Part shown: in pieces, positions 1 through 64,000 of the stretch
Layout: each line of letters starts with the position of its first letter
Position numbering within the stretch: position 1 is the first letter of the stretch
NCBI GenBank assembly: GCA_046538485.1
Contig: JBKHIT010000003.1
Span: 107,871-171,870, forward strand
Source: Candidatus Brocadiia bacterium
GTDB lineage: Bacteria > Planctomycetota > Brocadiia > SM23-32
Reading direction: 5' to 3'
DNA length: 64,000 nucleotides
The notes under the pieces: generated by a model
Told to the model about the DNA's origin: nothing
The model's database searches: none
Seen by the model: only the letters and a program-made list of their open reading frames with translations
Program-made: the position numbers and the translations under genes

Positions 1-1
1 G

Positions 2-589
2 GTCGTTTGTTACGTTAACAGCAGTGCGGAAGTAAAGGCCGAGAGCGATTTGTGCTGCACATCCGCCAATTCTCAAGAAATAGTGAATTCTGTCGGAAAA
101 GACAGGTCGATAATTTTCGTTCCGGACAGGTTCCTGGGCACGTATACAGCATCCCAGACAGGGCGTGATTTGATCTTGTGGGACGGATATTGCCCTGTGC
201 ATGCCAATATGAGTCCAGAAGATATCGCACGGGCGCGACGGGAACACCCGGGTGCGGCCATCGTGGTTCATCCCGAATGCGGGCCGGAGGTAACTGAAAA
301 AGCTGATGCGGTGGAATCAACGAGTGGTATGTGTCGTTTCTCCGGCAAGACCAAGGCAAATGAAATCGTTGTTGGGACGGAAGTCGGTATGATATACCGT
401 CTGCAAACGGATTACCCGGACAAGTCGTTTTATCCTCTTCTCAAATCGGCGGAGTGCGCGGGTATGAAACGGAATTCTTTTCAGAAAGTGGTCTTTGCGC
501 TCCGGGAAATGCAACACAAGGTTAAGGTTCCTGAAGATATCGCTGAGAGGGCCGAGGACGCCATAAACGCGATGGTCCAGGCAGGATGA
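2..589 (+). CDS. nadA: Quinolinate synthase NadA (5'-partial; begins before the window)
   Basis: Frame open from base 2: VVCYVNSSAEVKAESDLCCTSAN, FVPDRFLG, GYCPVH, VHPEC, STSGM, GTEVG, CAGMK motifs typical of NadA. Confidence 0.95.
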   Translation, partial: VVCYVNSSAEVKAESDLCCTSANSQEIVNSVGKDRSIIFVPDRFLGTYTASQTGRDLILWDGYCPVHANMSPEDIARARREHPGAAIVVHPECGPEVTEKADAVESTSGMCRFSGKTKANEIVVGTEVGMIYRLQTDYPDKSFYPLLKSAECAGMKRNSFQKVVFALREMQHKVKVPEDIAERAEDAINAMVQAG

Positions 590-787
590 AAGGCCCCGAA
601 TACGAACCTCGGAGGGAAAACGGGCGATTAATAAGTAGCGTCGGCTCAGGGGAAATACAGGAGGTCTTTGACTCCGCGAAATTAATGCCGCCGTGTTTGC
701 GGTCTGTGAACCGGGGGTTTTGCTTTGACTGTGGCGGTGTGGCCATTAGAATCATCATATGTTTTTCTTGTTTCCACAGGTGCAGCG

Positions 788-3154
788 ATGAAACGTGTCT
801 TATTGGTCATAATGACGGTGTTTTTGGTGAATTTCTCCGGCATAATTGCGGGAGAGCAGGGCCAGACCGACTCCAGGGAGTCAATTTTTCGTTTTGCCGG
901 GCCTCATCTTTTCCCGTATAACCCGCGGATAAGCAATTTGAGGGTGGCGGATGTCAACAGTGATGGCGGCCTGGACCTCGTGTTTTTAAATAACCGTCTG
1001 AGCAAAGTGGAGTTTCGTCTTCAGAAAACCGGGCAGGCAGGGGGAGAGGACACCGATTCTACCAATACTAAAGAGCCAAATAAGATCGAAGCTGCCCGTT
1101 TGCTTAAGGAAGATGCCTTCCCGACAAGTCACACAATCAGAGCGTACAGCCCCATCCGCATGGGCGAAAAAACCCCCGGTATAGCGTATTTTTGCGATAC
1201 CAGAGAGCTTTTCCTGGCCGTGAGTAAGGAAAATGGGGATTGGGAGCAACGTCAGAGAATGTTGTTGGAAGTCGATTCATCTTATGTGGGAGGTTTTGAA
1301 ACCGCTGATTTGAACGGCGACGGCCTGGAAGATCTGGTTTTTCTCACAAGTAAAGCATTGCTGGTTTTTCCCCAGGACAGAACTGATCGCAGGTTAATGG
1401 CGCCGCGGCGATATCCGGTTGCGAAGACGAATCCTCGCCTGCTTCGCCTGGGCGATATAAGTGGCGATGGGAGGCCGGATTACATCTATGTGGCCTCTGG
1501 CACGTTCTATCCGTTGCGCGTGCGTATCACTCAGAGGGACGGAGCGGCGGGGCCGGAACACAGGTTCCGAATGCCAGGACCGCGAGATATTGCGGTGGGC
1601 GAGATTGATGGCCGAAAAGGATGCGAACTGGTTGTTATTGAATCTACTACCAACAGGATCAAAATTTTGCGGTGGTCGCGTGAAAAGCCCGAAGAAGAAG
1701 ACGAATTTGACTATTCAAACGTTCGGTTGACGCCTTTGCCAAAGGACAAGATGGCAGAGAAAAGAGACTTTGCTATCGGTGATGTTGATGGAAACGGTCT
1801 TGAAGATATTATTGTGACAAGTCCGGCGTCTTCGCAGGTGACGCTCATCAGGTCGGGGAAAAAGACAGGTATGTTGCCGCCAGAGAATTTCCCGGCATTT
1901 AAACGAACCGATCAGCTTATCATTGCTCCGAGGGGCAAGGAGGGCAGAAACGTCGTTTTCATGCTGAGCAAAGAAGAAAAAATCGTCGGAGTGAGCTTTT
2001 TCGACACCGTAAAGGGGCGTCTGACCTATCCGCAACCGATTGATACTGGCGGAAAACCGCTGAACATTGCTTTAAACCCGGGCTCAGCGGACCGCAAGGC
2101 GGGGTTGTGGTGTATGGTTGAGAAAAAGCTCGAGGATAAAGAGGAGAAGAAAAAAGAACTTTTTATTGTTTTGCTAACAGAATCCAAAGGCAAATACATT
2201 GTTGCGACCGAAACAATTGCGCCCGGGTTGGACTCGGCACCGGAGAGAGTACTTCCGATAAATCTCAACAAAGACGGGCGGGTAGATTTAATGTGCCTGA
2301 GAAAATACGAATCGCCGGTATTGCTCGTTCAAAAGGCGGATGGGACGTTCGAGAACGTGACGGCTAGAGCGGATTTTCGAGGTCATATTCTACGGGATAT
2401 AAGCAGAGCCACCGTTCACGCCGCGCCATTAAAAAAAGGGACGGATCCGCTTATTTTTGTAGCAAGCGGCAATTTAATCCGGGCGGTTGCTTTCGAAAAA
2501 AAGAATCTCGTTGTGAAGGAACAATTCAGCAGTGAACGAGGGAACGCAAAGTTTGCAGCACTTCATATTGCAGATCTGGATTCTGACGGTGAGAATGAGA
2601 TCCTGGCGCTTGATTCCAACGACGATCTGCTGAATTTCCTGGATAGAGATGAGAAAGGGATTTTCCAGACCAGGCGGAAAACCGATGTGGGAAGTTTTGG
2701 TCTTCTGGGTTTGGTTCGAATTGATCAGGATGGCGATGGACAAAAGGAAATTGTCTTTGTCGGGACGAAGAAACTCGGCGTGATGTCACGTTCCGCGTCA
2801 CGACCAAGGTTAACCGAAATCGGAATGGTCGAGGCTGATCGGGATCGGGTGCACTACGGACAGGTGCTGGTGGGCGATCTGAACAACGATGGTCGTTCTG
2901 ACCTTGTGCTACGAGAGCTGGCAAAACACCAGCTTGAGATTTACAGCTATTCACTCGGGCAGAGAGGAAACATGAACTGGAAGAGCAAGTTTCGTTTCCC
3001 GGTTTTTGAATCCCATAGTTTTCGAAGCGGTTCCTCGAGTCAGCATGGTCAACAGCCGAGGGAACTTGTGCTGGGCGACGTTACGGGAGACGGGCTGACG
3101 GATATGGCTATTATTGTTCATGACCGTGTCATTGTCTATCCGCAACAAAAATAG
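788..3154 (+). CDS. Secreted FG-GAP/VCBS-repeat beta-propeller protein
   Basis: Signal-peptide-like N-terminus MKRVLLVIMTVFLV; many DxNGDGxxDL repeats (DVNSDGGLDL, DLNGDGLEDL, DISGDGRPDY, DVDGNGLEDI, DLNNDGRSDL, DVTGDGLTDM). Confidence 0.85.
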   Translation: MKRVLLVIMTVFLVNFSGIIAGEQGQTDSRESIFRFAGPHLFPYNPRISNLRVADVNSDGGLDLVFLNNRLSKVEFRLQKTGQAGGEDTDSTNTKEPNKIEAARLLKEDAFPTSHTIRAYSPIRMGEKTPGIAYFCDTRELFLAVSKENGDWEQRQRMLLEVDSSYVGGFETADLNGDGLEDLVFLTSKALLVFPQDRTDRRLMAPRRYPVAKTNPRLLRLGDISGDGRPDYIYVASGTFYPLRVRITQRDGAAGPEHRFRMPGPRDIAVGEIDGRKGCELVVIESTTNRIKILRWSREKPEEEDEFDYSNVRLTPLPKDKMAEKRDFAIGDVDGNGLEDIIVTSPASSQVTLIRSGKKTGMLPPENFPAFKRTDQLIIAPRGKEGRNVVFMLSKEEKIVGVSFFDTVKGRLTYPQPIDTGGKPLNIALNPGSADRKAGLWCMVEKKLEDKEEKKKELFIVLLTESKGKYIVATETIAPGLDSAPERVLPINLNKDGRVDLMCLRKYESPVLLVQKADGTFENVTARADFRGHILRDISRATVHAAPLKKGTDPLIFVASGNLIRAVAFEKKNLVVKEQFSSERGNAKFAALHIADLDSDGENEILALDSNDDLLNFLDRDEKGIFQTRRKTDVGSFGLLGLVRIDQDGDGQKEIVFVGTKKLGVMSRSASRPRLTEIGMVEADRDRVHYGQVLVGDLNNDGRSDLVLRELAKHQLEIYSYSLGQRGNMNWKSKFRFPVFESHSFRSGSSSQHGQQPRELVLGDVTGDGLTDMAIIVHDRVIVYPQQK

Positions 3155-3164
3155 GAGTTGGTTA

Positions 3165-5216
3165 ATGAGGGATGCGACTCTCCGCAGTGAAGTTTGTGAG
3201 ATTTCGGAAAAAGATTTCTGGTCTTCGTTCCGAATTCTCGAGGAGAAAGAGCCCGACGCTTCAAGAAAGCTGGAGGCTGCAATTGGTTTGGCTGAAGGTG
3301 GGCACAAAGCACGGGCGTACAACCGGATTGCCGATTACCATATGATGACACTTGCGGAGGAGTGGGAAAGTATCCGGGACGAGTTTGTTTCGAAAAGTGT
3401 ACCGGATTCGGAAGAATTGGATGACCTCTACGAACGCCGGATCAAGGGGCCAGCTGGTAAAAGTGTGAGTTTCGGTGAGGACTTTGATTGGAACTGTCGA
3501 GAGTTTGGCCCACAGGGTTGTTACAGGTTTCATCGTCTTGAATGGCTTATGCCGGCTGTTCAGAAATATATTCGCGACGGGGAGAGACGTTGGGCGCGTT
3601 TTTTGAACCGGGTTCTTGTCAGTTATTACCACGCCCGGAATAATGAGGATTATCTCGGTAATAAACAGCATCCCGTTTACTGTGAACGGGGGATTGATCG
3701 CAAACTGGATGTTCTTTTGCCTGCTTATCTTGCGCTTGTCAATAATGATGATGCTGCGGTTGATACGGTTGAAGCCATTTTGAAATTTTTTCTTGGATTT
3801 GGACGTTGGTTGCAAAGTGCTGTCAAAAATTTTAGGCCCGATGCGGCCCATTGCGTTGGCACTGCCAGTCTTTTCCGCCTGGCACGTCTTTTCCCGGAAT
3901 TTGAGAAAAGCCGCGACTGGGAGGATCAAACGATCGATAATCTCGTTTCGCATGCGGACAAAAGTTTTACCAACGACGGATGCCACATAAGCCGCTGTTG
4001 GCAAACAGGATGGTGTGTTCTAGGTGCTTTAACAGAGGCGTATCTTCTGGCCGTAAAGCGAGGCGGTTTTCCAAAAGAAGAAAGGCATTTTCGCAATCGA
4101 CTTCGGATTGCATTCCGTTGGATGGCGCGTACCATGGGGCCCGGTGATACCATGCCGGGCTACGGGAATGGCTGGGTGAAGGAAAGCCCGGAAGTCTTTG
4201 ATCTCGCCGGCAAACTTTTTCGCGATACGGGGGACCGTTATTTCGGGGAAGATCGCGGGCGCTCCTGGCGGCTGCGACGTTCCGGTTATGCCGTAATGAG
4301 AAACGGGACGGGGGCAACGTCCGGATATCTGTTGCTTAACTTCGGCCGTTTTGCGGATGACCAGGCCCATTTTGATCTATTGAACCTGGATTTTTGGGCT
4401 TACGGACAACCTCTTATAGATGAAGCCGGCGGCTCTTGCTCACAAGATCAGGGGCTTGATTGCGTTATGAGAACGCCGAGAAGCCATAATCAGGTGCTTA
4501 TCGATGGCCATCCGTATGATTCCCGTGCTATTGAAGCCAAAGATATCATCTGGAAATCGACACAAGAAATCGATTTTTTCTCCGCTTGCCATCGGGCATA
4601 CCGGAAAAGGGGAGAAGTTGATGGCCGAGATTTTATTCCGAGCATGGATGCTGTGATCAGGCGAACTGTCGTCTTTGTCAAAAAACCAGGATATGCTGTT
4701 GTAATGGATTCGGTGCAGCCCGAAGGGAACGGAGATTATAATCGTTCTATTTCAGCGTGGTGGCACTCAAGCCAGCCATTCAAAGTGGCAGCTACCGGAC
4801 GGGCTATTACTAAAGGTAGTCCCGGGATGCTCGTGTTTTCGGTCCGTCCACAGGGGATCCACCGTATGGAAACCGGTGTTGACCGATATCCGGATGAATG
4901 CATGGAAAAAAACATGGCCCGCTACTACCTCCGGGTGAGGCGGTGGGGCGCACCGGGGCACACCGGTTGCCTGGGCTTTATCACGTTGCTGTATCCTTTC
5001 GAGGATAAAACTCCTGAGATCGCTTTTGATACGCTGCCCACGCACGGAGGAGAACAGTGGCGGAGCGAGGCCATCGAAGTAAGGAGTCCTGCGGGGCGCG
5101 ATATTTTGGTTTTGAATCCCGAAAGAATGCGCAATTTGCTCTGGCGTGGTCGTGATCTGAGCTCGCGTGCCTGGATCCGGCTGGGCGGGGAGCGGGGGAC
5201 AGTAACTGTCGAATGA
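3165..5216 (+). CDS. Heparinase II/III-like (polysaccharide lyase fold) protein
   Basis: AGGAG RBS before ATG 3165; SGYAVMR, HFDLLNLDFWAYGQPLIDEAG and SHNQVLIDG motifs of the heparinase II/III C-terminal domain. Confidence 0.75.
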   Translation: MRDATLRSEVCEISEKDFWSSFRILEEKEPDASRKLEAAIGLAEGGHKARAYNRIADYHMMTLAEEWESIRDEFVSKSVPDSEELDDLYERRIKGPAGKSVSFGEDFDWNCREFGPQGCYRFHRLEWLMPAVQKYIRDGERRWARFLNRVLVSYYHARNNEDYLGNKQHPVYCERGIDRKLDVLLPAYLALVNNDDAAVDTVEAILKFFLGFGRWLQSAVKNFRPDAAHCVGTASLFRLARLFPEFEKSRDWEDQTIDNLVSHADKSFTNDGCHISRCWQTGWCVLGALTEAYLLAVKRGGFPKEERHFRNRLRIAFRWMARTMGPGDTMPGYGNGWVKESPEVFDLAGKLFRDTGDRYFGEDRGRSWRLRRSGYAVMRNGTGATSGYLLLNFGRFADDQAHFDLLNLDFWAYGQPLIDEAGGSCSQDQGLDCVMRTPRSHNQVLIDGHPYDSRAIEAKDIIWKSTQEIDFFSACHRAYRKRGEVDGRDFIPSMDAVIRRTVVFVKKPGYAVVMDSVQPEGNGDYNRSISAWWHSSQPFKVAATGRAITKGSPGMLVFSVRPQGIHRMETGVDRYPDECMEKNMARYYLRVRRWGAPGHTGCLGFITLLYPFEDKTPEIAFDTLPTHGGEQWRSEAIEVRSPAGRDILVLNPERMRNLLWRGRDLSSRAWIRLGGERGTVTVE

Positions 5217-5223
5217 GAGATGA

Positions 5224-6111
5224 TCAAGCCCGGGGATGAGATTGATCGTAAATTTCTTTCAGGTTCTCGGTGGTCAGGTGTGTGTAAATCTGTGTGGTAC
5301 TCAGATTCTCATGACCGAGCAGCTCCTGAATCGAACGAAGGTCTGCTCCGTTTTGAAGCATGTGGGTGGCAAAACTGTGCCTTAGAGAATGGGGACTGAG
5401 ATTTGCGTCAAGACCCGCTTTCAGAAGATATTTTCGCAGAATGCGCCGGACACTCCGCGATGTTAAACGCCCCCCATCGACCGCATTAATAAAAAGCGCA
5501 ATTGGGCTGCGATCGGGCAGGTTCGCCTCTCGGACCTTGCTGCGATAGCTGCGAATAGCCCGGATTGCCGTCGACCCCAAAGGAGCGAGGCGTTCTTTCT
5601 TGCCTTTCCCTTGCACACGAGCAACTTCCGCCGAAAGGTCAAGATCGTCAAGATCCAGCGAAACGAGCTCGCTAACCCGCAGTCCGCCCCCATAAAGTGT
5701 CTCAAGTATCGCCAGGTCGCGGGCCCCTTTCCAATCGGTCGTTTCCGGGGCATCCATCAAGCGTTCAATATCTGCGACTGTGAGAAAACGAGGCAGTTTC
5801 TTTTCCTGCCGGGGCGTCCGCAGGACCGAAACCGGATTCTTCTTTATGTAGCCCTCCCTGTACATAAATTTATAGAGAGAACGAATGGCTGATACTTTCC
5901 GCGCGACGGTGCTTCTCGACAGCCCACGGGCGCGGAGAGTTGCCAGAAAACCCCTTACGTCCCGGAGAACTGCTGCCTGTACCTCTTTTTCGCGCGCATT
6001 AAGGAAATCACGGAAATCCTCAAGGTCCGTCCGATAGGCGCGTAGAGTGTGTTCAGAATAGCTTTTCTCAACTTTGAGCCGGTTCAAAAACTGGTCGACA
6101 AGAGAATCCAT
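5224..6111 (-). CDS. xerC: Tyrosine recombinase XerC
   Basis: SEHTLRAYRTDL, ARDLAILETLYGGGLRVSEL, GKGKKER, SPHSLRHSFATHML, IQELLGHENLSTTQIYTH, HPRA C-terminus; start taken at ATG 6111. Confidence 0.9.
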   Translation of the reverse strand: MDSLVDQFLNRLKVEKSYSEHTLRAYRTDLEDFRDFLNAREKEVQAAVLRDVRGFLATLRARGLSRSTVARKVSAIRSLYKFMYREGYIKKNPVSVLRTPRQEKKLPRFLTVADIERLMDAPETTDWKGARDLAILETLYGGGLRVSELVSLDLDDLDLSAEVARVQGKGKKERLAPLGSTAIRAIRSYRSKVREANLPDRSPIALFINAVDGGRLTSRSVRRILRKYLLKAGLDANLSPHSLRHSFATHMLQNGADLRSIQELLGHENLSTTQIYTHLTTENLKEIYDQSHPRA

Positions 6112-6150
6112 CTGGCATCCAATCAAGAAGGAAAAACGGAGTCGGGTTAC

Positions 6151-6422
6151 TAGTGGTCCGTTCCACTTGATGTTGTGCGTTCAGCCGTTCGTCGGCGGTT
6201 CAGATGCAAGGCGCAGTGAGAAGTTCGACCCAAGTGGGTCCACGCCGAACTGCAACGCCGCAGATGGGCCGCCGCCGTCCGGCCCGAGGGGAGCAATTCT
6301 GCCGGGCCATTTCTTCGTTGCGGCTTCGCAGGGACCCGTCCGGGTCACCTTTGGCGCCGCGCTTCGAACTGACCTCGGCAGAAATGCTCTGAACCCACAA
6401 AATCAAATGGAACGGACCACTA
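6151..6422. mobile_element. MITE-like non-autonomous element with 34-bp terminal inverted repeats
   Basis: TAGTGGTCCGTTCCACTTGATGTTGTGCGTTCAG (6151-6184) versus the reverse complement of 6389-6422 (TAGTGGTCCGTTCCATTTGATTTTGTGGGTTCAG): 31/34 identical; TA at both outer ends; no transposase inside. Confidence 0.75.
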
Positions 6423-7062
6423 TCCTGCATCTTACGGATGCAGGCTATATAAAACGGCGCATGTCGTTTAGGAGTAAGAACTTACGAAAACAAGAAGTGT
6501 TCACAATTTCCGACCACCGCCGCCGTGCCGGAAGATGTCTGTATCTTCCTTGCGAAAAAGCAGTTAAAGCCAGTCGTTTCTCAACGTAACGTTCGCCTCG
6601 TTGGTGATCACTGATTTGAAGTTGTCAGATTTTATGCGCCGTTTTTTTCGCCCGGATTTTGGGCTGGGAAGGGTTGTGAACGGTGTTCAATAAAGATTCT
6701 ACCCTGATTGGGCAACAATAGCTCCCAATTATCCGTAAAATCCGGGCTAGAAAGGCAAAAAGGCTAAGACACCTATCTTCCAGACCACTAGAATAGCATT
6801 TGTGAGGGAGCAGTCTCAAGAAATATCGGGGCCATGCTGACCCGCCGGGGTGGATGTTCGGCGGGGGATTTTTGGTGTCTGCTTTCTTTCGACCCATATC
6901 GTTGGCATTTTTTATAAGTCAAAAATGCCCATTAAGGCGGACAGAAACGACCTGGAAATGCGAAGAAACTTGACATTGGTTCTTTGCTCGGGTAGGTTTC
7001 CACATTCGGCGAAATTGTGGGTGGGGGCGTTTATGAACCACTGATATAAATGGGAGAATGGG

Positions 7063-8040
7063 ATGGATCCGGACAAACTGGAAGTTGGGGAACTTGTTAC
7101 AGACGTTTTTCTGATTGCAAAATCGAGACTTGGGACAGACCGACGCGGGCAGAATTATTACACTCTTACCGTGAACTGTGCAGGTGGCAAACAGCTGGAG
7201 GCTAAAATTTGGAGTGACAATATCGGGGCTCCTCTGGAGGTCGGGCAGGCTATTGAGGCCCTTGCTCGCGTTGACGAATATATGGGAGATACACAACTTA
7301 ACATTCAACGTTATGAGGTTATTCCTCCGGAAGAATTCGACCCTTCTCCGTACGTCCGTTCCAGCGATATTGACGCTGATGCTGCGTTTAACACTTTGTT
7401 CGATTGGCAAGGGGACGATTTTAGCAATCCATACCTCAAGCGTTTGATGAAAGAACTTTACGAGAACGAAGGATTTGCCCGATCATTCAAGACAAGTCCC
7501 GCTGCGAGTCATCACCATCACAACTACCTCGGCGGTCTCGCCGAGCATACGCTTGAGGTGTGGGAGCTGGCTGAACGGTTCTGCGCGCAGTACGAAGAAC
7601 AGATAAGCCGGGAACTTGTGCTGGCGGGAGCCGCCTTACATGACATCGGGAAAATCCGCTGCTATGAACTTCTCAGTGGAGTGAGCGAACATACAGATGA
7701 AGGCTACCTGCTGAATCATATCTTCATAAGCTCCTCTATGATCAGTAATCTTTGGGACCAAAACGTCACACCGGAGGTCGACCCGGAAAATAAAGAGGAA
7801 GCTAACGAGCTGAAACATGTTTTGCTTCACATCATCCTCAGTCATCACGGGAAAAAAGAATGGGGCTCGCCCATCATACCCCAGACCCCCGAGGCGCTGC
7901 TGATTCATTATTGCGATCAAATCAGCGCGACCATGCGCACGTGTTTCGATGCCGTGGAAGAAATCCCTGAAGGTGAATCGTGGACGGACTGGCTTCTCGT
8001 GATGGACAACCGGCGAAAGCTCTTTGCGCCCGAGCGTTGA
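7063..8040 (+). CDS. YhaM/Cbf1-family 3'-5' exoribonuclease (OB fold + HD domain)
   Basis: N-terminal OB fold (LEAKIW...YMGDTQLNI); PAASHHHHNYLGGLAEHT, LHDIGKI, IILSHHGKKEWGSP, PQTPEALLIHYCD. Confidence 0.85.
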   Translation: MDPDKLEVGELVTDVFLIAKSRLGTDRRGQNYYTLTVNCAGGKQLEAKIWSDNIGAPLEVGQAIEALARVDEYMGDTQLNIQRYEVIPPEEFDPSPYVRSSDIDADAAFNTLFDWQGDDFSNPYLKRLMKELYENEGFARSFKTSPAASHHHHNYLGGLAEHTLEVWELAERFCAQYEEQISRELVLAGAALHDIGKIRCYELLSGVSEHTDEGYLLNHIFISSSMISNLWDQNVTPEVDPENKEEANELKHVLLHIILSHHGKKEWGSPIIPQTPEALLIHYCDQISATMRTCFDAVEEIPEGESWTDWLLVMDNRRKLFAPER

Positions 8041-8173
8041 AGTGGTCTGAAAAATCGTTTCAGTCTCCAGATCATGCAGGGAAGATGAAAACAGGATCGT
8101 CAAAGACCACAAAAACCCGACGCAAGACAAAAATTGAAAATCGCGGTACCGCTCGTTTTATAAGGAGAACGTT

Positions 8174-11100
8174 TTGAGCACTAAAGAGGTTTATCAGGAA
8201 TTTGTCAGTCCAAACGCACAATACCGAGGGAAGCCTTTCTGGGCCTGGAACGGCGTTCTTGACAGCGAAGAATTGAGGCGCCAGATTCGTGTTATGGACG
8301 AAATGGGTCTCGGCGGATTCTTCATGCATAGCCGCGTCGGACTCGGAACAGCATATTTGTCTGACGAATGGTTCGATATGATCAAAGCGTGCGTCGATGA
8401 AGCCAGAAAACGGGACATGGAAGCCTGGATGTACGATGAAGACCGCTGGCCTTCGGGGGCCGCAGGCGGCTTCGTGACGAAAGATGAACGTTACAGGCGG
8501 CGAAGCCTCGTGGTGGTTCCCGAACATCCCGATAATGTTGAACTCGGAATTACCCCCCTCACACTGTTTGTGGCCCGGATTGAGGACGGATCTCTCATTG
8601 AGTACCAGAAGTATGAGAAAACAGAGGACCTGCCGGCGGACCTGGAACAGCCTGAGAGCTATCTGAGCTTCTATGTCAAACTGGACGATCCTTCCTCCTG
8701 GTACAATAATGGCACCTATCTCGACACAATGAATCACGAGGCCGTGCAGCGTTTCATCGAAGTGACGCACGAGAGATATCGCGAGGAAGTTGGCGATGAG
8801 TTTGGAAACCATATCCCCGGGATCTTTACCGATGAACCTAATTATGGAAACATTGTCCAGCCTTTTGCGATTGAGGGAACGAAATCCTGGGAAACCGCCT
8901 GGACCGGGTCGCTTCCAGAAACGTTCAGCAAACGTTACGGCTACGAGATCATGGATGTGCTTCCTGAAATATTTTTCACCCCCGAGGGCGAAGAAATTTC
9001 TACGACTCGGTGGGATTATATGGATTGTGTTACGTTCCTTTTTTCCGATGCCTTCGCAAGGCAAATAGGGGAGTGGTGTGAAGAGAACAATGTAATGCAC
9101 ACGGGACATGTCCTTGCGGAGGGGACTCTTCGTTCCCAGAGTAGCGTCGTCGGATCGGCAATGCGATTTTACGAATATATGCAAGCTCAGGGGATCGATA
9201 TCCTGACGGAGCATAATTACGAGTACGGAACCGCTAAGCAATGTTCCAGCGTACAGCATCAAATGGGCCGCCGCTGGGTGCTGAGCGAGACCTATGGGTG
9301 CACGGGCTGGGATTTCAGTTTTGAAGGACACAAAGCCGTTGGCGACTGGCAGGCGGCTCTTGGAATCAATCTGAGGTGTCAGCACCTCTCCTGGTATACC
9401 ATGGCCGGTCAGGCCAAGCGCGATTATCCCGCTTCTATCCATTATCAATCTCCCTGGTGGCGGTACTACAGCACTGTGGAAGATTATTTTGCACGCCTTG
9501 CTGTGCTGACCAGCCGAGGACAAGCCGTCCGCCCACTGCTTGTCGTCCACCCTGTTGAAAGCGTCTGGGCTCTTGCCGGAGCGGAATGGCAAGACGATGA
9601 ACGGGTCAAAATCCTGGACCAGCAACACGACCAACTGCGTCAGTGGTTGTTGGAGGAACACCTGGATTTCGATTACGGGGACGAGGACATGATCGCTCGA
9701 CTCGGAAAGGTTGATGCTGAGGAGCAGTCGCTCTGCATCGGAGAGGCGAACTACCAGACAGTTCTGGTGCCACCTATGCTGACGATACGGAGCAGCACTG
9801 CTGAAATTCTCAGCGAGTTCGCCGAAAAGGGCGGAAAAGTTGTTTTCTGCGGACAGATCCCTGAATACGTGGATGCTGCCAAACCCGAGGGGGGAGAACT
9901 CGACTTTGCTGGAAACTGCGCGCAGGCTTCCTTTTCCCGTGACCCCGTCGTTGATTCGGTGGCCGAGACACGTGTGGTCAGTATAACCGACGAGAACGGG
10001 AAACAGTGCAGGGATGTTCTGTATCTATTGCACCGGGACGGTTCGGACTACTACCTGTTTATCTGTAATACGAACCGGGAGGAAGGCACCGGGGTTTTGA
10101 AGATAAAAATCGAGGCTGAAGGACAGGTACAGGCCTGGAACGCTGAAACCGGTGAGCGCTCGGATGCGGGAGCCGAGATCACTGAAGACGGCATGGAATT
10201 TTCCAGGGCACTTGCCCCTACCGGTAGCGCTGTTTTTGTAATAACTCCGGATGAAGAAGATTTGTCCGAGGAGAAACGCGCTTCAGAAGTAAAATCCGTG
10301 CCGTTGCCGGAAGACGGATGGGATATGCGGGTGAATGAACCGAATGTTTATGTGCTTGACCGCGTTTGGTACCGCATTGAGGAGGGGGACTGGCAGGGAC
10401 CAGCAGAAGTGCTCAAGGCGGATAACGCCATTCGCGACGCAATTGGACTTGATTCCCGTGGAGGGAAAATGGTCCAACCGTGGGCGAGAGAAGAAACGGC
10501 GGAAGGTCCAAAAGGGGAAGTGCAGTTGCGTGCGGAATTTAAGGTTGATGAAATTCCGAAAGGGCCTATCCAGGTGGCGCTCGAGGATCCCCAGAGGTTT
10601 TCAATTACACTGAACGGCCAGAGCGTTTCCACGGAAGCTGAATGTGGCTGGTGGGTCGATCGGTCTATTCGTGTGATTCCACTCGATGTGGCAGAGGTAA
10701 AGGAAGGCACAAATACCATAGAACTTTCTGGAACTTATGACGATGATGCCGGGCTGGAGACTATGTTTTTGCTCGGATATTTTGGCGTCTCTTTGAACGG
10801 CAATGAGGCTGTTATAAAGGGCTTGTCTCATTTAGATTTTGGGGATTGGACTCAGCAGGATCTGCCATTCTACAGCGGTGCGATAGCCTATGAAAGAAGC
10901 GTTCCGGTGCAGGCTGATAGCCGCAAAGTATTCGTGAAAGTGCCTGATTTCAGCGGTGCTTGTGCGCGAGTGCTGGTTGACGGCGAAGAAGCGGGAGTGA
11001 TAGGCTGGCAACCGGCCGAAGTTGAGATTACGGAATACGTGCAGGATACGAGGGAAATTGGCCTGACCATTGAAGTAGTCTCGCACCGCAGGAATGCGTT

Positions 11101-11248
11101 TGGCCCGCTTCATAATGTGGAAACATGGCCACGATGGACCGGCCCCTCCCAGTTTATAACATCCGGAGATCAATGGTCCGAAGATTATAACCTTGTCCCA
11201 TGCGGTTGCTTCTCAATACCTCAAATCAGTTATCGAACGGTCGACTGA
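8174..11248 (+). CDS. Large glycoside hydrolase, GH106-like (alpha-L-rhamnosidase-type)
   Basis: PFWAWNG, GLGGFFMHSRVG, WMYDEDRWPSGAAGG, GIFTDEP, LSETYGCTGW motifs; C-terminal sugar-binding beta domain; AGGAG RBS before TTG. Confidence 0.8.
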   Translation: MSTKEVYQEFVSPNAQYRGKPFWAWNGVLDSEELRRQIRVMDEMGLGGFFMHSRVGLGTAYLSDEWFDMIKACVDEARKRDMEAWMYDEDRWPSGAAGGFVTKDERYRRRSLVVVPEHPDNVELGITPLTLFVARIEDGSLIEYQKYEKTEDLPADLEQPESYLSFYVKLDDPSSWYNNGTYLDTMNHEAVQRFIEVTHERYREEVGDEFGNHIPGIFTDEPNYGNIVQPFAIEGTKSWETAWTGSLPETFSKRYGYEIMDVLPEIFFTPEGEEISTTRWDYMDCVTFLFSDAFARQIGEWCEENNVMHTGHVLAEGTLRSQSSVVGSAMRFYEYMQAQGIDILTEHNYEYGTAKQCSSVQHQMGRRWVLSETYGCTGWDFSFEGHKAVGDWQAALGINLRCQHLSWYTMAGQAKRDYPASIHYQSPWWRYYSTVEDYFARLAVLTSRGQAVRPLLVVHPVESVWALAGAEWQDDERVKILDQQHDQLRQWLLEEHLDFDYGDEDMIARLGKVDAEEQSLCIGEANYQTVLVPPMLTIRSSTAEILSEFAEKGGKVVFCGQIPEYVDAAKPEGGELDFAGNCAQASFSRDPVVDSVAETRVVSITDENGKQCRDVLYLLHRDGSDYYLFICNTNREEGTGVLKIKIEAEGQVQAWNAETGERSDAGAEITEDGMEFSRALAPTGSAVFVITPDEEDLSEEKRASEVKSVPLPEDGWDMRVNEPNVYVLDRVWYRIEEGDWQGPAEVLKADNAIRDAIGLDSRGGKMVQPWAREETAEGPKGEVQLRAEFKVDEIPKGPIQVALEDPQRFSITLNGQSVSTEAECGWWVDRSIRVIPLDVAEVKEGTNTIELSGTYDDDAGLETMFLLGYFGVSLNGNEAVIKGLSHLDFGDWTQQDLPFYSGAIAYERSVPVQADSRKVFVKVPDFSGACARVLVDGEEAGVIGWQPAEVEITEYVQDTREIGLTIEVVSHRRNAFGPLHNVETWPRWTGPSQFITSGDQWSEDYNLVPCGCFSIPQISYRTVD

Positions 11249-11665
11249 TTCCCATCGTCGTGGGAGTGGCTATAATTTGCCTGGTTCATCCGTTTCGTTG
11301 GTGTCCAACGTCAGAATAACCAGCCACAACCGTCGCTACAACGGCGGCCGTGTGCCGCACCAAAACGTATCCTTCCTTTCGTGATTAATTTCGTAATTAT
11401 ATCCGCGCGATAGCCAGATTACTGCGGCGGCTACGCTGCTGCTTGACAACGACATTCGGGCGCCAGCTATGTTAACGCGCGGTAAACGGATACTCGTATA
11501 TTGCTAAAGGGGCTGAATCTGAGTCTTCTTGTATCTTTTTCGGGTTTCCCGAAGTGGATGCCTGGCATTTGTAACTGGCGCATCACGCCATTCCCCTTTA
11601 TTCTGTACATGCATAAACATAGAAATCATGAGAAAACGCCGGTTTCATCGGGAGAGTGCAAAATC

Positions 11666-14600
11666 ATGAACCATAAACTCAGAAGGCCCTTGAGTTTTTC
11701 TGTTTTCCTTGTTTTCACACTTGCGAACTGGGCTTGTGTTTTTGCGGGAGAAGCCGGCCAGATGAAGGAAAAGAGTGCGGCCGGTGAGGTATCATTTTCA
11801 TACGAGCTTAAAGAGTCCGGACGTGTTTCAGCAGCCGTCTACGATACCGAGGGACATTTGCTACGTGAATTGCTGCGCGCTGAAAAGCAAAAACCGGGGC
11901 AGCATATTATTTCCTGGGATGGGTTGGACCGTGAAGGTAATCCGCAGAAGCCTGGCGAATACCAGTGGCGGGTGCTCCGCACACCCGGTTTTAGAGCCGA
12001 ATACGTGACGAATTTGGGCATTAATCCGGATTCCGTTCCTTATGACAAATGGGTGGGCAATCATGGTGGACCGGCCTCGGTCGAGGTCGATTCGTCCGGA
12101 ATGTATATCGCAGCGACAGTGACAGAAACGGCCCCTGTGCTTTTGAAACAATCGCTCGGTGGTAAGGAGCGATTCTGGACGCGTGGCCGGGGCGATGTTA
12201 CGACGGGACGTTTCCAGGGCGGTGTTTCTCTGGCGAGCGATGGCGAAGGGACGCTCTATATGTTGCAGCAGAACGCCTACGTTCAGGTAATTGATGCAAA
12301 AAGTGGACACCGGCGTGGCACGTGGGATCTTCTGCCCGAGGACGATGAACGTCGCGAAGACGGCCGTCTGAAACATCGTCGTTACAAGCACGGGCAGGCG
12401 ATTTCTATGATAGACCTGGATGCGCGGGGGAGAACGGTGGTGATAAGCTACCACGACAGGGATAAAGTTTGCTGGGTGAGTCCTGATGACGGTTCGGTGC
12501 AATCGGAGGTGGCCATTGAGAATCCCTGGGGCGTTGAAGTGGGGTCGAATGACGAAGTTTTCGTGATTTCTTCAAAGAAGATAGTCAAAGTTGCGGCCTC
12601 CGGTGAACAGAGCGTGGTCGTTGCGGCCGGAATGATATCACCTCGGCGTCTTGCGATTGACCAAACGAGCGGAGATTTGTTGGTTTCTGAATTTGCCCCC
12701 ACGCATCAGGTGAAACGTTTTTCGCCGAAGGGCAAACTCCAGAGTACCTACGGGCGGAAGGGCGGACGGCAGGATGGGCTTTATGTTCCAACGGATTTCC
12801 TGCACATTACCTCGATCTGTTCTGACGGACAGGATGGCTTTGTTGTTACCGAGGAAAGAACCGCCCCGCGACGTGTGGCGCGTTTCAATGGAGAAGGACA
12901 GCTGGTGAAGGAGTGGTACGGCGGTCAACCTTACTATACCTGGGGAGAACCGGATACGCGCAATCCTCTCCGTGTCTGGTTTAATCCGGGATCATGGCTG
13001 ACTTTGGCCGAGATAGACGCTGAAACCAAAAAATGGCGGGTTCTTGAAAATTATCGCCAGAGCGAGCTTGGCGGTGGGCTTGTGCGGACGGTCACCGGAC
13101 ACCGCGGGCGCTGGCATGTGTTGTATCGTGGGGATCAGCGGTATCTGGTCAGCGAAGGGGTACCACACGTTCTATTGCACGAAAAAGGTGCGCTGCGGGC
13201 GGTCGCAGTGGTGAGCAATGATGCCAGGCAGGTGTCAGTTGCTGCGGAGATGGCTGGCTACGAAGAAAAAGCGCGGTCATTTCGATGGCTCGATAAAAAC
13301 AGGGACGGAACGCCTCAAGGTGAGGAGTTTACGTTCTCGCCCGAAAGGCATGTGCCACGCGGACGTTGGGTTTCCGACAAGTTTGAAATTGTCGGTTTCG
13401 CTTCCGGGCGCGGGGAAGATGGCGCATTTGTCCGAGTCACCAGCACGCATCCAAAATGGACACAACGCGGGCCTGTCTACCCGATCGGGAATGAGGATGG
13501 TGTCAACAACACCGCCGGGGAAATGGAGGTTCCCAGCCCCGCAACGACAGGCGGAACACGGGGAGCGTGTGCTTTTCGCGACCGTAAGGGGGACTATTAC
13601 GCTATTTACAATACCAGCAGTGACAGGCACGGGACTACCTGGCCTACCGAATGGGGAGGGCGAAGCCGGGTTGTCAGGTGGGATTCAAAGGGAAACAAGC
13701 AATGGGAGGTCGGTCGGCATGCAATCCATGGCGGGCTCGGGAGTCGGCCTCACACGACCCCGCCGGGATACCTGCACGTGCCCGCGGCAATGATCGGAGA
13801 AATCCGCAATACGGTCGTAATGACCGATCGAGTCGAATGGATGGGATTAGTGTGGACGAAAGACGGATTATGCTGCGGCGATGTGCTGGATGGGCGCGTT
13901 GAAGACGGGTTGCCGGAGATTTGTTATTACTGGTGGCGGACGCCCAGCGGCAAAGAAGCGATCATTACCAGTGACAATGCGACCGGTGGAGCTATTGTTG
14001 AAAACGATGATGGGTCCGTATACTTTTTCACTCAGGGCCGCAACAGTGTGCCCGTTTACAAAATACACGGATGGGAGGACTGGAAACGTTTCAATGGGAA
14101 GATCGAACTCAAAGCCGAACCGCTTTACGCACGCGGAGAGGGCAAAGGACTTACCGCGCGGTATTATCGCATAAAGAGCGAAGGCGGTTCCGAAGAAATA
14201 ACGGAGTTATTCGAATCTGGCGGGACTGATTTTGATGAACCGAATGTTGTCCGTGTCGATCGCCAGGTCTGGCATGGGGTCCCGCGTCATAACCCTGGAA
14301 ACCATACGATTATCGACGGTTTTCGTGGTGGGCCAGCCTATGATTGGTCAGAAGGTGTGAAACTTCTGAAGAAGGCCGAAGGGGGACAGCTGGGACTCAA
14401 TGCTATGGCAAAGCCGTCGCGGGCTTTCGGGGTGCGGTGGACAGGGGAAATCGAATCCCCGCTGACTGAAATCTTCGTTTTTTCAGTCTATCACCGCGGG
14501 CGCGTCAGGCTCTGGATCGATGGGCAACAGAAAATATTTGGCTGGAACGAGAGCCGGCAGCGTCGGGAAAGTGGTACGATCGAGCTGAGAGCGGGAAAGC

Positions 14601-15148
14601 GCTACAGCATCCAGCTCGATTTCAAATCCGAGCAGTTGTATCCCGCGTGCAGTTTGAACTGGGAATCATCAAGTATAGATCGGCGGCGTATCCCGCAGAA
14701 ATATCTTTATCCCGCTGAAATAGAAGTCGCAGATAAACCGGACGTGCGCGATGCCAGGACCAGAATCCCTGCGTTTACTTTCGATGAGACAAATATAGAG
14801 ACTGACGATCGGCGAAATTATACCCGGGGTCTGCGACAGCGGGGGATCGGTACGTCGGGGGCATACCTCGGTTTCAAGCGAATCGATTTTGGAGAAGGGA
14901 GTACCAAATTGAAAGCGATGGCGAGGGGTAATCCAGCGGGGCGGAACAAATTCGACGTTAGTTTCACGTTCAAAATAGATAATCTCGATGGATCTGCGAT
15001 TGCGAAAGTGAGCATGAGGGACGGCAAAATGCGGGAGCGGCCGGTTGAACTGAAAAAAAAGATCTCGGGGATTCACGATGTTTACGTGGTAAACACGAGC
15101 CCGAAGAGATGGCATTTTATCGGGTTGAAATATTTTGTTTTCAAATAA
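11666..15148 (+). CDS. Large secreted multidomain protein: FlgD-like Ig, NHL-like beta-propeller, PA14, C-terminal CBM6-like
   Basis: Signal peptide; VSAAVYDTEGHLLREL...WDGLDREG (FlgD-like); FGVRWTGEIESP...RVRLWIDG...GKRYSIQLDF (PA14); YLGFKRIDFGEG...SGIHDVYVV (CBM6-like). Confidence 0.7.
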   Translation: MNHKLRRPLSFSVFLVFTLANWACVFAGEAGQMKEKSAAGEVSFSYELKESGRVSAAVYDTEGHLLRELLRAEKQKPGQHIISWDGLDREGNPQKPGEYQWRVLRTPGFRAEYVTNLGINPDSVPYDKWVGNHGGPASVEVDSSGMYIAATVTETAPVLLKQSLGGKERFWTRGRGDVTTGRFQGGVSLASDGEGTLYMLQQNAYVQVIDAKSGHRRGTWDLLPEDDERREDGRLKHRRYKHGQAISMIDLDARGRTVVISYHDRDKVCWVSPDDGSVQSEVAIENPWGVEVGSNDEVFVISSKKIVKVAASGEQSVVVAAGMISPRRLAIDQTSGDLLVSEFAPTHQVKRFSPKGKLQSTYGRKGGRQDGLYVPTDFLHITSICSDGQDGFVVTEERTAPRRVARFNGEGQLVKEWYGGQPYYTWGEPDTRNPLRVWFNPGSWLTLAEIDAETKKWRVLENYRQSELGGGLVRTVTGHRGRWHVLYRGDQRYLVSEGVPHVLLHEKGALRAVAVVSNDARQVSVAAEMAGYEEKARSFRWLDKNRDGTPQGEEFTFSPERHVPRGRWVSDKFEIVGFASGRGEDGAFVRVTSTHPKWTQRGPVYPIGNEDGVNNTAGEMEVPSPATTGGTRGACAFRDRKGDYYAIYNTSSDRHGTTWPTEWGGRSRVVRWDSKGNKQWEVGRHAIHGGLGSRPHTTPPGYLHVPAAMIGEIRNTVVMTDRVEWMGLVWTKDGLCCGDVLDGRVEDGLPEICYYWWRTPSGKEAIITSDNATGGAIVENDDGSVYFFTQGRNSVPVYKIHGWEDWKRFNGKIELKAEPLYARGEGKGLTARYYRIKSEGGSEEITELFESGGTDFDEPNVVRVDRQVWHGVPRHNPGNHTIIDGFRGGPAYDWSEGVKLLKKAEGGQLGLNAMAKPSRAFGVRWTGEIESPLTEIFVFSVYHRGRVRLWIDGQQKIFGWNESRQRRESGTIELRAGKRYSIQLDFKSEQLYPACSLNWESSSIDRRRIPQKYLYPAEIEVADKPDVRDARTRIPAFTFDETNIETDDRRNYTRGLRQRGIGTSGAYLGFKRIDFGEGSTKLKAMARGNPAGRNKFDVSFTFKIDNLDGSAIAKVSMRDGKMRERPVELKKKISGIHDVYVVNTSPKRWHFIGLKYFVFK

Positions 15149-15224
15149 CCGGATCGAATTCGTAGAGTTTGGGTACGGTTGGCCACTTTCGAGCGGGACT
15201 TACAAAATGGCATTACGACGTTCC

Positions 15225-16580
15225 TTAATTCCCGGGTTCGGCCGTACTGGAAGACTTTTCACTTTCGAAGTTTTTCCAGTCATCTTCGATCTTTTCCGCT
15301 TCAATGGGAGTGCCGCCGTAATGGAAGGTCTCCCCGTGTCCCGCAACGACCCTGACATCACGTTCTTCACTGCGTGCGCGAATATGACCGGCAAGAACTT
15401 TCACGGTGATGGTATGGTCTTCATCGACGGTGACCTCCGCTTTGCCCGAGAGTAAATTCAAGCGAGCGGCTTTTGAGCGGATCTGAAGCTCTGATCGCCC
15501 GGGGACGGTCGCGAGCAGTTTGCCGCTGTAGACGCTTACAGAACCCGCACTATGGATTTGCAGTTTGGATTGGCCAGCAAGGCGGACGGTTTTTTCCCCG
15601 AGCTTAATGCGTGCAAGACTACTTTCTATCGTGCGGGATACCATTCCGTGTCGAAGCTGCGCTGATTCACCAGCCGAAAGTGATTTATCGCCCAATTTCA
15701 GCGTTCCATCGATGGCCTCGATCGTTCCGATTGGCCAGAACAGAAAATAGCCTGCAATGAGTACGACCACCAGCGCTATTGTCCCGGCGAACTTGGCGAA
15801 GTTCAGAAAAGCTTTCCGGGTGGGAGCGGCAGCCAGCGCGCCCAGGTCATACAGCAGAATAAGCGGGACCGCCATCATGATTTGTGTGAAGGGATCAGGC
15901 GGAGTGAAGACGGCGGCGAGGACGAAACCGAGGAGAATAGCGGTTTTACGGTGTTTTTGGACCGTTTCGATGGAAATGATGTTCCACTGAACAAGGTGAT
16001 ACATAATAAGGGGAGTCTGAAATACAATGCCCAGGACCAGAGTCATCAGGACGATAAGCGAGAGGTAGGGGCCGATCATCAACATCGGTTGAGTGGTCGC
16101 ACCTGATAGCGTGAGGAGAAAACGCAGTGCGTAGGGGATAAAAACGAAATACCCGAAGGCTATCCCAATGATAAAACATAGCAGGGAGATAGCGCCCAAT
16201 CGCAGTAGAACGGAGCGCTCTTTTTTGTAAAGCCCGGGAGCGACGAAGGCCCACATCTGATAAAGCCAGAAAGGAGCGGCCAGAATCGCGGCGATCAGAA
16301 GAGACGCTTTCATATATGCAAGGACATCTTCGAGATAACCCTGGTACTTTAAGCGGGTATCGATATGATGGGCCTGTGTGGCGAGAATATGCGGCCGGAT
16401 CAAAATCTGTCGGATGCGATGGCGGAAAAACCAGGCTAAGATGAAAGCCACTGCAAGGACTGCGAGGCATCTCAAAATTCTCGTTCGGAGTTCTTCCAGG
16501 TGGTCTCCGAGCGGCATTTCCAGTTCGCCTGTCTCGCTCTTGGGTGAATCGGTGTTCACCAGCAATCCGTTTCCTGCCAA
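15225..16580 (-). CDS. tatC: Twin-arginine translocase TatC with an extra TM helix and a C-terminal FecR-like domain
   Basis: EMPLGDHLEELRTRI, YQMWAFVAPGLYKKER, FQTP, AAVFTPPDPFTQIMMAVPLILLY; about 170-aa beta-rich extension. Confidence 0.9.
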   Translation of the reverse strand: MAGNGLLVNTDSPKSETGELEMPLGDHLEELRTRILRCLAVLAVAFILAWFFRHRIRQILIRPHILATQAHHIDTRLKYQGYLEDVLAYMKASLLIAAILAAPFWLYQMWAFVAPGLYKKERSVLLRLGAISLLCFIIGIAFGYFVFIPYALRFLLTLSGATTQPMLMIGPYLSLIVLMTLVLGIVFQTPLIMYHLVQWNIISIETVQKHRKTAILLGFVLAAVFTPPDPFTQIMMAVPLILLYDLGALAAAPTRKAFLNFAKFAGTIALVVVLIAGYFLFWPIGTIEAIDGTLKLGDKSLSAGESAQLRHGMVSRTIESSLARIKLGEKTVRLAGQSKLQIHSAGSVSVYSGKLLATVPGRSELQIRSKAARLNLLSGKAEVTVDEDHTITVKVLAGHIRARSEERDVRVVAGHGETFHYGGTPIEAEKIEDDWKNFESEKSSSTAEPGN

Positions 16581-16620
16581 GAAAGATTCGGGTGGGGAAT
16601 TTCAGGAAGAGGTCCGGTCT

Positions 16621-18096
16621 TCAATATTCTTTTCGCATTCGAGATGACGGAATATTCAGGTTCTTCCGGTATTTGGAGATAGTACGGCGAGCGATATCAA
16701 TGCCTTCTTCGTTCAGTTTATCCGCGATGTCCTGGTCGCTGAGGGGATTGCTCTTATCTTCGTTTTCAACAATATTGAGGAGTTTTTTCTTGACGACTTC
16801 CCACGACTCCATTTCTCCATTATCTTTCTCTACTCCTCCTGTAAAGAAATGCTTGAGAGAATAGATTCCCTGGGGAGTTTGCGCATATTTATCGGAAATT
16901 GCCCGGCTGACGGTTGAAACATGGACGCCCACGCGGTCTGCGACTTCCTGCATTTTCAGCGGTTTCAGGTGCATTTCTCCTTTTTCAAAGAATTCTTTCT
17001 GAGCATTAACGATATCCTCAGTCACATTTTGAACGGTGGCTCGACGTTGCTCAATAGCAGAGATCAATCCTTGGGCGCTTTGAAGCTTTTTCTTCAGATA
17101 CTCACGCGTCTTTTCATCGAGATCTTTTTGGCGCAGCCTGCGGGCGTAGTATGCGCAGATGCTCAGCGATGGAAGCCAGCTATCTTCCTGGATTACTTCG
17201 AATTTCCCATCTCGTTCAACGATGCGAATTTCAGGTGTGACGTGGGGGGTAATGGGTTTTTGGAAGAGGGATCCTGGAATGGGGTTTAGTTTACTGATAG
17301 ATTCAACAGCTTCTTTCAGCTTTTCAATGGAGCAGCCGACAGCTCGGGCAACCTTAGGATAGCGATTTTGGAGGATGTCGTCGAAATGATCGGTGATGAT
17401 TTTTTTCAGAAGGTCATAATTCGGATCTCTCTTATCCAGTTGCAACAGCAGGCATTCTTCCGTATTACGGGCGGCAACGCCGGGTGGCTCAAAGCTCTGC
17501 ACCAGTTTGAGTGCATCCTCGGCCTGCTCGAGCGTAACGTTATTATCCATCGACGCCACAATCTCTTCCAGAGGATGTGCGAGATAACCTCTGTCGTCGA
17601 GGTTGGCAACGATATTTTCGCCGATCGCGCGCATATCTTCGTCAAGGTCATGGTATGCCAGCTGGCTGTTGAGATGATCTTCGAGAGACGGGTCCGGGGC
17701 AGGGGAGTTTTCGAATGCTTCCTGTTTATCGCCTTTGGTATTGGGCGAGTAGCTCCCTGATGAGGTTGCGGAGGCTGAACGTTCGTAATATGAGGCCAAA
17801 TCGTCAAAACGATCAAAATCGTCGGCTTGCTCTTCTTCGTTGGCGCTGACCTCGTCGAGCTTTTCTTCCTCTGCTGGCTCTTCGACCTCTGAGTTTTCGA
17901 GGGATTTTGTTTTTGCATCCTCTTCTTTATCTTCAGAGATGGTTTGCTCCAACATGGGGTTTTCCTGCAGTTCTTCATCGATTCGGTGTTTCAACTCAAT
18001 CAGGGGCAACTGCAGTATTTCTATCGACTGGATTACCTGTGGAGCCAGCCGCATACGCATTTCCTGTCGCGCCTGCAGGCTGGCTTCCATTCTCAT
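16621..18096 (-). CDS. rpoN: RNA polymerase sigma-54 factor
   Basis: QSIEILQLP region I, NLDDRGYL, LKPLKMQEVA...HVSTVSRA, RpoN box ARRTISKYR. Confidence 0.97.
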   Translation of the reverse strand: MRMEASLQARQEMRMRLAPQVIQSIEILQLPLIELKHRIDEELQENPMLEQTISEDKEEDAKTKSLENSEVEEPAEEEKLDEVSANEEEQADDFDRFDDLASYYERSASATSSGSYSPNTKGDKQEAFENSPAPDPSLEDHLNSQLAYHDLDEDMRAIGENIVANLDDRGYLAHPLEEIVASMDNNVTLEQAEDALKLVQSFEPPGVAARNTEECLLLQLDKRDPNYDLLKKIITDHFDDILQNRYPKVARAVGCSIEKLKEAVESISKLNPIPGSLFQKPITPHVTPEIRIVERDGKFEVIQEDSWLPSLSICAYYARRLRQKDLDEKTREYLKKKLQSAQGLISAIEQRRATVQNVTEDIVNAQKEFFEKGEMHLKPLKMQEVADRVGVHVSTVSRAISDKYAQTPQGIYSLKHFFTGGVEKDNGEMESWEVVKKKLLNIVENEDKSNPLSDQDIADKLNEEGIDIARRTISKYRKNLNIPSSRMRKEY

Positions 18097-18126
18097 GGAT
18101 TTATTACCTTTCTTCGATTAAAAGGC

Positions 18127-18747
18127 CTATTCGGTCTCTGATTGTTCGATTTCACGTCGCCCTTGCAACGCTTCGGTGACAATTGCCGAATCGGCGTACT
18201 CGAGGTGGCTGCCGCTGGGAAGTCCTTTGGCAATGCGCGTGATTTTCACATCGATGTTCTCGAGAGCCTTGCGCACGAATTCGGCGGTTACATCTCCTTC
18301 CATATCGGGATTGGTGGCAAGGATGATTTCTTCACTTTGTTCATCGGCTGCTCTCCGCAGCAGATCATCAATCGTCAGATCTTCAGGCTCAATACCATCA
18401 AGAGGTGCCAGGCGGCCGCCGAGAACATGGTAAAGCCCCCTGTATCCGCCGCTTTCTTCAATCGCTGCTGCGTCCTGAGAACTTTCGACCACACAAATTG
18501 TGCTGGGGTCTCGACGTTCATCGGAGCATATGTGACACGGGTCGCTTTCCGATAGCAAATGGCAAATCGAACATTGCCTGATACTCTTTTTGACAGTTTC
18601 GATTGCCCGGGCAAGCTCAAGAGCTTCATCATTGCTGAGACGCACGATATGATAAGCCAGCCGCTCGGCCGTTTTCTCCCCGACTCCTGGCAGACCGGTC
18701 AACCGTTCTACCAACCGGGAAATAGATTCGGCACCTCCCTTGTTCAT
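18127..18747 (-). CDS. recR: Recombination mediator RecR
   Basis: LPGVGEKTAERLAYH, C4 zinc finger, ICVVE, YHVLGG, ILATNPDMEGD toprim motif. Confidence 0.97.
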   Translation of the reverse strand: MNKGGAESISRLVERLTGLPGVGEKTAERLAYHIVRLSNDEALELARAIETVKKSIRQCSICHLLSESDPCHICSDERRDPSTICVVESSQDAAAIEESGGYRGLYHVLGGRLAPLDGIEPEDLTIDDLLRRAADEQSEEIILATNPDMEGDVTAEFVRKALENIDVKITRIAKGLPSGSHLEYADSAIVTEALQGRREIEQSETE

Positions 18748-18815
18748 AGTCGGTCCTCTCCTGCTTTCCGGATGCCAGAATTATTGTACCAGCTGAGCTG
18801 TATTTTTGCCAATTT

Positions 18816-19166
18816 TTAGAGCAAGTTTTCGATTCCCGGCAACGGGATTCCCTGGGTCAATTTGCTTTTTTCTTCCTCTTCAATGTCGGCGGCTTTTTTC
18901 AAGCCCTGCCTTACGGCAGCGAGGATCATCTCCTGGAGGAATTCCGGGTCTTCTTCCTCCAGAATGGTCGGTTCTATCTTGACATCAAGGGGCTCTTGAA
19001 GCCCGTTGAAAAGCACCTTCACCATACCTCCGCCGGCACTTCCCTCGACCACCCGCTCTTTGAGCGTTTCATCGAGTTCATCCATCTGTTTCTGCAATTC
19101 TTTTACCTGATTCTGAGCTTGTTTCATGATACGACCCATGTCGCCCAGACCGCCTAAACCTTTCAT
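18816..19166 (-). CDS. ybaB: YbaB/EbfC nucleoid-associated protein
   Basis: MKQAQ...VEGSAGGGMVKV...LQEMILAAV; canonical position between dnaX and recR. Confidence 0.92.
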   Translation of the reverse strand: MKGLGGLGDMGRIMKQAQNQVKELQKQMDELDETLKERVVEGSAGGGMVKVLFNGLQEPLDVKIEPTILEEEDPEFLQEMILAAVRQGLKKAADIEEEEKSKLTQGIPLPGIENLL

Positions 19167-19298
19167 TACCTGGCTCCTGAAATAAATTATCGCTTGTAGA
19201 GTTCTTCTTTATCCACTAAAACCACCCGGTCCCGTTTGCATCATCTTTGTCGAGAGATTTTTGCACGGATAGCGATTTGCGTGTGAAAATAAAACAGT

Positions 19299-20828
19299 TT
19301 ACTGATCGTCTTCCATGGTGTTTTCGCCGGTTTGTTTTTGTTCGTCCAATTTTTTTTGCCGTTCCCGCAGCTGTACAGGGCGCAACCCAAATTCTTTATC
19401 GGCTTGGATGAACGCTTGCATCAGCGAGTCTTCGTTTTTTAAACCGTTTGCCAGAGTTCGTTTTTCGGCCGATACTTCAATCTGCTTGTATGTGTCTCTG
19501 TCGATTCCCTCCGGGAGATCCATTTTTTCTGTCTCTGAAATACGTCTCTGACCAGAAGGATTTTTCTGCTGCAGTTTCTTCATCATGCTGGCCACACGCG
19601 AAGATTGACTATCTTTCTTTTTTTTTTGAGGAGACACTCCCGTTGACTTTTTCTGTGCGGTCTCTTTTTCCGTTGACGGATTGGCTTCTGTTTGCGGATC
19701 CCCTCCCGAAAGGCGTTCGATAGCTTCTTCCAAATGCAGCAAATCCTCTGTGTTTGAAAGTTTAATAATAGCCAGTTCCATTGCCAGCCGACCCGTGCTA
19801 TCGCGTCGGGCTCGGAGTTTTGCCTCACGGAAGACCTGAAGTAGATAGAGTATTTGGTCTGGAGAGAAGGCTTCTGCCTGGCGTTCGAGGGTTTCAGAAT
19901 CAGCGGGGGCGCTGGCGAGCAAGTCATCCTCTGGTCCACAATAACTGGCGACCAGCAAATCGCGGAGGTATGCCGAAATCTGATCGGCAAAATCCAGAAT
20001 ATCAACGCCCCCCAGCAGCACTTCGTGCATTTTTTGCAGGGCCTTGCCGGTTTGCTGGTCAGATAGGGCGTCAACAATTTCGACCAGAGTTTGTGTGCGA
20101 GCGGTGCCCAAAACCATGCGGACATCCTCGGACCGCACCTGCTTTCCACCGAATGCTGCCACCTGGTCGAGTGTCCCGAGGGCGTCCCTCATACTTCCCC
20201 GCGCCGCCCGTGCGATAAGTTGCAGCGCACCGTCTTCCACCTCAAGATCTTCTTGGGAACAGATCCCACGCAGATGATCGACGATCTGGAGGTCCGATAA
20301 ACGCCGAAAATCAAAACGCTGGCAGCGGCTCTTAACAGTTTCAGGTAATTGTTGGGGGTCGGTGGTTGAGAAAATAAATTTTACGTGTTCGGGCGGTTCT
20401 TCCAGCGTTTTGAGCAGGGCGTTGAAGGCATGATCGCTGAGCATATGGACTTCATCAATGTAATAAATTTTGTAACGACTGCGCGCCGGGGCATATTTAA
20501 CGTTCTGGCGCAACTGTTCGATATCTTCCACGAGTCGATTTGATGCACCATCGATCTCCATGACATCAATATCCTCCCCGCTTGCAATGCGTTTGCAGGC
20601 ATCACATTCCCCGCAGGGCTCCGGCGTCGGTCCTTTTTCGCAGTTCAGAGCGCAGGCAAGGATCCGAGCCATCGTTGTTTTGCCGACTCCGCGGCTGCCG
20701 CAGAACAAATAAGCGTGCGCCACTTTGCCTTCCCGAACTGCATTTTGCAGCGTTCGGGCAACATGTTCTTGTCCAACCACTTCGCTGAACTGAGTCGGTC
20801 GGTATTTTCGAGCAAAAACCAAATACAC
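19299..20828 (-). CDS. dnaX: DNA polymerase III subunit gamma/tau
   Basis: ARKYRPTQFSEVVGQEH, GSRGVGKTT, zinc motif, IDEVHML, FNALLKTLEEPP, SRCQRFDF; start taken at GTG 20828. Confidence 0.97.
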   Translation of the reverse strand: MYLVFARKYRPTQFSEVVGQEHVARTLQNAVREGKVAHAYLFCGSRGVGKTTMARILACALNCEKGPTPEPCGECDACKRIASGEDIDVMEIDGASNRLVEDIEQLRQNVKYAPARSRYKIYYIDEVHMLSDHAFNALLKTLEEPPEHVKFIFSTTDPQQLPETVKSRCQRFDFRRLSDLQIVDHLRGICSQEDLEVEDGALQLIARAARGSMRDALGTLDQVAAFGGKQVRSEDVRMVLGTARTQTLVEIVDALSDQQTGKALQKMHEVLLGGVDILDFADQISAYLRDLLVASYCGPEDDLLASAPADSETLERQAEAFSPDQILYLLQVFREAKLRARRDSTGRLAMELAIIKLSNTEDLLHLEEAIERLSGGDPQTEANPSTEKETAQKKSTGVSPQKKKKDSQSSRVASMMKKLQQKNPSGQRRISETEKMDLPEGIDRDTYKQIEVSAEKRTLANGLKNEDSLMQAFIQADKEFGLRPVQLRERQKKLDEQKQTGENTMEDDQ

Positions 20829-20883
20829 GGAACTGACCCCGGAAAAGCAGAATACTTCCTGTCTGAGAGAAAGCCAAAAATTT

Positions 20884-21155
20884 GGGATCGTGCACTCCGT
20901 TTGGCAACACATCTTCGGCAGTAGCCGTTGTTCAGCTCCCGGCGAGCTGCCCCACGGCAGGCAGGGGTACCGCTTATGGCTGCTGGCGTCAACCCCTGAC
21001 CAAGTTCACGGCCGCCCTACTCCATGGGACCCACCGTTCAATACTGAGCTAACAGCTCTTTTCCTGAAAGATGCCATTGCCGCAGCGGAGCGGTCAGCCC
21101 TGCTGAGCGGTTTGCAGGTACAGGGCACCGCTAGTACCCCGCTTAGCACGATCCC
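20884..21155 (-). ncRNA. ffs: Signal recognition particle RNA, large bacterial (Alu-domain) type
   Basis: Minus strand: GGGATCGTGCTAAGCGGGGTACTAGCGGTGCCCTGTACCTGCAAACCGCT (Bacillus scRNA-like Alu domain); helix 8 GTCAGG-GGT-TGAC-GCC-AGCAGC; perfect 10-bp closing stem GGGATCGTGC/GCACGATCCC; 272 nt; directly upstream of dnaX. Confidence 0.93.
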
Positions 21156-21539
21156 AAAATGCCAAAGACTCGATTAAACCCGAACAAAAAGCCCCCAAAA
21201 CGTTTATTTTGGTGGACAATAAGCCCAAAATACGACACGATCTAGACGATATCACACTACTGTCGAGCACGCAACCTAAATCGACCGGTTTAAGAACCAC
21301 TTGTTTCTGATGGCCCAATTTTGTGATTCCATCGTGCGGCACCGTTTTCGAACGCTATTTCGGTTTAAAAATTATTGGGAACGGTATATAGTGATAAAAT
21401 CCGGCGAATTCCCTGATGAAGGCTTCAAACTGTCCGTGAAATCCAGGTCGGGTCTGAATCCCATCTTGCCTGGTATAAGATTGTGCAACGTCTGCAGTAA
21501 AAAAATGCAAAAGTGCCTGTCTGTGAAAGGATTAAAACG

Positions 21540-22355
21540 ATGATTGTCATTGCTGAACGGATCAATGCGACCCGCGAACCGATATCTCTGGCAATGAATG
21601 AGCGCGACGCGGCTCATATTGCTGAAGAAACTAAATTGCAGGAAAGGTGCGGCGCGGATTATATCGACATTAATGGCGGAAACACTCCAGATCAGGAAGT
21701 CGAAAATCTCAGCTGGGCCGTGGAGATTGTCCAGCAGAATACTGATTTACCGCTTTGCATCGATTCTGCGGGGGCTGAAGGTTTTGAGGCAGCTCTCGAG
21801 AAGATACATTCCGAAGATGTCATGCTGAATAGCGTCAATGGAGAATCGGAAAAGATGGAAAAAATCCTTCCGATTGCTGCCGAGAGGAGCGCAAGGTTGG
21901 TAGCATTGCTCATGGACGAGGAAGGTCTGCCCTCCGGAGTCGATGATAGGCTTCAGATCGCGGAGAAAATCGTGGAACAGGCGGAGAAAGCTGGAGTTGC
22001 GCTGGGCAAACTTTATGTTGATCCGTGCGTCCAGCCTTTGTGTACAAATCCAGACCAGGCCAATGCGGTGATCGAGTGCGTCGGGCGGGTGATGGAAGAT
22101 TATCCCGGGATCCATACAACGGGGGGACTTTCAAATATCAGTTTCGGACTCCCTTATCGTGGTGTGGTAAATCGGGCGTTCATTACATTTTTGATCGGAG
22201 CAGGCCTGGATTCCGGAATTGTTGATCCCACCAGTCAAGATATGATGGCCACGATTCTGGCGGCTGAAGCCATCTGCGAAAAGGACGAAATGTGCATGAA
22301 TTATATCAAAGCCGACCGCCAGGGGCTTCTGAGGCCGGATGAGATCGAGGCATAA
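21540..22355 (+). CDS. Pterin-binding methyltetrahydrofolate:corrinoid methyltransferase (AcsE-like)
   Basis: MIVIAERIN, GADYIDING, LPLCIDS, LNSVNGE, LYVDP, GGLSNISFGLP, NRAF, GLDSGIVDP. Confidence 0.85.
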   Translation: MIVIAERINATREPISLAMNERDAAHIAEETKLQERCGADYIDINGGNTPDQEVENLSWAVEIVQQNTDLPLCIDSAGAEGFEAALEKIHSEDVMLNSVNGESEKMEKILPIAAERSARLVALLMDEEGLPSGVDDRLQIAEKIVEQAEKAGVALGKLYVDPCVQPLCTNPDQANAVIECVGRVMEDYPGIHTTGGLSNISFGLPYRGVVNRAFITFLIGAGLDSGIVDPTSQDMMATILAAEAICEKDEMCMNYIKADRQGLLRPDEIEA

Positions 22356-22397
22356 GCGTGATCGAGTCTCTATAGTGCAGAAAACAGGAGAGACAAA

Positions 22398-23219
22398 TTG
22401 AAAGACCCTGCCAGCGTGAACCAGAAACATGTGAAGGTGCAGGCAGGGCGCGGCGAATTGCTCGGGATGATATACGAAGACCGCGCAGGGTGCGCCTGCG
22501 ATACCGCTGTGCTGATATGCAATCCGTTTGGGGACGAGCGCAAATCGAGCTGTCTGGGTCTGAGCCGAATGGCCTGTCATATTGCGCGTAAGGGTTTCCG
22601 GGTTTTGCGGTTCGATTACTATGGAACCGGAGATAGCCCGGGAGATTTTCGAGAAGCCACACTGGAATCCAGGCTCGACGATATTGCTTCTGCGGCCGAG
22701 TTTCTCTCCGGATTTGAGAAAACTGATGGACTTGTGCTTATCGGCCTGCGCTATGGTGCTTTATTGGCCGCTCGATCTGCTCGGGATATCGAATTGTGCC
22801 GGGGAGTGGCCCTTTTGGAGCCGGTTCCCCACGGCCGGTCGTATTTCGAACGCCAGATCCAGCGGAAAAAAGTACGGCAGATGATAACGAGTGGCAAGGC
22901 CTCATCCAGTAGCGAGGAGGACGGAGAGGAAATTATAGATCTCGATGGCTACCCCATTCCCAAAGACATCATTGAAGGGCTTCAAAGTCCTTGTCTGAGC
23001 GAGACTGAGCTGTCCGGGAAAATTTTGCTTGTTCAAATTTCATTTGATGAAAACTTGCGGCGGGAAACAAAAGAACTTCGCGATAGTCTTGGCAGTGGTG
23101 TCACCGGGATATTGACGAAAACCGTCGTGCTGCCGCCTTTTTGGAGCCGGATTGAGATCACCGATACGACGGAACTAAACGAGGTAGCATCGGGTTGGTT
23201 GACAGGCTTATGGGGTTAA
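22398..23219 (+). CDS. Alpha/beta hydrolase fold protein (resembles exosortase-associated hydrolase 2)
   Basis: VLICNPFGDER, VLRFDYYGTGDSPG, nucleophile elbow GLRYG (Arg in place of Ser), PPFW near C-terminus. Confidence 0.7.
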   Translation: MKDPASVNQKHVKVQAGRGELLGMIYEDRAGCACDTAVLICNPFGDERKSSCLGLSRMACHIARKGFRVLRFDYYGTGDSPGDFREATLESRLDDIASAAEFLSGFEKTDGLVLIGLRYGALLAARSARDIELCRGVALLEPVPHGRSYFERQIQRKKVRQMITSGKASSSSEEDGEEIIDLDGYPIPKDIIEGLQSPCLSETELSGKILLVQISFDENLRRETKELRDSLGSGVTGILTKTVVLPPFWSRIEITDTTELNEVASGWLTGLWG

Positions 23220-23226
23220 TTTGACG

Positions 23227-23243
23227 TTTTGAGCGCCTCAAAA
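23227..23243. terminator. Possible bidirectional terminator hairpin between convergent genes
   Basis: TTTTGAG-CGC-CTCAAAA inverted repeat between stops at 23219 and 23261. Confidence 0.35.
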
Positions 23244-23260
23244 ACGCAAGGAGGAACAAA

Positions 23261-25549
23261 TCACTCCGGTCTTTTCCCATGCAGATCAGCATCAATTGCG
23301 TGCGCTGCGTCTTTCCCTGCTCCCATGGCCTGAATTACCGTGGCAGCGCCCGTCACAATATCGCCGCCTGCATAGACCTTATCCAGAGTGGTTTTTCCCG
23401 TTCCGGGTTCAGCGACAATTGTCCCCCATTTGTCAACTTCAAGGCCTTTGGTTGTCTGTGGTATGAGCGGGTGAGGCCGGTTGCCGAAAGCGATAATGAC
23501 CATATCCATGGGGATTTCAAATTCAGAGCCTTCGATCGGATAGGGCCGCCTGCGACCGTCTTCGCCGGGTTCTCCGAGTTCCATTTGAATGCATCGGACT
23601 CCCTTGACCCATCCGTCCGAATCGCCAAGAATTTCCACCACATTGGTGAGCCAGCGGATGTCGACGTCTTCTTCCATGGCATGTTCCAGTTCGGCCTGGC
23701 GTGCCGGGCATTCCTCCTCGGAGCGACGGTAGAGGACAGTTACTTCGTCAGCACCGAGTCTCAGGGCTGTGCGTGCCGAGTCCATGGCGACATTCCCCCC
23801 GCCGAGCACGGCGATACGAGGGCGGACCAGTACGGGAGTTTCGTATCGGGTGTCATAAGCGCGCATCAGATTAACCCGGGTGAGATATTCGTTGGCGCTG
23901 AGCACTCCATTCAGGTTTTCCCCGGCTGTACCCACGAGGATGGGGAGGCCTGCTCCCGAGCCAACAAAAACCGCCGCGAATCCTTCATCGAACAGTTCCC
24001 GGATAGAAGCGGTTTTCCCGACGACAAAATTCGTGCGGATTTCTACGCCCAGTGATTTTATGAAATCCACTTCCTGAGCGACGATTTCTTTGGGTAGTCT
24101 GAATTGGGGAATACCGTATGTGAGCACGCCTCCAGGTTCATGGAGAGCTTCGTGGATCACCGGTTGGTAACCGAGCCGCGCCAGTTCCCCCGCTGCTGTC
24201 AGACCGGCCGGTCCGCTTCCCACAATAGCAATTCTTTCTTTGGTTGCCTTTGCCAGATTCGGCGTTTCAATCAGGTCGTTTTCTCGTTCGTAGTCAGCGA
24301 CAAACCGCTCGAGGTTACCGATAGCGACGGGGTCCGCTTTTCGGCCGAGAACGCAATTCGCTTCGCATTGATCTTCCTGCGGGCAGACCCGACCACAAAC
24401 GGCTGGCAGGGCATTGTCTTCTTTTATGAGGCTGGCGGCATCCGCAAATTTGCGTTGCGTTATCAGCTTGATAAATCCGGGAATGTCGATCCCCACCGGA
24501 CATCCTTCAACGCACTTCGGTTTTTTGCATTGCAGGCACCTGTTGGCTTCCATTACGGCTTGTTCTGGTCTCAGACCAAAAGGGACTTCCACAAAATTAT
24601 TTATGCGTTTGTCGGCTGGTTGCTCGGGCATTGGTTGCCGGGGGATTTCTATGCTTTTTTCGGCTTCTCGCCCGGCCTGCAGTTTTGCATTTTGAAAATC
24701 GGTATGATCCTGGTCGCACTCATGAGCTGGCTCATACTGGGGTAGTTCCCGTGCACGCGGATTGTCTTCATATTGTGCGAGGCGGGCTCGGAGTTCCTCG
24801 AAATCGACCTGATGTCCGTCAAATTCCGGTCCGTCGACGCAGGCGAATTTCGTTTCCCCACCAATAGTAACGCGGCATCCTCCGCACATGCCGGTGCCAT
24901 CGAGCATTATGGGGTTGAGGCTCACGATTGTTTTGACACCAAAGGGTCTTGTAATGTCTGAAATGGCGGCCATCATTGGCACGGGGCCAACGGCATAGAC
25001 GGCATCGATTTTTCCGTTTGATTGAAGCATCTCTTTCAGCAGGTCCGTTGGAAAGCCGTGATACCCTTTGGAACCGTCATCGGTAGCGATCTGGAGGTCT
25101 TCGCAGAGCTGGGCGAGCTCCTTTTCCATGATCAGAAGTTCTTCACTCCGGGCACTTATAATTCCGGTGACCCCTTTCATGTGGGCTCGTATTGCTCGGA
25201 CGAGTGGCAGTATCAAGGCGATACCCAGGCCACCCCCGACGCAGACTGCGTGTTCCCCGTCATGCAATTCAGTGGGTTTCCCGAGCGGGCCGGCTACGTC
25301 AAGGATCTCGTCTCCCGCCGAGAATGTTGCCAGATGCTCTGTGGTATTTCCGACGGCCTGGAAAACGACCGTTATTGAGTGATTTTCCGGTTCGCCTCCG
25401 GCGATGGTGAGAGGAATTCGTTCGCCGGTTTCGGAGAGGCGGAGGACCACAAACTGCCCGGCTTTCCGTTTCTGGGCGATACGCGGCGCGTGGATCTTAA
25501 TCTGGTAGGTCTTTGGGGCCAGCTTTTCTTTTGCGAGGATTTCATACAT
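23261..25549 (-). CDS. Fused NfnA-NfnB (SudB/SudA-like) electron-bifurcating NADH-dependent ferredoxin:NADP+ oxidoreductase; often annotated as PyrK/GltD fusion
   Basis: N-terminal AGQFVVLR...GERIPLTI, DGTGMCGGCRV...CVDGPEFD (NfnA, 2Fe-2S); C-terminal EANRCLQCKKPKCVEGCP, CGRVCPQEDQCE, GSGPAG, GGGNVAMDSAR, GGDIVTGAATVI (NfnB/GltD). Confidence 0.88.
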   Translation of the reverse strand: MYEILAKEKLAPKTYQIKIHAPRIAQKRKAGQFVVLRLSETGERIPLTIAGGEPENHSITVVFQAVGNTTEHLATFSAGDEILDVAGPLGKPTELHDGEHAVCVGGGLGIALILPLVRAIRAHMKGVTGIISARSEELLIMEKELAQLCEDLQIATDDGSKGYHGFPTDLLKEMLQSNGKIDAVYAVGPVPMMAAISDITRPFGVKTIVSLNPIMLDGTGMCGGCRVTIGGETKFACVDGPEFDGHQVDFEELRARLAQYEDNPRARELPQYEPAHECDQDHTDFQNAKLQAGREAEKSIEIPRQPMPEQPADKRINNFVEVPFGLRPEQAVMEANRCLQCKKPKCVEGCPVGIDIPGFIKLITQRKFADAASLIKEDNALPAVCGRVCPQEDQCEANCVLGRKADPVAIGNLERFVADYERENDLIETPNLAKATKERIAIVGSGPAGLTAAGELARLGYQPVIHEALHEPGGVLTYGIPQFRLPKEIVAQEVDFIKSLGVEIRTNFVVGKTASIRELFDEGFAAVFVGSGAGLPILVGTAGENLNGVLSANEYLTRVNLMRAYDTRYETPVLVRPRIAVLGGGNVAMDSARTALRLGADEVTVLYRRSEEECPARQAELEHAMEEDVDIRWLTNVVEILGDSDGWVKGVRCIQMELGEPGEDGRRRPYPIEGSEFEIPMDMVIIAFGNRPHPLIPQTTKGLEVDKWGTIVAEPGTGKTTLDKVYAGGDIVTGAATVIQAMGAGKDAAHAIDADLHGKRPE

Positions 25550-25597
25550 TTTTAAAGCTCAATCAGCCATAAGAAGAGCCCTAACCCGCATATTTCA

Positions 25598-25788
25598 AGC
25601 CCCCTCAGCGCCGGATATGCGCGGAGGGCAAAGGCGGGTGTATTCGTATACCCCAACTGCAGCCTGACAAAGCATAGAGGCAGAAGCCTCTTTCATCATA
25701 GTAAGACCGGGGCTGGTTTTTTTGTCACCGTCCGCGCGGTCTGACAGTCTCACTCCAACGGAACCGCCAACTGGCGGCTGAGGGGGCT
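25598..25788. ncRNA. Candidate structured RNA, family unassigned
   Basis: Nested pairings: AGCCCCCTCAGC 25598-25609 / GCTGAGGGGGCT 25777-25788; GCGCGGA 25619-25625 / TCCGCGC 25731-25737; GGGTGTA-TTCG-TATACCC; TGACAAA/TTTGTCA; AGAGGC-AGAA-GCCTCT. Confidence 0.45.
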
Positions 25789-25967
25789 CCCGACAGGGTG
25801 AATTCCTGCCGTTTGTTTGAAAAAGCGCTCAGTACAGGGTGTGTACAAATCATCATGGCAAAATCCGTAGTAAGGCCAAGTCCAGAAATGCTTTATAGTA
25901 ATATCACTTCGGAATTTATGAGATATGGGGGCTAATCCCCGGCGGGACCCCGAGCTCCGTGTTTTCG

Positions 25968-26831
25968 TCAGGAGTGATTACCGGTTTCCTCGCGGAACAT
26001 TTCCAGAAGTTGTAGTGTAATGGGTCCGGGTGTGCCGTCCCCGATATCACGGCTATCAATGCGCACGACAGGCACCAGTTCGGCGGCGGTACCCGTGAGG
26101 AAACACTCATCGGCGACGTAAAGATCAAAACGGGTCAGCTGGCGTTCTTCGATCCCTATATCCGCGCTTCGCGCAAGCTGCATTACCACCTGGCGTGTGA
26201 TGCCTTCCAGCATCCCAGCTTCAGGAGGGGGAGTGACGAGTGTGCTTTCTGAAACGATGAACAGGTTATCGCCCGTACATTCGGCGACATAGCCCTGGCT
26301 GTTGAGCATAATTGCTTCAATAACCCCTGCCTGAAGGGCCTCTATTTTCGCGAGGATATTGTTGAGATAGTTTAGAGATTTGATTTTCGGGCTCAGGACA
26401 TTGTGGTGGGTCCGCATAGTGGGGACGGTTACCACTTCCAATCCTTTTTCGTAAAACTCTTTCGGGTAAAGAGATATAGAGTCCGTGATAATGATCACCT
26501 CTGGATCCGGGCATTTTGTTGGATCGAGACCTAAGGTCCCAACTCCCCGGGTGATAACGACCCTGATATAGGCATTTGTCAGGTCATTGGCTTCAAGCGT
26601 TTCATGAATAGCTTCGATCAATTCCTCTTTGCTCATGGGGATTTCCAGGGCAATCGCCCGAGCGGAATTGTAAAGCCGTTCGATATGCTGCTCGCACCGG
26701 AATACTTTTCCTTTATAGGCACGGATTCCTTCAAATACACCATCGCCGTAGAGCAAACCGTGATCGTAAACGGAAATTTTTGCGTCTGCTCTTTCCTTCA
26801 ATTCGCCGCTGATATAAACTTTTAGACCCAC
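25968..26831 (-). CDS. ilvE: Branched-chain amino acid aminotransferase
   Basis: DHGLLYGDGVFEGIRAY, KIKSLNYLNNILAK, ECTGDNLF, LEGITR, ADECFLTGTAAE; AAGGAG RBS before GTG 26831. Confidence 0.93.
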   Translation of the reverse strand: MGLKVYISGELKERADAKISVYDHGLLYGDGVFEGIRAYKGKVFRCEQHIERLYNSARAIALEIPMSKEELIEAIHETLEANDLTNAYIRVVITRGVGTLGLDPTKCPDPEVIIITDSISLYPKEFYEKGLEVVTVPTMRTHHNVLSPKIKSLNYLNNILAKIEALQAGVIEAIMLNSQGYVAECTGDNLFIVSESTLVTPPPEAGMLEGITRQVVMQLARSADIGIEERQLTRFDLYVADECFLTGTAAELVPVVRIDSRDIGDGTPGPITLQLLEMFREETGNHS

Positions 26832-26910
26832 ATCGCGCTCCTTAGATACTCCTTCAATTTCAATTGTATTGGGTAAACTACCGCAAAGCCTTGAGTTGTT
26901 CAAGCGTGAA

Positions 26911-27600
26911 TTATGAGGCTCTTTCGAGTCGTCCATCGACCAATCGGATTTTTCTTTCCGCGCGGGCGGCGATTGTAGGATCGTGCGTAACGATCACAAG
27001 GGTAGCCCCGGTTTCTTCTTTAAGCGTGCAGAGAAGATTAAGAATGGATTCCCCGGTGTGTGAATCGAGGTTGCCCGTCGGCTCGTCACAAAGCAGTATA
27101 TGAGGTTTGTTGATAAGGGCTCGGGCGATGGCGACCCGCTGGCGTTCCCCTCCGGAGAGCTGGCCCGGTTTATGTGCGGCGCGCTCCCCCAGCCCGACCA
27201 GTTTCAGAAGTCGCTGGGCTTCCTGAAGTGATTCTTTCTTTTTGCGTCTCCACGATCCCATGCCGGCATCAGCGATAGCGGGGAGGGCAACGTTTTCAAC
27301 GGCGGTAAAATCGGGAAGAAGATGGTAGAATTGGAAGACAAAGCCGAAAATCCGGTTCCGCCAACGCGCCTGGCGTTTTTGACTCAGGCTGGAAATTACC
27401 TGTTGTTTGTAAACCACCTGACCTTGGGTGGGGGTGTCGAGAATCCCCATCAGATGAAGCAAAGTGCTTTTACCTGCACCACTCGGTCCCTCAATAGCGA
27501 GAATTTCCCTGGGACTTACCTTCAATGAAACGTTGTGGAGCACTCGCAGGGCTCGGCGGCCAATTTTATAATCTTTGCATACTTCTTGTACTTCAAGCAT
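26911..27600 (-). CDS. lolD: ABC transporter ATP-binding protein, LolD-like
   Basis: GPSGAGKSTLL, FGFVFQFYHLLPDFTAVENV, LSGGERQRVAIARAL, DEPTGNLD, VTHD. Confidence 0.8.
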   Translation of the reverse strand: MLEVQEVCKDYKIGRRALRVLHNVSLKVSPREILAIEGPSGAGKSTLLHLMGILDTPTQGQVVYKQQVISSLSQKRQARWRNRIFGFVFQFYHLLPDFTAVENVALPAIADAGMGSWRRKKKESLQEAQRLLKLVGLGERAAHKPGQLSGGERQRVAIARALINKPHILLCDEPTGNLDSHTGESILNLLCTLKEETGATLVIVTHDPTIAARAERKIRLVDGRLERAS

Positions 27601-27633
27601 GGTTTTCGCTCGAGAGGCAATCGTATCTTAGCC

Positions 27634-29085
27634 TTATTCTTGATCGATAGGCCGCAGAAGGGGAAACAGAATGACCTCGCGGATGGAGGGGCTATTCGAC
27701 AGCAGCATAACAAGTCGATCGATCCCCACGCCCATACCCCCCGCTGGTGGCATACCATGGGCGAGCGCGCGCAGGAAATCGAGGTCGACCGTCCGCAGAG
27801 TTTCCTGTTCTGCATCCTCACCTTCCAGTTGTTGGAGAAATTTCTCTTCCTGAAGCTGAGGGTCATTCAGCTCCGTATAAGCCGTTCCCATCTCCAAGCC
27901 TCCGATGAACAGATCCCAGCGTTGGGCCTGAGCTTCATCGTCCGGACAAGGCTTGGTGAGAGGAGATAGAGCAGCTGGATAATCGAAGATAAAGGTCGGA
28001 TGAATAATTTCATCCTCTACGGTTCGTTCAAAGACGCGTTCAAGCAGCAATTCATCTCCCGTTCCGGATACGTCCAGATCGAGTTCCTGCGCTTTCTCAC
28101 GGAGCTTTTCGCTATCATCAGGGGAGAAATCATTCTTTTCTTCAAAAGCTTCTCGGTAATCAACCTGCTGAAAAGGAACGGTAAAGTCGATTTCGTAATC
28201 GCCGTATTGAATTAAGCCCTCGGAATTGATATTGAGGGCGAGAGAACGGATTAAATCCTCGGTTAGTTCTCTCATATCTCTGTAATCGGCGTAAGCCTGG
28301 TAAAGTTCAAGCGAGGTAAATTCCGGGTTGTGTTGCCTGTCCACGCCTTCATTTCGGAAATTCCGATTAATTTCGAAAACCCTTTCCATCCCTCCCACCA
28401 GAAGCCGTTTCAGGTAAAGCTCTGGAGCGACTCGCAGATAGAGGTCGATATCGAGCGCGTTATGATGGGTTACGAACGGGCGGGCAGCGGCACCTCCGGG
28501 AACTGGTTGCATCATGGGGGTTTCAACCTCGATAAAACCCCTATCCTGCAGTAAAGATCGGATTGATTGGTTCAGTTCCGAGCGGATGAGGAATCGCTCC
28601 ATCACTTCATCGTTTGTGAACAGGTCAACCGAACGACGACGATACCGAAATTCCTCATCTTTCAAACCGTGCCATTTTTCAGGTGGACGCAGTAATGCTT
28701 TGGAGAGCACCTGGAATTTATCGACAAAGATAGTGATTTCGCCGGTCCGGGTTTTCGTCAGGTCGCCGCTCACGCCAACGATATCGGCCGCCTGAAGCTG
28801 TTGATAGACCTCGAAATTTTCTTCGCCGAGCCGTTTTTCTTGAAAGAATATCTGGATGCTGCCTGTTTTATCTTTTATATCTACGAAAGAAGCTTTACCC
28901 ATATCCCGGATGTTTGTGATTCGGCCGGCGGTTCTAACAGTTTTCGGATTATCTTCTTCGAAGCTCTCTAGGATCGATGAAATGGGTTCTGTATCCGGGA
29001 ATCGCCCTCCGAAAGGGTCGACCCCGCGCTCACGTAATGCTTCCAGCGTGTCGAGTCGGAAATCTTCGTATTCGATCAGAGACAA
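27634..29085 (-). CDS. lysS: Lysine--tRNA ligase (class II)
   Basis: GGAAARPFVTHHNAL, YLRVAPELYLKRLLVGG, RNFRNEG, HNPEFT, GMPPAGGMGVGIDRL. Confidence 0.97.
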   Translation of the reverse strand: MSLIEYEDFRLDTLEALRERGVDPFGGRFPDTEPISSILESFEEDNPKTVRTAGRITNIRDMGKASFVDIKDKTGSIQIFFQEKRLGEENFEVYQQLQAADIVGVSGDLTKTRTGEITIFVDKFQVLSKALLRPPEKWHGLKDEEFRYRRRSVDLFTNDEVMERFLIRSELNQSIRSLLQDRGFIEVETPMMQPVPGGAAARPFVTHHNALDIDLYLRVAPELYLKRLLVGGMERVFEINRNFRNEGVDRQHNPEFTSLELYQAYADYRDMRELTEDLIRSLALNINSEGLIQYGDYEIDFTVPFQQVDYREAFEEKNDFSPDDSEKLREKAQELDLDVSGTGDELLLERVFERTVEDEIIHPTFIFDYPAALSPLTKPCPDDEAQAQRWDLFIGGLEMGTAYTELNDPQLQEEKFLQQLEGEDAEQETLRTVDLDFLRALAHGMPPAGGMGVGIDRLVMLLSNSPSIREVILFPLLRPIDQE

Positions 29086-29248
29086 CTCAGATGCTCCCGG
29101 GATTAAATAAGGTCTGAGATGGGCACCATAGCCAGAGCATTAGCAGATCAGGACACTCTCTGAGTGCTTTGCCGCTCGGGCCAGATTTTCGGATGCTACA
29201 CAGATGAAGAATTATATGTTTGGGGGCCTTTTAGAACAAGCGAATGGC

Positions 29249-30022
29249 CTACGTCCCGTCTTTCAACCGATCGGCTGTATGGTCGCTTAAATGTTCGTTC
29301 TGACGGATTTTAGTTGATGCTTTTTCGACGTCATATTCTACTCGGTGGTACCGAATTCCCTCCGCTTGAAGCGTTACATAACACGCCCGGGGATCGCCGT
29401 CTCTGGGCTGACCGACACTGCCGACATTGATAATGGCTTTTTTCTCTTCGGCGGGCCAATAAGGCAAGGAAAGCGCATCTGGCCGAATGAACTCGAAATT
29501 CGAGTTTATTATGCCAGCTTTATGCGTATGTCCCACGAAAGCCACTTTCTCGATGCGATTGAAATTCTCAGAAAGTTTCGTATTCAGTTGTAAGCGGCAA
29601 TCGCGTTCGCGAAGATATTCGTTAACGGGGTTCCGTGGAGAGGCATGAACGAACAGATTATCCTCTTCCACGTATCGGTGGGAGAGGCCTTTCAAGAAAT
29701 CCCACCTCTGCCGTTCGGTGTTGTTCTCGTTGCCACCTTCAGTCCGGGGTGCAGGGCTGAGAATAGAACGATGATACTTGACGGATTTTGCCGCTTCGTC
29801 GCTAAAATTCTCGCTGCCGTAAATGAGAGCGGAATCATGGTTTCCACAAATGACCACTTCACAAGAGCTTCGAATGGCATCAATACACCACGCGGGCTCG
29901 GCTCCGTAGCCCACGATGTCTCCAAGACATATGACTTTTTCGGGATTGAGTGCCAGAATTTCTGCGAGGACAACCGTCAGAGCTTCGCGGTTTGCATGTA
30001 TGTCACTGATGATTGCGATCAT
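29249..30022 (-). CDS. Calcineurin-like metallophosphoesterase
   Basis: SDIHAN, LGDIVGYG, GNHD, VHASP, GHTH, NVGSVGQPRDGDPRA. Confidence 0.9.
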   Translation of the reverse strand: MIAIISDIHANREALTVVLAEILALNPEKVICLGDIVGYGAEPAWCIDAIRSSCEVVICGNHDSALIYGSENFSDEAAKSVKYHRSILSPAPRTEGGNENNTERQRWDFLKGLSHRYVEEDNLFVHASPRNPVNEYLRERDCRLQLNTKLSENFNRIEKVAFVGHTHKAGIINSNFEFIRPDALSLPYWPAEEKKAIINVGSVGQPRDGDPRACYVTLQAEGIRYHRVEYDVEKASTKIRQNEHLSDHTADRLKDGT

Positions 30023-30255
30023 ATTTCTTGGCGTTCTGATGCAATAAATATTTCGATCTGATTATAGATTGTAAGGGGCCGATTAGGAGTTGTCATCTGA
30101 GGACGGAGGAAAGGTATGCATTTGTTGCGAAAAATTCGCTCTGGAGGTATAATTATAGGGCAAGCAAAGATGGTTCCTGACCTCTTCCAACAGAGGATAG
30201 AAGGGAATTGACGAGTGAAGGAACTAAGTTATAACCTCCGGCGAGGTAACTGCTT

Positions 30256-30666
30256 ATGTTTGATTGTGACAAATTAATGAGGTGTCCGGATTGCAGTTAC
30301 GAGGGGCAATGGCAGCGATTCCGGGCGCAGACTTCTCTTTTCAAGCTTCCTTTCCGCTGCCCGTCCTGTGGCAAATACCTTTTCAGGGTTTGGAACTGGA
30401 AAGCCCCATTAGCTTACATTGTTTTAGTGACCGGTTTGCTTGTTTTATGGGAAGTCCGCACCGTTTACCAGATTCCGGTCGACGTCTTGTGGGTCCTTGG
30501 TTTCCATGCTTTTTACGTCCATTTTGAGGGAGCATTAATACAAGACTTACGGTTAGCTCGGAAAGGGCGCAGGCTTTTCCACACGGTTTTGAAAGCTGTT
30601 TTGGTGGTGGTCGGTGCGGCTCTGCTTATAGCTTCTTTTGTTCTTCTGGCCCCGACTTTAAGTTAA
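30256..30666 (+). CDS. Hypothetical membrane protein with N-terminal zinc ribbon
   Basis: GAGG RBS; CPDC...CPSC; about 3 hydrophobic segments. Confidence 0.6.
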   Translation: MFDCDKLMRCPDCSYEGQWQRFRAQTSLFKLPFRCPSCGKYLFRVWNWKAPLAYIVLVTGLLVLWEVRTVYQIPVDVLWVLGFHAFYVHFEGALIQDLRLARKGRRLFHTVLKAVLVVVGAALLIASFVLLAPTLS

Positions 30667-30703
30667 GAATCCTGTCGGGTTCTATGGGGGGTATGCCACA
30701 CAA

Positions 30704-32098
30704 TTATTCCAGGAGTTCTGCGGCTTTCTCAGCCAGTTCCGGAATATTCTGGATGACCAGTTCCACGAGTTCTTCGTCGCTCATTACAGCAACACGACCC
30801 TCCTCGTATTGTTTGGCAACATCCTGGTAAATCTCTGATACCTCGGGATTGTTTTTGTCCACCTTGGAATTGTCTTCGAGTTCGAGCTTGGTATTTATCC
30901 AGTAGGCAATACCGGCCCGTCCACTTTTGTCTGTGATCCGGATGCCTGGTTTGACATTGAGGATCTCTTCGGTGTCGAAAATCGTATAAACACGTTTGTC
31001 TTTTTCCATCGCATCAATGTGGATTCCCGCAAGTGTTGTATTGAACCGGGAACCGGCGAAAGGTTGCTGCGGTGGGATGTCATAACCAATTTCAACCTTG
31101 AAATAATGGGCGAGTTCGGTGATCACTTCTGTGTTGATATCCTCATCGTCTCCTCGGAGTGCCAGGTGTTCCATCACCATACCCTCCAGAGGGGCATTCC
31201 CCGTGCGCTCACCCACGCCGAATAGGGTCGAGTTTGTGGCGCTGCAGCCGTACAACCAGGCTATTGCTGAATTGACCAGGACCTTATGAAAATCGTTATG
31301 CCCATGCCATTCCAGCCATTCGCTCGGGAACCCGGCGTAACATTGCAGGCCGTAAATGATACCGGGGACGCTCCGGGGCAGGGAAGCACCCGGGTAAGGG
31401 ACTCCGAACCCCATTGTATCGCACGCCCGGATTTTGATCGGCACTCCACTCTCGTCCGCGAGTTTTCGCAGTTCAATGGCGAAAGGCACAACGAACCCGT
31501 AAAAATCGGCCCGGGTGATGTCTTCAAAATGGCATCGCGGTTTTATACCTTCGTTGAGGGCTGATTTGACGATGGATAGGTAGCGTTCCATCGCTTTCTT
31601 GCGGTTAAAACCTTCCCACTTGCCAAAAATATGGTAGTCCGAGACGCTGGTGAGGATACCCGTTTCTTCCAGCCCCATTGAGTTGACCAGATCGAAATCA
31701 CGTGGGTGGGCTCGAATCCAACCGGTCACGTGGGGATATTCGTAATCCAGTTCCAGGCATTTTTCGACCGCTTCTCGATCTCGATCCTGGTAGAGGAAAA
31801 ACTCACACTGTCGAATGAGACCTTTCTCGCCTCCGAGACGATGCAGCATTTTGTAGACTTCCACTACTTGATCGGCTGTGAAGGGAGGCATTGCCTGCTG
31901 ACCGTCTCGGAACGTCGTATCGGTGATCCATGTCTCTTGAGCGGGCCGCATCGGAACATGGCGGTGGTTGAAAGGAATCTGGGGAACCTCCCCATCCGGA
32001 AATACATCATCAAAGTACTCCGGATAGTCCATATTTTGGAGCACGAAATTGTGTTCTTCTCTTTGAAGTGTGCGTGTGTGCTCGTTGTATCTCAGCAT
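30704..32098 (-). CDS. DRE-TIM metallolyase, Re-citrate synthase-like (homocitrate/isopropylmalate synthase family)
   Basis: WITDTTFRDGQQA, RLGG..GLIRQCEFFLY, SVSDYHIF, RCHFEDITRAD, WHGHNDF, GERTGN. Confidence 0.8.
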   Translation of the reverse strand: MLRYNEHTRTLQREEHNFVLQNMDYPEYFDDVFPDGEVPQIPFNHRHVPMRPAQETWITDTTFRDGQQAMPPFTADQVVEVYKMLHRLGGEKGLIRQCEFFLYQDRDREAVEKCLELDYEYPHVTGWIRAHPRDFDLVNSMGLEETGILTSVSDYHIFGKWEGFNRKKAMERYLSIVKSALNEGIKPRCHFEDITRADFYGFVVPFAIELRKLADESGVPIKIRACDTMGFGVPYPGASLPRSVPGIIYGLQCYAGFPSEWLEWHGHNDFHKVLVNSAIAWLYGCSATNSTLFGVGERTGNAPLEGMVMEHLALRGDDEDINTEVITELAHYFKVEIGYDIPPQQPFAGSRFNTTLAGIHIDAMEKDKRVYTIFDTEEILNVKPGIRITDKSGRAGIAYWINTKLELEDNSKVDKNNPEVSEIYQDVAKQYEEGRVAVMSDEELVELVIQNIPELAEKAAELLE

Positions 32099-32363
32099 GG
32101 CTACAGGTTTCTTTCATAATAATTGTGTATGCGTGTACAGAGAACCCCGCCGGCTTTGGCTGCCCGTCCAGGTGCGAACACGATTTCCCAGAATATGAAA
32201 TCCAATCATATACAATATCCGCCGGGACCTGACTTCGCAAACGAACCTGACCACAGAGCAGCAGTCCGATAAAAAGTTGCGAGGTTGACAGAGAAACCTT
32301 TGGCTTTCTTGTTTCGTCTGACCTACAATAAAGCCAAATCCTAAAAATCAGATCACTGAGTTT

Positions 32364-33512
32364 ATGGAAAAAAGAATCCTATATGTCAGCGCAGGAGGCC
32401 GAATCAGCGGGGCGGAGAGGAGCCTGCTTGAGCTTGTGAGTGGGCTTAATGGGCAAGAGTATGTCTTAAACGCCGCGGCCCCTCAAGTTGGGGTTTTGTC
32501 CGCCCAGCTGGCCGAAGCAGGAGTTAAGGTCCACCGTGGGTTACAGTTCCGCCCGCAGAAGAGTTGGTCCCCTGTGGCAATGGCATCTCTGGCCAGCCAG
32601 TGGGCGCGGGCTGTAAAGCGGGTGGTTAGAATTGCAGAAGAGTGTGGCGCGCAAATGATTCATTCCAACAATACCGCCGCCCAGTGTATAGGGGGGCCGG
32701 CCTCGGCGTTCGCTCATATCCCCTGTCTCTGGCATGTGCGAGATTTTCAGTCAGCAGGCCCTCTCGATCATGTGCTGAAGGGAACCTCTGAAATAGCTGT
32801 CTGCGCCAGCCACGCCCTAAAGCATTACCTGGATGAAATTGCGGGCGGTCAAATCAAAAAAAAGGTTATTCACAATGCCATCGATTCTGACAGCTTTACC
32901 CGCGATGCCAATCCGGGAGCGTTTCGAGAAGAAATGAAATTGAGTGCCAATACTCCCGTCATGCTGATGGTTGGACAACTGGTCCCGTGGAAACGGCACG
33001 ACACATTTATAGAAACTCTGGCTGTCATTTCAGAAATGTATCCCCAAATACACGGTGCCATAGCAGGAGAAGATCTCTTTGGAGAACATTCATGGTACGA
33101 AAGGCGTCTCCAATCTTTGGCTCATAGGCTACACGTCGAATCGCAGATGCATTTCCTCGGATATCGAAACGATGTTGCTACCCTTATGGCCGATGCCGAT
33201 GTGCTTGTCGTGCCGAGTGAAAAAGAGCCATTCGGGCGTGTCGCTCTGGAGGCGATGGCCATGGAAACGCCAGTGGTTGCAACAAGAGCCGGTGGCCTTA
33301 AGGAAATAGTCGAAGATGGGGAAACCGGCTGGCTGGTTCCTGTCGGTGATATAGAACGCACGGCAAATGCTATCAAGAAGGTGCTGGAAGATCCAGATCT
33401 TGCGGTGCAGATGGGCCAGAAAGGAAGACAACGTGTCATCGAACATTTCAACCGCGACGAGCATGTCCGGCAGATTGCTGAAATCTACGAACAAATTCTT
33501 GCGGCGGAATAA
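32364..33512 (+). CDS. Glycosyltransferase family 4
   Basis: SGAERSL, WHVRD, VGQLVPWKRH, FLGYRNDV, EPFGRVALEAMA. Confidence 0.9.
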   Translation: MEKRILYVSAGGRISGAERSLLELVSGLNGQEYVLNAAAPQVGVLSAQLAEAGVKVHRGLQFRPQKSWSPVAMASLASQWARAVKRVVRIAEECGAQMIHSNNTAAQCIGGPASAFAHIPCLWHVRDFQSAGPLDHVLKGTSEIAVCASHALKHYLDEIAGGQIKKKVIHNAIDSDSFTRDANPGAFREEMKLSANTPVMLMVGQLVPWKRHDTFIETLAVISEMYPQIHGAIAGEDLFGEHSWYERRLQSLAHRLHVESQMHFLGYRNDVATLMADADVLVVPSEKEPFGRVALEAMAMETPVVATRAGGLKEIVEDGETGWLVPVGDIERTANAIKKVLEDPDLAVQMGQKGRQRVIEHFNRDEHVRQIAEIYEQILAAE

Positions 33513-33756
33513 TAGGGCTGATTTGAAAGATTTTGAACGTCCTGCGGGGGGACGTTTTGGCGTGATTTTCGTGGGACTGTTTTTCTCTGGATAATTTTTA
33601 TCGGTGCAACACGAAACAATATTGAAAAGGGGCAAAGGAGTCCCTCTTGAAAAAGGAGACGCTTGCGCTTTTTCGCCGGGCCAACTATAAATGATGAGAG
33701 TGCGCGGAGTTTACCTGTCCTGGACCCTCCGGAATCAACAAAAGAGAGGCGAAAAA

Positions 33757-34920
33757 TTGCAGCATCCCGAAAGAGAAGATGATCCTGAACTGGAAGACAT
33801 TCTCCCGTTTCACAAGCGCGGCAAAACTCGCATGGTGAGCCGATGCGAACTTAAAACTGTTTCAGACCTGAGGCGAATCTACACGCCGGGTGTGGCTAAA
33901 GTGAGCCAGTTGATTGAAGCGGAACCGAAGCAAATTTACTCGCACACTTCGATCGGAGATACCGTTGCCGTGATGACAAACGGGACGGCAGTTCTGGGCC
34001 TGGGAGATGTCGGCGTTCAGGCGTCTATGCCGGTTATGGAAGGGAAAGCCGTCATATTGATGGAAATGGTCGATATCAGTGCAATCCCACTTTTGGTCGA
34101 TACCCACGACGCGGAGGAGTTTGTACAGACGGCTTCTCTTGTCTCTCCAACGTTCGGTGCCATTCTTCTGGAGGATATTGCAGCTCCTTTGTGCTTCGAG
34201 ATCGAAAATGAATTGAAAGCCAAGCTCGATATAGCGGTATTCCACGACGATCAGCACGGGACAGCGGTCGTGGTTCTCGGCGCTCTGATCAATGCACTCA
34301 ATCACACAGGTAAAGAACCCGAGGAGGTGACTGCTGTGATTAATGGAGCCGGTGCAGCGGGATGGGCAATAGCGCGGTTCCTGCTGGAGTACGGTGTGAA
34401 CGATGTTGTTCTATGTGATCGTTCAGGGGCCATTTACCGCGGTCGCGATGAACATATGAATGAGGTCAAACAGAAGATCGCGAAAGATACAAATCGATCG
34501 GAGGAGCAGGGTTCCCTCGCGGAGGTGATGGAAAGCAAAGATCTGTTCATCGGAGTGAGCGCAGCGGGCTTGGCCAGCAAAGATATGGTCCGGTCAATGG
34601 CGCCTGATCCGATTGTTTTTGCAATGGCGAATCCAATCCCGGAGATCTGGCCGGACGAAGCGATCGACGCTGGCGCCGCGGTTGCGACAGATGGCCGCCA
34701 TCTGAACAATGCTCTGGGTTTCCCGGGCATCTTTCGGGGCGCTTTAGATGCGCGAGCCAGCGATATAAATGATGCCATGAAAATTGCCGCATCCCGGACC
34801 CTTGCTAATCTGGCTCCAGAGGGCGAACTCGTGCCCGATTTTATGGACCGTGCTGTCCACCAAAAGGTGGCAGCGGCGGTATGTGAAGCTGCACGGGACA
34901 GCGGTGTGGCAAGAATTTGA
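33757..34920 (+). CDS. NAD(P)-dependent malic enzyme (short type)
   Basis: YTPGVA, TNGTAVLGLGD, PVMEGKA, LEDIAAP.CF, FHDDQHGTA, NGAGAAG, FAMANP.PEI; start uncertain (33691 or 33757). Confidence 0.92.
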   Translation: MQHPEREDDPELEDILPFHKRGKTRMVSRCELKTVSDLRRIYTPGVAKVSQLIEAEPKQIYSHTSIGDTVAVMTNGTAVLGLGDVGVQASMPVMEGKAVILMEMVDISAIPLLVDTHDAEEFVQTASLVSPTFGAILLEDIAAPLCFEIENELKAKLDIAVFHDDQHGTAVVVLGALINALNHTGKEPEEVTAVINGAGAAGWAIARFLLEYGVNDVVLCDRSGAIYRGRDEHMNEVKQKIAKDTNRSEEQGSLAEVMESKDLFIGVSAAGLASKDMVRSMAPDPIVFAMANPIPEIWPDEAIDAGAAVATDGRHLNNALGFPGIFRGALDARASDINDAMKIAASRTLANLAPEGELVPDFMDRAVHQKVAAAVCEAARDSGVARI

Positions 34921-34951
34921 CCGTGTTGAAAAAGAAAGCCATTTCATTCCA

Positions 34952-36226
34952 TTGACGACTTTTTATGTCGAAACATTCGGTTGTCGTTCCAACCAGTACG
35001 ATTCCCAGCGTCTCCGTGAGGCGTTGCAGGAAGTCGGCCTGCAAGGGGCGAGCAATACCCGGAATACCGATCTTATAATTGTCAATACCTGTACCGTAAC
35101 CCATACGGCATCTCGGAAGGCCCGGCGCCGTTTGAGAGAACTTGTCCGGGAATGCCCGCAATCAAAAGTTTATGCCACCGGCTGCTATGCTTCAGCTGAT
35201 CCTGAGGAACTCGGCGAGATCGAGGGGCTGGCCGGTGTCTACGGGCGTGAGCAGTGGGAGGAATTGCTGGAGGCAGCGACCGGCGAAAAAGCACACGATT
35301 CCCGGCGTGTAAAAGGGGATTTCGGAATCAGGTCATTTACAGGGCGAAGCCGGGCGCTTTTGAAAGTGCAGGAGGGATGTGACTTTTTCTGTGCCTACTG
35401 CATAGTGCCGTTCGTCCGTGGTGAACCGAGAAGCCGACCGCTTCAGGAAGCGGTCAAGGAAGCTCAACGGCTGATCTCCCGAGGATTCAGGGAGATTGTC
35501 CTGACCGGTATCCATCTCGGGCTCTATGGACGCGATAGACCGGATGACGAGAATCTCCCGAACCTTGTCCGTTCTCTTGCAGACTTGCCCGGCCTGGAAC
35601 GCCTCAGGCTGAGTTCGATCGAGGCCGTTGAGGTTGATGAACTTTTGCTCAAGGCAATGGAACACCCGTCCGTTTGCCAGCACCTCCATCTTGCCCTGCA
35701 GAGTGGGGACGACGAAACTCTTGAGCGGATGGGACGGCGCTATACGTCGGCGGATTTTATGGAACGGGTGGGAATGATTCGTGACCATCTGGAAAACCCC
35801 GCTATTTCCGGTGACGTAATTGTGGGTTTCCCGGGGGAGACGGATAAGGCTTTTGCAAAGACAATGGAGGTCTGCCGGAAAGTGGCGTTCAGTCGAATGC
35901 ACATCTTCCGATACAGCGTAAGGCCCGGAACTCGGGCTGCTGAGATGCCCGGACAGGTTCATTCTCGCACAGCAAAAAAACGCTCAAAACAATTGAGAAA
36001 ACTTGCCCGACAACTGTCGCAGGAATGGGCGGAACAATTCGTCGGCAGGAATGTCCGTGTGTTGTTGGAGGAACAAAAGGCTCCCAATTGCTTTACGGGA
36101 TATACGGACCGCTACGTCCGCGCCGAGGTGAGAGGGCAGGGGAGTACCGACCAGGTCCGCCACGCAGAAATAAGATCGGCCAGAAACTCCAAATTGCAGG
36201 GAGACTTGATCGAATTACAAAGTTAA
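34952..36226 (+). CDS. mtaB: tRNA t6A37 methylthiotransferase MtaB
   Basis: TFGCRSNQYDS, NTCTVT, TGCYA, LKVQEGCDFFCAYC, EIVLTGIHLG, RLRLSSIE, YSVRPGT; start approximate. Confidence 0.9.
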   Translation: MTTFYVETFGCRSNQYDSQRLREALQEVGLQGASNTRNTDLIIVNTCTVTHTASRKARRRLRELVRECPQSKVYATGCYASADPEELGEIEGLAGVYGREQWEELLEAATGEKAHDSRRVKGDFGIRSFTGRSRALLKVQEGCDFFCAYCIVPFVRGEPRSRPLQEAVKEAQRLISRGFREIVLTGIHLGLYGRDRPDDENLPNLVRSLADLPGLERLRLSSIEAVEVDELLLKAMEHPSVCQHLHLALQSGDDETLERMGRRYTSADFMERVGMIRDHLENPAISGDVIVGFPGETDKAFAKTMEVCRKVAFSRMHIFRYSVRPGTRAAEMPGQVHSRTAKKRSKQLRKLARQLSQEWAEQFVGRNVRVLLEEQKAPNCFTGYTDRYVRAEVRGQGSTDQVRHAEIRSARNSKLQGDLIELQS

Positions 36227-36331
36227 AACCGAAATTCTTGGTTTAGTCCCTTATGTCGCTTACGTCTCTTCTGTCCCTTTAATCCTGCCTGTGGTGCTAA
36301 CAAATCATCCCAAGTCATTTTCATTCCACCC

Positions 36332-37018
36332 TCACGCAAGCGACCGGCTTATAATGCTACAGAGTTCGATGGCAATCTCGGACTTTGTGCCGGGTTCAGC
36401 CAGTATACTTCCTTGTCGATTCACGATGATAGCCGGATGCTTTTCATCGCGGATTTCTGAAAGGTTGTTTCCGACGGCGAGATCGGCCCGGCTGTTTCGA
36501 ATCAATGACGTTGCGATTTCCCGGAGCCTGTCGCGGCTTTCATCAATTTCCAGTTTGAAACCAACGAGCAGGGTTCGCGGGCTCCAATCCTTGATCTGAC
36601 GAATAACTTTCGGAGTCCGACTCAACTGCAGCGTCAGTCGATCCTTACCGGATGCTATTTTCCGAGTGTGGTCGGCCTCCGGCACATAATCAAGAACTGC
36701 CATGGCATGGATAACGGCAACGTAGCGCTGTTTCTTGCTGAGTTCGTTTTCAAGAGTCTGCAGGAGGTCAAAAACCGTTTCAATTCGTTCGATGCGCAAT
36801 CGATTCCATTCTTCGGAGGATACATCCTCGGGTTCAGGAACGATGCTGTCGGGTCCCGCGAGCATTGTAACGTGTGCGCCAAGCGCCACCGCCTCAATGG
36901 CTATGCGGGAGCCAAGTTTCCCCGAGGAACGATTGCTGATATACCGCACGGCATCGATGTCGGCCCGTGTAGGGCCACTGGTGATCAAAATACGCTTTTC
37001 GTCAAGAGAAGGGGACAT
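36332..37018 (-). CDS. coaB: Stand-alone phosphopantothenate--cysteine ligase (CoaB-like)
   Basis: ILITSGPTRADIDAVRYISNRSSGKLG, HAMAVLDY, LVGFKLE. Confidence 0.8.
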   Translation of the reverse strand: MSPSLDEKRILITSGPTRADIDAVRYISNRSSGKLGSRIAIEAVALGAHVTMLAGPDSIVPEPEDVSSEEWNRLRIERIETVFDLLQTLENELSKKQRYVAVIHAMAVLDYVPEADHTRKIASGKDRLTLQLSRTPKVIRQIKDWSPRTLLVGFKLEIDESRDRLREIATSLIRNSRADLAVGNNLSEIRDEKHPAIIVNRQGSILAEPGTKSEIAIELCSIISRSLA

Positions 37019-37039
37019 GGTAGGGCTTTCCAGCAGAGG

Positions 37040-37606
37040 TCAGTTCATTTCCAGGAAATTTTGCAATAGTGTAGGACCGTCTTTTGTGAGAAACGATTCG
37101 GGATGGAACTGGACGCCCTCCAAAGGATATTCAACGTGCCGGATCCCCATTATCTCATCTTGTTCGGCTCGGGCGGTGACTTCAAAACAGTCAGGAAGGG
37201 ACTCTTCAGGCACTGAGAGGGAATGATAACGTGTGGCTTCGAACGGATTAGGGAGTCCTGCGTAAACGGTTTTGCCGTCATGGGTTATCATACTTGTCTT
37301 GCCGTGCATAAGACGCCTGTGTCGCACAACCTCAGCCCCGAAAGTGTGTGCGATACACTGGTGGCCGAGGCAAACCCCCATCAGCGGTATTTCCCCGGCG
37401 AATCGCTCGACCACTTCATTGGATATCCCTGCCTCAAGAGGTGTGCATGGACCGGGGGAGATAATGATGTGGTCCGGATCTAATTCGCTGATTTCATCGG
37501 TGGCTATTTTATCGTTTCGAAACACCTGAATCTCGGCGCCCAGTTCTCCGAGACGTTGAACGAGATTGTAGGTGAAGGAATCGTAGTTATCGATGATGAG
37601 AATCAT
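37040..37606 (-). CDS. Anthranilate/aminodeoxychorismate synthase component II (glutamine amidotransferase)
   Basis: [37 protein letters not shown]. Confidence 0.93.
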
Positions 37607-37798
37607 GAAGTAGCTTTCACATTGTTTGCCAGAAGAACATGCATTATTGTCCGGCTCAACAGAAAAAGTCAAATCAGCGTAGAGCGACGCTGTAATAAAG
37701 TACTCCATCTGTTATTTGGTTTGACCGCAATGAATCCATCGGCATAATAGCTTTTTGAGGGAAGAGTGAGAGAGCAAAATTCGTTTCGGAGGGACATC

Positions 37799-38473
37799 AT
37801 GTGTCCGGTACCTTCCAAGATGTGCGTGGCTGCCGATGTTGCAGCATTTCGCTGCCTGGCGGAGAAAGAACTTGAAATCCTGCTGGTGGAGCGCGGAAAC
37901 GATCCTTACAAAGGAATGTGGGCTCTGCCCGGTGGTTTTGTTGAACTGGATGAAGATCTGGATGATGCCGCCAGGCGAGAACTCAAAGAGGAAACCGGTT
38001 TGGAACCCGTGGCCATTTCGCAGGTGGGAGCCTGGGGGGCTCCCGGCCGCGATCCGAGAGGCCGGACGGTTAGCGCAGTATACCTCGGCACAACTCGGGC
38101 CGGGTCTGACCAGGTCGAAGGGGCGGATGATGCGGCAGCGGCCGGTTGGCATCCGGTAAGTTCACCGCCTGCGCTCGCTTTCGACCATGATGAAATTCTC
38201 GCAGCCTGTGTGAAAGAAATGCACAGGCTTTGTGAACGAACGCACCTTGCGCTGTCTTTTCTGCCGGACTCATTTATGCCCGGCGAACTGGCGACCGTTC
38301 TGAAGAAGCTGGGTGTGAGACACCCGGAAGATGCGGCGGCTCGTCTGATATCCGCCGCGGAGGTTGAGCAGATGCAAGGTGAAGAGTCGGGATACGGCGT
38401 CGTTGCGGATTCTTTTCTGGAAAATCTCCGAGAACCAGTTCTGATGTTTCCTGTGGGTAATAAGAACAGGTAA
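37799..38473 (+). CDS. NUDIX hydrolase, NrtR-like
   Basis: WALPGGFV...AARRELKEETGL Nudix box, RDPRGR, LAFDH; short C-terminal extension. Confidence 0.8.
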   Translation: MCPVPSKMCVAADVAAFRCLAEKELEILLVERGNDPYKGMWALPGGFVELDEDLDDAARRELKEETGLEPVAISQVGAWGAPGRDPRGRTVSAVYLGTTRAGSDQVEGADDAAAAGWHPVSSPPALAFDHDEILAACVKEMHRLCERTHLALSFLPDSFMPGELATVLKKLGVRHPEDAAARLISAAEVEQMQGEESGYGVVADSFLENLREPVLMFPVGNKNR

Positions 38474-38475
38474 AA

Positions 38476-39315
38476 ATGATGCACTTTACTAAGATGCATG
38501 GGATTGGGAACGATTATGTCTTTGTGAACGCCTTTGAACAGTCGATCGAGGATCCGCCGGATCTCGCCAGGAAAATGGCGCGCCGACATTTTGGGATCGG
38601 ATCCGACGGCCTGATTCTGATTGGACCATCCGAAAAAGCCGATGTTGAGATGAGGATTTTTAATGCCGACGGCAGCGAAGCCGAAATGTGCGGCAACGGT
38701 ATCCGATGCGTTGGGAAATACGTCTACGATCGAGGTGTTTGCGAAAAAGAAACCTTTCGGGTGGAGACAAAAGCCGGTGTCCGTACGATCGAGCTTCTAA
38801 CTGAGAATGGGCGAGCCGTTGGCGCAACCGTCAATATGGGCGAGCCAGGCCTCACCAGAGCGGAAATACCGATGAGCGGTTCGCCCGACGAACGTGCTGT
38901 CGATATCGACCTGCTGGTGGGGGACCGGAGACTCGAAGTGACGTGCGTTTCGATGGGAAATCCGCACTGCATCGTGCCAGTGGAACAGATCGAGGGCTAT
39001 CCCTGGAAAGAGCTTGGACCGACGGTTGAAAACCATGAGGTCTTTCCAGAAAGGACCAACGTCCATTTCGTTCAAACGGAATCGCCGGGCGAAGTGACGA
39101 TGGCGACGTGGGAGCGGGGGAGTGGTGTGACACTGGCCTGCGGCACGGGAGCTTCTGCGGTTTGCGTTGCCATGAATTTGCTCGATCAGACGGATCGGAA
39201 AATTCTGGCACATCTACCCGGAGGGGATCTTGAGCTTGTATGGTCCGCGGACGACAATTGCGTTTACATGACCGGTCCGGCGGAAGAAGTGTTCGAAGGA
39301 GAATGGCCGGAGTAG
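38476..39315 (+). CDS. dapF: Diaminopimelate epimerase
   Basis: KMHGIGNDY, NADGSEAEMCGNGIRC, SMGNPH, WERGSGVTLACGTGA. Confidence 0.97.
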   Translation: MMHFTKMHGIGNDYVFVNAFEQSIEDPPDLARKMARRHFGIGSDGLILIGPSEKADVEMRIFNADGSEAEMCGNGIRCVGKYVYDRGVCEKETFRVETKAGVRTIELLTENGRAVGATVNMGEPGLTRAEIPMSGSPDERAVDIDLLVGDRRLEVTCVSMGNPHCIVPVEQIEGYPWKELGPTVENHEVFPERTNVHFVQTESPGEVTMATWERGSGVTLACGTGASAVCVAMNLLDQTDRKILAHLPGGDLELVWSADDNCVYMTGPAEEVFEGEWPE

Positions 39316-39396
39316 CCACCTGAGCAACGCGGAATGGATGCAGATATTGCCAGTTGAATGTTTGTTCGGGGGTTTTTGACCTAACCGGGAGGTCTC

Positions 39397-40140
39397 ATGC
39401 CAGCGGCACACAATAACCAGAGTTTCGGGCCAATGGGGGAACACTCACTGCACGAGCAGCTCAAAACCTGGTACTCCATCCCGGATGATCGGGCTGAAGT
39501 GCCCGTTGAAGGATATATTATCGATCTGGTTCGAGGAGGACTGCTCATCGAGATTCAGACGGGGAATTTCACGGCTTTGAAAGATAAACTCCCCGCTCTT
39601 CTGGAAGGCCATCCAGTCCGGGTTGTCTATCCTTTATCCCGCGAAAAATGGATTGTGCATATCGGCACCGACGGTCTCACCAAACTTAATCGTCGGAAAT
39701 CCCCCAAACACCAGTCATTGATCGATATCTTTTGGGAGCTGGTGAGTATCCCCGAACTGATGATGGATCCCGGTTTTATCCTCGAAGTTATTGTCATTCA
39801 GGAAGAAGCTATCCGCCGGCAGGTGAAGACGAATTCCTCGCGCAAGCGGCGCAAATTTATACCTTTCGACAGACGCCTGCTTTCGGTCGAAGGGCGTCGG
39901 CTTTATGAAAAGCCCGCTGATCTAAAATCTTTTATACCTGACCGGCTCGAACGGCCTTTCACGAACGCGCAGCTGGCCAGAGCCATCGGCCGGCGACGAA
40001 AACTCGCCGAGAAGATAACGTACTGTTTGCGTCATATGAACGTTCTCAAAGTCGTGGGCAAAGACGGGGGAGCATATTTGCACGAAGACTGTGAACCGGG
40101 GGAAATAAGGGACGGCGTGGACGGCACTCCGGATTCGTAA
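39397..40140 (+). CDS. Hypothetical protein with a putative PD-(D/E)xK-like nuclease fold
   Basis: GGAGG RBS; EHSLHEQLK...EVPVEGYIIDL...LLIEIQT; C-terminal helix-turn-helix-like segment. Confidence 0.55.
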   Translation: MPAAHNNQSFGPMGEHSLHEQLKTWYSIPDDRAEVPVEGYIIDLVRGGLLIEIQTGNFTALKDKLPALLEGHPVRVVYPLSREKWIVHIGTDGLTKLNRRKSPKHQSLIDIFWELVSIPELMMDPGFILEVIVIQEEAIRRQVKTNSSRKRRKFIPFDRRLLSVEGRRLYEKPADLKSFIPDRLERPFTNAQLARAIGRRRKLAEKITYCLRHMNVLKVVGKDGGAYLHEDCEPGEIRDGVDGTPDS

Positions 40141-40326
40141 GTCAGATGTGCAGAAGGTGCATTATAATAATTATTGCCTCAAATTCATGAAATATCCGGG
40201 TTAGGCACCCCTTACCGACAGCATTCTGAACTCCGGGCTCTGACCGAAGGTCCAGTCTTCTGATTGAATTTGTGTGGTTCAGGTGTGTCCGCCTGCCGGT
40301 CTTGCCCCGCCGGGGGATGTTTTGCG

Positions 40327-40923
40327 CTATAGTTTTCCTTTTGTTGAGGGCACTTCGTCCCCGGCCGATGGATCGATGGAAACAGCCTCCCTCAAGGCCC
40401 GTGCGAGAGCCTTAAAGATAGACTCTGCAATGTGGTGGGAATTTTCACCACGTACGACGTCCAGGTGCAAAGTAAGTCCTGCGTGATTGACAAAAGCCTG
40501 GAGGAACTCATTGACGAGTTCTACGTCAAATTCGCCGACTTTGTGGGTGGGGAACGCGACATTTGAGCTCAAGTATGCTCGACCGCTGACGTCGACCGCG
40601 ACAGTTGCCAGGCTTTCCTGCATGGGCAATCGGACGTTGGCGAAACGGCGTATGCCTGCTTTATCACCCAACGCTTCTGCCAGCGCGTTTCCGAGAACAA
40701 TACCTACGTCTTCCGTTGTGTGGTGGTCATCTACTTCCAGGTCACCCGTCGCTTTTATTTCCAAGTTGAAACGTCCATGTCGGGCGAGAAGTTCGAGCAT
40801 GTGGTCAAGGAACCCGACACCGGAACTGATATTGGATTTTCCTTCACCATCAATGTTCAACTCCACGGATACCGTTGTTTCGCTTGTTTCTCGTTCGACC
40901 TTTGCCGTGCGCATTTTATCCAT
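40327..40923 (-). CDS. hisB: Imidazoleglycerol-phosphate dehydratase
   Basis: [37 protein letters not shown]. Confidence 0.97.
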
Positions 40924-40957
40924 GATATTTGCTCCTGCGCCAACGTTTGTTTGCTTT

Positions 40958-42001
40958 TCAGAGTATTGCCTTAAGAGTTTTCAGCAGAACGTCAATTTCT
41001 TTATCGGTCCCAACCGTTATACGAAGGCAATCGTCGATTCTTGGGAGATCGAAATAACGTACCAATATTTTATTTTCAAAAAGCGCTTCGAATAGCTCTT
41101 TGCCGTTCTGGCCTTCCGGCACACGCGCCAGCACGAAGTTCGACTGTGAATCCCAGCAGAAAAATCCCAGTTCTCGAAGGTTCTCAGTGAGCCAAGCACG
41201 AGTTTTACGGATACGCGCGATGTTTTTGCCCAGCCATTTCTGGTCAGCAATTGCTGCTCGCGCACCTGCTACACCGGGAGCGCTGACGTTGTATGAATCT
41301 TTGACTTTCAGCATAGCTTCAGCCAGTGGCCGGGGCGCCACAGCATAGCCGAAACGAAGGCCGGCCAGGCTGTACGATTTGGACATGGTTCTGGTGACGA
41401 CTACGTTTTCGCAGGTTTTTGTCAGCTCGAGACAGTTGTCGTCTGCAAAATCTACGTAGGCCTCATCGATTGCAAGGACGCCATTCAATTCATTGGCCAA
41501 TGTCTCTACACGATCGGGTGCTATGAGCGTTCCACTTGGCGCGTTCGGGTTTGCAAGAAAAGTCAATTCGGCATCTATTCTGGCCAGATTTTCAGGCAAA
41601 GAATAATCTTCGGGAAATTCAGTGGTTTCTGTGCGGGCTCCCTGAATTTGAGCCAGGACTGGGTAGAGGCTGTAAGTCGGGCTCGGGTAAGCGATTGTCT
41701 GCCCTTCGCCGCAAAAAGTTCGCACTGCAATGGTGAGAATATCATCAGAGCCGAATCCGCAAATGATACAGTCCGGATCGATCCCGAATACATCGCCCGC
41801 TTTTTCCCGGAATGGATCTCCAAGAGGAGGAGGATATTTCCGGATGGATTTTTCACATGCCTCTTCCATCGCCTTTAGAACGTGGGAAGAGGGTGGATAG
41901 GGGTTTTCGTTGGTGTTCAGCTTGATAAAGTCGGTATCTTTGGGCTGAAATCCGGGCGTATATCCCTGCATTGCATCAATGTTATCGCGCACGTATGACA
42001 T
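40958..42001 (-). CDS. hisC: Histidinol-phosphate aminotransferase
   Basis: [42 protein letters not shown]; adjacent to hisB. Confidence 0.93.
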
Positions 42002-42367
42002 AATCCGGGCTGGTTTCTGAAACGAAAGGAAATCGAGGCGCCATTATAAACCTCTGCTGAGCGCAACTGCAACCCCTGCGCGCCGAGAATGGTGATTAAC
42101 CCATCTCAATACTTTGCAGATCCGGGTTGGGCAGGGCTTTTCGCCCTGCTTTTGCCGAGTCTCTTGCCATCTGTGATAGACATCGGCCGATTTCCCCAGG
42201 AAGTTTTATCTCACTTAATGCAGTATATTTGTTTGAACTTTGTTTGCAAATCGTGTTTCAGCTTGAGTGCCGAGCTGGCATGGTCTATTATCCCGTCGAC
42301 TGGGAAATAATAGGATCGACTTGTACTGATAGAGCCGTATGGAGAATTTTTACCGAAAAGGGATTCT

Positions 42368-43123
42368 ATGATTAGTTTCAGCGCCAGTCCATGTAGCACC
42401 CCCAATCTGTCGCTGGAAGAAGCCCTGCGTGGGTACGAAGAAGCAGGATTTCGAGACGTCGAGCTTTTTTCCAACTGGACTGAAGCCCGTTTCGATATGG
42501 AAAGACCCTGCGGAGAATACAGGGACATTTTCAAGCAATACGGAATTCGATTATCATCACTGCATCTTTCCTATCTGACAGGTCGGCCGGAAAGCGTAGA
42601 AGAGGCCTGTCAAATGTGCCGTTGCGCCGCGGAGCTGAAATGCCGGGTTGTTATTCTGAATGCGAATTCCAAAGACAGCTACATCGAACGGGCGCCTGCG
42701 TTGTTGGACTCCATCAGCGGTTTGCCGATTACAGCGGTTCTTACCAACCATATCAATTCGCCCATCGAGACCGTAGAAGATATGCAAGAAATCCTGAATA
42801 AAATCGCCAATCCTGCTTTGAAAACATTGCTGGAAGTCGGCCAATACCACAGCATGGGAATAAGCTGGCAAAAAGCTTATCAGAAACTGGCGGAACAGGT
42901 GGCATTGGTGCATCTGAAAGATCAGGTGGGATCCCGGAGCGTTCGCTTCGGGGAAGGTGAAGTCGATATTGAAGGTCTGTTGCGAAGACTTGTTAAGGAC
43001 AATTACGACGGGAATGTCGTTCTGGAGATGGAATTGGAAAATGATCAGGAGGGACTGGACGCCCTTGCGGAAGCTCTCGAATACGTGACAGAGGTAGTTA
43101 ATCGATGTCATTCCCCAAAATAG
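42368..43123 (+). CDS. Sugar phosphate isomerase/epimerase (xylose-isomerase-like TIM barrel)
   Basis: AGFRDVEL, VHLKD, FGEGEVD, YDGNVVLEME. Confidence 0.8.
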   Translation: MISFSASPCSTPNLSLEEALRGYEEAGFRDVELFSNWTEARFDMERPCGEYRDIFKQYGIRLSSLHLSYLTGRPESVEEACQMCRCAAELKCRVVILNANSKDSYIERAPALLDSISGLPITAVLTNHINSPIETVEDMQEILNKIANPALKTLLEVGQYHSMGISWQKAYQKLAEQVALVHLKDQVGSRSVRFGEGEVDIEGLLRRLVKDNYDGNVVLEMELENDQEGLDALAEALEYVTEVVNRCHSPK

Positions 43124-44094
43124 CGGTGGTCGGAGCAGGCAACCTCTCGACGCGCCGAATTTACCCTTACCTGGCGACAGCCGGAGCCAAACTTGTGGGT
43201 GTCTGCGACCTTGATCTTGAAAAGGCGGCCCGCAACGCCGAGTTGTTCGGAGGGAAGCCGTATGACGATATGGACAAAATGCTTGATGCCGCGCAACCGG
43301 ACGGAGTCATCGTTTGCGTCGGGCCGGAAGCCCACGCAGAACTCGCTCCGAAAATAATGAGACACGGGCTGCCGGTCTACACGGAAAAACCGCCGGCCGC
43401 CTGTGCGGAGGATGCTCTGAAAGTCGCCCGGGTTTCAGAAGAAACCGGCCAGTTGTGCGTGACGGCTTTCAAAAAAAGGTATAGTCGCGCCTACACCCGG
43501 GCGAAGAAATTCATCGAAGAATTTGGTCCTGAAGAGCTGGAATCGCTTTCTATCGACTATGCTTCCTCGCGTTATACCAACGAGAGCTTTCGGACATCAT
43601 TTCTCCTCGATTTTTGTATCCACATGATCGATCTTTCCGGTTATCTTTTTGGGGATGCCGAACAGGTCTTTGTATTTGCCAGAGAAAAGCATTCCTATGC
43701 TGTGTCTGTGCGGTATGCCAGCGGCGCGGTTGGTTCATTCAACTTTACCGATGGGAGATCATTCCAAATTCCCACCGAGGAAGTCGAGATTACGGCCGCG
43801 GGCGGCAATTTTATGTCAGTGCATAATTCATCGCAGTGGCGCATTGCCCGAGATGGAGAGTGTGTGGAATACCGCGAGCCGCCGACATTCGTCTCGGGCG
43901 GCGACAGCGGAAGGGACACCGGACATCTATCGGAATTGGAAGATTTTATCGACGCCGTTCGCACGGGCCGTAAAGAGTCAAGATCTTCCGTTCAAAATTC
44001 GTATCGGAGCATGGTTCTTTACGAAGGAATCGTCCGCTCCTGTGAAAAGAGTGAATCCGTCAATTTGACCTATGAGGAGGTAGAAAAAGCATGA
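43105..44094 (+). CDS. Gfo/Idh/MocA oxidoreductase
   Basis: IAVVGAG, VCD, VYTEKP, DFCIHMID. Confidence 0.88.
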   Translation: MSFPKIAVVGAGNLSTRRIYPYLATAGAKLVGVCDLDLEKAARNAELFGGKPYDDMDKMLDAAQPDGVIVCVGPEAHAELAPKIMRHGLPVYTEKPPAACAEDALKVARVSEETGQLCVTAFKKRYSRAYTRAKKFIEEFGPEELESLSIDYASSRYTNESFRTSFLLDFCIHMIDLSGYLFGDAEQVFVFAREKHSYAVSVRYASGAVGSFNFTDGRSFQIPTEEVEITAAGGNFMSVHNSSQWRIARDGECVEYREPPTFVSGGDSGRDTGHLSELEDFIDAVRTGRKESRSSVQNSYRSMVLYEGIVRSCEKSESVNLTYEEVEKA

Positions 44095-44459
44095 AGAGCG
44101 CAGCTAAACTTGTGCGTGAAGCCGATGCCGAAACCGAAGAGCATACATGGGGCAAACTCCGCTGGTATGCCGGGAAAGATGATGAAAATTCAAGAGAGCT
44201 TGCCGTGGCTATATGCGAGATCCTGCCCGATTGCCGCACGGATGAACATTATCACCCGGGATGTGAGGAGTTCATCTACGTGATGACGGGCGTGGTGCGG
44301 CAATATATATCCAGTGAAGAAGAGTTCATGGAAATGACGGCCGGCGATGCTGTTGTGATTCCTCCCGGCCTGAAACATCGCAGCGAAAACGTCGCCAATG
44401 AAGCTTCCGAAATGCTGGTCGTCTATTCATCCCGCGATTGCGAAAAAATGACCGACTGA
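44091..44459 (+). CDS. Cupin domain protein
   Basis: HYHPGCEEFIYVMTG...GDAVVIPPGLKH; ATGA overlap with the upstream stop. Confidence 0.88.
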   Translation: MKSAAKLVREADAETEEHTWGKLRWYAGKDDENSRELAVAICEILPDCRTDEHYHPGCEEFIYVMTGVVRQYISSEEEFMEMTAGDAVVIPPGLKHRSENVANEASEMLVVYSSRDCEKMTD

Positions 44460-44485
44460 CCAATTTTTGAAAAAGGTGTTCCCTG

Positions 44486-45835
44486 ATGAGTGAAGAACAG
44501 AACAAACCGAATATCCTCTATTTTTTCACCGATCAGCAACGATGGGATACTGTCGGTTGTTACGGACAACCGCTCGATGTGACCCCGAATCTGGACCGCA
44601 TGGCTCAGGAAGGCGTGCGATTTGAAAACGCTTTCACCTGCCAACCTGTCTGCGGACCGGCCCGTTCCTGCATCCAGACCGGGAAATGGGCGACCGAAAC
44701 CGGTTGTGTGACGAACGGGATCGCGCTCCCCCAGGACACGCGAACGATCGCCCACTGGATGTCCGACGCCGGCTACGAGGTCGCCTATATTGGAAAGTGG
44801 CATCTGGCTTCTACACGGGGAGAGTTTGATTACCGGACCGAACCTATCCCGCTCGAAAGACGGGGAGGCTACAAGGACCACTGGCTTGCCTCCGATATCC
44901 TCGAATTCACGTCTCACGGTTACGATGGGCATATGTTCAACGCCGATAACGAGAAAGTCGAATTCAAGGGTTACAGAGTCGATTGTTGCACAGATTTTGC
45001 GCTCGATTACTTGAAATCTCGGAAGACCGACAAGCCTTTCTTCCTATTCCTTTCCTATATCGAGCCTCACCATCAAAACGATCATAACCGGTACGAAGGT
45101 CCCGAGGGTTCAAAAGAACGATTTGGCGATTTCGAAGTGCCCGGCGATCTCGTGGATACCGAAGGCGATTGGCGCGAGAATTACCCGGATTATCTCGGAT
45201 GCATCAATGCGCTTGACCGCAACTTTGGCCGGCTGCGCGAGGAGCTTGAAGAGCAGGGAATCGCCGATGATACCCTGATTGTCTGGACCAGCGACCACGG
45301 ATCGCATTTCCGCACGCGGAACGGGGAATACAAACGCGCATGCCACGATGCCTGCACCCATATCCCGATGGTCATATCAGGGCCCGGTTTCCGTGGCGGG
45401 AAGGTGTGCAGCGAACTGGTCAATCTGATCGATACGCCAAACACCGTAATGAAAACTGCAGGACTTGATCTGCCCGATTACATGCGGGGAGAGCCATTGC
45501 AGAGACTGGTTGCCGGAGATAGCGAAGACTGGCGGGATGAAGTTTTCATCCAGATCAGCGAAAGTCACTGCGGCCGAGCAATTCGGACACATCGCTGGAA
45601 ATATTCCGTGCGCGCGCCCGGCACAGGAGGTGGGGCCCCGGGCAGTGAACTCTATGTAGAGGATTTCCTTTACGATCTGGAAGCCGATCCGCACGAACGA
45701 AATAACCTTGTCGACGATCCGGCTTACGAAAATGTGCGGGCCGAATTGCGCGAGCGCCTGATATCGCGAATGGTGGCAGCACGAGAGCAGGAGCCGGAAA
45801 TTCGCCCCTCACCCGAGGAAGAAATGGAAAATTAA
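44486..45835 (+). CDS. Cys-type sulfatase
   Basis: PNILYFFTDQQR, CGPARS (CxPxR), GKWHL, EPHH, SDHG. Confidence 0.92.
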   Translation: MSEEQNKPNILYFFTDQQRWDTVGCYGQPLDVTPNLDRMAQEGVRFENAFTCQPVCGPARSCIQTGKWATETGCVTNGIALPQDTRTIAHWMSDAGYEVAYIGKWHLASTRGEFDYRTEPIPLERRGGYKDHWLASDILEFTSHGYDGHMFNADNEKVEFKGYRVDCCTDFALDYLKSRKTDKPFFLFLSYIEPHHQNDHNRYEGPEGSKERFGDFEVPGDLVDTEGDWRENYPDYLGCINALDRNFGRLREELEEQGIADDTLIVWTSDHGSHFRTRNGEYKRACHDACTHIPMVISGPGFRGGKVCSELVNLIDTPNTVMKTAGLDLPDYMRGEPLQRLVAGDSEDWRDEVFIQISESHCGRAIRTHRWKYSVRAPGTGGGAPGSELYVEDFLYDLEADPHERNNLVDDPAYENVRAELRERLISRMVAAREQEPEIRPSPEEEMEN

Positions 45836-48928
<3,093 letters not shown>

Positions 48929-48992
48929 TGTCATTTTTCAAACCGAAAGATGACAAGCTTCCGCAACATTTTGAGGAAAGGATTCAGTCACA

Positions 48993-50072
48993 GTGGATTT
49001 GATGCCAATTGAGCGCATTCCCGATTCGGAAAAACGTATTGAGCGCCAGGATGCGTTTTGGGAAATGGAAATAATCGATCGTCCGGTGGCCAATATAACG
49101 ATAGGGGAGGAGAATTCAGATTATCCACACCCACCGCAGAAAGATTGGGATTCATTGCGAGACAGGTGGTGGGACACGGAGTATATGGCGGAAGCGAAAC
49201 TTGCCAACGTGATGAATACCAGTTTCTTAGGAGATGCTCTTCCACATGCTTACCCAAACCTCGGGCCGGAAGTTTTCAGTTGTTTTTTCGGTGCGAAGAT
49301 GGAATACGGCGAACGGACCAGCTGGTCTATCCCCAATCTGGGAAACTGGGAGGATGCCGACGAGCTGGTGTTTTCTTGGGGCAACAAATACTTCCAGAAA
49401 ATCGTGGAAATGACCGATGCGCTTCTGGAGGTAGGGGAGGGCAAATTCTACACCGGCCTAACCGATATCCACCCGGGCGGGGACGCCGTGGCGGCGTTCC
49501 GAGATCCCGAGCGACTGGCGCTCGATATGATTGAGTATCAGGACGAAGTAAAGGAAATGGTGGAACGGGTGACTGACACTTACCTGAAGGTTTTTGATTT
49601 TTTCTGCGACAAACTCCAGGAGGCGAAACAGGCCATAACGACGTGGGCCGGAATTGTCTCAAGCAAACGTTGGTACGTTCCAAGCAATGATTTCTCATGC
49701 ATGATTTCCAGTGAGATGTTCGACGACGTCTTTCTGCCCGGAATCATCAGAGAATGTGACCATCTGGAGGCGGCGATTTACCATCTGGATGGGCCGGGCG
49801 CTTTGCAGCACCTTGACAGTCTCCTGGCGATAGATTCTTTGAACGCCATCCAATGGGTCTACGGGGCTGGAAAAGGGCCCGCATCCAACTGGCTTGACGT
49901 TTACAAGAAATGCCAGGACGCCGGCAAAGGCCTTCAGATTACACTCAACACCGATGAGCTGGATCTTTTCATGGAGGAACTCTCCCCGGAAGGGCTCTGG
50001 TTGAGAATCGGTGGGATTCACGATAGCGAGCACGCGGATCGAGTTCTCGAACAACTGAAAAACTGGACCTGA
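48993..50072 (+). CDS. UroD/MtaA-CmuA-like TIM-barrel protein (possible corrinoid-dependent methyltransferase)
   Basis: PNLGP, FRDPERLALD, NDFSCMISSEMF, YHLDGPGALQHLD, IQWVYGAG. Confidence 0.65.
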   Translation: MDLMPIERIPDSEKRIERQDAFWEMEIIDRPVANITIGEENSDYPHPPQKDWDSLRDRWWDTEYMAEAKLANVMNTSFLGDALPHAYPNLGPEVFSCFFGAKMEYGERTSWSIPNLGNWEDADELVFSWGNKYFQKIVEMTDALLEVGEGKFYTGLTDIHPGGDAVAAFRDPERLALDMIEYQDEVKEMVERVTDTYLKVFDFFCDKLQEAKQAITTWAGIVSSKRWYVPSNDFSCMISSEMFDDVFLPGIIRECDHLEAAIYHLDGPGALQHLDSLLAIDSLNAIQWVYGAGKGPASNWLDVYKKCQDAGKGLQITLNTDELDLFMEELSPEGLWLRIGGIHDSEHADRVLEQLKNWT

Positions 50073-50073
50073 T

Positions 50074-51075
50074 TTACAAGCGGTTTTTAGAAAGCGGATA
50101 ACCGCTCACAACAGGTTGATTCATGTGAGGACGGTAGCGACGGCACTCGCTGGATTCGGTCAGACGCTCGAGGTCTTCGGGGGCGATTTCAATCTCATCG
50201 AGTTCATACATTGAGTCGTAATGTTCCGGTTTGCTCCCCCCCAGAATGGGACAGCTGACTCCCGGCCTTGAGAGAAGCCATTTGATGGCGACCTGATTCA
50301 TTCCAGCATCGTATTTTTCGGCGACTTCACGCAAGACATCAAGGATGTCAAAGAGTTCGTCAGTGAGCAGTTTCCGGAATCCCTTGAGCTCGGCGGCTCG
50401 TGAACCGGCCGGCGGTTCCTCACCGCGTTTGTACTTTCCCGTTAACAAACCACCATCCAGCGGCCCGTAAAGCATCGTCGCGATATTAAATCTCCTGCAG
50501 AATGGCAACATCTCATTTTCGACAACGCGGTCCGTGAGATTGTAGCGGCATTGGAGTGAACTGACAGGTTCCCAGCCATTAAGCGCCGAAACCCCAAGCA
50601 TGTGGGCCACCTGCCAGGCGTAATGATTGGCCACACCGATGTAACGGACTTTGCCCTGCTTGACAAAACTATCAAGCGTCGAAAGCACCTCTTCCAGAGG
50701 CGTGTTTCTGCCGGGATGATGCAACTGAAGAAGGTCGATGTAATCCGTTTGAAGTCTTTTCAGGCTGTCTTCCAGCGTGCGCATCATGTGGACGCGCGAA
50801 CAACCGCGTCCGTTCGGGTCGTCGTAAATCTTAACCCATAATTTTGTCGCAACGATAACTTGATCGCGTTTCCCTTTCAGGGCTTTCCCAAGGATCTTTT
50901 CGCTCTCGAAATCGCTGTAATAGTTCGCTGTGTCGATGAAATTAATACCTTCATCGAGGGCCTTGTCTATGATGCCGATGGATGTTTTCTCGTCGCACGT
51001 TTCGGGGAATGTCATCGCTCCCAGGCAGAGCCTTGATACTTTCATGCCAGTGTTTCCGAACTTGATATATTCCAT
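50074..51075 (-). CDS. Aldo/keto reductase
   Basis: VSRLCLGAMTF, GINFIDTANYY, SLKRLQTDYIDLLQLH, GKVRYIG, GLLTGKY. Confidence 0.92.
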   Translation of the reverse strand: MEYIKFGNTGMKVSRLCLGAMTFPETCDEKTSIGIIDKALDEGINFIDTANYYSDFESEKILGKALKGKRDQVIVATKLWVKIYDDPNGRGCSRVHMMRTLEDSLKRLQTDYIDLLQLHHPGRNTPLEEVLSTLDSFVKQGKVRYIGVANHYAWQVAHMLGVSALNGWEPVSSLQCRYNLTDRVVENEMLPFCRRFNIATMLYGPLDGGLLTGKYKRGEEPPAGSRAAELKGFRKLLTDELFDILDVLREVAEKYDAGMNQVAIKWLLSRPGVSCPILGGSKPEHYDSMYELDEIEIAPEDLERLTESSECRRYRPHMNQPVVSGYPLSKNRL

Positions 51076-51142
51076 GATACTTCTCCAGATCTGAATTGTG
51101 TCTCTTCGTAATACTTGCAGGTCAGTCTACTGAGTTGAGTAA

Positions 51143-53173
51143 TTTCTGCAAGCAGATCTTCGCAAACCTGCCTATGTCTGGGGTTGGGACTGGGCTCCGC
51201 ACCTGGCGAGTTGCGGGATTACGGGAAACGTTGAGTTGCGCCATCGACGTATTAACGAAATCATGGATGTGCACCTGCGTGTGGGTCTGCGTGAGGAAAA
51301 CGCGCTTGTCAAAGCAAGCGTTGAGATCGAACACAATACCCTCACTTCTTCGGGATGGGGTTCTCTATCCATTGAATTTGCCGATGAGGAAGGCCGAAAG
51401 TTTGGAGCTGAAAAAGAAGATGTGTTTCTCTCTTCGGGAATAGCAATCGCCGAACTCGATTTGGCCGTGGATGCTCTGCGGCTCTGGTGGCCGAACGGTA
51501 GCGGTTCACAGCACCGGTATGATGTGGAAATCAATCTGGAATCGGAAGACGGTTCGGCATCAAAACATCTGAAATGGGGCATGCGGACAGTGCAGTTGAA
51601 CAATCGGCCCGGTCGGTTTGGAGCCATCATCAACGGAAAACCCATTTTCCTGAAGGGAGGCAATTGGATCCCGCCGGATTCTCTTTACGGGCGAGTTACA
51701 CCCGACAAAGTGATTTCCCTGCTTGAAGAAGCGGCCGAGGCCAATTTTAACTGCCTGCGGATCTGGGGCGGCGGGCGATTCGAGATGGATGAGTTTTATG
51801 AGGCTTGTGACCGACACGGCATCTTCGTGTGGCAGGATTTTATGTCGGCCTGCGCACCTCTGCCCGCCCATCAAGAGTGGTTCAGGCGGGAATTTATGAA
51901 AGAAGCCGACTACCAGATTCGGCGTCTGCGTAACCGGGCCTGCTTGCTGCTGTGGTGCGGCAATAATGAAGTGGGCAGTTGTTACAGCTGGATGCCTGAA
52001 TTCGATGAACATAAAGATCCTGCGTGGCGAATTTATCACCGGGATTTGCCCCGTTTGCTAAAACAGTTAGATCCCGACATTCCATACTGGCCAACGTCGC
52101 CATACGGCGGGGCGGAAAACGTCAATGCCCGGGACGTGGGCGATGACCATCACTGGGTGGTTATGCGAGCGGAGGAAGAATACTGGTCCAATCCGCAGTA
52201 TTGGGACGAATCGGAGCGGCCGATTTTCAATTCCGAATACGGATACGGGGGACCATGCTCGCTGGAGACGACACGCGAGTATACGGACACCGATTCGCCG
52301 GATCTGTTCAGCGAAGTGGGGCATCAGCATACCAATACGTTCTATGATATCCCCAGGGTGAATCACGGTATCCGAGAGCATTACCGGGATCCTGAAGGTC
52401 TTAGCCTTGAGGATTATATTCTTCTCGGAGGCCTCGTTCAGGGATTGAATCTGGGATATTCGCTGGAATCTCTGCGTGCGAACGAGCAGACGATGGGCGG
52501 CATTTTCTGGATGTACAACGATACCTGGGGTGAGAACGGATGGACGATCATCGATTACTACCTGCGGCGTAAAATTTCATTCTACAATGTCAGGCGCTGT
52601 CTCGCCCCAACAAGGCTTGTGCTCCGGAAAGGTGGCCAGGCTTTCGGTGGAAAACTCGGGGAAATTGTGCTCATAGTTCTGAACGATTCTCCGGATCCGC
52701 TGGGGGGAGAAGTCGAAATGGGCTATGTGAGTTTCGATGGAAACGAAAAGGAACTCGATGTGCTTGAGCTGGAGGTGCCGGGCAGATCCCGCACCGTTGC
52801 GGGGACATGGGAGATACCGGATGGCGAACGGGCCAGAAACGGAACGGTTGCTGCCATTCCCCGCGGAATTCCCGATCTCTTACCAGTGACCTGGTATCAC
52901 GGACGGTATCGGGAGCTGAATTTTCCTGGGGCTACCATCGAAGTGGTGGGGTCTGAGCAGAAAGGGGACCATCTCGAGATCCGGGTGCGCTCGGACGTGT
53001 ACGCCCACGCTGTCCACTTCCAGATCCCGTCCGAATATCGTCTTTCCGATCATTATTTCGATCTTTTGCCGGGTGAGCAAAGAAAGGTAACGATTTATGG
53101 AGGGAGAGATCTTGATCCTGACGTGCTTTCTCCACGGAGCACATTGCCGGAACGGGGAGAGGCCGAAGTTTAA
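51143..53173 (+). pseudogene. 5'-truncated GH2 beta-mannosidase
   Basis: Frame opens after TAA 51140-51142 straight into LRKPAYVWGWDWAP; KGGNWIP, RIWGGG, WQDFM, WCGNNE, SEYG present; N-terminal sugar-binding domain and a convincing start are missing. Confidence 0.7.
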
Positions 53174-53409
53174 ATGAGGCGGGGTCTTACCGTGAGCAGA
53201 AAAGAAGCCCGTCTTGTTTTTGGTCCGGAAGTGTCGGTAGCAGGGGTAACTGGCGGGTGAGGTGCCGCGAGTGTCTTTGTTTCATACGATAAGAGGGCAC
53301 TGGAAGGCTTTTTTGCGGCATTGACTCCAGGCCGATTTTCCCCGTGTGAGGTCAAGATGTTCCGTCGCTTTCCCGGAGGCGTGTTCGTTTCAGAGAAGTA
53401 GAATTAAAG

Positions 53410-53487
53410 TGGTACGCCCGGCAGGACTTGAACCTGCGACCTGCGGTTTAGGAAACCGCCGCTCTATCCTGACTGAGCTACGGGCGC
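53410..53487 (-). tRNA. tRNA-Arg (anticodon CCT)
   Basis: GCGCCCGTAGCTCAGTCAGGATAGAGCGGCGGTTTCCTAAACCGCAGGTCGCAGGTTCAAGTCCTGCCGGGCGTACCA: full cloverleaf, anticodon stem GCGGT/ACCGC, encoded CCA. Confidence 0.97.
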
Positions 53488-53831
53488 ACCGATATAAACG
53501 ATTTTTAAAGAACTTCTTATGACATCCGGCAGTTTCGGCGAAATCGGCCTGTTATCAGAACACAATCTTTTGTGGTAGCCGGATTGGTTGTCAAGACCTC
53601 AGTAATAAGGAGCGGGTTCTTCCTTGTCTCATGAAACGCCGCAATATTTCGTATAACTATTGTAGGCAAAACGGCAAAGGGGACGGCAAATCTTTGGAGC
53701 GGAAGCGAAAAGGCGTTACTGAGGATACCTTGCAAATAATGTAGTCAAGAACGCCGAAAAGGTCAAGGTAGGGGAAAATCCCCACGTGATCTTGTTCTTG
53801 CCTGGCCTGAGGTCGATTTCGACCAGGGCAA

Positions 53832-54272
53832 TTGGAACTTTCGGAAGAATACGCAGCCCGTGTTGTAAACTCGGTAAAAACCGGAGCTAAATGTACTATC
53901 AGCGGGAATGTGCCGAACGATGGACTGATTGATAATCTGGGACAAGATGCGACCGTGGAAGTCCCGGTTAGAGTTGACGGAGAAGGGTTTCATCCCGAAA
54001 CTATGGGTAATCTGCCGTCTCAATGTGCCATGCTTTGTCGGCGCAGTATCGAGACCCAGCGATTTTTGGTGAAAGGATTGAGTGAACGGAAAACAAAGCC
54101 TCTCTTTTATGCGATGCTGGCTGATTCGCTTACAATAGCTTGTCTGGACCCCGGAGCTATTCGTCGTTTGTTTAATGATCTGATTACAACGGAAAAAGAA
54201 AAAATATGTTGCCAGAGTGGGTTCAGCCAGTTTGAAAAACAGCACAGGCTGGCAAACGAGTTCACTAAATAG
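53832..54272 (+). pseudogene. C-terminal fragment of a GH4 glycosidase (MelA-like)
   Basis: SEEYAARVVNS...GNVPNDGLIDNL..DATVEVP..VDGEG match the GH4 C-terminal domain; in-frame TGA at 53808-53810; no NAD-binding N-terminal domain. Confidence 0.7.
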
Positions 54273-54299
54273 ATATCACTTTTCCTGAAGGGGTGAAAC

Positions 54300-56648
54300 A
54301 TGTCTTCCCAGTCGACAGATGAAATACAGCTTAGCGGGCCAGAAAAAAAGTCGCCATTTCTTGTCGCGTTGAGGGGGAAGTCGTATTCGGCTTCGCGGTA
54401 TTGGGTTTTGCTGTCCGCCGTCGTTGCCTCCCTGTTGATTGTGCTGCCGGGTTGTACCTTTCTTGAAAAACAGTCAAAATTACCAGAAGTCGCGGAGCAA
54501 GAGCTGGTGATTACATGCATTGGCGACCCGCAATTCGTACCCGAGGGAGAGACCAAAGATTTCCGTTTTGTGGAGACGATGTCCCGTCTGGTGGACCAAA
54601 TCAATACAAAGATGCCGCGTTGCTCGTTTGTTGTACCTCTGGGCGATCTGGTGTGGCTCCGCTCCGAGCACCGTTACCCACATCCTGAACTCCGCAAAAA
54701 GGAAATTGACATTTATCACCGGGTCTTGAGCACGAAAATCGCCCCGCCAGTCTATACCATCCCCGGAGATCATGATCGTTTCAATTATCCGAAACAAATT
54801 AACGACCGGGCCGGCAACTATGCGATCATTAAGGACAATATTCTGTTTATAATGACGGGGATGAAGATCAAACTGACTCCGCAGAATGAACGTTACTGGA
54901 TCCGTTACCTTCTTCAGAAATATTCTGGTATGACGACGGTCATCTTTCGTCACCAGGGCATTTATAAAACCACGAAAGGCACGGACGGTAGAGGGTATCG
55001 TCACCAGACCGATTCCTCATGGTGGAGGGAACTGTTCGATAATAATCCACAGATCAAGCTGTACATTCATGGACACAACCACCAGGACAGTATTGTTGAG
55101 CAGGGGAATGTTACTTTTGTACAGTCAGGCGGGAGTTTTACAAAAAAGGCCATCCAGGTTTCGTTCCGGGAAAACGGATTCTTGGTGCGCCGTTGGGATA
55201 TTCCAAAAGGTCGGTTTGAAAAACGTTACTCTCGCCGCGTTGAAACTTCATATGATCCGGAAGCTACAAACTACTATCTGTATGGAGAACGAATTACTAA
55301 CGGAGAGGTGCCATCTGCCTGGCTGGGTGGGAAAGATTTTGTAAGCCGCAATTGCCTTTCGGATAAATCAGAAGTTGCTCTGGTTGGATTGGAAGAAGAG
55401 GCTCTACATCTGTGCAACGCCGACGGCAGATATTGGACCAAGGGTGAAGGAAAAGCTCCATGGGAACAGGTGATCTGGTTGCCTGCTGCCGGTGACTGGA
55501 AGAGCGCGGGACTCGTCCGATGGGAGAAAGTGGAGAAACCCTATACAGGCCTTCGGGTTGTGCGTGAGGCCGGACCGCCGTTCGACCAAATGTTGCTCTC
55601 GGGTAGTTCTAATAAGCAAACGTATGAGCTGTGGCGATTCTTCACGGCAGGACGGGGTGATGTGAATAAGCACTGTCGTTTTCCCCGGATTGTACCGGCG
55701 AATGTATACAATTTTGACGTGAGGATGAAAGCTGGCAGTGGCACCGCACCGGGCCGGATACGATTAATGGTTTCGGGTACGAGAACCAGCAAAGGATGGT
55801 GGTCTGAAGAAAAAGTGGTAGAGTTGAGCAAATCGTGGAAAACGTACCGCCTCCAGTTCCACCCGCCTGAAGATGCCGGAGGGCGCTTCAAATACTTCGT
55901 AATGCTCGACCGCTCGACACCCGAGGGCCACGTCGAAATTGATATCGATAGCTATGATGTTTATGTGGACCACCAGGGTAATCGAACAACCGACTTTTCA
56001 GTTGTCCTCGGAGGAAAAGAATACCGAGCTGACGGGACCCTGGGATTTTTTGAAGAAAAAGTTTTTGAACTCCCCCGGGATCACGGGACGTTGGAAAAAG
56101 TCAGCATCGGCGGTTTGAAGACGGGGATGTTTGTTATGAAACACAATGCCCCTGAAATCGATTTCCGTCACGGACGGGTCAGGCATACTTCGGGAAACAG
56201 TTTCCGTGAGCTCAAGCAGGTGACCCCGCAGAGCTCTCAGGCATTAATTACCCCTTTCTTTAATCGTCGGGAACTTTTGTGGGTTGAAGGGCGTTCCACC
56301 ACCGTCATGCCGGGTGCCAGAGGCCAGTTTGTCGCACACAAGCCGCAGAATAACTGGGAGGGAAGGTATATCTTCCTTCCGCTTACGGTATTGCCCGCGC
56401 GTGAAGCAGTGCGTGTTACACCTCTACGCGTTGAACAAAAACCGATGCTGCTGCAATTCCGGGTCGTTTCCGATAAGCAACAAAGCGTCCGTTTTGTTGT
56501 CAGTGGCATCAAATCGCCGGACCGTTACAGCGTCAGGGTCGATGGCGAAGAAATCGAAGAAGTGGATTTTAGCCCTGAGGGACAAATTAGTTTCAGTGGG
56601 CCAAGCGGAATGATGCCGCGAGTATATACCGTACGGGCTCAGTGGTAG
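54300..56648 (+). CDS. Putative lipoprotein with a calcineurin-like metallophosphoesterase domain and beta-rich C-terminal domains
   Basis: Hydrophobic stretch ending in LPGC lipobox; GDPQ, LGDL, PGDHD, FRHQ, IHGHNH motifs. Confidence 0.7.
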   Translation: MSSQSTDEIQLSGPEKKSPFLVALRGKSYSASRYWVLLSAVVASLLIVLPGCTFLEKQSKLPEVAEQELVITCIGDPQFVPEGETKDFRFVETMSRLVDQINTKMPRCSFVVPLGDLVWLRSEHRYPHPELRKKEIDIYHRVLSTKIAPPVYTIPGDHDRFNYPKQINDRAGNYAIIKDNILFIMTGMKIKLTPQNERYWIRYLLQKYSGMTTVIFRHQGIYKTTKGTDGRGYRHQTDSSWWRELFDNNPQIKLYIHGHNHQDSIVEQGNVTFVQSGGSFTKKAIQVSFRENGFLVRRWDIPKGRFEKRYSRRVETSYDPEATNYYLYGERITNGEVPSAWLGGKDFVSRNCLSDKSEVALVGLEEEALHLCNADGRYWTKGEGKAPWEQVIWLPAAGDWKSAGLVRWEKVEKPYTGLRVVREAGPPFDQMLLSGSSNKQTYELWRFFTAGRGDVNKHCRFPRIVPANVYNFDVRMKAGSGTAPGRIRLMVSGTRTSKGWWSEEKVVELSKSWKTYRLQFHPPEDAGGRFKYFVMLDRSTPEGHVEIDIDSYDVYVDHQGNRTTDFSVVLGGKEYRADGTLGFFEEKVFELPRDHGTLEKVSIGGLKTGMFVMKHNAPEIDFRHGRVRHTSGNSFRELKQVTPQSSQALITPFFNRRELLWVEGRSTTVMPGARGQFVAHKPQNNWEGRYIFLPLTVLPAREAVRVTPLRVEQKPMLLQFRVVSDKQQSVRFVVSGIKSPDRYSVRVDGEEIEEVDFSPEGQISFSGPSGMMPRVYTVRAQW

Positions 56649-57157
56649 AAAATTTGTTTCAGACAGCAGGAGGAGAAGGCTGATAGTTTATTTATGACCA
56701 ATTACCTGCACTGATGCAGATAGAAAAAATTATCGGGCCATTAGCGGCCTATGCTTTGATGCTCTCGCGCAGATCTCTGTGGCTTTCTTGAAGCGCTCAA
56801 GGGCTGATCTCCCTTCTACCAGAACCTGCAGGCATGGTGGCAGGGTGAGCGGTTGTATCTGTCCGCTCCGGCGGGGGGCGTGCCCTGGCAAAGTTGCTTT
56901 ACCCGGTTGACAGTGAGCCCTTGTTGCGTTACTCTTACAATCCTTGGAAGTAGTTGTTTTGAAGCATGATGCTGCGAATTTCCGTGCTCGCTATTTAACA
57001 TGTGGCGTTGTTTTATGTTGTCGCCTATGGGTGGCAAATTAATATTTTCCGGTGAGGGTGCAGGCTGTATCGCGGTTCTATTTTGCCTTATTACAGATAC
57101 TGCAAAACGTTCGCGTGTGGTTTTTACTTTCGTCTCAGGAAATACCCTTTGGGAACG

Positions 57158-57442
57158 ATGCTCGAAGATCAGATAGAAGATGTAGTTCCTGCTGATTCCC
57201 AGACGGGCGGTGATATTGAAATCACCCAGGATGAAAACGAAAAACGGGCTTTTTTAGGTTCGGTTAAGCGCATTATTTGTATGAGCTGCAGCGTGTCGGG
57301 TGTGTTTTTTATCTTGCTTGGTGGTCTGTTTGTTTTGATCGAGGATTGGCCCGGTACCTTGATGGCTTACGTTTCCACTTTGCTTGGCTGTTTCTGCATT
57401 CTTGGGGCGTTCGGGGCAACCGGCATAGGCGAAGAAACGTAA
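57158..57442 (+). CDS. Small hypothetical membrane protein (two TM helices)
   Basis: Acidic N-terminus and two hydrophobic segments; followed by a terminator; start uncertain. Confidence 0.45.
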   Translation: MLEDQIEDVVPADSQTGGDIEITQDENEKRAFLGSVKRIICMSCSVSGVFFILLGGLFVLIEDWPGTLMAYVSTLLGCFCILGAFGATGIGEET

Positions 57443-57463
57443 AGTAGTTTTCTGATCAGTCTC

Positions 57464-57497
57464 AATCTCCGACTTTCTGCCGGAGATTTTTCTTTTT
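57464..57497 (+). terminator. Rho-independent terminator
   Basis: AATCTCCG-9 nt-CGGAGATT followed by TTTCTTTTT. Confidence 0.6.
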
Positions 57498-59056
57498 CAT
57501 CCCTCACTCAGGTAGGATTTGAGTGTGTTAACGGCTATCCCGAGCGCTTCAGCCGCGCGTGTTTTGTTCCCTTCGTGCAAATCCAGCGCACGGTGTGCAT
57601 ATTCATTCCTTATCTCGCGTATGGGGCGAATTTGCTCGACCGATGAAGGTCTGAAAGTTGTATGTGAGTCACTACTCTCAATACGGGGAAGATTGACCTC
57701 CTGCTGAAGTGCTTCCGTTAAAGATATGTCAAGATAAATCCAGCGTTTCAGGATCTTGATCAGCTGGCGAACATTTCCCGGCCAATCGTAATCCATCAAA
57801 AGGCTTTTTTCTTCGGGCGACAACGCAGCCTGCTTGCCTTCGAGATTTTCGAGGGCATGATCTGCAATGACCGGTATATCTTCAGCATGTTCACGTAAAG
57901 GCGGAACGTGGATGCGAAGCGTGTCAAGCCGATGATAGAGATCCGCTCGGAAATTATTTCTCCGGATGAGCTCGGCAAGGTCCCGGTTGGTGGCCGCAAC
58001 GACCCGGACATCGACTTTTTGCTGAGAACGATCGGCGCCTTCGGGAGTTACACGGCCGTCTTCCAGAACGCGCAGAAGTTTGGTCTGTACCTCCAGCGGG
58101 AGTTCGCCAATTTCGTCCAGGAATAATGTGCCAGAATCCGACGCCACGAATGCGCCTTCACGATCATTCAAAGCGCCCGTGAATGCTCCCTTCATATGAC
58201 CGAAAAGCACGGAGTTGGCCAGACCAACGTTTCCGGTAAAAGTAGCACAGTTTACAGGAATCATGGGGCCCATGCTGCGTTCACTCCCTTCATGCACAAG
58301 GTGGGCGACGAATTCTTTTCCAACTCCCGATTCGCCCGTAATAAGAACATGTTCGTCGGTTCTTGCAGATTGCTTAATACGCCTGCGCAGTTTTCGCATC
58401 GCCTTGGAACGGCCTTTCAGAACGTGTTTCATCCCGTGCCGACGGAAGACCGCGACCAAATGCTCATCGTGCGTATCCCATTGTCCCGCCGCAAGCTTTC
58501 GTATGGCCTTTAGATATGCCTGTGTATCCTGGTATTTGAACCGCTGGCCGATGGACGCTTCGATGAAATCCATCCAAAAAGACTGTGTTTCGTCCGGGGA
58601 GTCAGAGGAAAAGGAGCGGATGATGTTCTGATCGTGAACGGCCAGACTGGCCAGCCGCCTGGCACGGGGATCTTCACAGATATCCATGAACCTCTGGACG
58701 GCTTCGGTATTCGTTCTACATTCCAGAAAAACAGGTCGGCAGATGTTTTCAAACTGATCATGCATCGGTTGCAGATAACCGCGTCCACAATACCAACGAA
58801 TTTCCACTCCTTTTTCGAGCAGGCGGTTAGCAGGCGCCGCGAGCTCCTCCCATGGACACCATACGCCAACTCCGCAGACGTGAAGTTGACTGGGGGGCAG
58901 GGGAACGTTGGCCAGAGCGGCGAATTGTTCGCCGACCCTGGCTGCACTTGTGACATAAATTTCCGCCTCAGGATAGCGGAGCAGCAAACTGGCTGCTGCA
59001 CAGGCTCCGTCGAGACCGTTGTAAGTGATTAAGGCAACATTATCTGAAGGGGGCAT
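57497..59056 (-). CDS. Sigma54-dependent enhancer-binding activator with an unusual DHH-like N-terminal domain
   Basis: GESGVGKE (Walker A), [14 protein letters not shown] (Walker B), [26 protein letters not shown], Fis [24 protein letters not shown]. Confidence 0.92.
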
Positions 59057-59116
59057 GAACCCTGTCTCCTTTCGATTTTCGCGATGCTTCTAATGATACA
59101 TGCAGGGGAAGGACAT

Positions 59117-59150
59117 ATCAAATAATGATCATGGGTTATTATAATTTGAT
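59117..59150. promoter_or_regulatory. Candidate enhancer (UAS) inverted repeat for the adjacent activator
   Basis: ATCAAAT (59117-59123) / ATTTGAT (59144-59150), about 150 bp upstream of the predicted sigma54 start. Confidence 0.45.
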
Positions 59151-59260
59151 GGGCATCAATGCTGCTTTCCCTATAAGCGAAAGTCGGTAATTTCTCCGCA
59201 GTTTCGTAAGACCTTTATATATAAGACGTTACAGCCCGCTACTATTTTAATGTATAGCTA

Positions 59261-59276
59261 TGGTACGCGAATTGCG
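59261..59276 (+). promoter_or_regulatory. Sigma54 (-24/-12) promoter
   Basis: TGGTACGCGAATTGCG matches TGGCAC-N5-TTGC with correct GG-N10-GC spacing; divergent from a GAFTGA activator. Confidence 0.8.
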
Positions 59277-59373
59277 AATTATCAGGTCGAATGGAACAAC
59301 GGTTTATAGATTTAACAGTAAGGCTTGAGCAATGAAGCAGTTCACGGTTTACGCCCGATGTGGTGAAAACAAC

Positions 59374-59579
59374 GAATTTGGTCCCGCTTACTCGGTAACG
59401 TTTACGGCAGGTCCGGTAATCACTTGTGCTCTGGAACCGGAGTGGGATGCGCGAGCGCGACGGATGGAGCGGGCACTCAACGGCGGCGGACAGGCAGATG
59501 ACCACGCCGTCGCGCCTTCGCCATCCCGGTACCGGCAAGTGGGGAATGCGGACCGGGGACAGCGAGTCGTGCTGGATTC
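59374..59579 (+). ncRNA. Candidate sigma54-driven rod-shaped structured RNA (overlaps an 88-aa ORF at 59332-59598)
   Basis: Eight nested stems read by eye (listed in findings); G-U pairs in the outer stem favour the + strand. Confidence 0.5.
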
Positions 59580-59758
59580 TCCGAAAGAAGGGAGGTGAAA
59601 AATTGTCCCGGGGAATGATGTTATGGAGCGGTGTACGTTTTGTCGCCTCGGTTCGTTTGCCGTTCTAATACCCCAAAAGAGTGGTTTTGTCGCGACTTCC
59701 CGGGTGAAGGGCAGATATTCGGTTATATCCGAAGGTGAAGAGACTCTGGTTGCCCTTC

Positions 59759-60667
59759 TCAGGACGTTATCCAGGATGCAGATTCGGGCAACAAACTCGC
59801 ACCGATGCTGAGGATGCCGGCTATCAGGTAAGCGCTACGGTAACGTTCTCGGAAAACGGTGACCGTGTGGGAGGACGAGGCTTTTTGCCGGGCTTGCACC
59901 CAAAAAATGCCGTAGAACCCCGCGGCGACGGCAAGAGGGAGGAAAGGAAGAGGGTTGATATGGCCGAGATGGGCTGCCAGGGCAATTGTGACGAGTGATA
60001 GGGCAATAGCGGCAACGCTGGCATCCAGAGCATGCCGCGGACAGGTCCTCGTGGACAGCGTGGAATGTCCGGCGGCTTTGTCGGCCGCGATATCAGCTGC
60101 CTGGTGAGTGAAGTGGCCAGCCAGAATGATCGCGCCGCCGAAAGTTGCCAGCAGAAGTTCCGCAGCCAGGGCGGCTCCCGCCGCACGGGCGCCAAGGCTC
60201 ACAAGAAGAAATCCGCCGCTGAAGTTACAGATATTCGACCATGGATAGCGTTTTTTTAAACGAAATGGCGGGACAGCGTATGCGGACCAGACGGCGGCCA
60301 GCAGGATAAATCGAAAGGGACAGGGCGTCGCAAACGCAAGTGCAGTGCCGACGAAAATGAGCGGGATAACCATTGCAAGCATATGCGAAGTCTGGATTGA
60401 GCCGCGGCTGACAGGAGTCTCCCGCAACGGGGAAGCCCGATCCATGGCGGCATCGGTGAGGTCGTTCAGAGCGGCAAGCCCGCTGCCAAGGAGGGCACAT
60501 GCGGCGCCAAGACGTAGCAGAACAAAAATGTAGGATTGTTCGAACGTTTTTGTCCCAGCGACCACACAGAAAGCCCATACGCAAAGCGCAGACATCCTCG
60601 CGACTTCATCGGGTCGAAGTGACACAAGAAAAGCGCGGAAATTATTCCTGTCGGCTTTGTTCAACAC
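59759..60667 (-). CDS. UbiA-family prenyltransferase
   Basis: NDLTDAAMDR first Asp-rich motif, YAVPPFRLK, QAADIAADKAAG second motif; multiple TM helices. Confidence 0.8.
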   Translation of the reverse strand: MLNKADRNNFRAFLVSLRPDEVARMSALCVWAFCVVAGTKTFEQSYIFVLLRLGAACALLGSGLAALNDLTDAAMDRASPLRETPVSRGSIQTSHMLAMVIPLIFVGTALAFATPCPFRFILLAAVWSAYAVPPFRLKKRYPWSNICNFSGGFLLVSLGARAAGAALAAELLLATFGGAIILAGHFTHQAADIAADKAAGHSTLSTRTCPRHALDASVAAIALSLVTIALAAHLGHINPLPFLPLAVAAGFYGIFWVQARQKASSSHTVTVFRERYRSAYLIAGILSIGASLLPESASWITS

Positions 60668-62477
60668 TTGTTACCTCTACGATGGGAGTGGCGAAACAAC
60701 TGGTGCCGACGAGTTGGCCTCGAATCCTGACCGGTTGCCCGGCTTGCGGCGGAGCACTGTTTTTCAGGGCCCCGGTTATCCGAATAAGACCTTCGCCAAA
60801 ACGGTTGAGTTTGCTGTCCCGGATCATGAGCCAGGCACTCCACCAGTTTTCCTCTCGGCTGCAGGGTATATCGCCCAGTTCTATGCCTGGCTCGGTTCGC
60901 CAGCCCTCCGCAGGGTAGTGGGCTATCCCTGCCCAGTCAATCTCCGTATCTTTCCACTGCGCTAAACTGCCTTTGTCGCGGGCTTGCCACAAGCGAACAT
61001 CGTCGTACGATATTCCAGAAGAGGGATTACTATCGGGACGAGGCAGTGGTTCGAACCGCGCCGAGCGAACCAACACCAGCGCGGTGAGACCGGTGGCGAC
61101 CAGAAAAACAATGAGTATGCCTCGGAAGATGCTCTTCTTATCCGGGGGCGGCTCGGGTTTTTTGAAGGAATCCTCGCCGAGGATCAACGCACTTATCCAG
61201 GTGATCATGATGGCGATCAGGATAGGGGCAATGATAAGTCGGTGGTGGACGAGCGGACTGGCCACGAGGTGGGCAGCTGTGTAGGCGGCAACGGGCCAGA
61301 AAAGCACCTTCCACCTGGTCCACCACCTGGCGGGCATGCCCGGGAGCTGCTTTCGAAAGATGCCCCAGAATGCAGTAACAGCCATCGTGACGTAAATCAG
61401 ACCTTCGAAATCGAGTAAGGGAAACCGGAGCGGTTTGTTTCCCACAAAAGCGACGTAAGCCCGGGGTTTGTAGAACCTGCTCGGCCAACGGGACACTTCG
61501 AACCATTTCACCAGACGCCATATCCCGCTCGCGAGGGCCGTGAAGGGTCGTTTGGAAAACTCTTTTCGGGCTCTTTTTAGGCCCTCAGCGTACATCTTGC
61601 GCTCGGTGGGTATCCCCGATTGAAACAGGGCGTCCTGAACTGGTTTTGCTCTCAGGTTGGGATCACCGGTTCCGAAAACGTAGAAATGCCATGCCGGGGC
61701 GGTGGTGATCAAAACGGGTTTACCGACGAGGCGGGACGACCGGACGATCCACGGGGTTACAACGAAGAGAGTCGGGAGTGCGAACAGGCAGGCGCGACGT
61801 ATTTTACCGTGCCATTTTCCCCCATTGGCGATGGGTATCACCGCGGCGATGATGCTTGCGAGGAAAGACGGGCGGATCAGCGCGCAGAGACCACCCGTGA
61901 TTCCCACGATGGCGCTACGAATCGGTGAGCTGGGCAGCCAGGCCAGGAACAGCAGAAAACTGTTGAGGAGAACTGTGGAAAGAACGGGATCGTGGTGAAA
62001 ATGGATCAGGGCGATGTTGGGTGCGTGCAGAGCCATGAATCCCGCTACGAGCAGGCCCAGTCGTGGCGCAAAGCCGACCTTTCTCACAATCAGGTAGATG
62101 AGGAGGATGTTAAAACTGCTCAGGAGGGCCTGGATAAGGCGTACGGTCGTAACGTTCCGTCCCAGGAGGGAATAAACACCGGCCAGGAATGCGGGATAGC
62201 CCGGCGGACGATGTGCCTGGCCGATGAAGCCGGCCGGGCATGAATGAAAAGAGCCGGATCTCAGCAGATTGCACGCGAACATATCGTAATCGACTTCATC
62301 CCAATAGACTTTTGTGCCGTAGGGGAGCGCCGGCGGGTAGCCTGCGATCGATATGCAACGCACAGCGAATCCGATTGCCCATATGAGGAAGAGCCAGCGT
62401 AGCGGCTGTCTTACGCGCCATTTTCTGAACCAGACAAGTGGATTCAAACTCTGCTCCCGGTAAGGAAAATTCTCCAT
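60642..62477 (-). CDS. GT-C (ArnT/PMT-like) integral membrane glycosyltransferase
   Basis: WDEVDY acidic motif after TM1, HRPPGYPAFLA, ALIRP, PWIVR; about 11-12 hydrophobic segments and a soluble C-terminal domain. Confidence 0.7.
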   Translation of the reverse strand: MENFPYREQSLNPLVWFRKWRVRQPLRWLFLIWAIGFAVRCISIAGYPPALPYGTKVYWDEVDYDMFACNLLRSGSFHSCPAGFIGQAHRPPGYPAFLAGVYSLLGRNVTTVRLIQALLSSFNILLIYLIVRKVGFAPRLGLLVAGFMALHAPNIALIHFHHDPVLSTVLLNSFLLFLAWLPSSPIRSAIVGITGGLCALIRPSFLASIIAAVIPIANGGKWHGKIRRACLFALPTLFVVTPWIVRSSRLVGKPVLITTAPAWHFYVFGTGDPNLRAKPVQDALFQSGIPTERKMYAEGLKRARKEFSKRPFTALASGIWRLVKWFEVSRWPSRFYKPRAYVAFVGNKPLRFPLLDFEGLIYVTMAVTAFWGIFRKQLPGMPARWWTRWKVLFWPVAAYTAAHLVASPLVHHRLIIAPILIAIMITWISALILGEDSFKKPEPPPDKKSIFRGILIVFLVATGLTALVLVRSARFEPLPRPDSNPSSGISYDDVRLWQARDKGSLAQWKDTEIDWAGIAHYPAEGWRTEPGIELGDIPCSREENWWSAWLMIRDSKLNRFGEGLIRITGALKNSAPPQAGQPVRIRGQLVGTSCFATPIVEVTSVEQSRQE

Positions 62478-63805
62478 GCGTTTTGCACGAGAAATCCCCA
62501 GTCCTGGGGTTCAGTTACCAACGCTGAGGCGATATCGAGAAGATGCTGGGGGTTCGTATAGAATCGGCGAAATGCTTCACGTCGTTTCGCGCGCAGCTGA
62601 TTCGATGTCCAATGAGGCGAGCTCATGTACGGTCCTGCCTCGTCATAGGTCGAGAGTTCATTGGGCGGGCGGAGTAGCTGTCCGTGTTCCCGTGCAAGTT
62701 CGTAGAGTCTTGTCCCGGGGAACGGAGTTGCTATAAAAAAATGAGCGTGGTGTGCCGGGAGACTGCACGCCATGCGGATTGTCGCATTCAAGTCGTCAAG
62801 GGTCTCGAACGGAAGCCCCATCATAAAATAAAGCGCTACGCGGACATTTCTTTCGCGCAGTGCTTCAACAGTTCCAAGCACCACGGACAGATCGATTTTT
62901 TTGCCCAGTTTGTCGACCACTTTTTGGCTTCCACTTTCCACGGACACACTGGCGGCATAAAGACCTGCTTTCACAAGCATGTCGAGCATCTCTTCTTCGC
63001 GGACGTCGGCGCGAATTCCATTTGGAAGGGCGAAACGCATCTTTTTCTGCAGGTTTCGCTCCAGAATTTCTTCGCAGAGCTGACATACTCTATCCGTATC
63101 GTAGGTGAAATGGTCGTCCCAGAAGTGGAACTCGCGAATCCCCCAGCGGTCAACGGCATTTTCCATTTCATCTACCACGTCGGTGATGGATCGGCGTCGG
63201 ACCTTATAGCCATGAAGAAATTTTGTGCAATTGATGCAGTTGAATGGACATCCACGGCTTGTCGTAATAGGGACAGCGGGTCTGTGCCCGGGGAAATAAT
63301 ATTTGTCCAGTTGAAAACTTTCCCAGGCCGGCCAGGGAACCGAATCAAGGTCCTGAATATGGGGGACGCGTTCTTCGCTGGCAGTGCGGAGCTTCTCCGG
63401 GCAGAACACGCCTTGTATGTTTTCAGGCGGTTCTCCGGCGGCGATCCGGCAGATCACGGGTTCTCCCTCGCCCACGACCACGGCGTCGAATCCGCATTCC
63501 AAAAGCGTACCGGGAATTGCCGATGCCTGTGGGCCACCCGCGATGAGTTTGAGTTCCGGATATAAATTTCTGATCTGTGCTATAAGTTCTGCAGTGCGGC
63601 TGACATTGGCTGCGTTGACCGTGACGCCGAGATGCCTTTCTCCTTCTTCGATAGCCTTTTTGATGGCTATCAGGGGGGAGTCCTCGATTTGGAGATCGAC
63701 GACGATAACCCGGTGCCCGGCGTCCGAGAGTGCTCCGGCAATATATCCGAGACTCAAAGAGGGGTATGTATACCAGTTATTCTCGCCCGTGTTGAGAAGA
63801 ATCAT
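62444..63805 (-). CDS. Cobalamin-binding radical SAM protein (class B type)
   Basis: PSLSLGYIAG, AGGPQAS, VVGEGE (B12-binding); TSRGCPFNCINC; DDHF, VESGSQ, PFPGTRLY. Confidence 0.9.
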   Translation of the reverse strand: MILLNTGENNWYTYPSLSLGYIAGALSDAGHRVIVVDLQIEDSPLIAIKKAIEEGERHLGVTVNAANVSRTAELIAQIRNLYPELKLIAGGPQASAIPGTLLECGFDAVVVGEGEPVICRIAAGEPPENIQGVFCPEKLRTASEERVPHIQDLDSVPWPAWESFQLDKYYFPGHRPAVPITTSRGCPFNCINCTKFLHGYKVRRRSITDVVDEMENAVDRWGIREFHFWDDHFTYDTDRVCQLCEEILERNLQKKMRFALPNGIRADVREEEMLDMLVKAGLYAASVSVESGSQKVVDKLGKKIDLSVVLGTVEALRERNVRVALYFMMGLPFETLDDLNATIRMACSLPAHHAHFFIATPFPGTRLYELAREHGQLLRPPNELSTYDEAGPYMSSPHWTSNQLRAKRREAFRRFYTNPQHLLDIASALVTEPQDWGFLVQNAWRIFLTGSRV

Positions 63806-64000
63806 GTTGGGACTTCCTAAGAACTATAATTACAAGAAGACATTCTATTAAACGGGGCGGTGTCTGTCACAGTCAAAGGGATACCTGGCACAATGGAGGA
63901 GCGTAATTGAGAGTGTTGAGGAACCGCTAGCCTGCATCTTCGGATGGTATGCGTTTAGCGTTGGTGCTGTCGGTAAGCCCGCGGAGCGGGCGTGGCAGAA

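Follow-up and report, generated by a model that had tools for sequence, protein, structure and literature searches.

A sigma-54 activator with a predicted DHH-fold sensor domain and a small conserved protein as its probable output in Candidatus Brocadiia

Sigma-54 activators are classified by their sensor domain. The WYL-type regulators PafBC and DriD are known to sense single-stranded DNA, and the catalytic motifs of DHH phosphoesterases are DXD, D, DHH and D. RtcR-like proteins have been associated with systems of repair and restriction, and the authors predict that their ligands arise from infection or damage (Makarova et al. 2014, PMC4012209; Hughes et al. 2020, PMC7790460). The activator described here shares with RtcR a three-part plan of a Rossmann-like domain from a nucleotide-handling family, an NtrC-type AAA+ domain and a helix-turn-helix. 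The system proposed here would resemble the WYL-domain, LexA-independent damage regulators PafBC and DriD, in which a ligand-sensing activator works beside LexA and turns on recA, repair genes and small proteins, but it differs from them in protein family, sigma factor and sensor fold. HIRAN and ARPP-1 form a conserved pairing in conflict systems (Iyer et al. 2022, PMC9503650); the word 'sigma' does not occur in that paper, and no link to a sigma-54 activator is made.

The window analysed is a stretch of 64,000 nucleotides from a Candidatus Brocadiia bacterium (assembly GCA_046538485.1, contig JBKHIT010000003.1). It contains a 519-aa ORF on the minus strand (P0001, 57497-59056) with the Pfam domains of a sigma-54 enhancer-binding protein. 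The sigma-54 interaction domain (Sigma54_activat, PF00158) covers residues 214-383 (57908-58417) with an E value of 1.2e-59, AAA_lid_14 was also matched, and the Fis-type helix-turn-helix (HTH_8, PF02954) was found at residues 489-512 (57521-57592) with 20.4 bits, just below the 22-bit cut-off. The translation contains GESGVGKE (Walker A), LFLDEIGE (Walker B) and GAFTGA, all three invariant in the homologue alignment, and the C-terminal block is conserved in 25 homologues. Judged by its sequence, the protein is thus an enhancer-binding protein of the NtrC type, and it is intact, as had been proposed in the initial annotation, apart from the slightly sub-threshold score of the HTH. The presence of rpoN in the same window was likewise confirmed: the gene for this sigma factor (491 aa) is at 16621-18096 on the minus strand, with a Sigma54_DBD match of E 6.3e-61 placed at 16630-17103 (G000:C84:124500-124973).

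The AAA+ and HTH part of the activator matches the PADLOC model RtcR_PspF2 (E 7.7e-95, residues 210-517) and the NCBIfam model RtcR (NF038308) with 265 bits over residues 208-512. The latter score is, however, far under the 650-bit cut-off and leaves the N-terminus uncovered, and the PADLOC RtcR models match only from residue ~202-210 onwards. The sensor has a DHH fold according to its model, whereas that of RtcR is CARF, and the output differs as well: here it would be protein A and a cas operon, and in relatives protein B/GGACT/HIRAN-ARPP-1, recA and rmuC, with no rtcBA. No rtc genes were seen in the flank of the activator within the window. The analogy to RtcR drawn earlier is fair in the sense of "works like"; the match to RtcR-type models is limited to the AAA+/HTH part, from residue ~208.

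The N-terminal sensor domain (residues 1-212, 58421-59056, minus strand) was modelled with AF2 at a pLDDT of 93.3. In an all-against-all structure search the top 12 neighbours of the model were all of the DHH fold (Z 11.0-14.9), with 176-200 of the 212 sensor residues aligned; the best were 8a8k_A (Z 14.9, 176 residues, rmsd 3.4), 7bhi_A (Z 14.3) and 6mtz_B (Z 14.2). The next folds had Z values of at most 9.4 and covered residues 1-126 only. Foldseek gave 6mtz_B as the best match (E 1e-5), with a probability of 1.00 for RecJ, NrnA and pAp phosphatase, and the 50 best chains of each structure search included none of the CARF type. The similarity to DHH phosphoesterases (RecJ, NrnA, pAp phosphatase, Cdc45/GAN) extends over the whole 212-residue fold, including its helical part. 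At sequence level the domain is different: Pfam DHH did not match even at E up to 10, and a profile search of the PDB with the sensor alignment gave chance-level matches only (E at least 0.096). The residues invariant in the homologue alignments are D16, C19, S37, C61, C90, R92, N116 and K174; D16 is the sole invariant acidic residue, and there is no invariant histidine in residues 1-212. The DHH triad appears to be absent, and cysteines are found at strand ends. The three cysteines are invariant in 25/25 and 13/13 aligned homologues. A DHHA1/DHHA2 lobe is also missing, as the AAA+ domain starts right after the sensor at residue 214. The sensor family consists of 82 protein clusters including that of the window, the 81 others having the same N-terminal domain; one of these proteins (P0054) has as its source name Roseovarius pacificus, so that there is a cultured carrier of the family.

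Both parts of the earlier proposal for this domain, a DHH fold and its degeneration, are thus borne out, and the structural model indicates that the sensor is derived from a DHH phosphoesterase of the RecJ/NrnA/pAp-phosphatase fold which has lost the catalytic histidines. The model further suggests that a crown of invariant residues has been kept at the strand ends (D16/C19, S37, C61, C90/R92, N116). Because the domain is fused to a transcription activator, unlike in the DHH phosphoesterases, it is probably a binder rather than an enzyme, and what it senses may be a nucleotide, an oligonucleotide or single-stranded DNA. A DHH-derived sensor was not found among the types described in the accessible literature on sigma-54 activator sensors, and the best reading of the activator is that it represents a new sensor variant among the sigma-54 activators.

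The control region between the activator gene and the divergent transcription unit contains several elements. A scan with the consensus located a sigma-70-like promoter at 59093-59121 on the minus strand (TTGATA-17-TATCAT, 10/12 matches), which would serve the activator gene; 'CATGATAxCGCAG', which includes TATCAT on the strand of the activator gene, recurs in loci of the A type, i.e. those with gene A. The inverted repeat reported earlier at 59117-59150 was recovered, with 13-nt arms (59117-59129 and 59138-59150) that are 85% complementary. It corresponds to two copies of the palindrome TCAA-N3-TTGA, 21 bp apart, and these are the putative enhancer (UAS) sites: site 1, TCAAATAATGA, is at 59118-59128 and overlaps the -35 hexamer of the sigma-70-like promoter, and site 2, TTATAATTTGA, is at 59139-59149. 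Both are imperfect, with 1 and 2 mismatches to the family palindrome, respectively.

Between enhancer and promoter there is an AT-rich element, CGTAAGACCTTTATATATAAGACGTTAC (59205-59232), which the initial annotation regarded as a palindrome. The element is present, but it is not a good palindrome, and the repeat search found no inverted repeat at this position. Its core GTAAGACCTTT (59206-59216) is encountered again, as GTAAGATCTTT, ahead of the cas3 promoter in this genome, the distances being nearly equal (55 and 53 bp), and the element is not conserved in other A-type loci. It could act as a DNA-bending site. An IHF site was considered and rejected: the match to the IHF consensus with 1 mismatch at 59207-59219 (minus strand) is one of 44 in the window, with 48 expected, and shows no conservation. 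The sigma-54 -24/-12 promoter, TGGTACGCGAATTGCG, is located at 59261-59276 on the plus strand, with transcription expected to start near 59287-59288, some 11-13 nt past the GC of the -12 element. The box departs at two positions from the TGGCACG-N4-TTGCW consensus, and with at most 1 mismatch there are 2 matches in the window compared to 1.62 expected, i.e. the chance level. The box reported earlier is thus present, but taken alone it is not above chance; its weight comes from its recurrence at the same position in homologous loci.

Homologous loci (n=60) were gathered with the N-terminal domain alignment alone, since a query with the whole activator matched only AAA+ relatives of any family. 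The phylogeny is a quick tree only, and five of the 60 loci are not in it: L130, whose start falls outside the locus, and L107, L122, L131 and L143, whose translations were too short. Of the 57 activator loci eligible for counting, 21 have a divergent sigma-54 box with a score of at least 13.5 at a distance of 100-420 bp upstream of the activator, compared to about 0.4 expected from the background of 26 matches in 1,193,648 strand-bp (0.007 per window). In 17 of the 57 loci (0.62 expected) the 450 bp on the upstream side of the activator contain a perfect TCAA-N3-TTGA, and by eye a second, weaker palindrome could be seen 20-21 bp away in all nine A-type loci. When homologues were examined in the way suggested earlier, both a divergent sigma-54 promoter and a conserved enhancer were therefore found.

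Downstream of the box is a gene of 88 codons on the plus strand (P0002, 59332-59598), and we refer to its product as protein A. It is predicted to have a conserved beta-beta-beta-alpha core (residues 1-50, pLDDT about 90 with AF2) and a disordered tail. Family A has 18 database clusters, 17 besides that of the window. A six-frame family search seeded on A gave 17 copies in 15 of the 30 genomes of one Brocadiaceae-labelled family; 12 of the 17 copies have a sigma-54 box 60-78 nt before the start codon, and for 11 of the 17 the activator is within the covered locus. In the loci seeded on the activator, gene A is directly 3' of the box in 9/60. The protein belongs to no Pfam, PADLOC or NCBIfam family. 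The HicB-like/UPF0150 small beta-beta-beta-alpha proteins were considered as possible relatives; none of 21 family members gave a Pfam match of this type at E up to 10. The best Z in the structure search was 4.3, a 67-aa Thermus protein (2yzt_A) had Z 3.1, Foldseek gave nothing at E up to 0.001, and in the ESM Atlas only scores of 0.76 with TM below 0.5 were obtained. When the sensor domain and the protein A core were predicted as a complex, the score was 0.00, which tells neither for nor against an interaction. In other loci, ORFs of 72-617 aa follow A on the same strand; they have no Pfam family and no mutual likeness and were therefore excluded from the module.

Other genes are found beside the activator in relatives: the small protein B in 14, a GGACT enzyme in 8 and HIRAN+ARPP-1 in 18 of the 60 loci. 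The HIRAN+ARPP-1 protein is thus the commonest large output gene next to the activator family, although the window itself has no such gene. The covered flanks of 28 of the 60 loci contain none of A, B, GGACT and HIRAN/ARPP-1. Protein B was not found in the genome of the window with a single-protein query.

Among 380 sigma-54-like boxes of this genome the strict tandem enhancer occurs at two, that of the window (-143/-122) and one on contig C38 (-141/-121). The two control regions have 'GGACATATCAAA' and GTAAGAYCTTT in common. Their ungapped identity is 0.295, compared to 0.257+/-0.033 for random low-GC fragments, and the enhancer block has an identity of 0.51 at a 2-nt shift; the two regions are therefore alike only in this block and in short motifs. 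On the 3' side of the C38 site there is a complete type I-C cas3-cas5-cas8-cas7-cas4-cas1-cas2 operon with a CRISPR array. The genome is a bin (88% complete, 4% contamination), and it is only the binning that places C38 and the contig of the window (C84) in the same organism. In one related genome (G403) the cas3 orthologue is likewise preceded by a box and a perfect palindrome, whereas a sigma-54 box before cas3 is missing in 3 of the 5 cas3-bearing genomes; the upstream regions look sigma-70-like in two of these (G405, G407) and the third (G402) is covered for 142 bp only.

The composite pattern TCAANNNTTGA-N95-135-TGGYAY-N6-TGC had 17 matches in 30 activator-bearing genomes and none as the reversed control; looser variants had 6 matches compared to 2 in the control, and 7 compared to 2. 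Genes 3' of the composite motif include those for RecA (E 9e-130), Cas3_HD, RmuC, AIG2/GGACT, DUF4007 and B, and a distal HIRAN gene. The recA gene of the genome of the window has neither box nor palindrome, and LexA is present in this genome.

The initial annotation saw only a rod-folding segment and short ORFs on the plus strand and suggested RNA as the possible output. That the promoter drives a short structured non-coding transcript, with the ORFs being incidental, would agree with the short space, confirmed here as about 470 nt from the expected transcription start to the convergent UbiA gene (59759-60667, minus strand), and with the long helices in the minimum-energy fold. The transcript, however, folds no better than its shuffles, with a z of +0.68 over 59287-59700 and of -0.71 over 59590-59760, and Rfam gave no match at the family threshold, the single match being to snoR60, a eukaryotic snoRNA model, at E 0.73. 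The 88-codon ORF, on the other hand, is conserved as a protein, with 25-40% amino-acid identity between the window copy and its homologues, which public gene callers had already annotated as proteins. Its dN/dS is about 0.15-0.18 in the two closest pairs (0.075/0.49 and 0.28/1.56), and differences at the three codon positions are 0.49/0.39/0.61, so that third positions change most. A conserved downstream element thus exists, as had been expected, but it is a protein-coding gene under purifying selection and not an RNA. As this element codes for a protein and has no excess of RNA structure, an RNA output is unsupported and appears extremely improbable, and judging from the coding constraint protein A is very probably the output of the divergent promoter. 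It could also be argued that a former B-GGACT-HIRAN/ARPP-1 operon has been lost here, the promoter being an orphan and the ORF a leftover. Distant homologues of the activator do drive B-GGACT-HIRAN/ARPP-1 operons, a possibility which had been raised earlier as a sign of decay, locus L102 carries A and then B, and the sole ARPP-1 gene in the genome of the window lacks HIRAN and is located away from the activator on contig C48, in a 14-kb region with no strong sigma-54 box except one inside a gene. Such decay is nevertheless very unlikely and not indicated by these operons, since the activator is intact and gene A is both under purifying selection and present in half of the genomes of one family, in most cases behind a box of its own. 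In genome G401, A adjoins the activator and B is found elsewhere behind its own copy of the motif, and therefore A and B are separate regulon members; the two are unrelated in profile comparison (probability 0.2%).

A redox or metal sensor is a more serious alternative, although we consider it rather unlikely. The three cysteines, in place of the metal ligands of DHH enzymes, would then hold a metal or an Fe-S cluster or engage in disulfides, and redox or metal stress would be what the activator reports. A would be a small stress protein, and genes for repair and defence behind similar motifs would be a minority or coincidental. The invariance of C19, C61 and C90 and their position after strands 1, 3 and 4 of the AF2 model would be in agreement with this, and a sigma-54 activator that senses redox via an Fe-S cluster, OrpR, exists (PMC8359166). 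Furthermore, in four complete genomes homologues are flanked by a CGGC-domain protein and by a protein whose sequence by eye looks flavodoxin-like. However, R92, D16, S37 and N116 are invariant too, so that a phosphate or nucleotide pocket fits as well, and the genes behind the composite motif are mostly those of nucleic-acid enzymes (cas3 three times, recA, rmuC, HIRAN).

Our preferred explanation is a self-contained sigma-54 control module with a protein output, and taken whole we regard it as likely. The activator would bind the two TCAA-N3-TTGA palindromes, and the overlap of site 1 with the -35 hexamer of its own sigma-70-like promoter would allow negative autoregulation. With its sensor pocket occupied or modified, the activator would open the sigma-54 promoter through its AAA+ ring, and the gene of protein A would be transcribed. 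The type I-C cas operon, with the same layout of enhancer and promoter, would be a second target, and in relatives the same layout precedes genes for protein B, GGACT, HIRAN/ARPP-1, recA, cas3, rmuC and DUF4007. Because the layout precedes such genes, a response to nucleic-acid damage or phage is what the family would most likely turn on; for this damage and defence reading of the regulon we see the chances as evenly balanced. It is a more tentative, and on balance somewhat doubtful, proposal that the family is an undescribed sigma-54 master switch of a nucleic-acid-damage and anti-phage regulon comprising type I-C CRISPR-Cas, recA, rmuC, HIRAN/ARPP-1, DUF4007, A and B, in which the sensor, a RecJ/NrnA-like DHH domain that is catalytically dead, responds to single-stranded DNA, to short oligonucleotides or to a nucleotide signal, and protein A is a new small effector or feedback regulator.

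The predicted operator (TCAA-N3-TTGA twice) and the promoter are defined and, together with the two small protein families, provide handles with which the proposal can be tested. If the proposal is true, CRISPR-Cas, RecA and predicted conflict proteins would be controlled via sigma-54 and a dead-nuclease sensor in a set of mostly uncultured bacteria, among them Planctomycetota (with Brocadiaceae-labelled bins), Hydrogenedentota, Nitrospirota and Acidobacteriota. This control would run side by side with LexA and with regulators of the WYL and CARF types, and the HIRAN/ARPP-1 proteins, which are poorly understood, would come under a signal pathway that can be identified.

The sigma-54 activator encoded at 57497-59056 (−) is a protein of 519 aa, as judged from the ORF call and its translation. 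Pfam places the sigma-54 interaction domain (PF00158, E 1.2e-59) at residues 214-383, also finds the AAA lid, and gives a Fis-type helix-turn-helix at residues 489-512 with 20.4 bits against a cut-off of 22 bits. Walker A, GAFTGA and the Walker B DE can be read in the translation and are invariant in 25 homologues. No NCBIfam equivalog reached its cut-off for the activator: the best were NorR (294 against 476 bits) and RtcR (265 against 650), and both models cover the protein only from residue ~185-208 on. The RtcR_PspF models of PADLOC likewise align only with residues ~202-517. For the N-terminal sensor (residues 1-212), Pfam gives no match even when hits up to E<=10 are admitted. When these residues were used as the query, 82 protein clusters sharing the sensor were found, that of the window included, all approximately 500-600 aa long and with the same architecture. 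The source labels given are Planctomycetota, Brocadiaceae, Hydrogenedentota and Roseovarius pacificus, and within the phylum of the window the sensor occurs sporadically, in 9 of the 401 genomes that were sampled, counting the window's own.

The initial annotation had described the sensor as a degenerate DHH domain, which is right at the level of the fold, since both structure searches put DHH-fold proteins on top. Modelled from an alignment of 13 rows, the sensor is predicted with confidence (mean pLDDT 93.3, pTM 0.90), and its best Foldseek match is the DHH-family chain 6mtz_B (E 1.1e-5, TM 0.63), followed by RecJ, pAp phosphatase and NrnA-type enzymes. In an independent structure search against all representatives the top 12 were DHH-fold chains only (Z 14.9-11.0 over 176-200 residues); below them, the vWA and periplasmic-binding folds had Z values of at most 9.4 and covered residues 1-126 only. 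A profile search with the sensor sequence returned no solved relatives, and the domain has neither an invariant histidine nor the DHHA1 lobe. The invariant residues are D16, G17, A18, C19, S37, C61, G62, G64, W88, C90, G91, R92, G93, Y94, L95, N116 and K174. In the modelled secondary structure, the C-terminal ends of the five strands carry the invariant Cys, Asp, Ser, Arg and Asn, which may make up one pocket.

The inverted repeat noted earlier between the activator gene and the divergent promoter is present, with arms at 59117-59129 and 59138-59150 that are 85 % complementary. In the nine loci with the most window-like activators it consists of two 11-bp TCAA-N3-TTGA sites, 20-21 bp apart and ~120-145 bp before the -24 element. 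The proposed divergent layout of a -24/-12 box with an upstream activating sequence recurs among the homologues: among the 57 loci whose upstream sequence is long enough, one or more perfect palindromes lie within 450 bp of the activator gene on its upstream side in 17 (0.62 expected from the density elsewhere in those loci), and 21 have a sigma-54 box (score >=13.5) on the divergent strand 100-420 bp upstream of the activator (background 0.007 per interval of that size). Taken alone, the box of the window (59261-59276, +) is unremarkable, with 2 matches at no more than one mismatch against 1.62 expected. The AT-rich element at 59205-59232, described earlier as a palindrome at the usual place of a DNA-bending site, does exist, but it is a poor palindrome and its IHF-like match is at chance level. 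A sigma-70-like promoter of the activator (TTGATA-17-TATCAT, 59121 to 59093, −), the -10 region of which recurs in related loci, overlaps enhancer site 1, and this overlap suggests that the activator may regulate its own expression.

The output of the divergent promoter is predicted to be a small protein, A. Its ORF of 88 codons (59332-59598, +) starts 71 nt after the first base of the box, and in eight other activator-seeded loci the box is likewise followed, at 60-78 nt, by an ORF that shares the N-terminal 50 residues. Differences at codon positions 1, 2 and 3 were 0.49, 0.39 and 0.61, respectively, and the two closest pairs had dN/dS of 0.075/0.49 and 0.28/1.56. The RNA output envisaged in the initial annotation was not borne out, as there was no meaningful Rfam match and the folding z-scores were +0.68 and -0.71. 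A profile search found 18 clusters of protein A of 57-133 aa, one of them the window's own; none of the 18 has a Pfam domain, and every one with a source name is called a hypothetical protein. Across 21 sequences Y20, V22 and W38 do not vary. In the model, a sheet of three strands and one helix (residues 1-50, pLDDT ~90) are followed by a disordered tail, and searches by fold and by family gave no match. A search seeded on A found 17 copies in a Brocadiaceae-labelled family, in 15 of its 30 genomes. For 11 of these copies the examined locus also contains the activator, and the box lies 60-78 nt before the start codon in 12, including three (L200, L206 and L210) with no activator in the examined locus.

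Several other features of the window lie near the module. A 21-codon TTG ORF (59603-59668, +) begins 7 nt after a strong GGGAGGTG, which overlaps the stop codon of A; a hairpin at ~59624-59668 has no U-tract, and the stretch from A to the UbiA gene showed no canonical terminator. The convergent cluster at 59759-63805 (−) encodes a UbiA-family prenyltransferase, a 611-aa PMT_2-like glycosyltransferase and a B12-binding radical SAM enzyme, the best matches of which are sub-threshold (HpnJ, BchE and lipid rSAM families). This cluster is possibly a lipid-modification set, and it is unlinked to the module in other loci. A 782-aa calcineurin-like metallophosphoesterase (54300-56648, +) has a weak match to a carbohydrate-binding module and a faint, sub-threshold one to an anti-phage phosphoesterase model.

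Neighbours of the activator were counted by clustering and profile searches in 60 loci, i.e. 59 and the window. A HIRAN+ARPP-1 protein (PF08797 + PF20208) was found in 18 loci, the 125-aa protein B, which belongs to no family, in 14, and a GGACT/AIG2-like enzyme in 8; 28 loci have none of these, nor A, in the flanks examined. The usual gene order beside the more distant activators is box-B-GGACT-HIRAN/ARPP-1. In one locus (L102) A is followed by B, and profile comparison showed the two to be unrelated. A quick tree, made from 55 activators, places seven of the nine with A beside them in a single group of ten (support 87) and the remaining two in a pair of their own; the activator of the window clusters with those of L099, L101 and L111 (support 98). 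Both ARPP itself and its combination with HIRAN have been described as components of predicted conflict systems, in a paper whose text does not mention sigma factors (PMC9503650). In an ESM Atlas feature search, protein B (L126:4313-4693) was nearest to unnamed clusters (score 0.90) with recorded members that are partly phage (Uroviricota), which we regard as a lead only. Four complete genomes of family f41 (L094, L095, L097 and L098) have distant activator homologues (~31 % sensor identity) with no sigma-54 box found upstream and a different conserved neighbourhood, comprising a CGGC-domain protein, a HATPase_c_2 protein, a protein that resembles flavodoxin by eye and genes resembling a TRAP-type transporter, the last two judged from their sequence alone. 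In the window's genome a HIRAN-less ARPP-1 protein (382 aa) is encoded directly 3' of a 777-aa protein that combines VIT and von Willebrand A (contig C48, L154:6256-9907), with no sigma-54 box at the start of the ARPP-1 gene.

In the whole genome of the window, a bin that is 88 % complete with 4 % contamination, 380 sigma-54-like boxes scored >=13, and these were screened for a tandem palindrome no more than 260 bp upstream. Strict criteria left two of the 380 boxes, that of the window and another on contig C38. The latter precedes a complete type I-C CRISPR-Cas system (L156:475-10270; cas3, cas5c, cas8c, cas7, cas4, cas1c and cas2), with a CRISPR array of 32-nt repeat. Relative to the box, the enhancer sites are almost identically placed, at -143/-122 in the window and -141/-121 on C38. 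The 12-mer GGACATATCAAA is common to both control regions, as is GTAAGAYCTTT, 53-55 bp before the box. Identity of the enhancer blocks is 0.51 after a 2-nt shift; over the whole 176 nt it is only 0.295, compared to 0.257+/-0.033 for random low-GC fragments. By rough arithmetic (17 tandem palindrome pairs genome-wide, ~2 % of the genome upstream of a box) ~0.3 co-occurrences of a tandem pair and a box would be expected by chance, before distance matching. Orthologues of cas3 are found in four other genomes with A beside the activator: in G403 cas3 is preceded at 130 bp by a box, which in turn has a perfect palindrome 125 bp upstream, two others appear sigma-70-driven, and one has too little flank to judge.

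Evidence for a wider regulon is entirely motif-based. The composite pattern (palindrome, 95-135 nt, box) matched 17 times, in 10 of the 30 genomes that carry the activator, and its reversed control gave no match. Because many of the related genomes are close kin, the counts given here overstate independence. Five matches are the activators' own divergent promoters and four have short or unclear flanks. The others stand, in G401, before RecA, a Cas3_HD protein and B; in G418, before DUF4007 and a divergent RmuC/AIG2 pair; and in G423, before B. Looser variants of the pattern were noisier (6 matches against 2 in the control, and 7 against 2) and added a distal HIRAN gene. On contig C5 of G418 (L165) a single enhancer region has a sigma-54 box on either side; the two boxes are divergent, one leading to an RmuC-family protein and the other to a 372-aa AIG2/GGACT fusion. 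In the window's genome recA has neither box nor palindrome, and LexA is retained (DNA-binding domain in a 206-aa frame, C97:90967-91155), i.e. the classical SOS repressor is also present. The apparent link of the module to CRISPR-Cas and recombination genes is suggestive but unproven.

The closest known system is that of RtcR and the RtcR-like CARF activators, which are linked to repair and restriction (PMC4012209). The present activator shares their plan but falls outside the RtcR family, and its sensor fold and outputs differ. Among the titles and abstract beginnings returned by literature searches, nothing was on point for a DHH-type enhancer-binding protein, sigma-54 control of cas3 or sigma-54-dependent damage regulons.

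From the components shown here, with their conservation and placement relative to one another, we infer a mechanism in which the activator would bind the palindrome pair, while the DHH-derived domain would keep the AAA+ ring off until a signal comes. The sigma-54 promoters in front of A and the cas operon would then fire, and the activator would limit its own sigma-70 promoter. The repair and defence genes recurring behind the motif point to damage or infection as the signal. The enzymes RecJ and NrnA, from whose fold the sensor descends, act on 5'-phosphorylated oligonucleotides and single-stranded DNA. This ancestry, together with the recurring genes, makes a nucleotide or nucleic acid our first guess for the ligand, at roughly even odds; the main rival is a redox or metal signal sensed through the three cysteines of the sensor. 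What we rate as new is the sensor of this sigma-54 activator and the two small output proteins, A and B, of a module that may respond to damage or infection.
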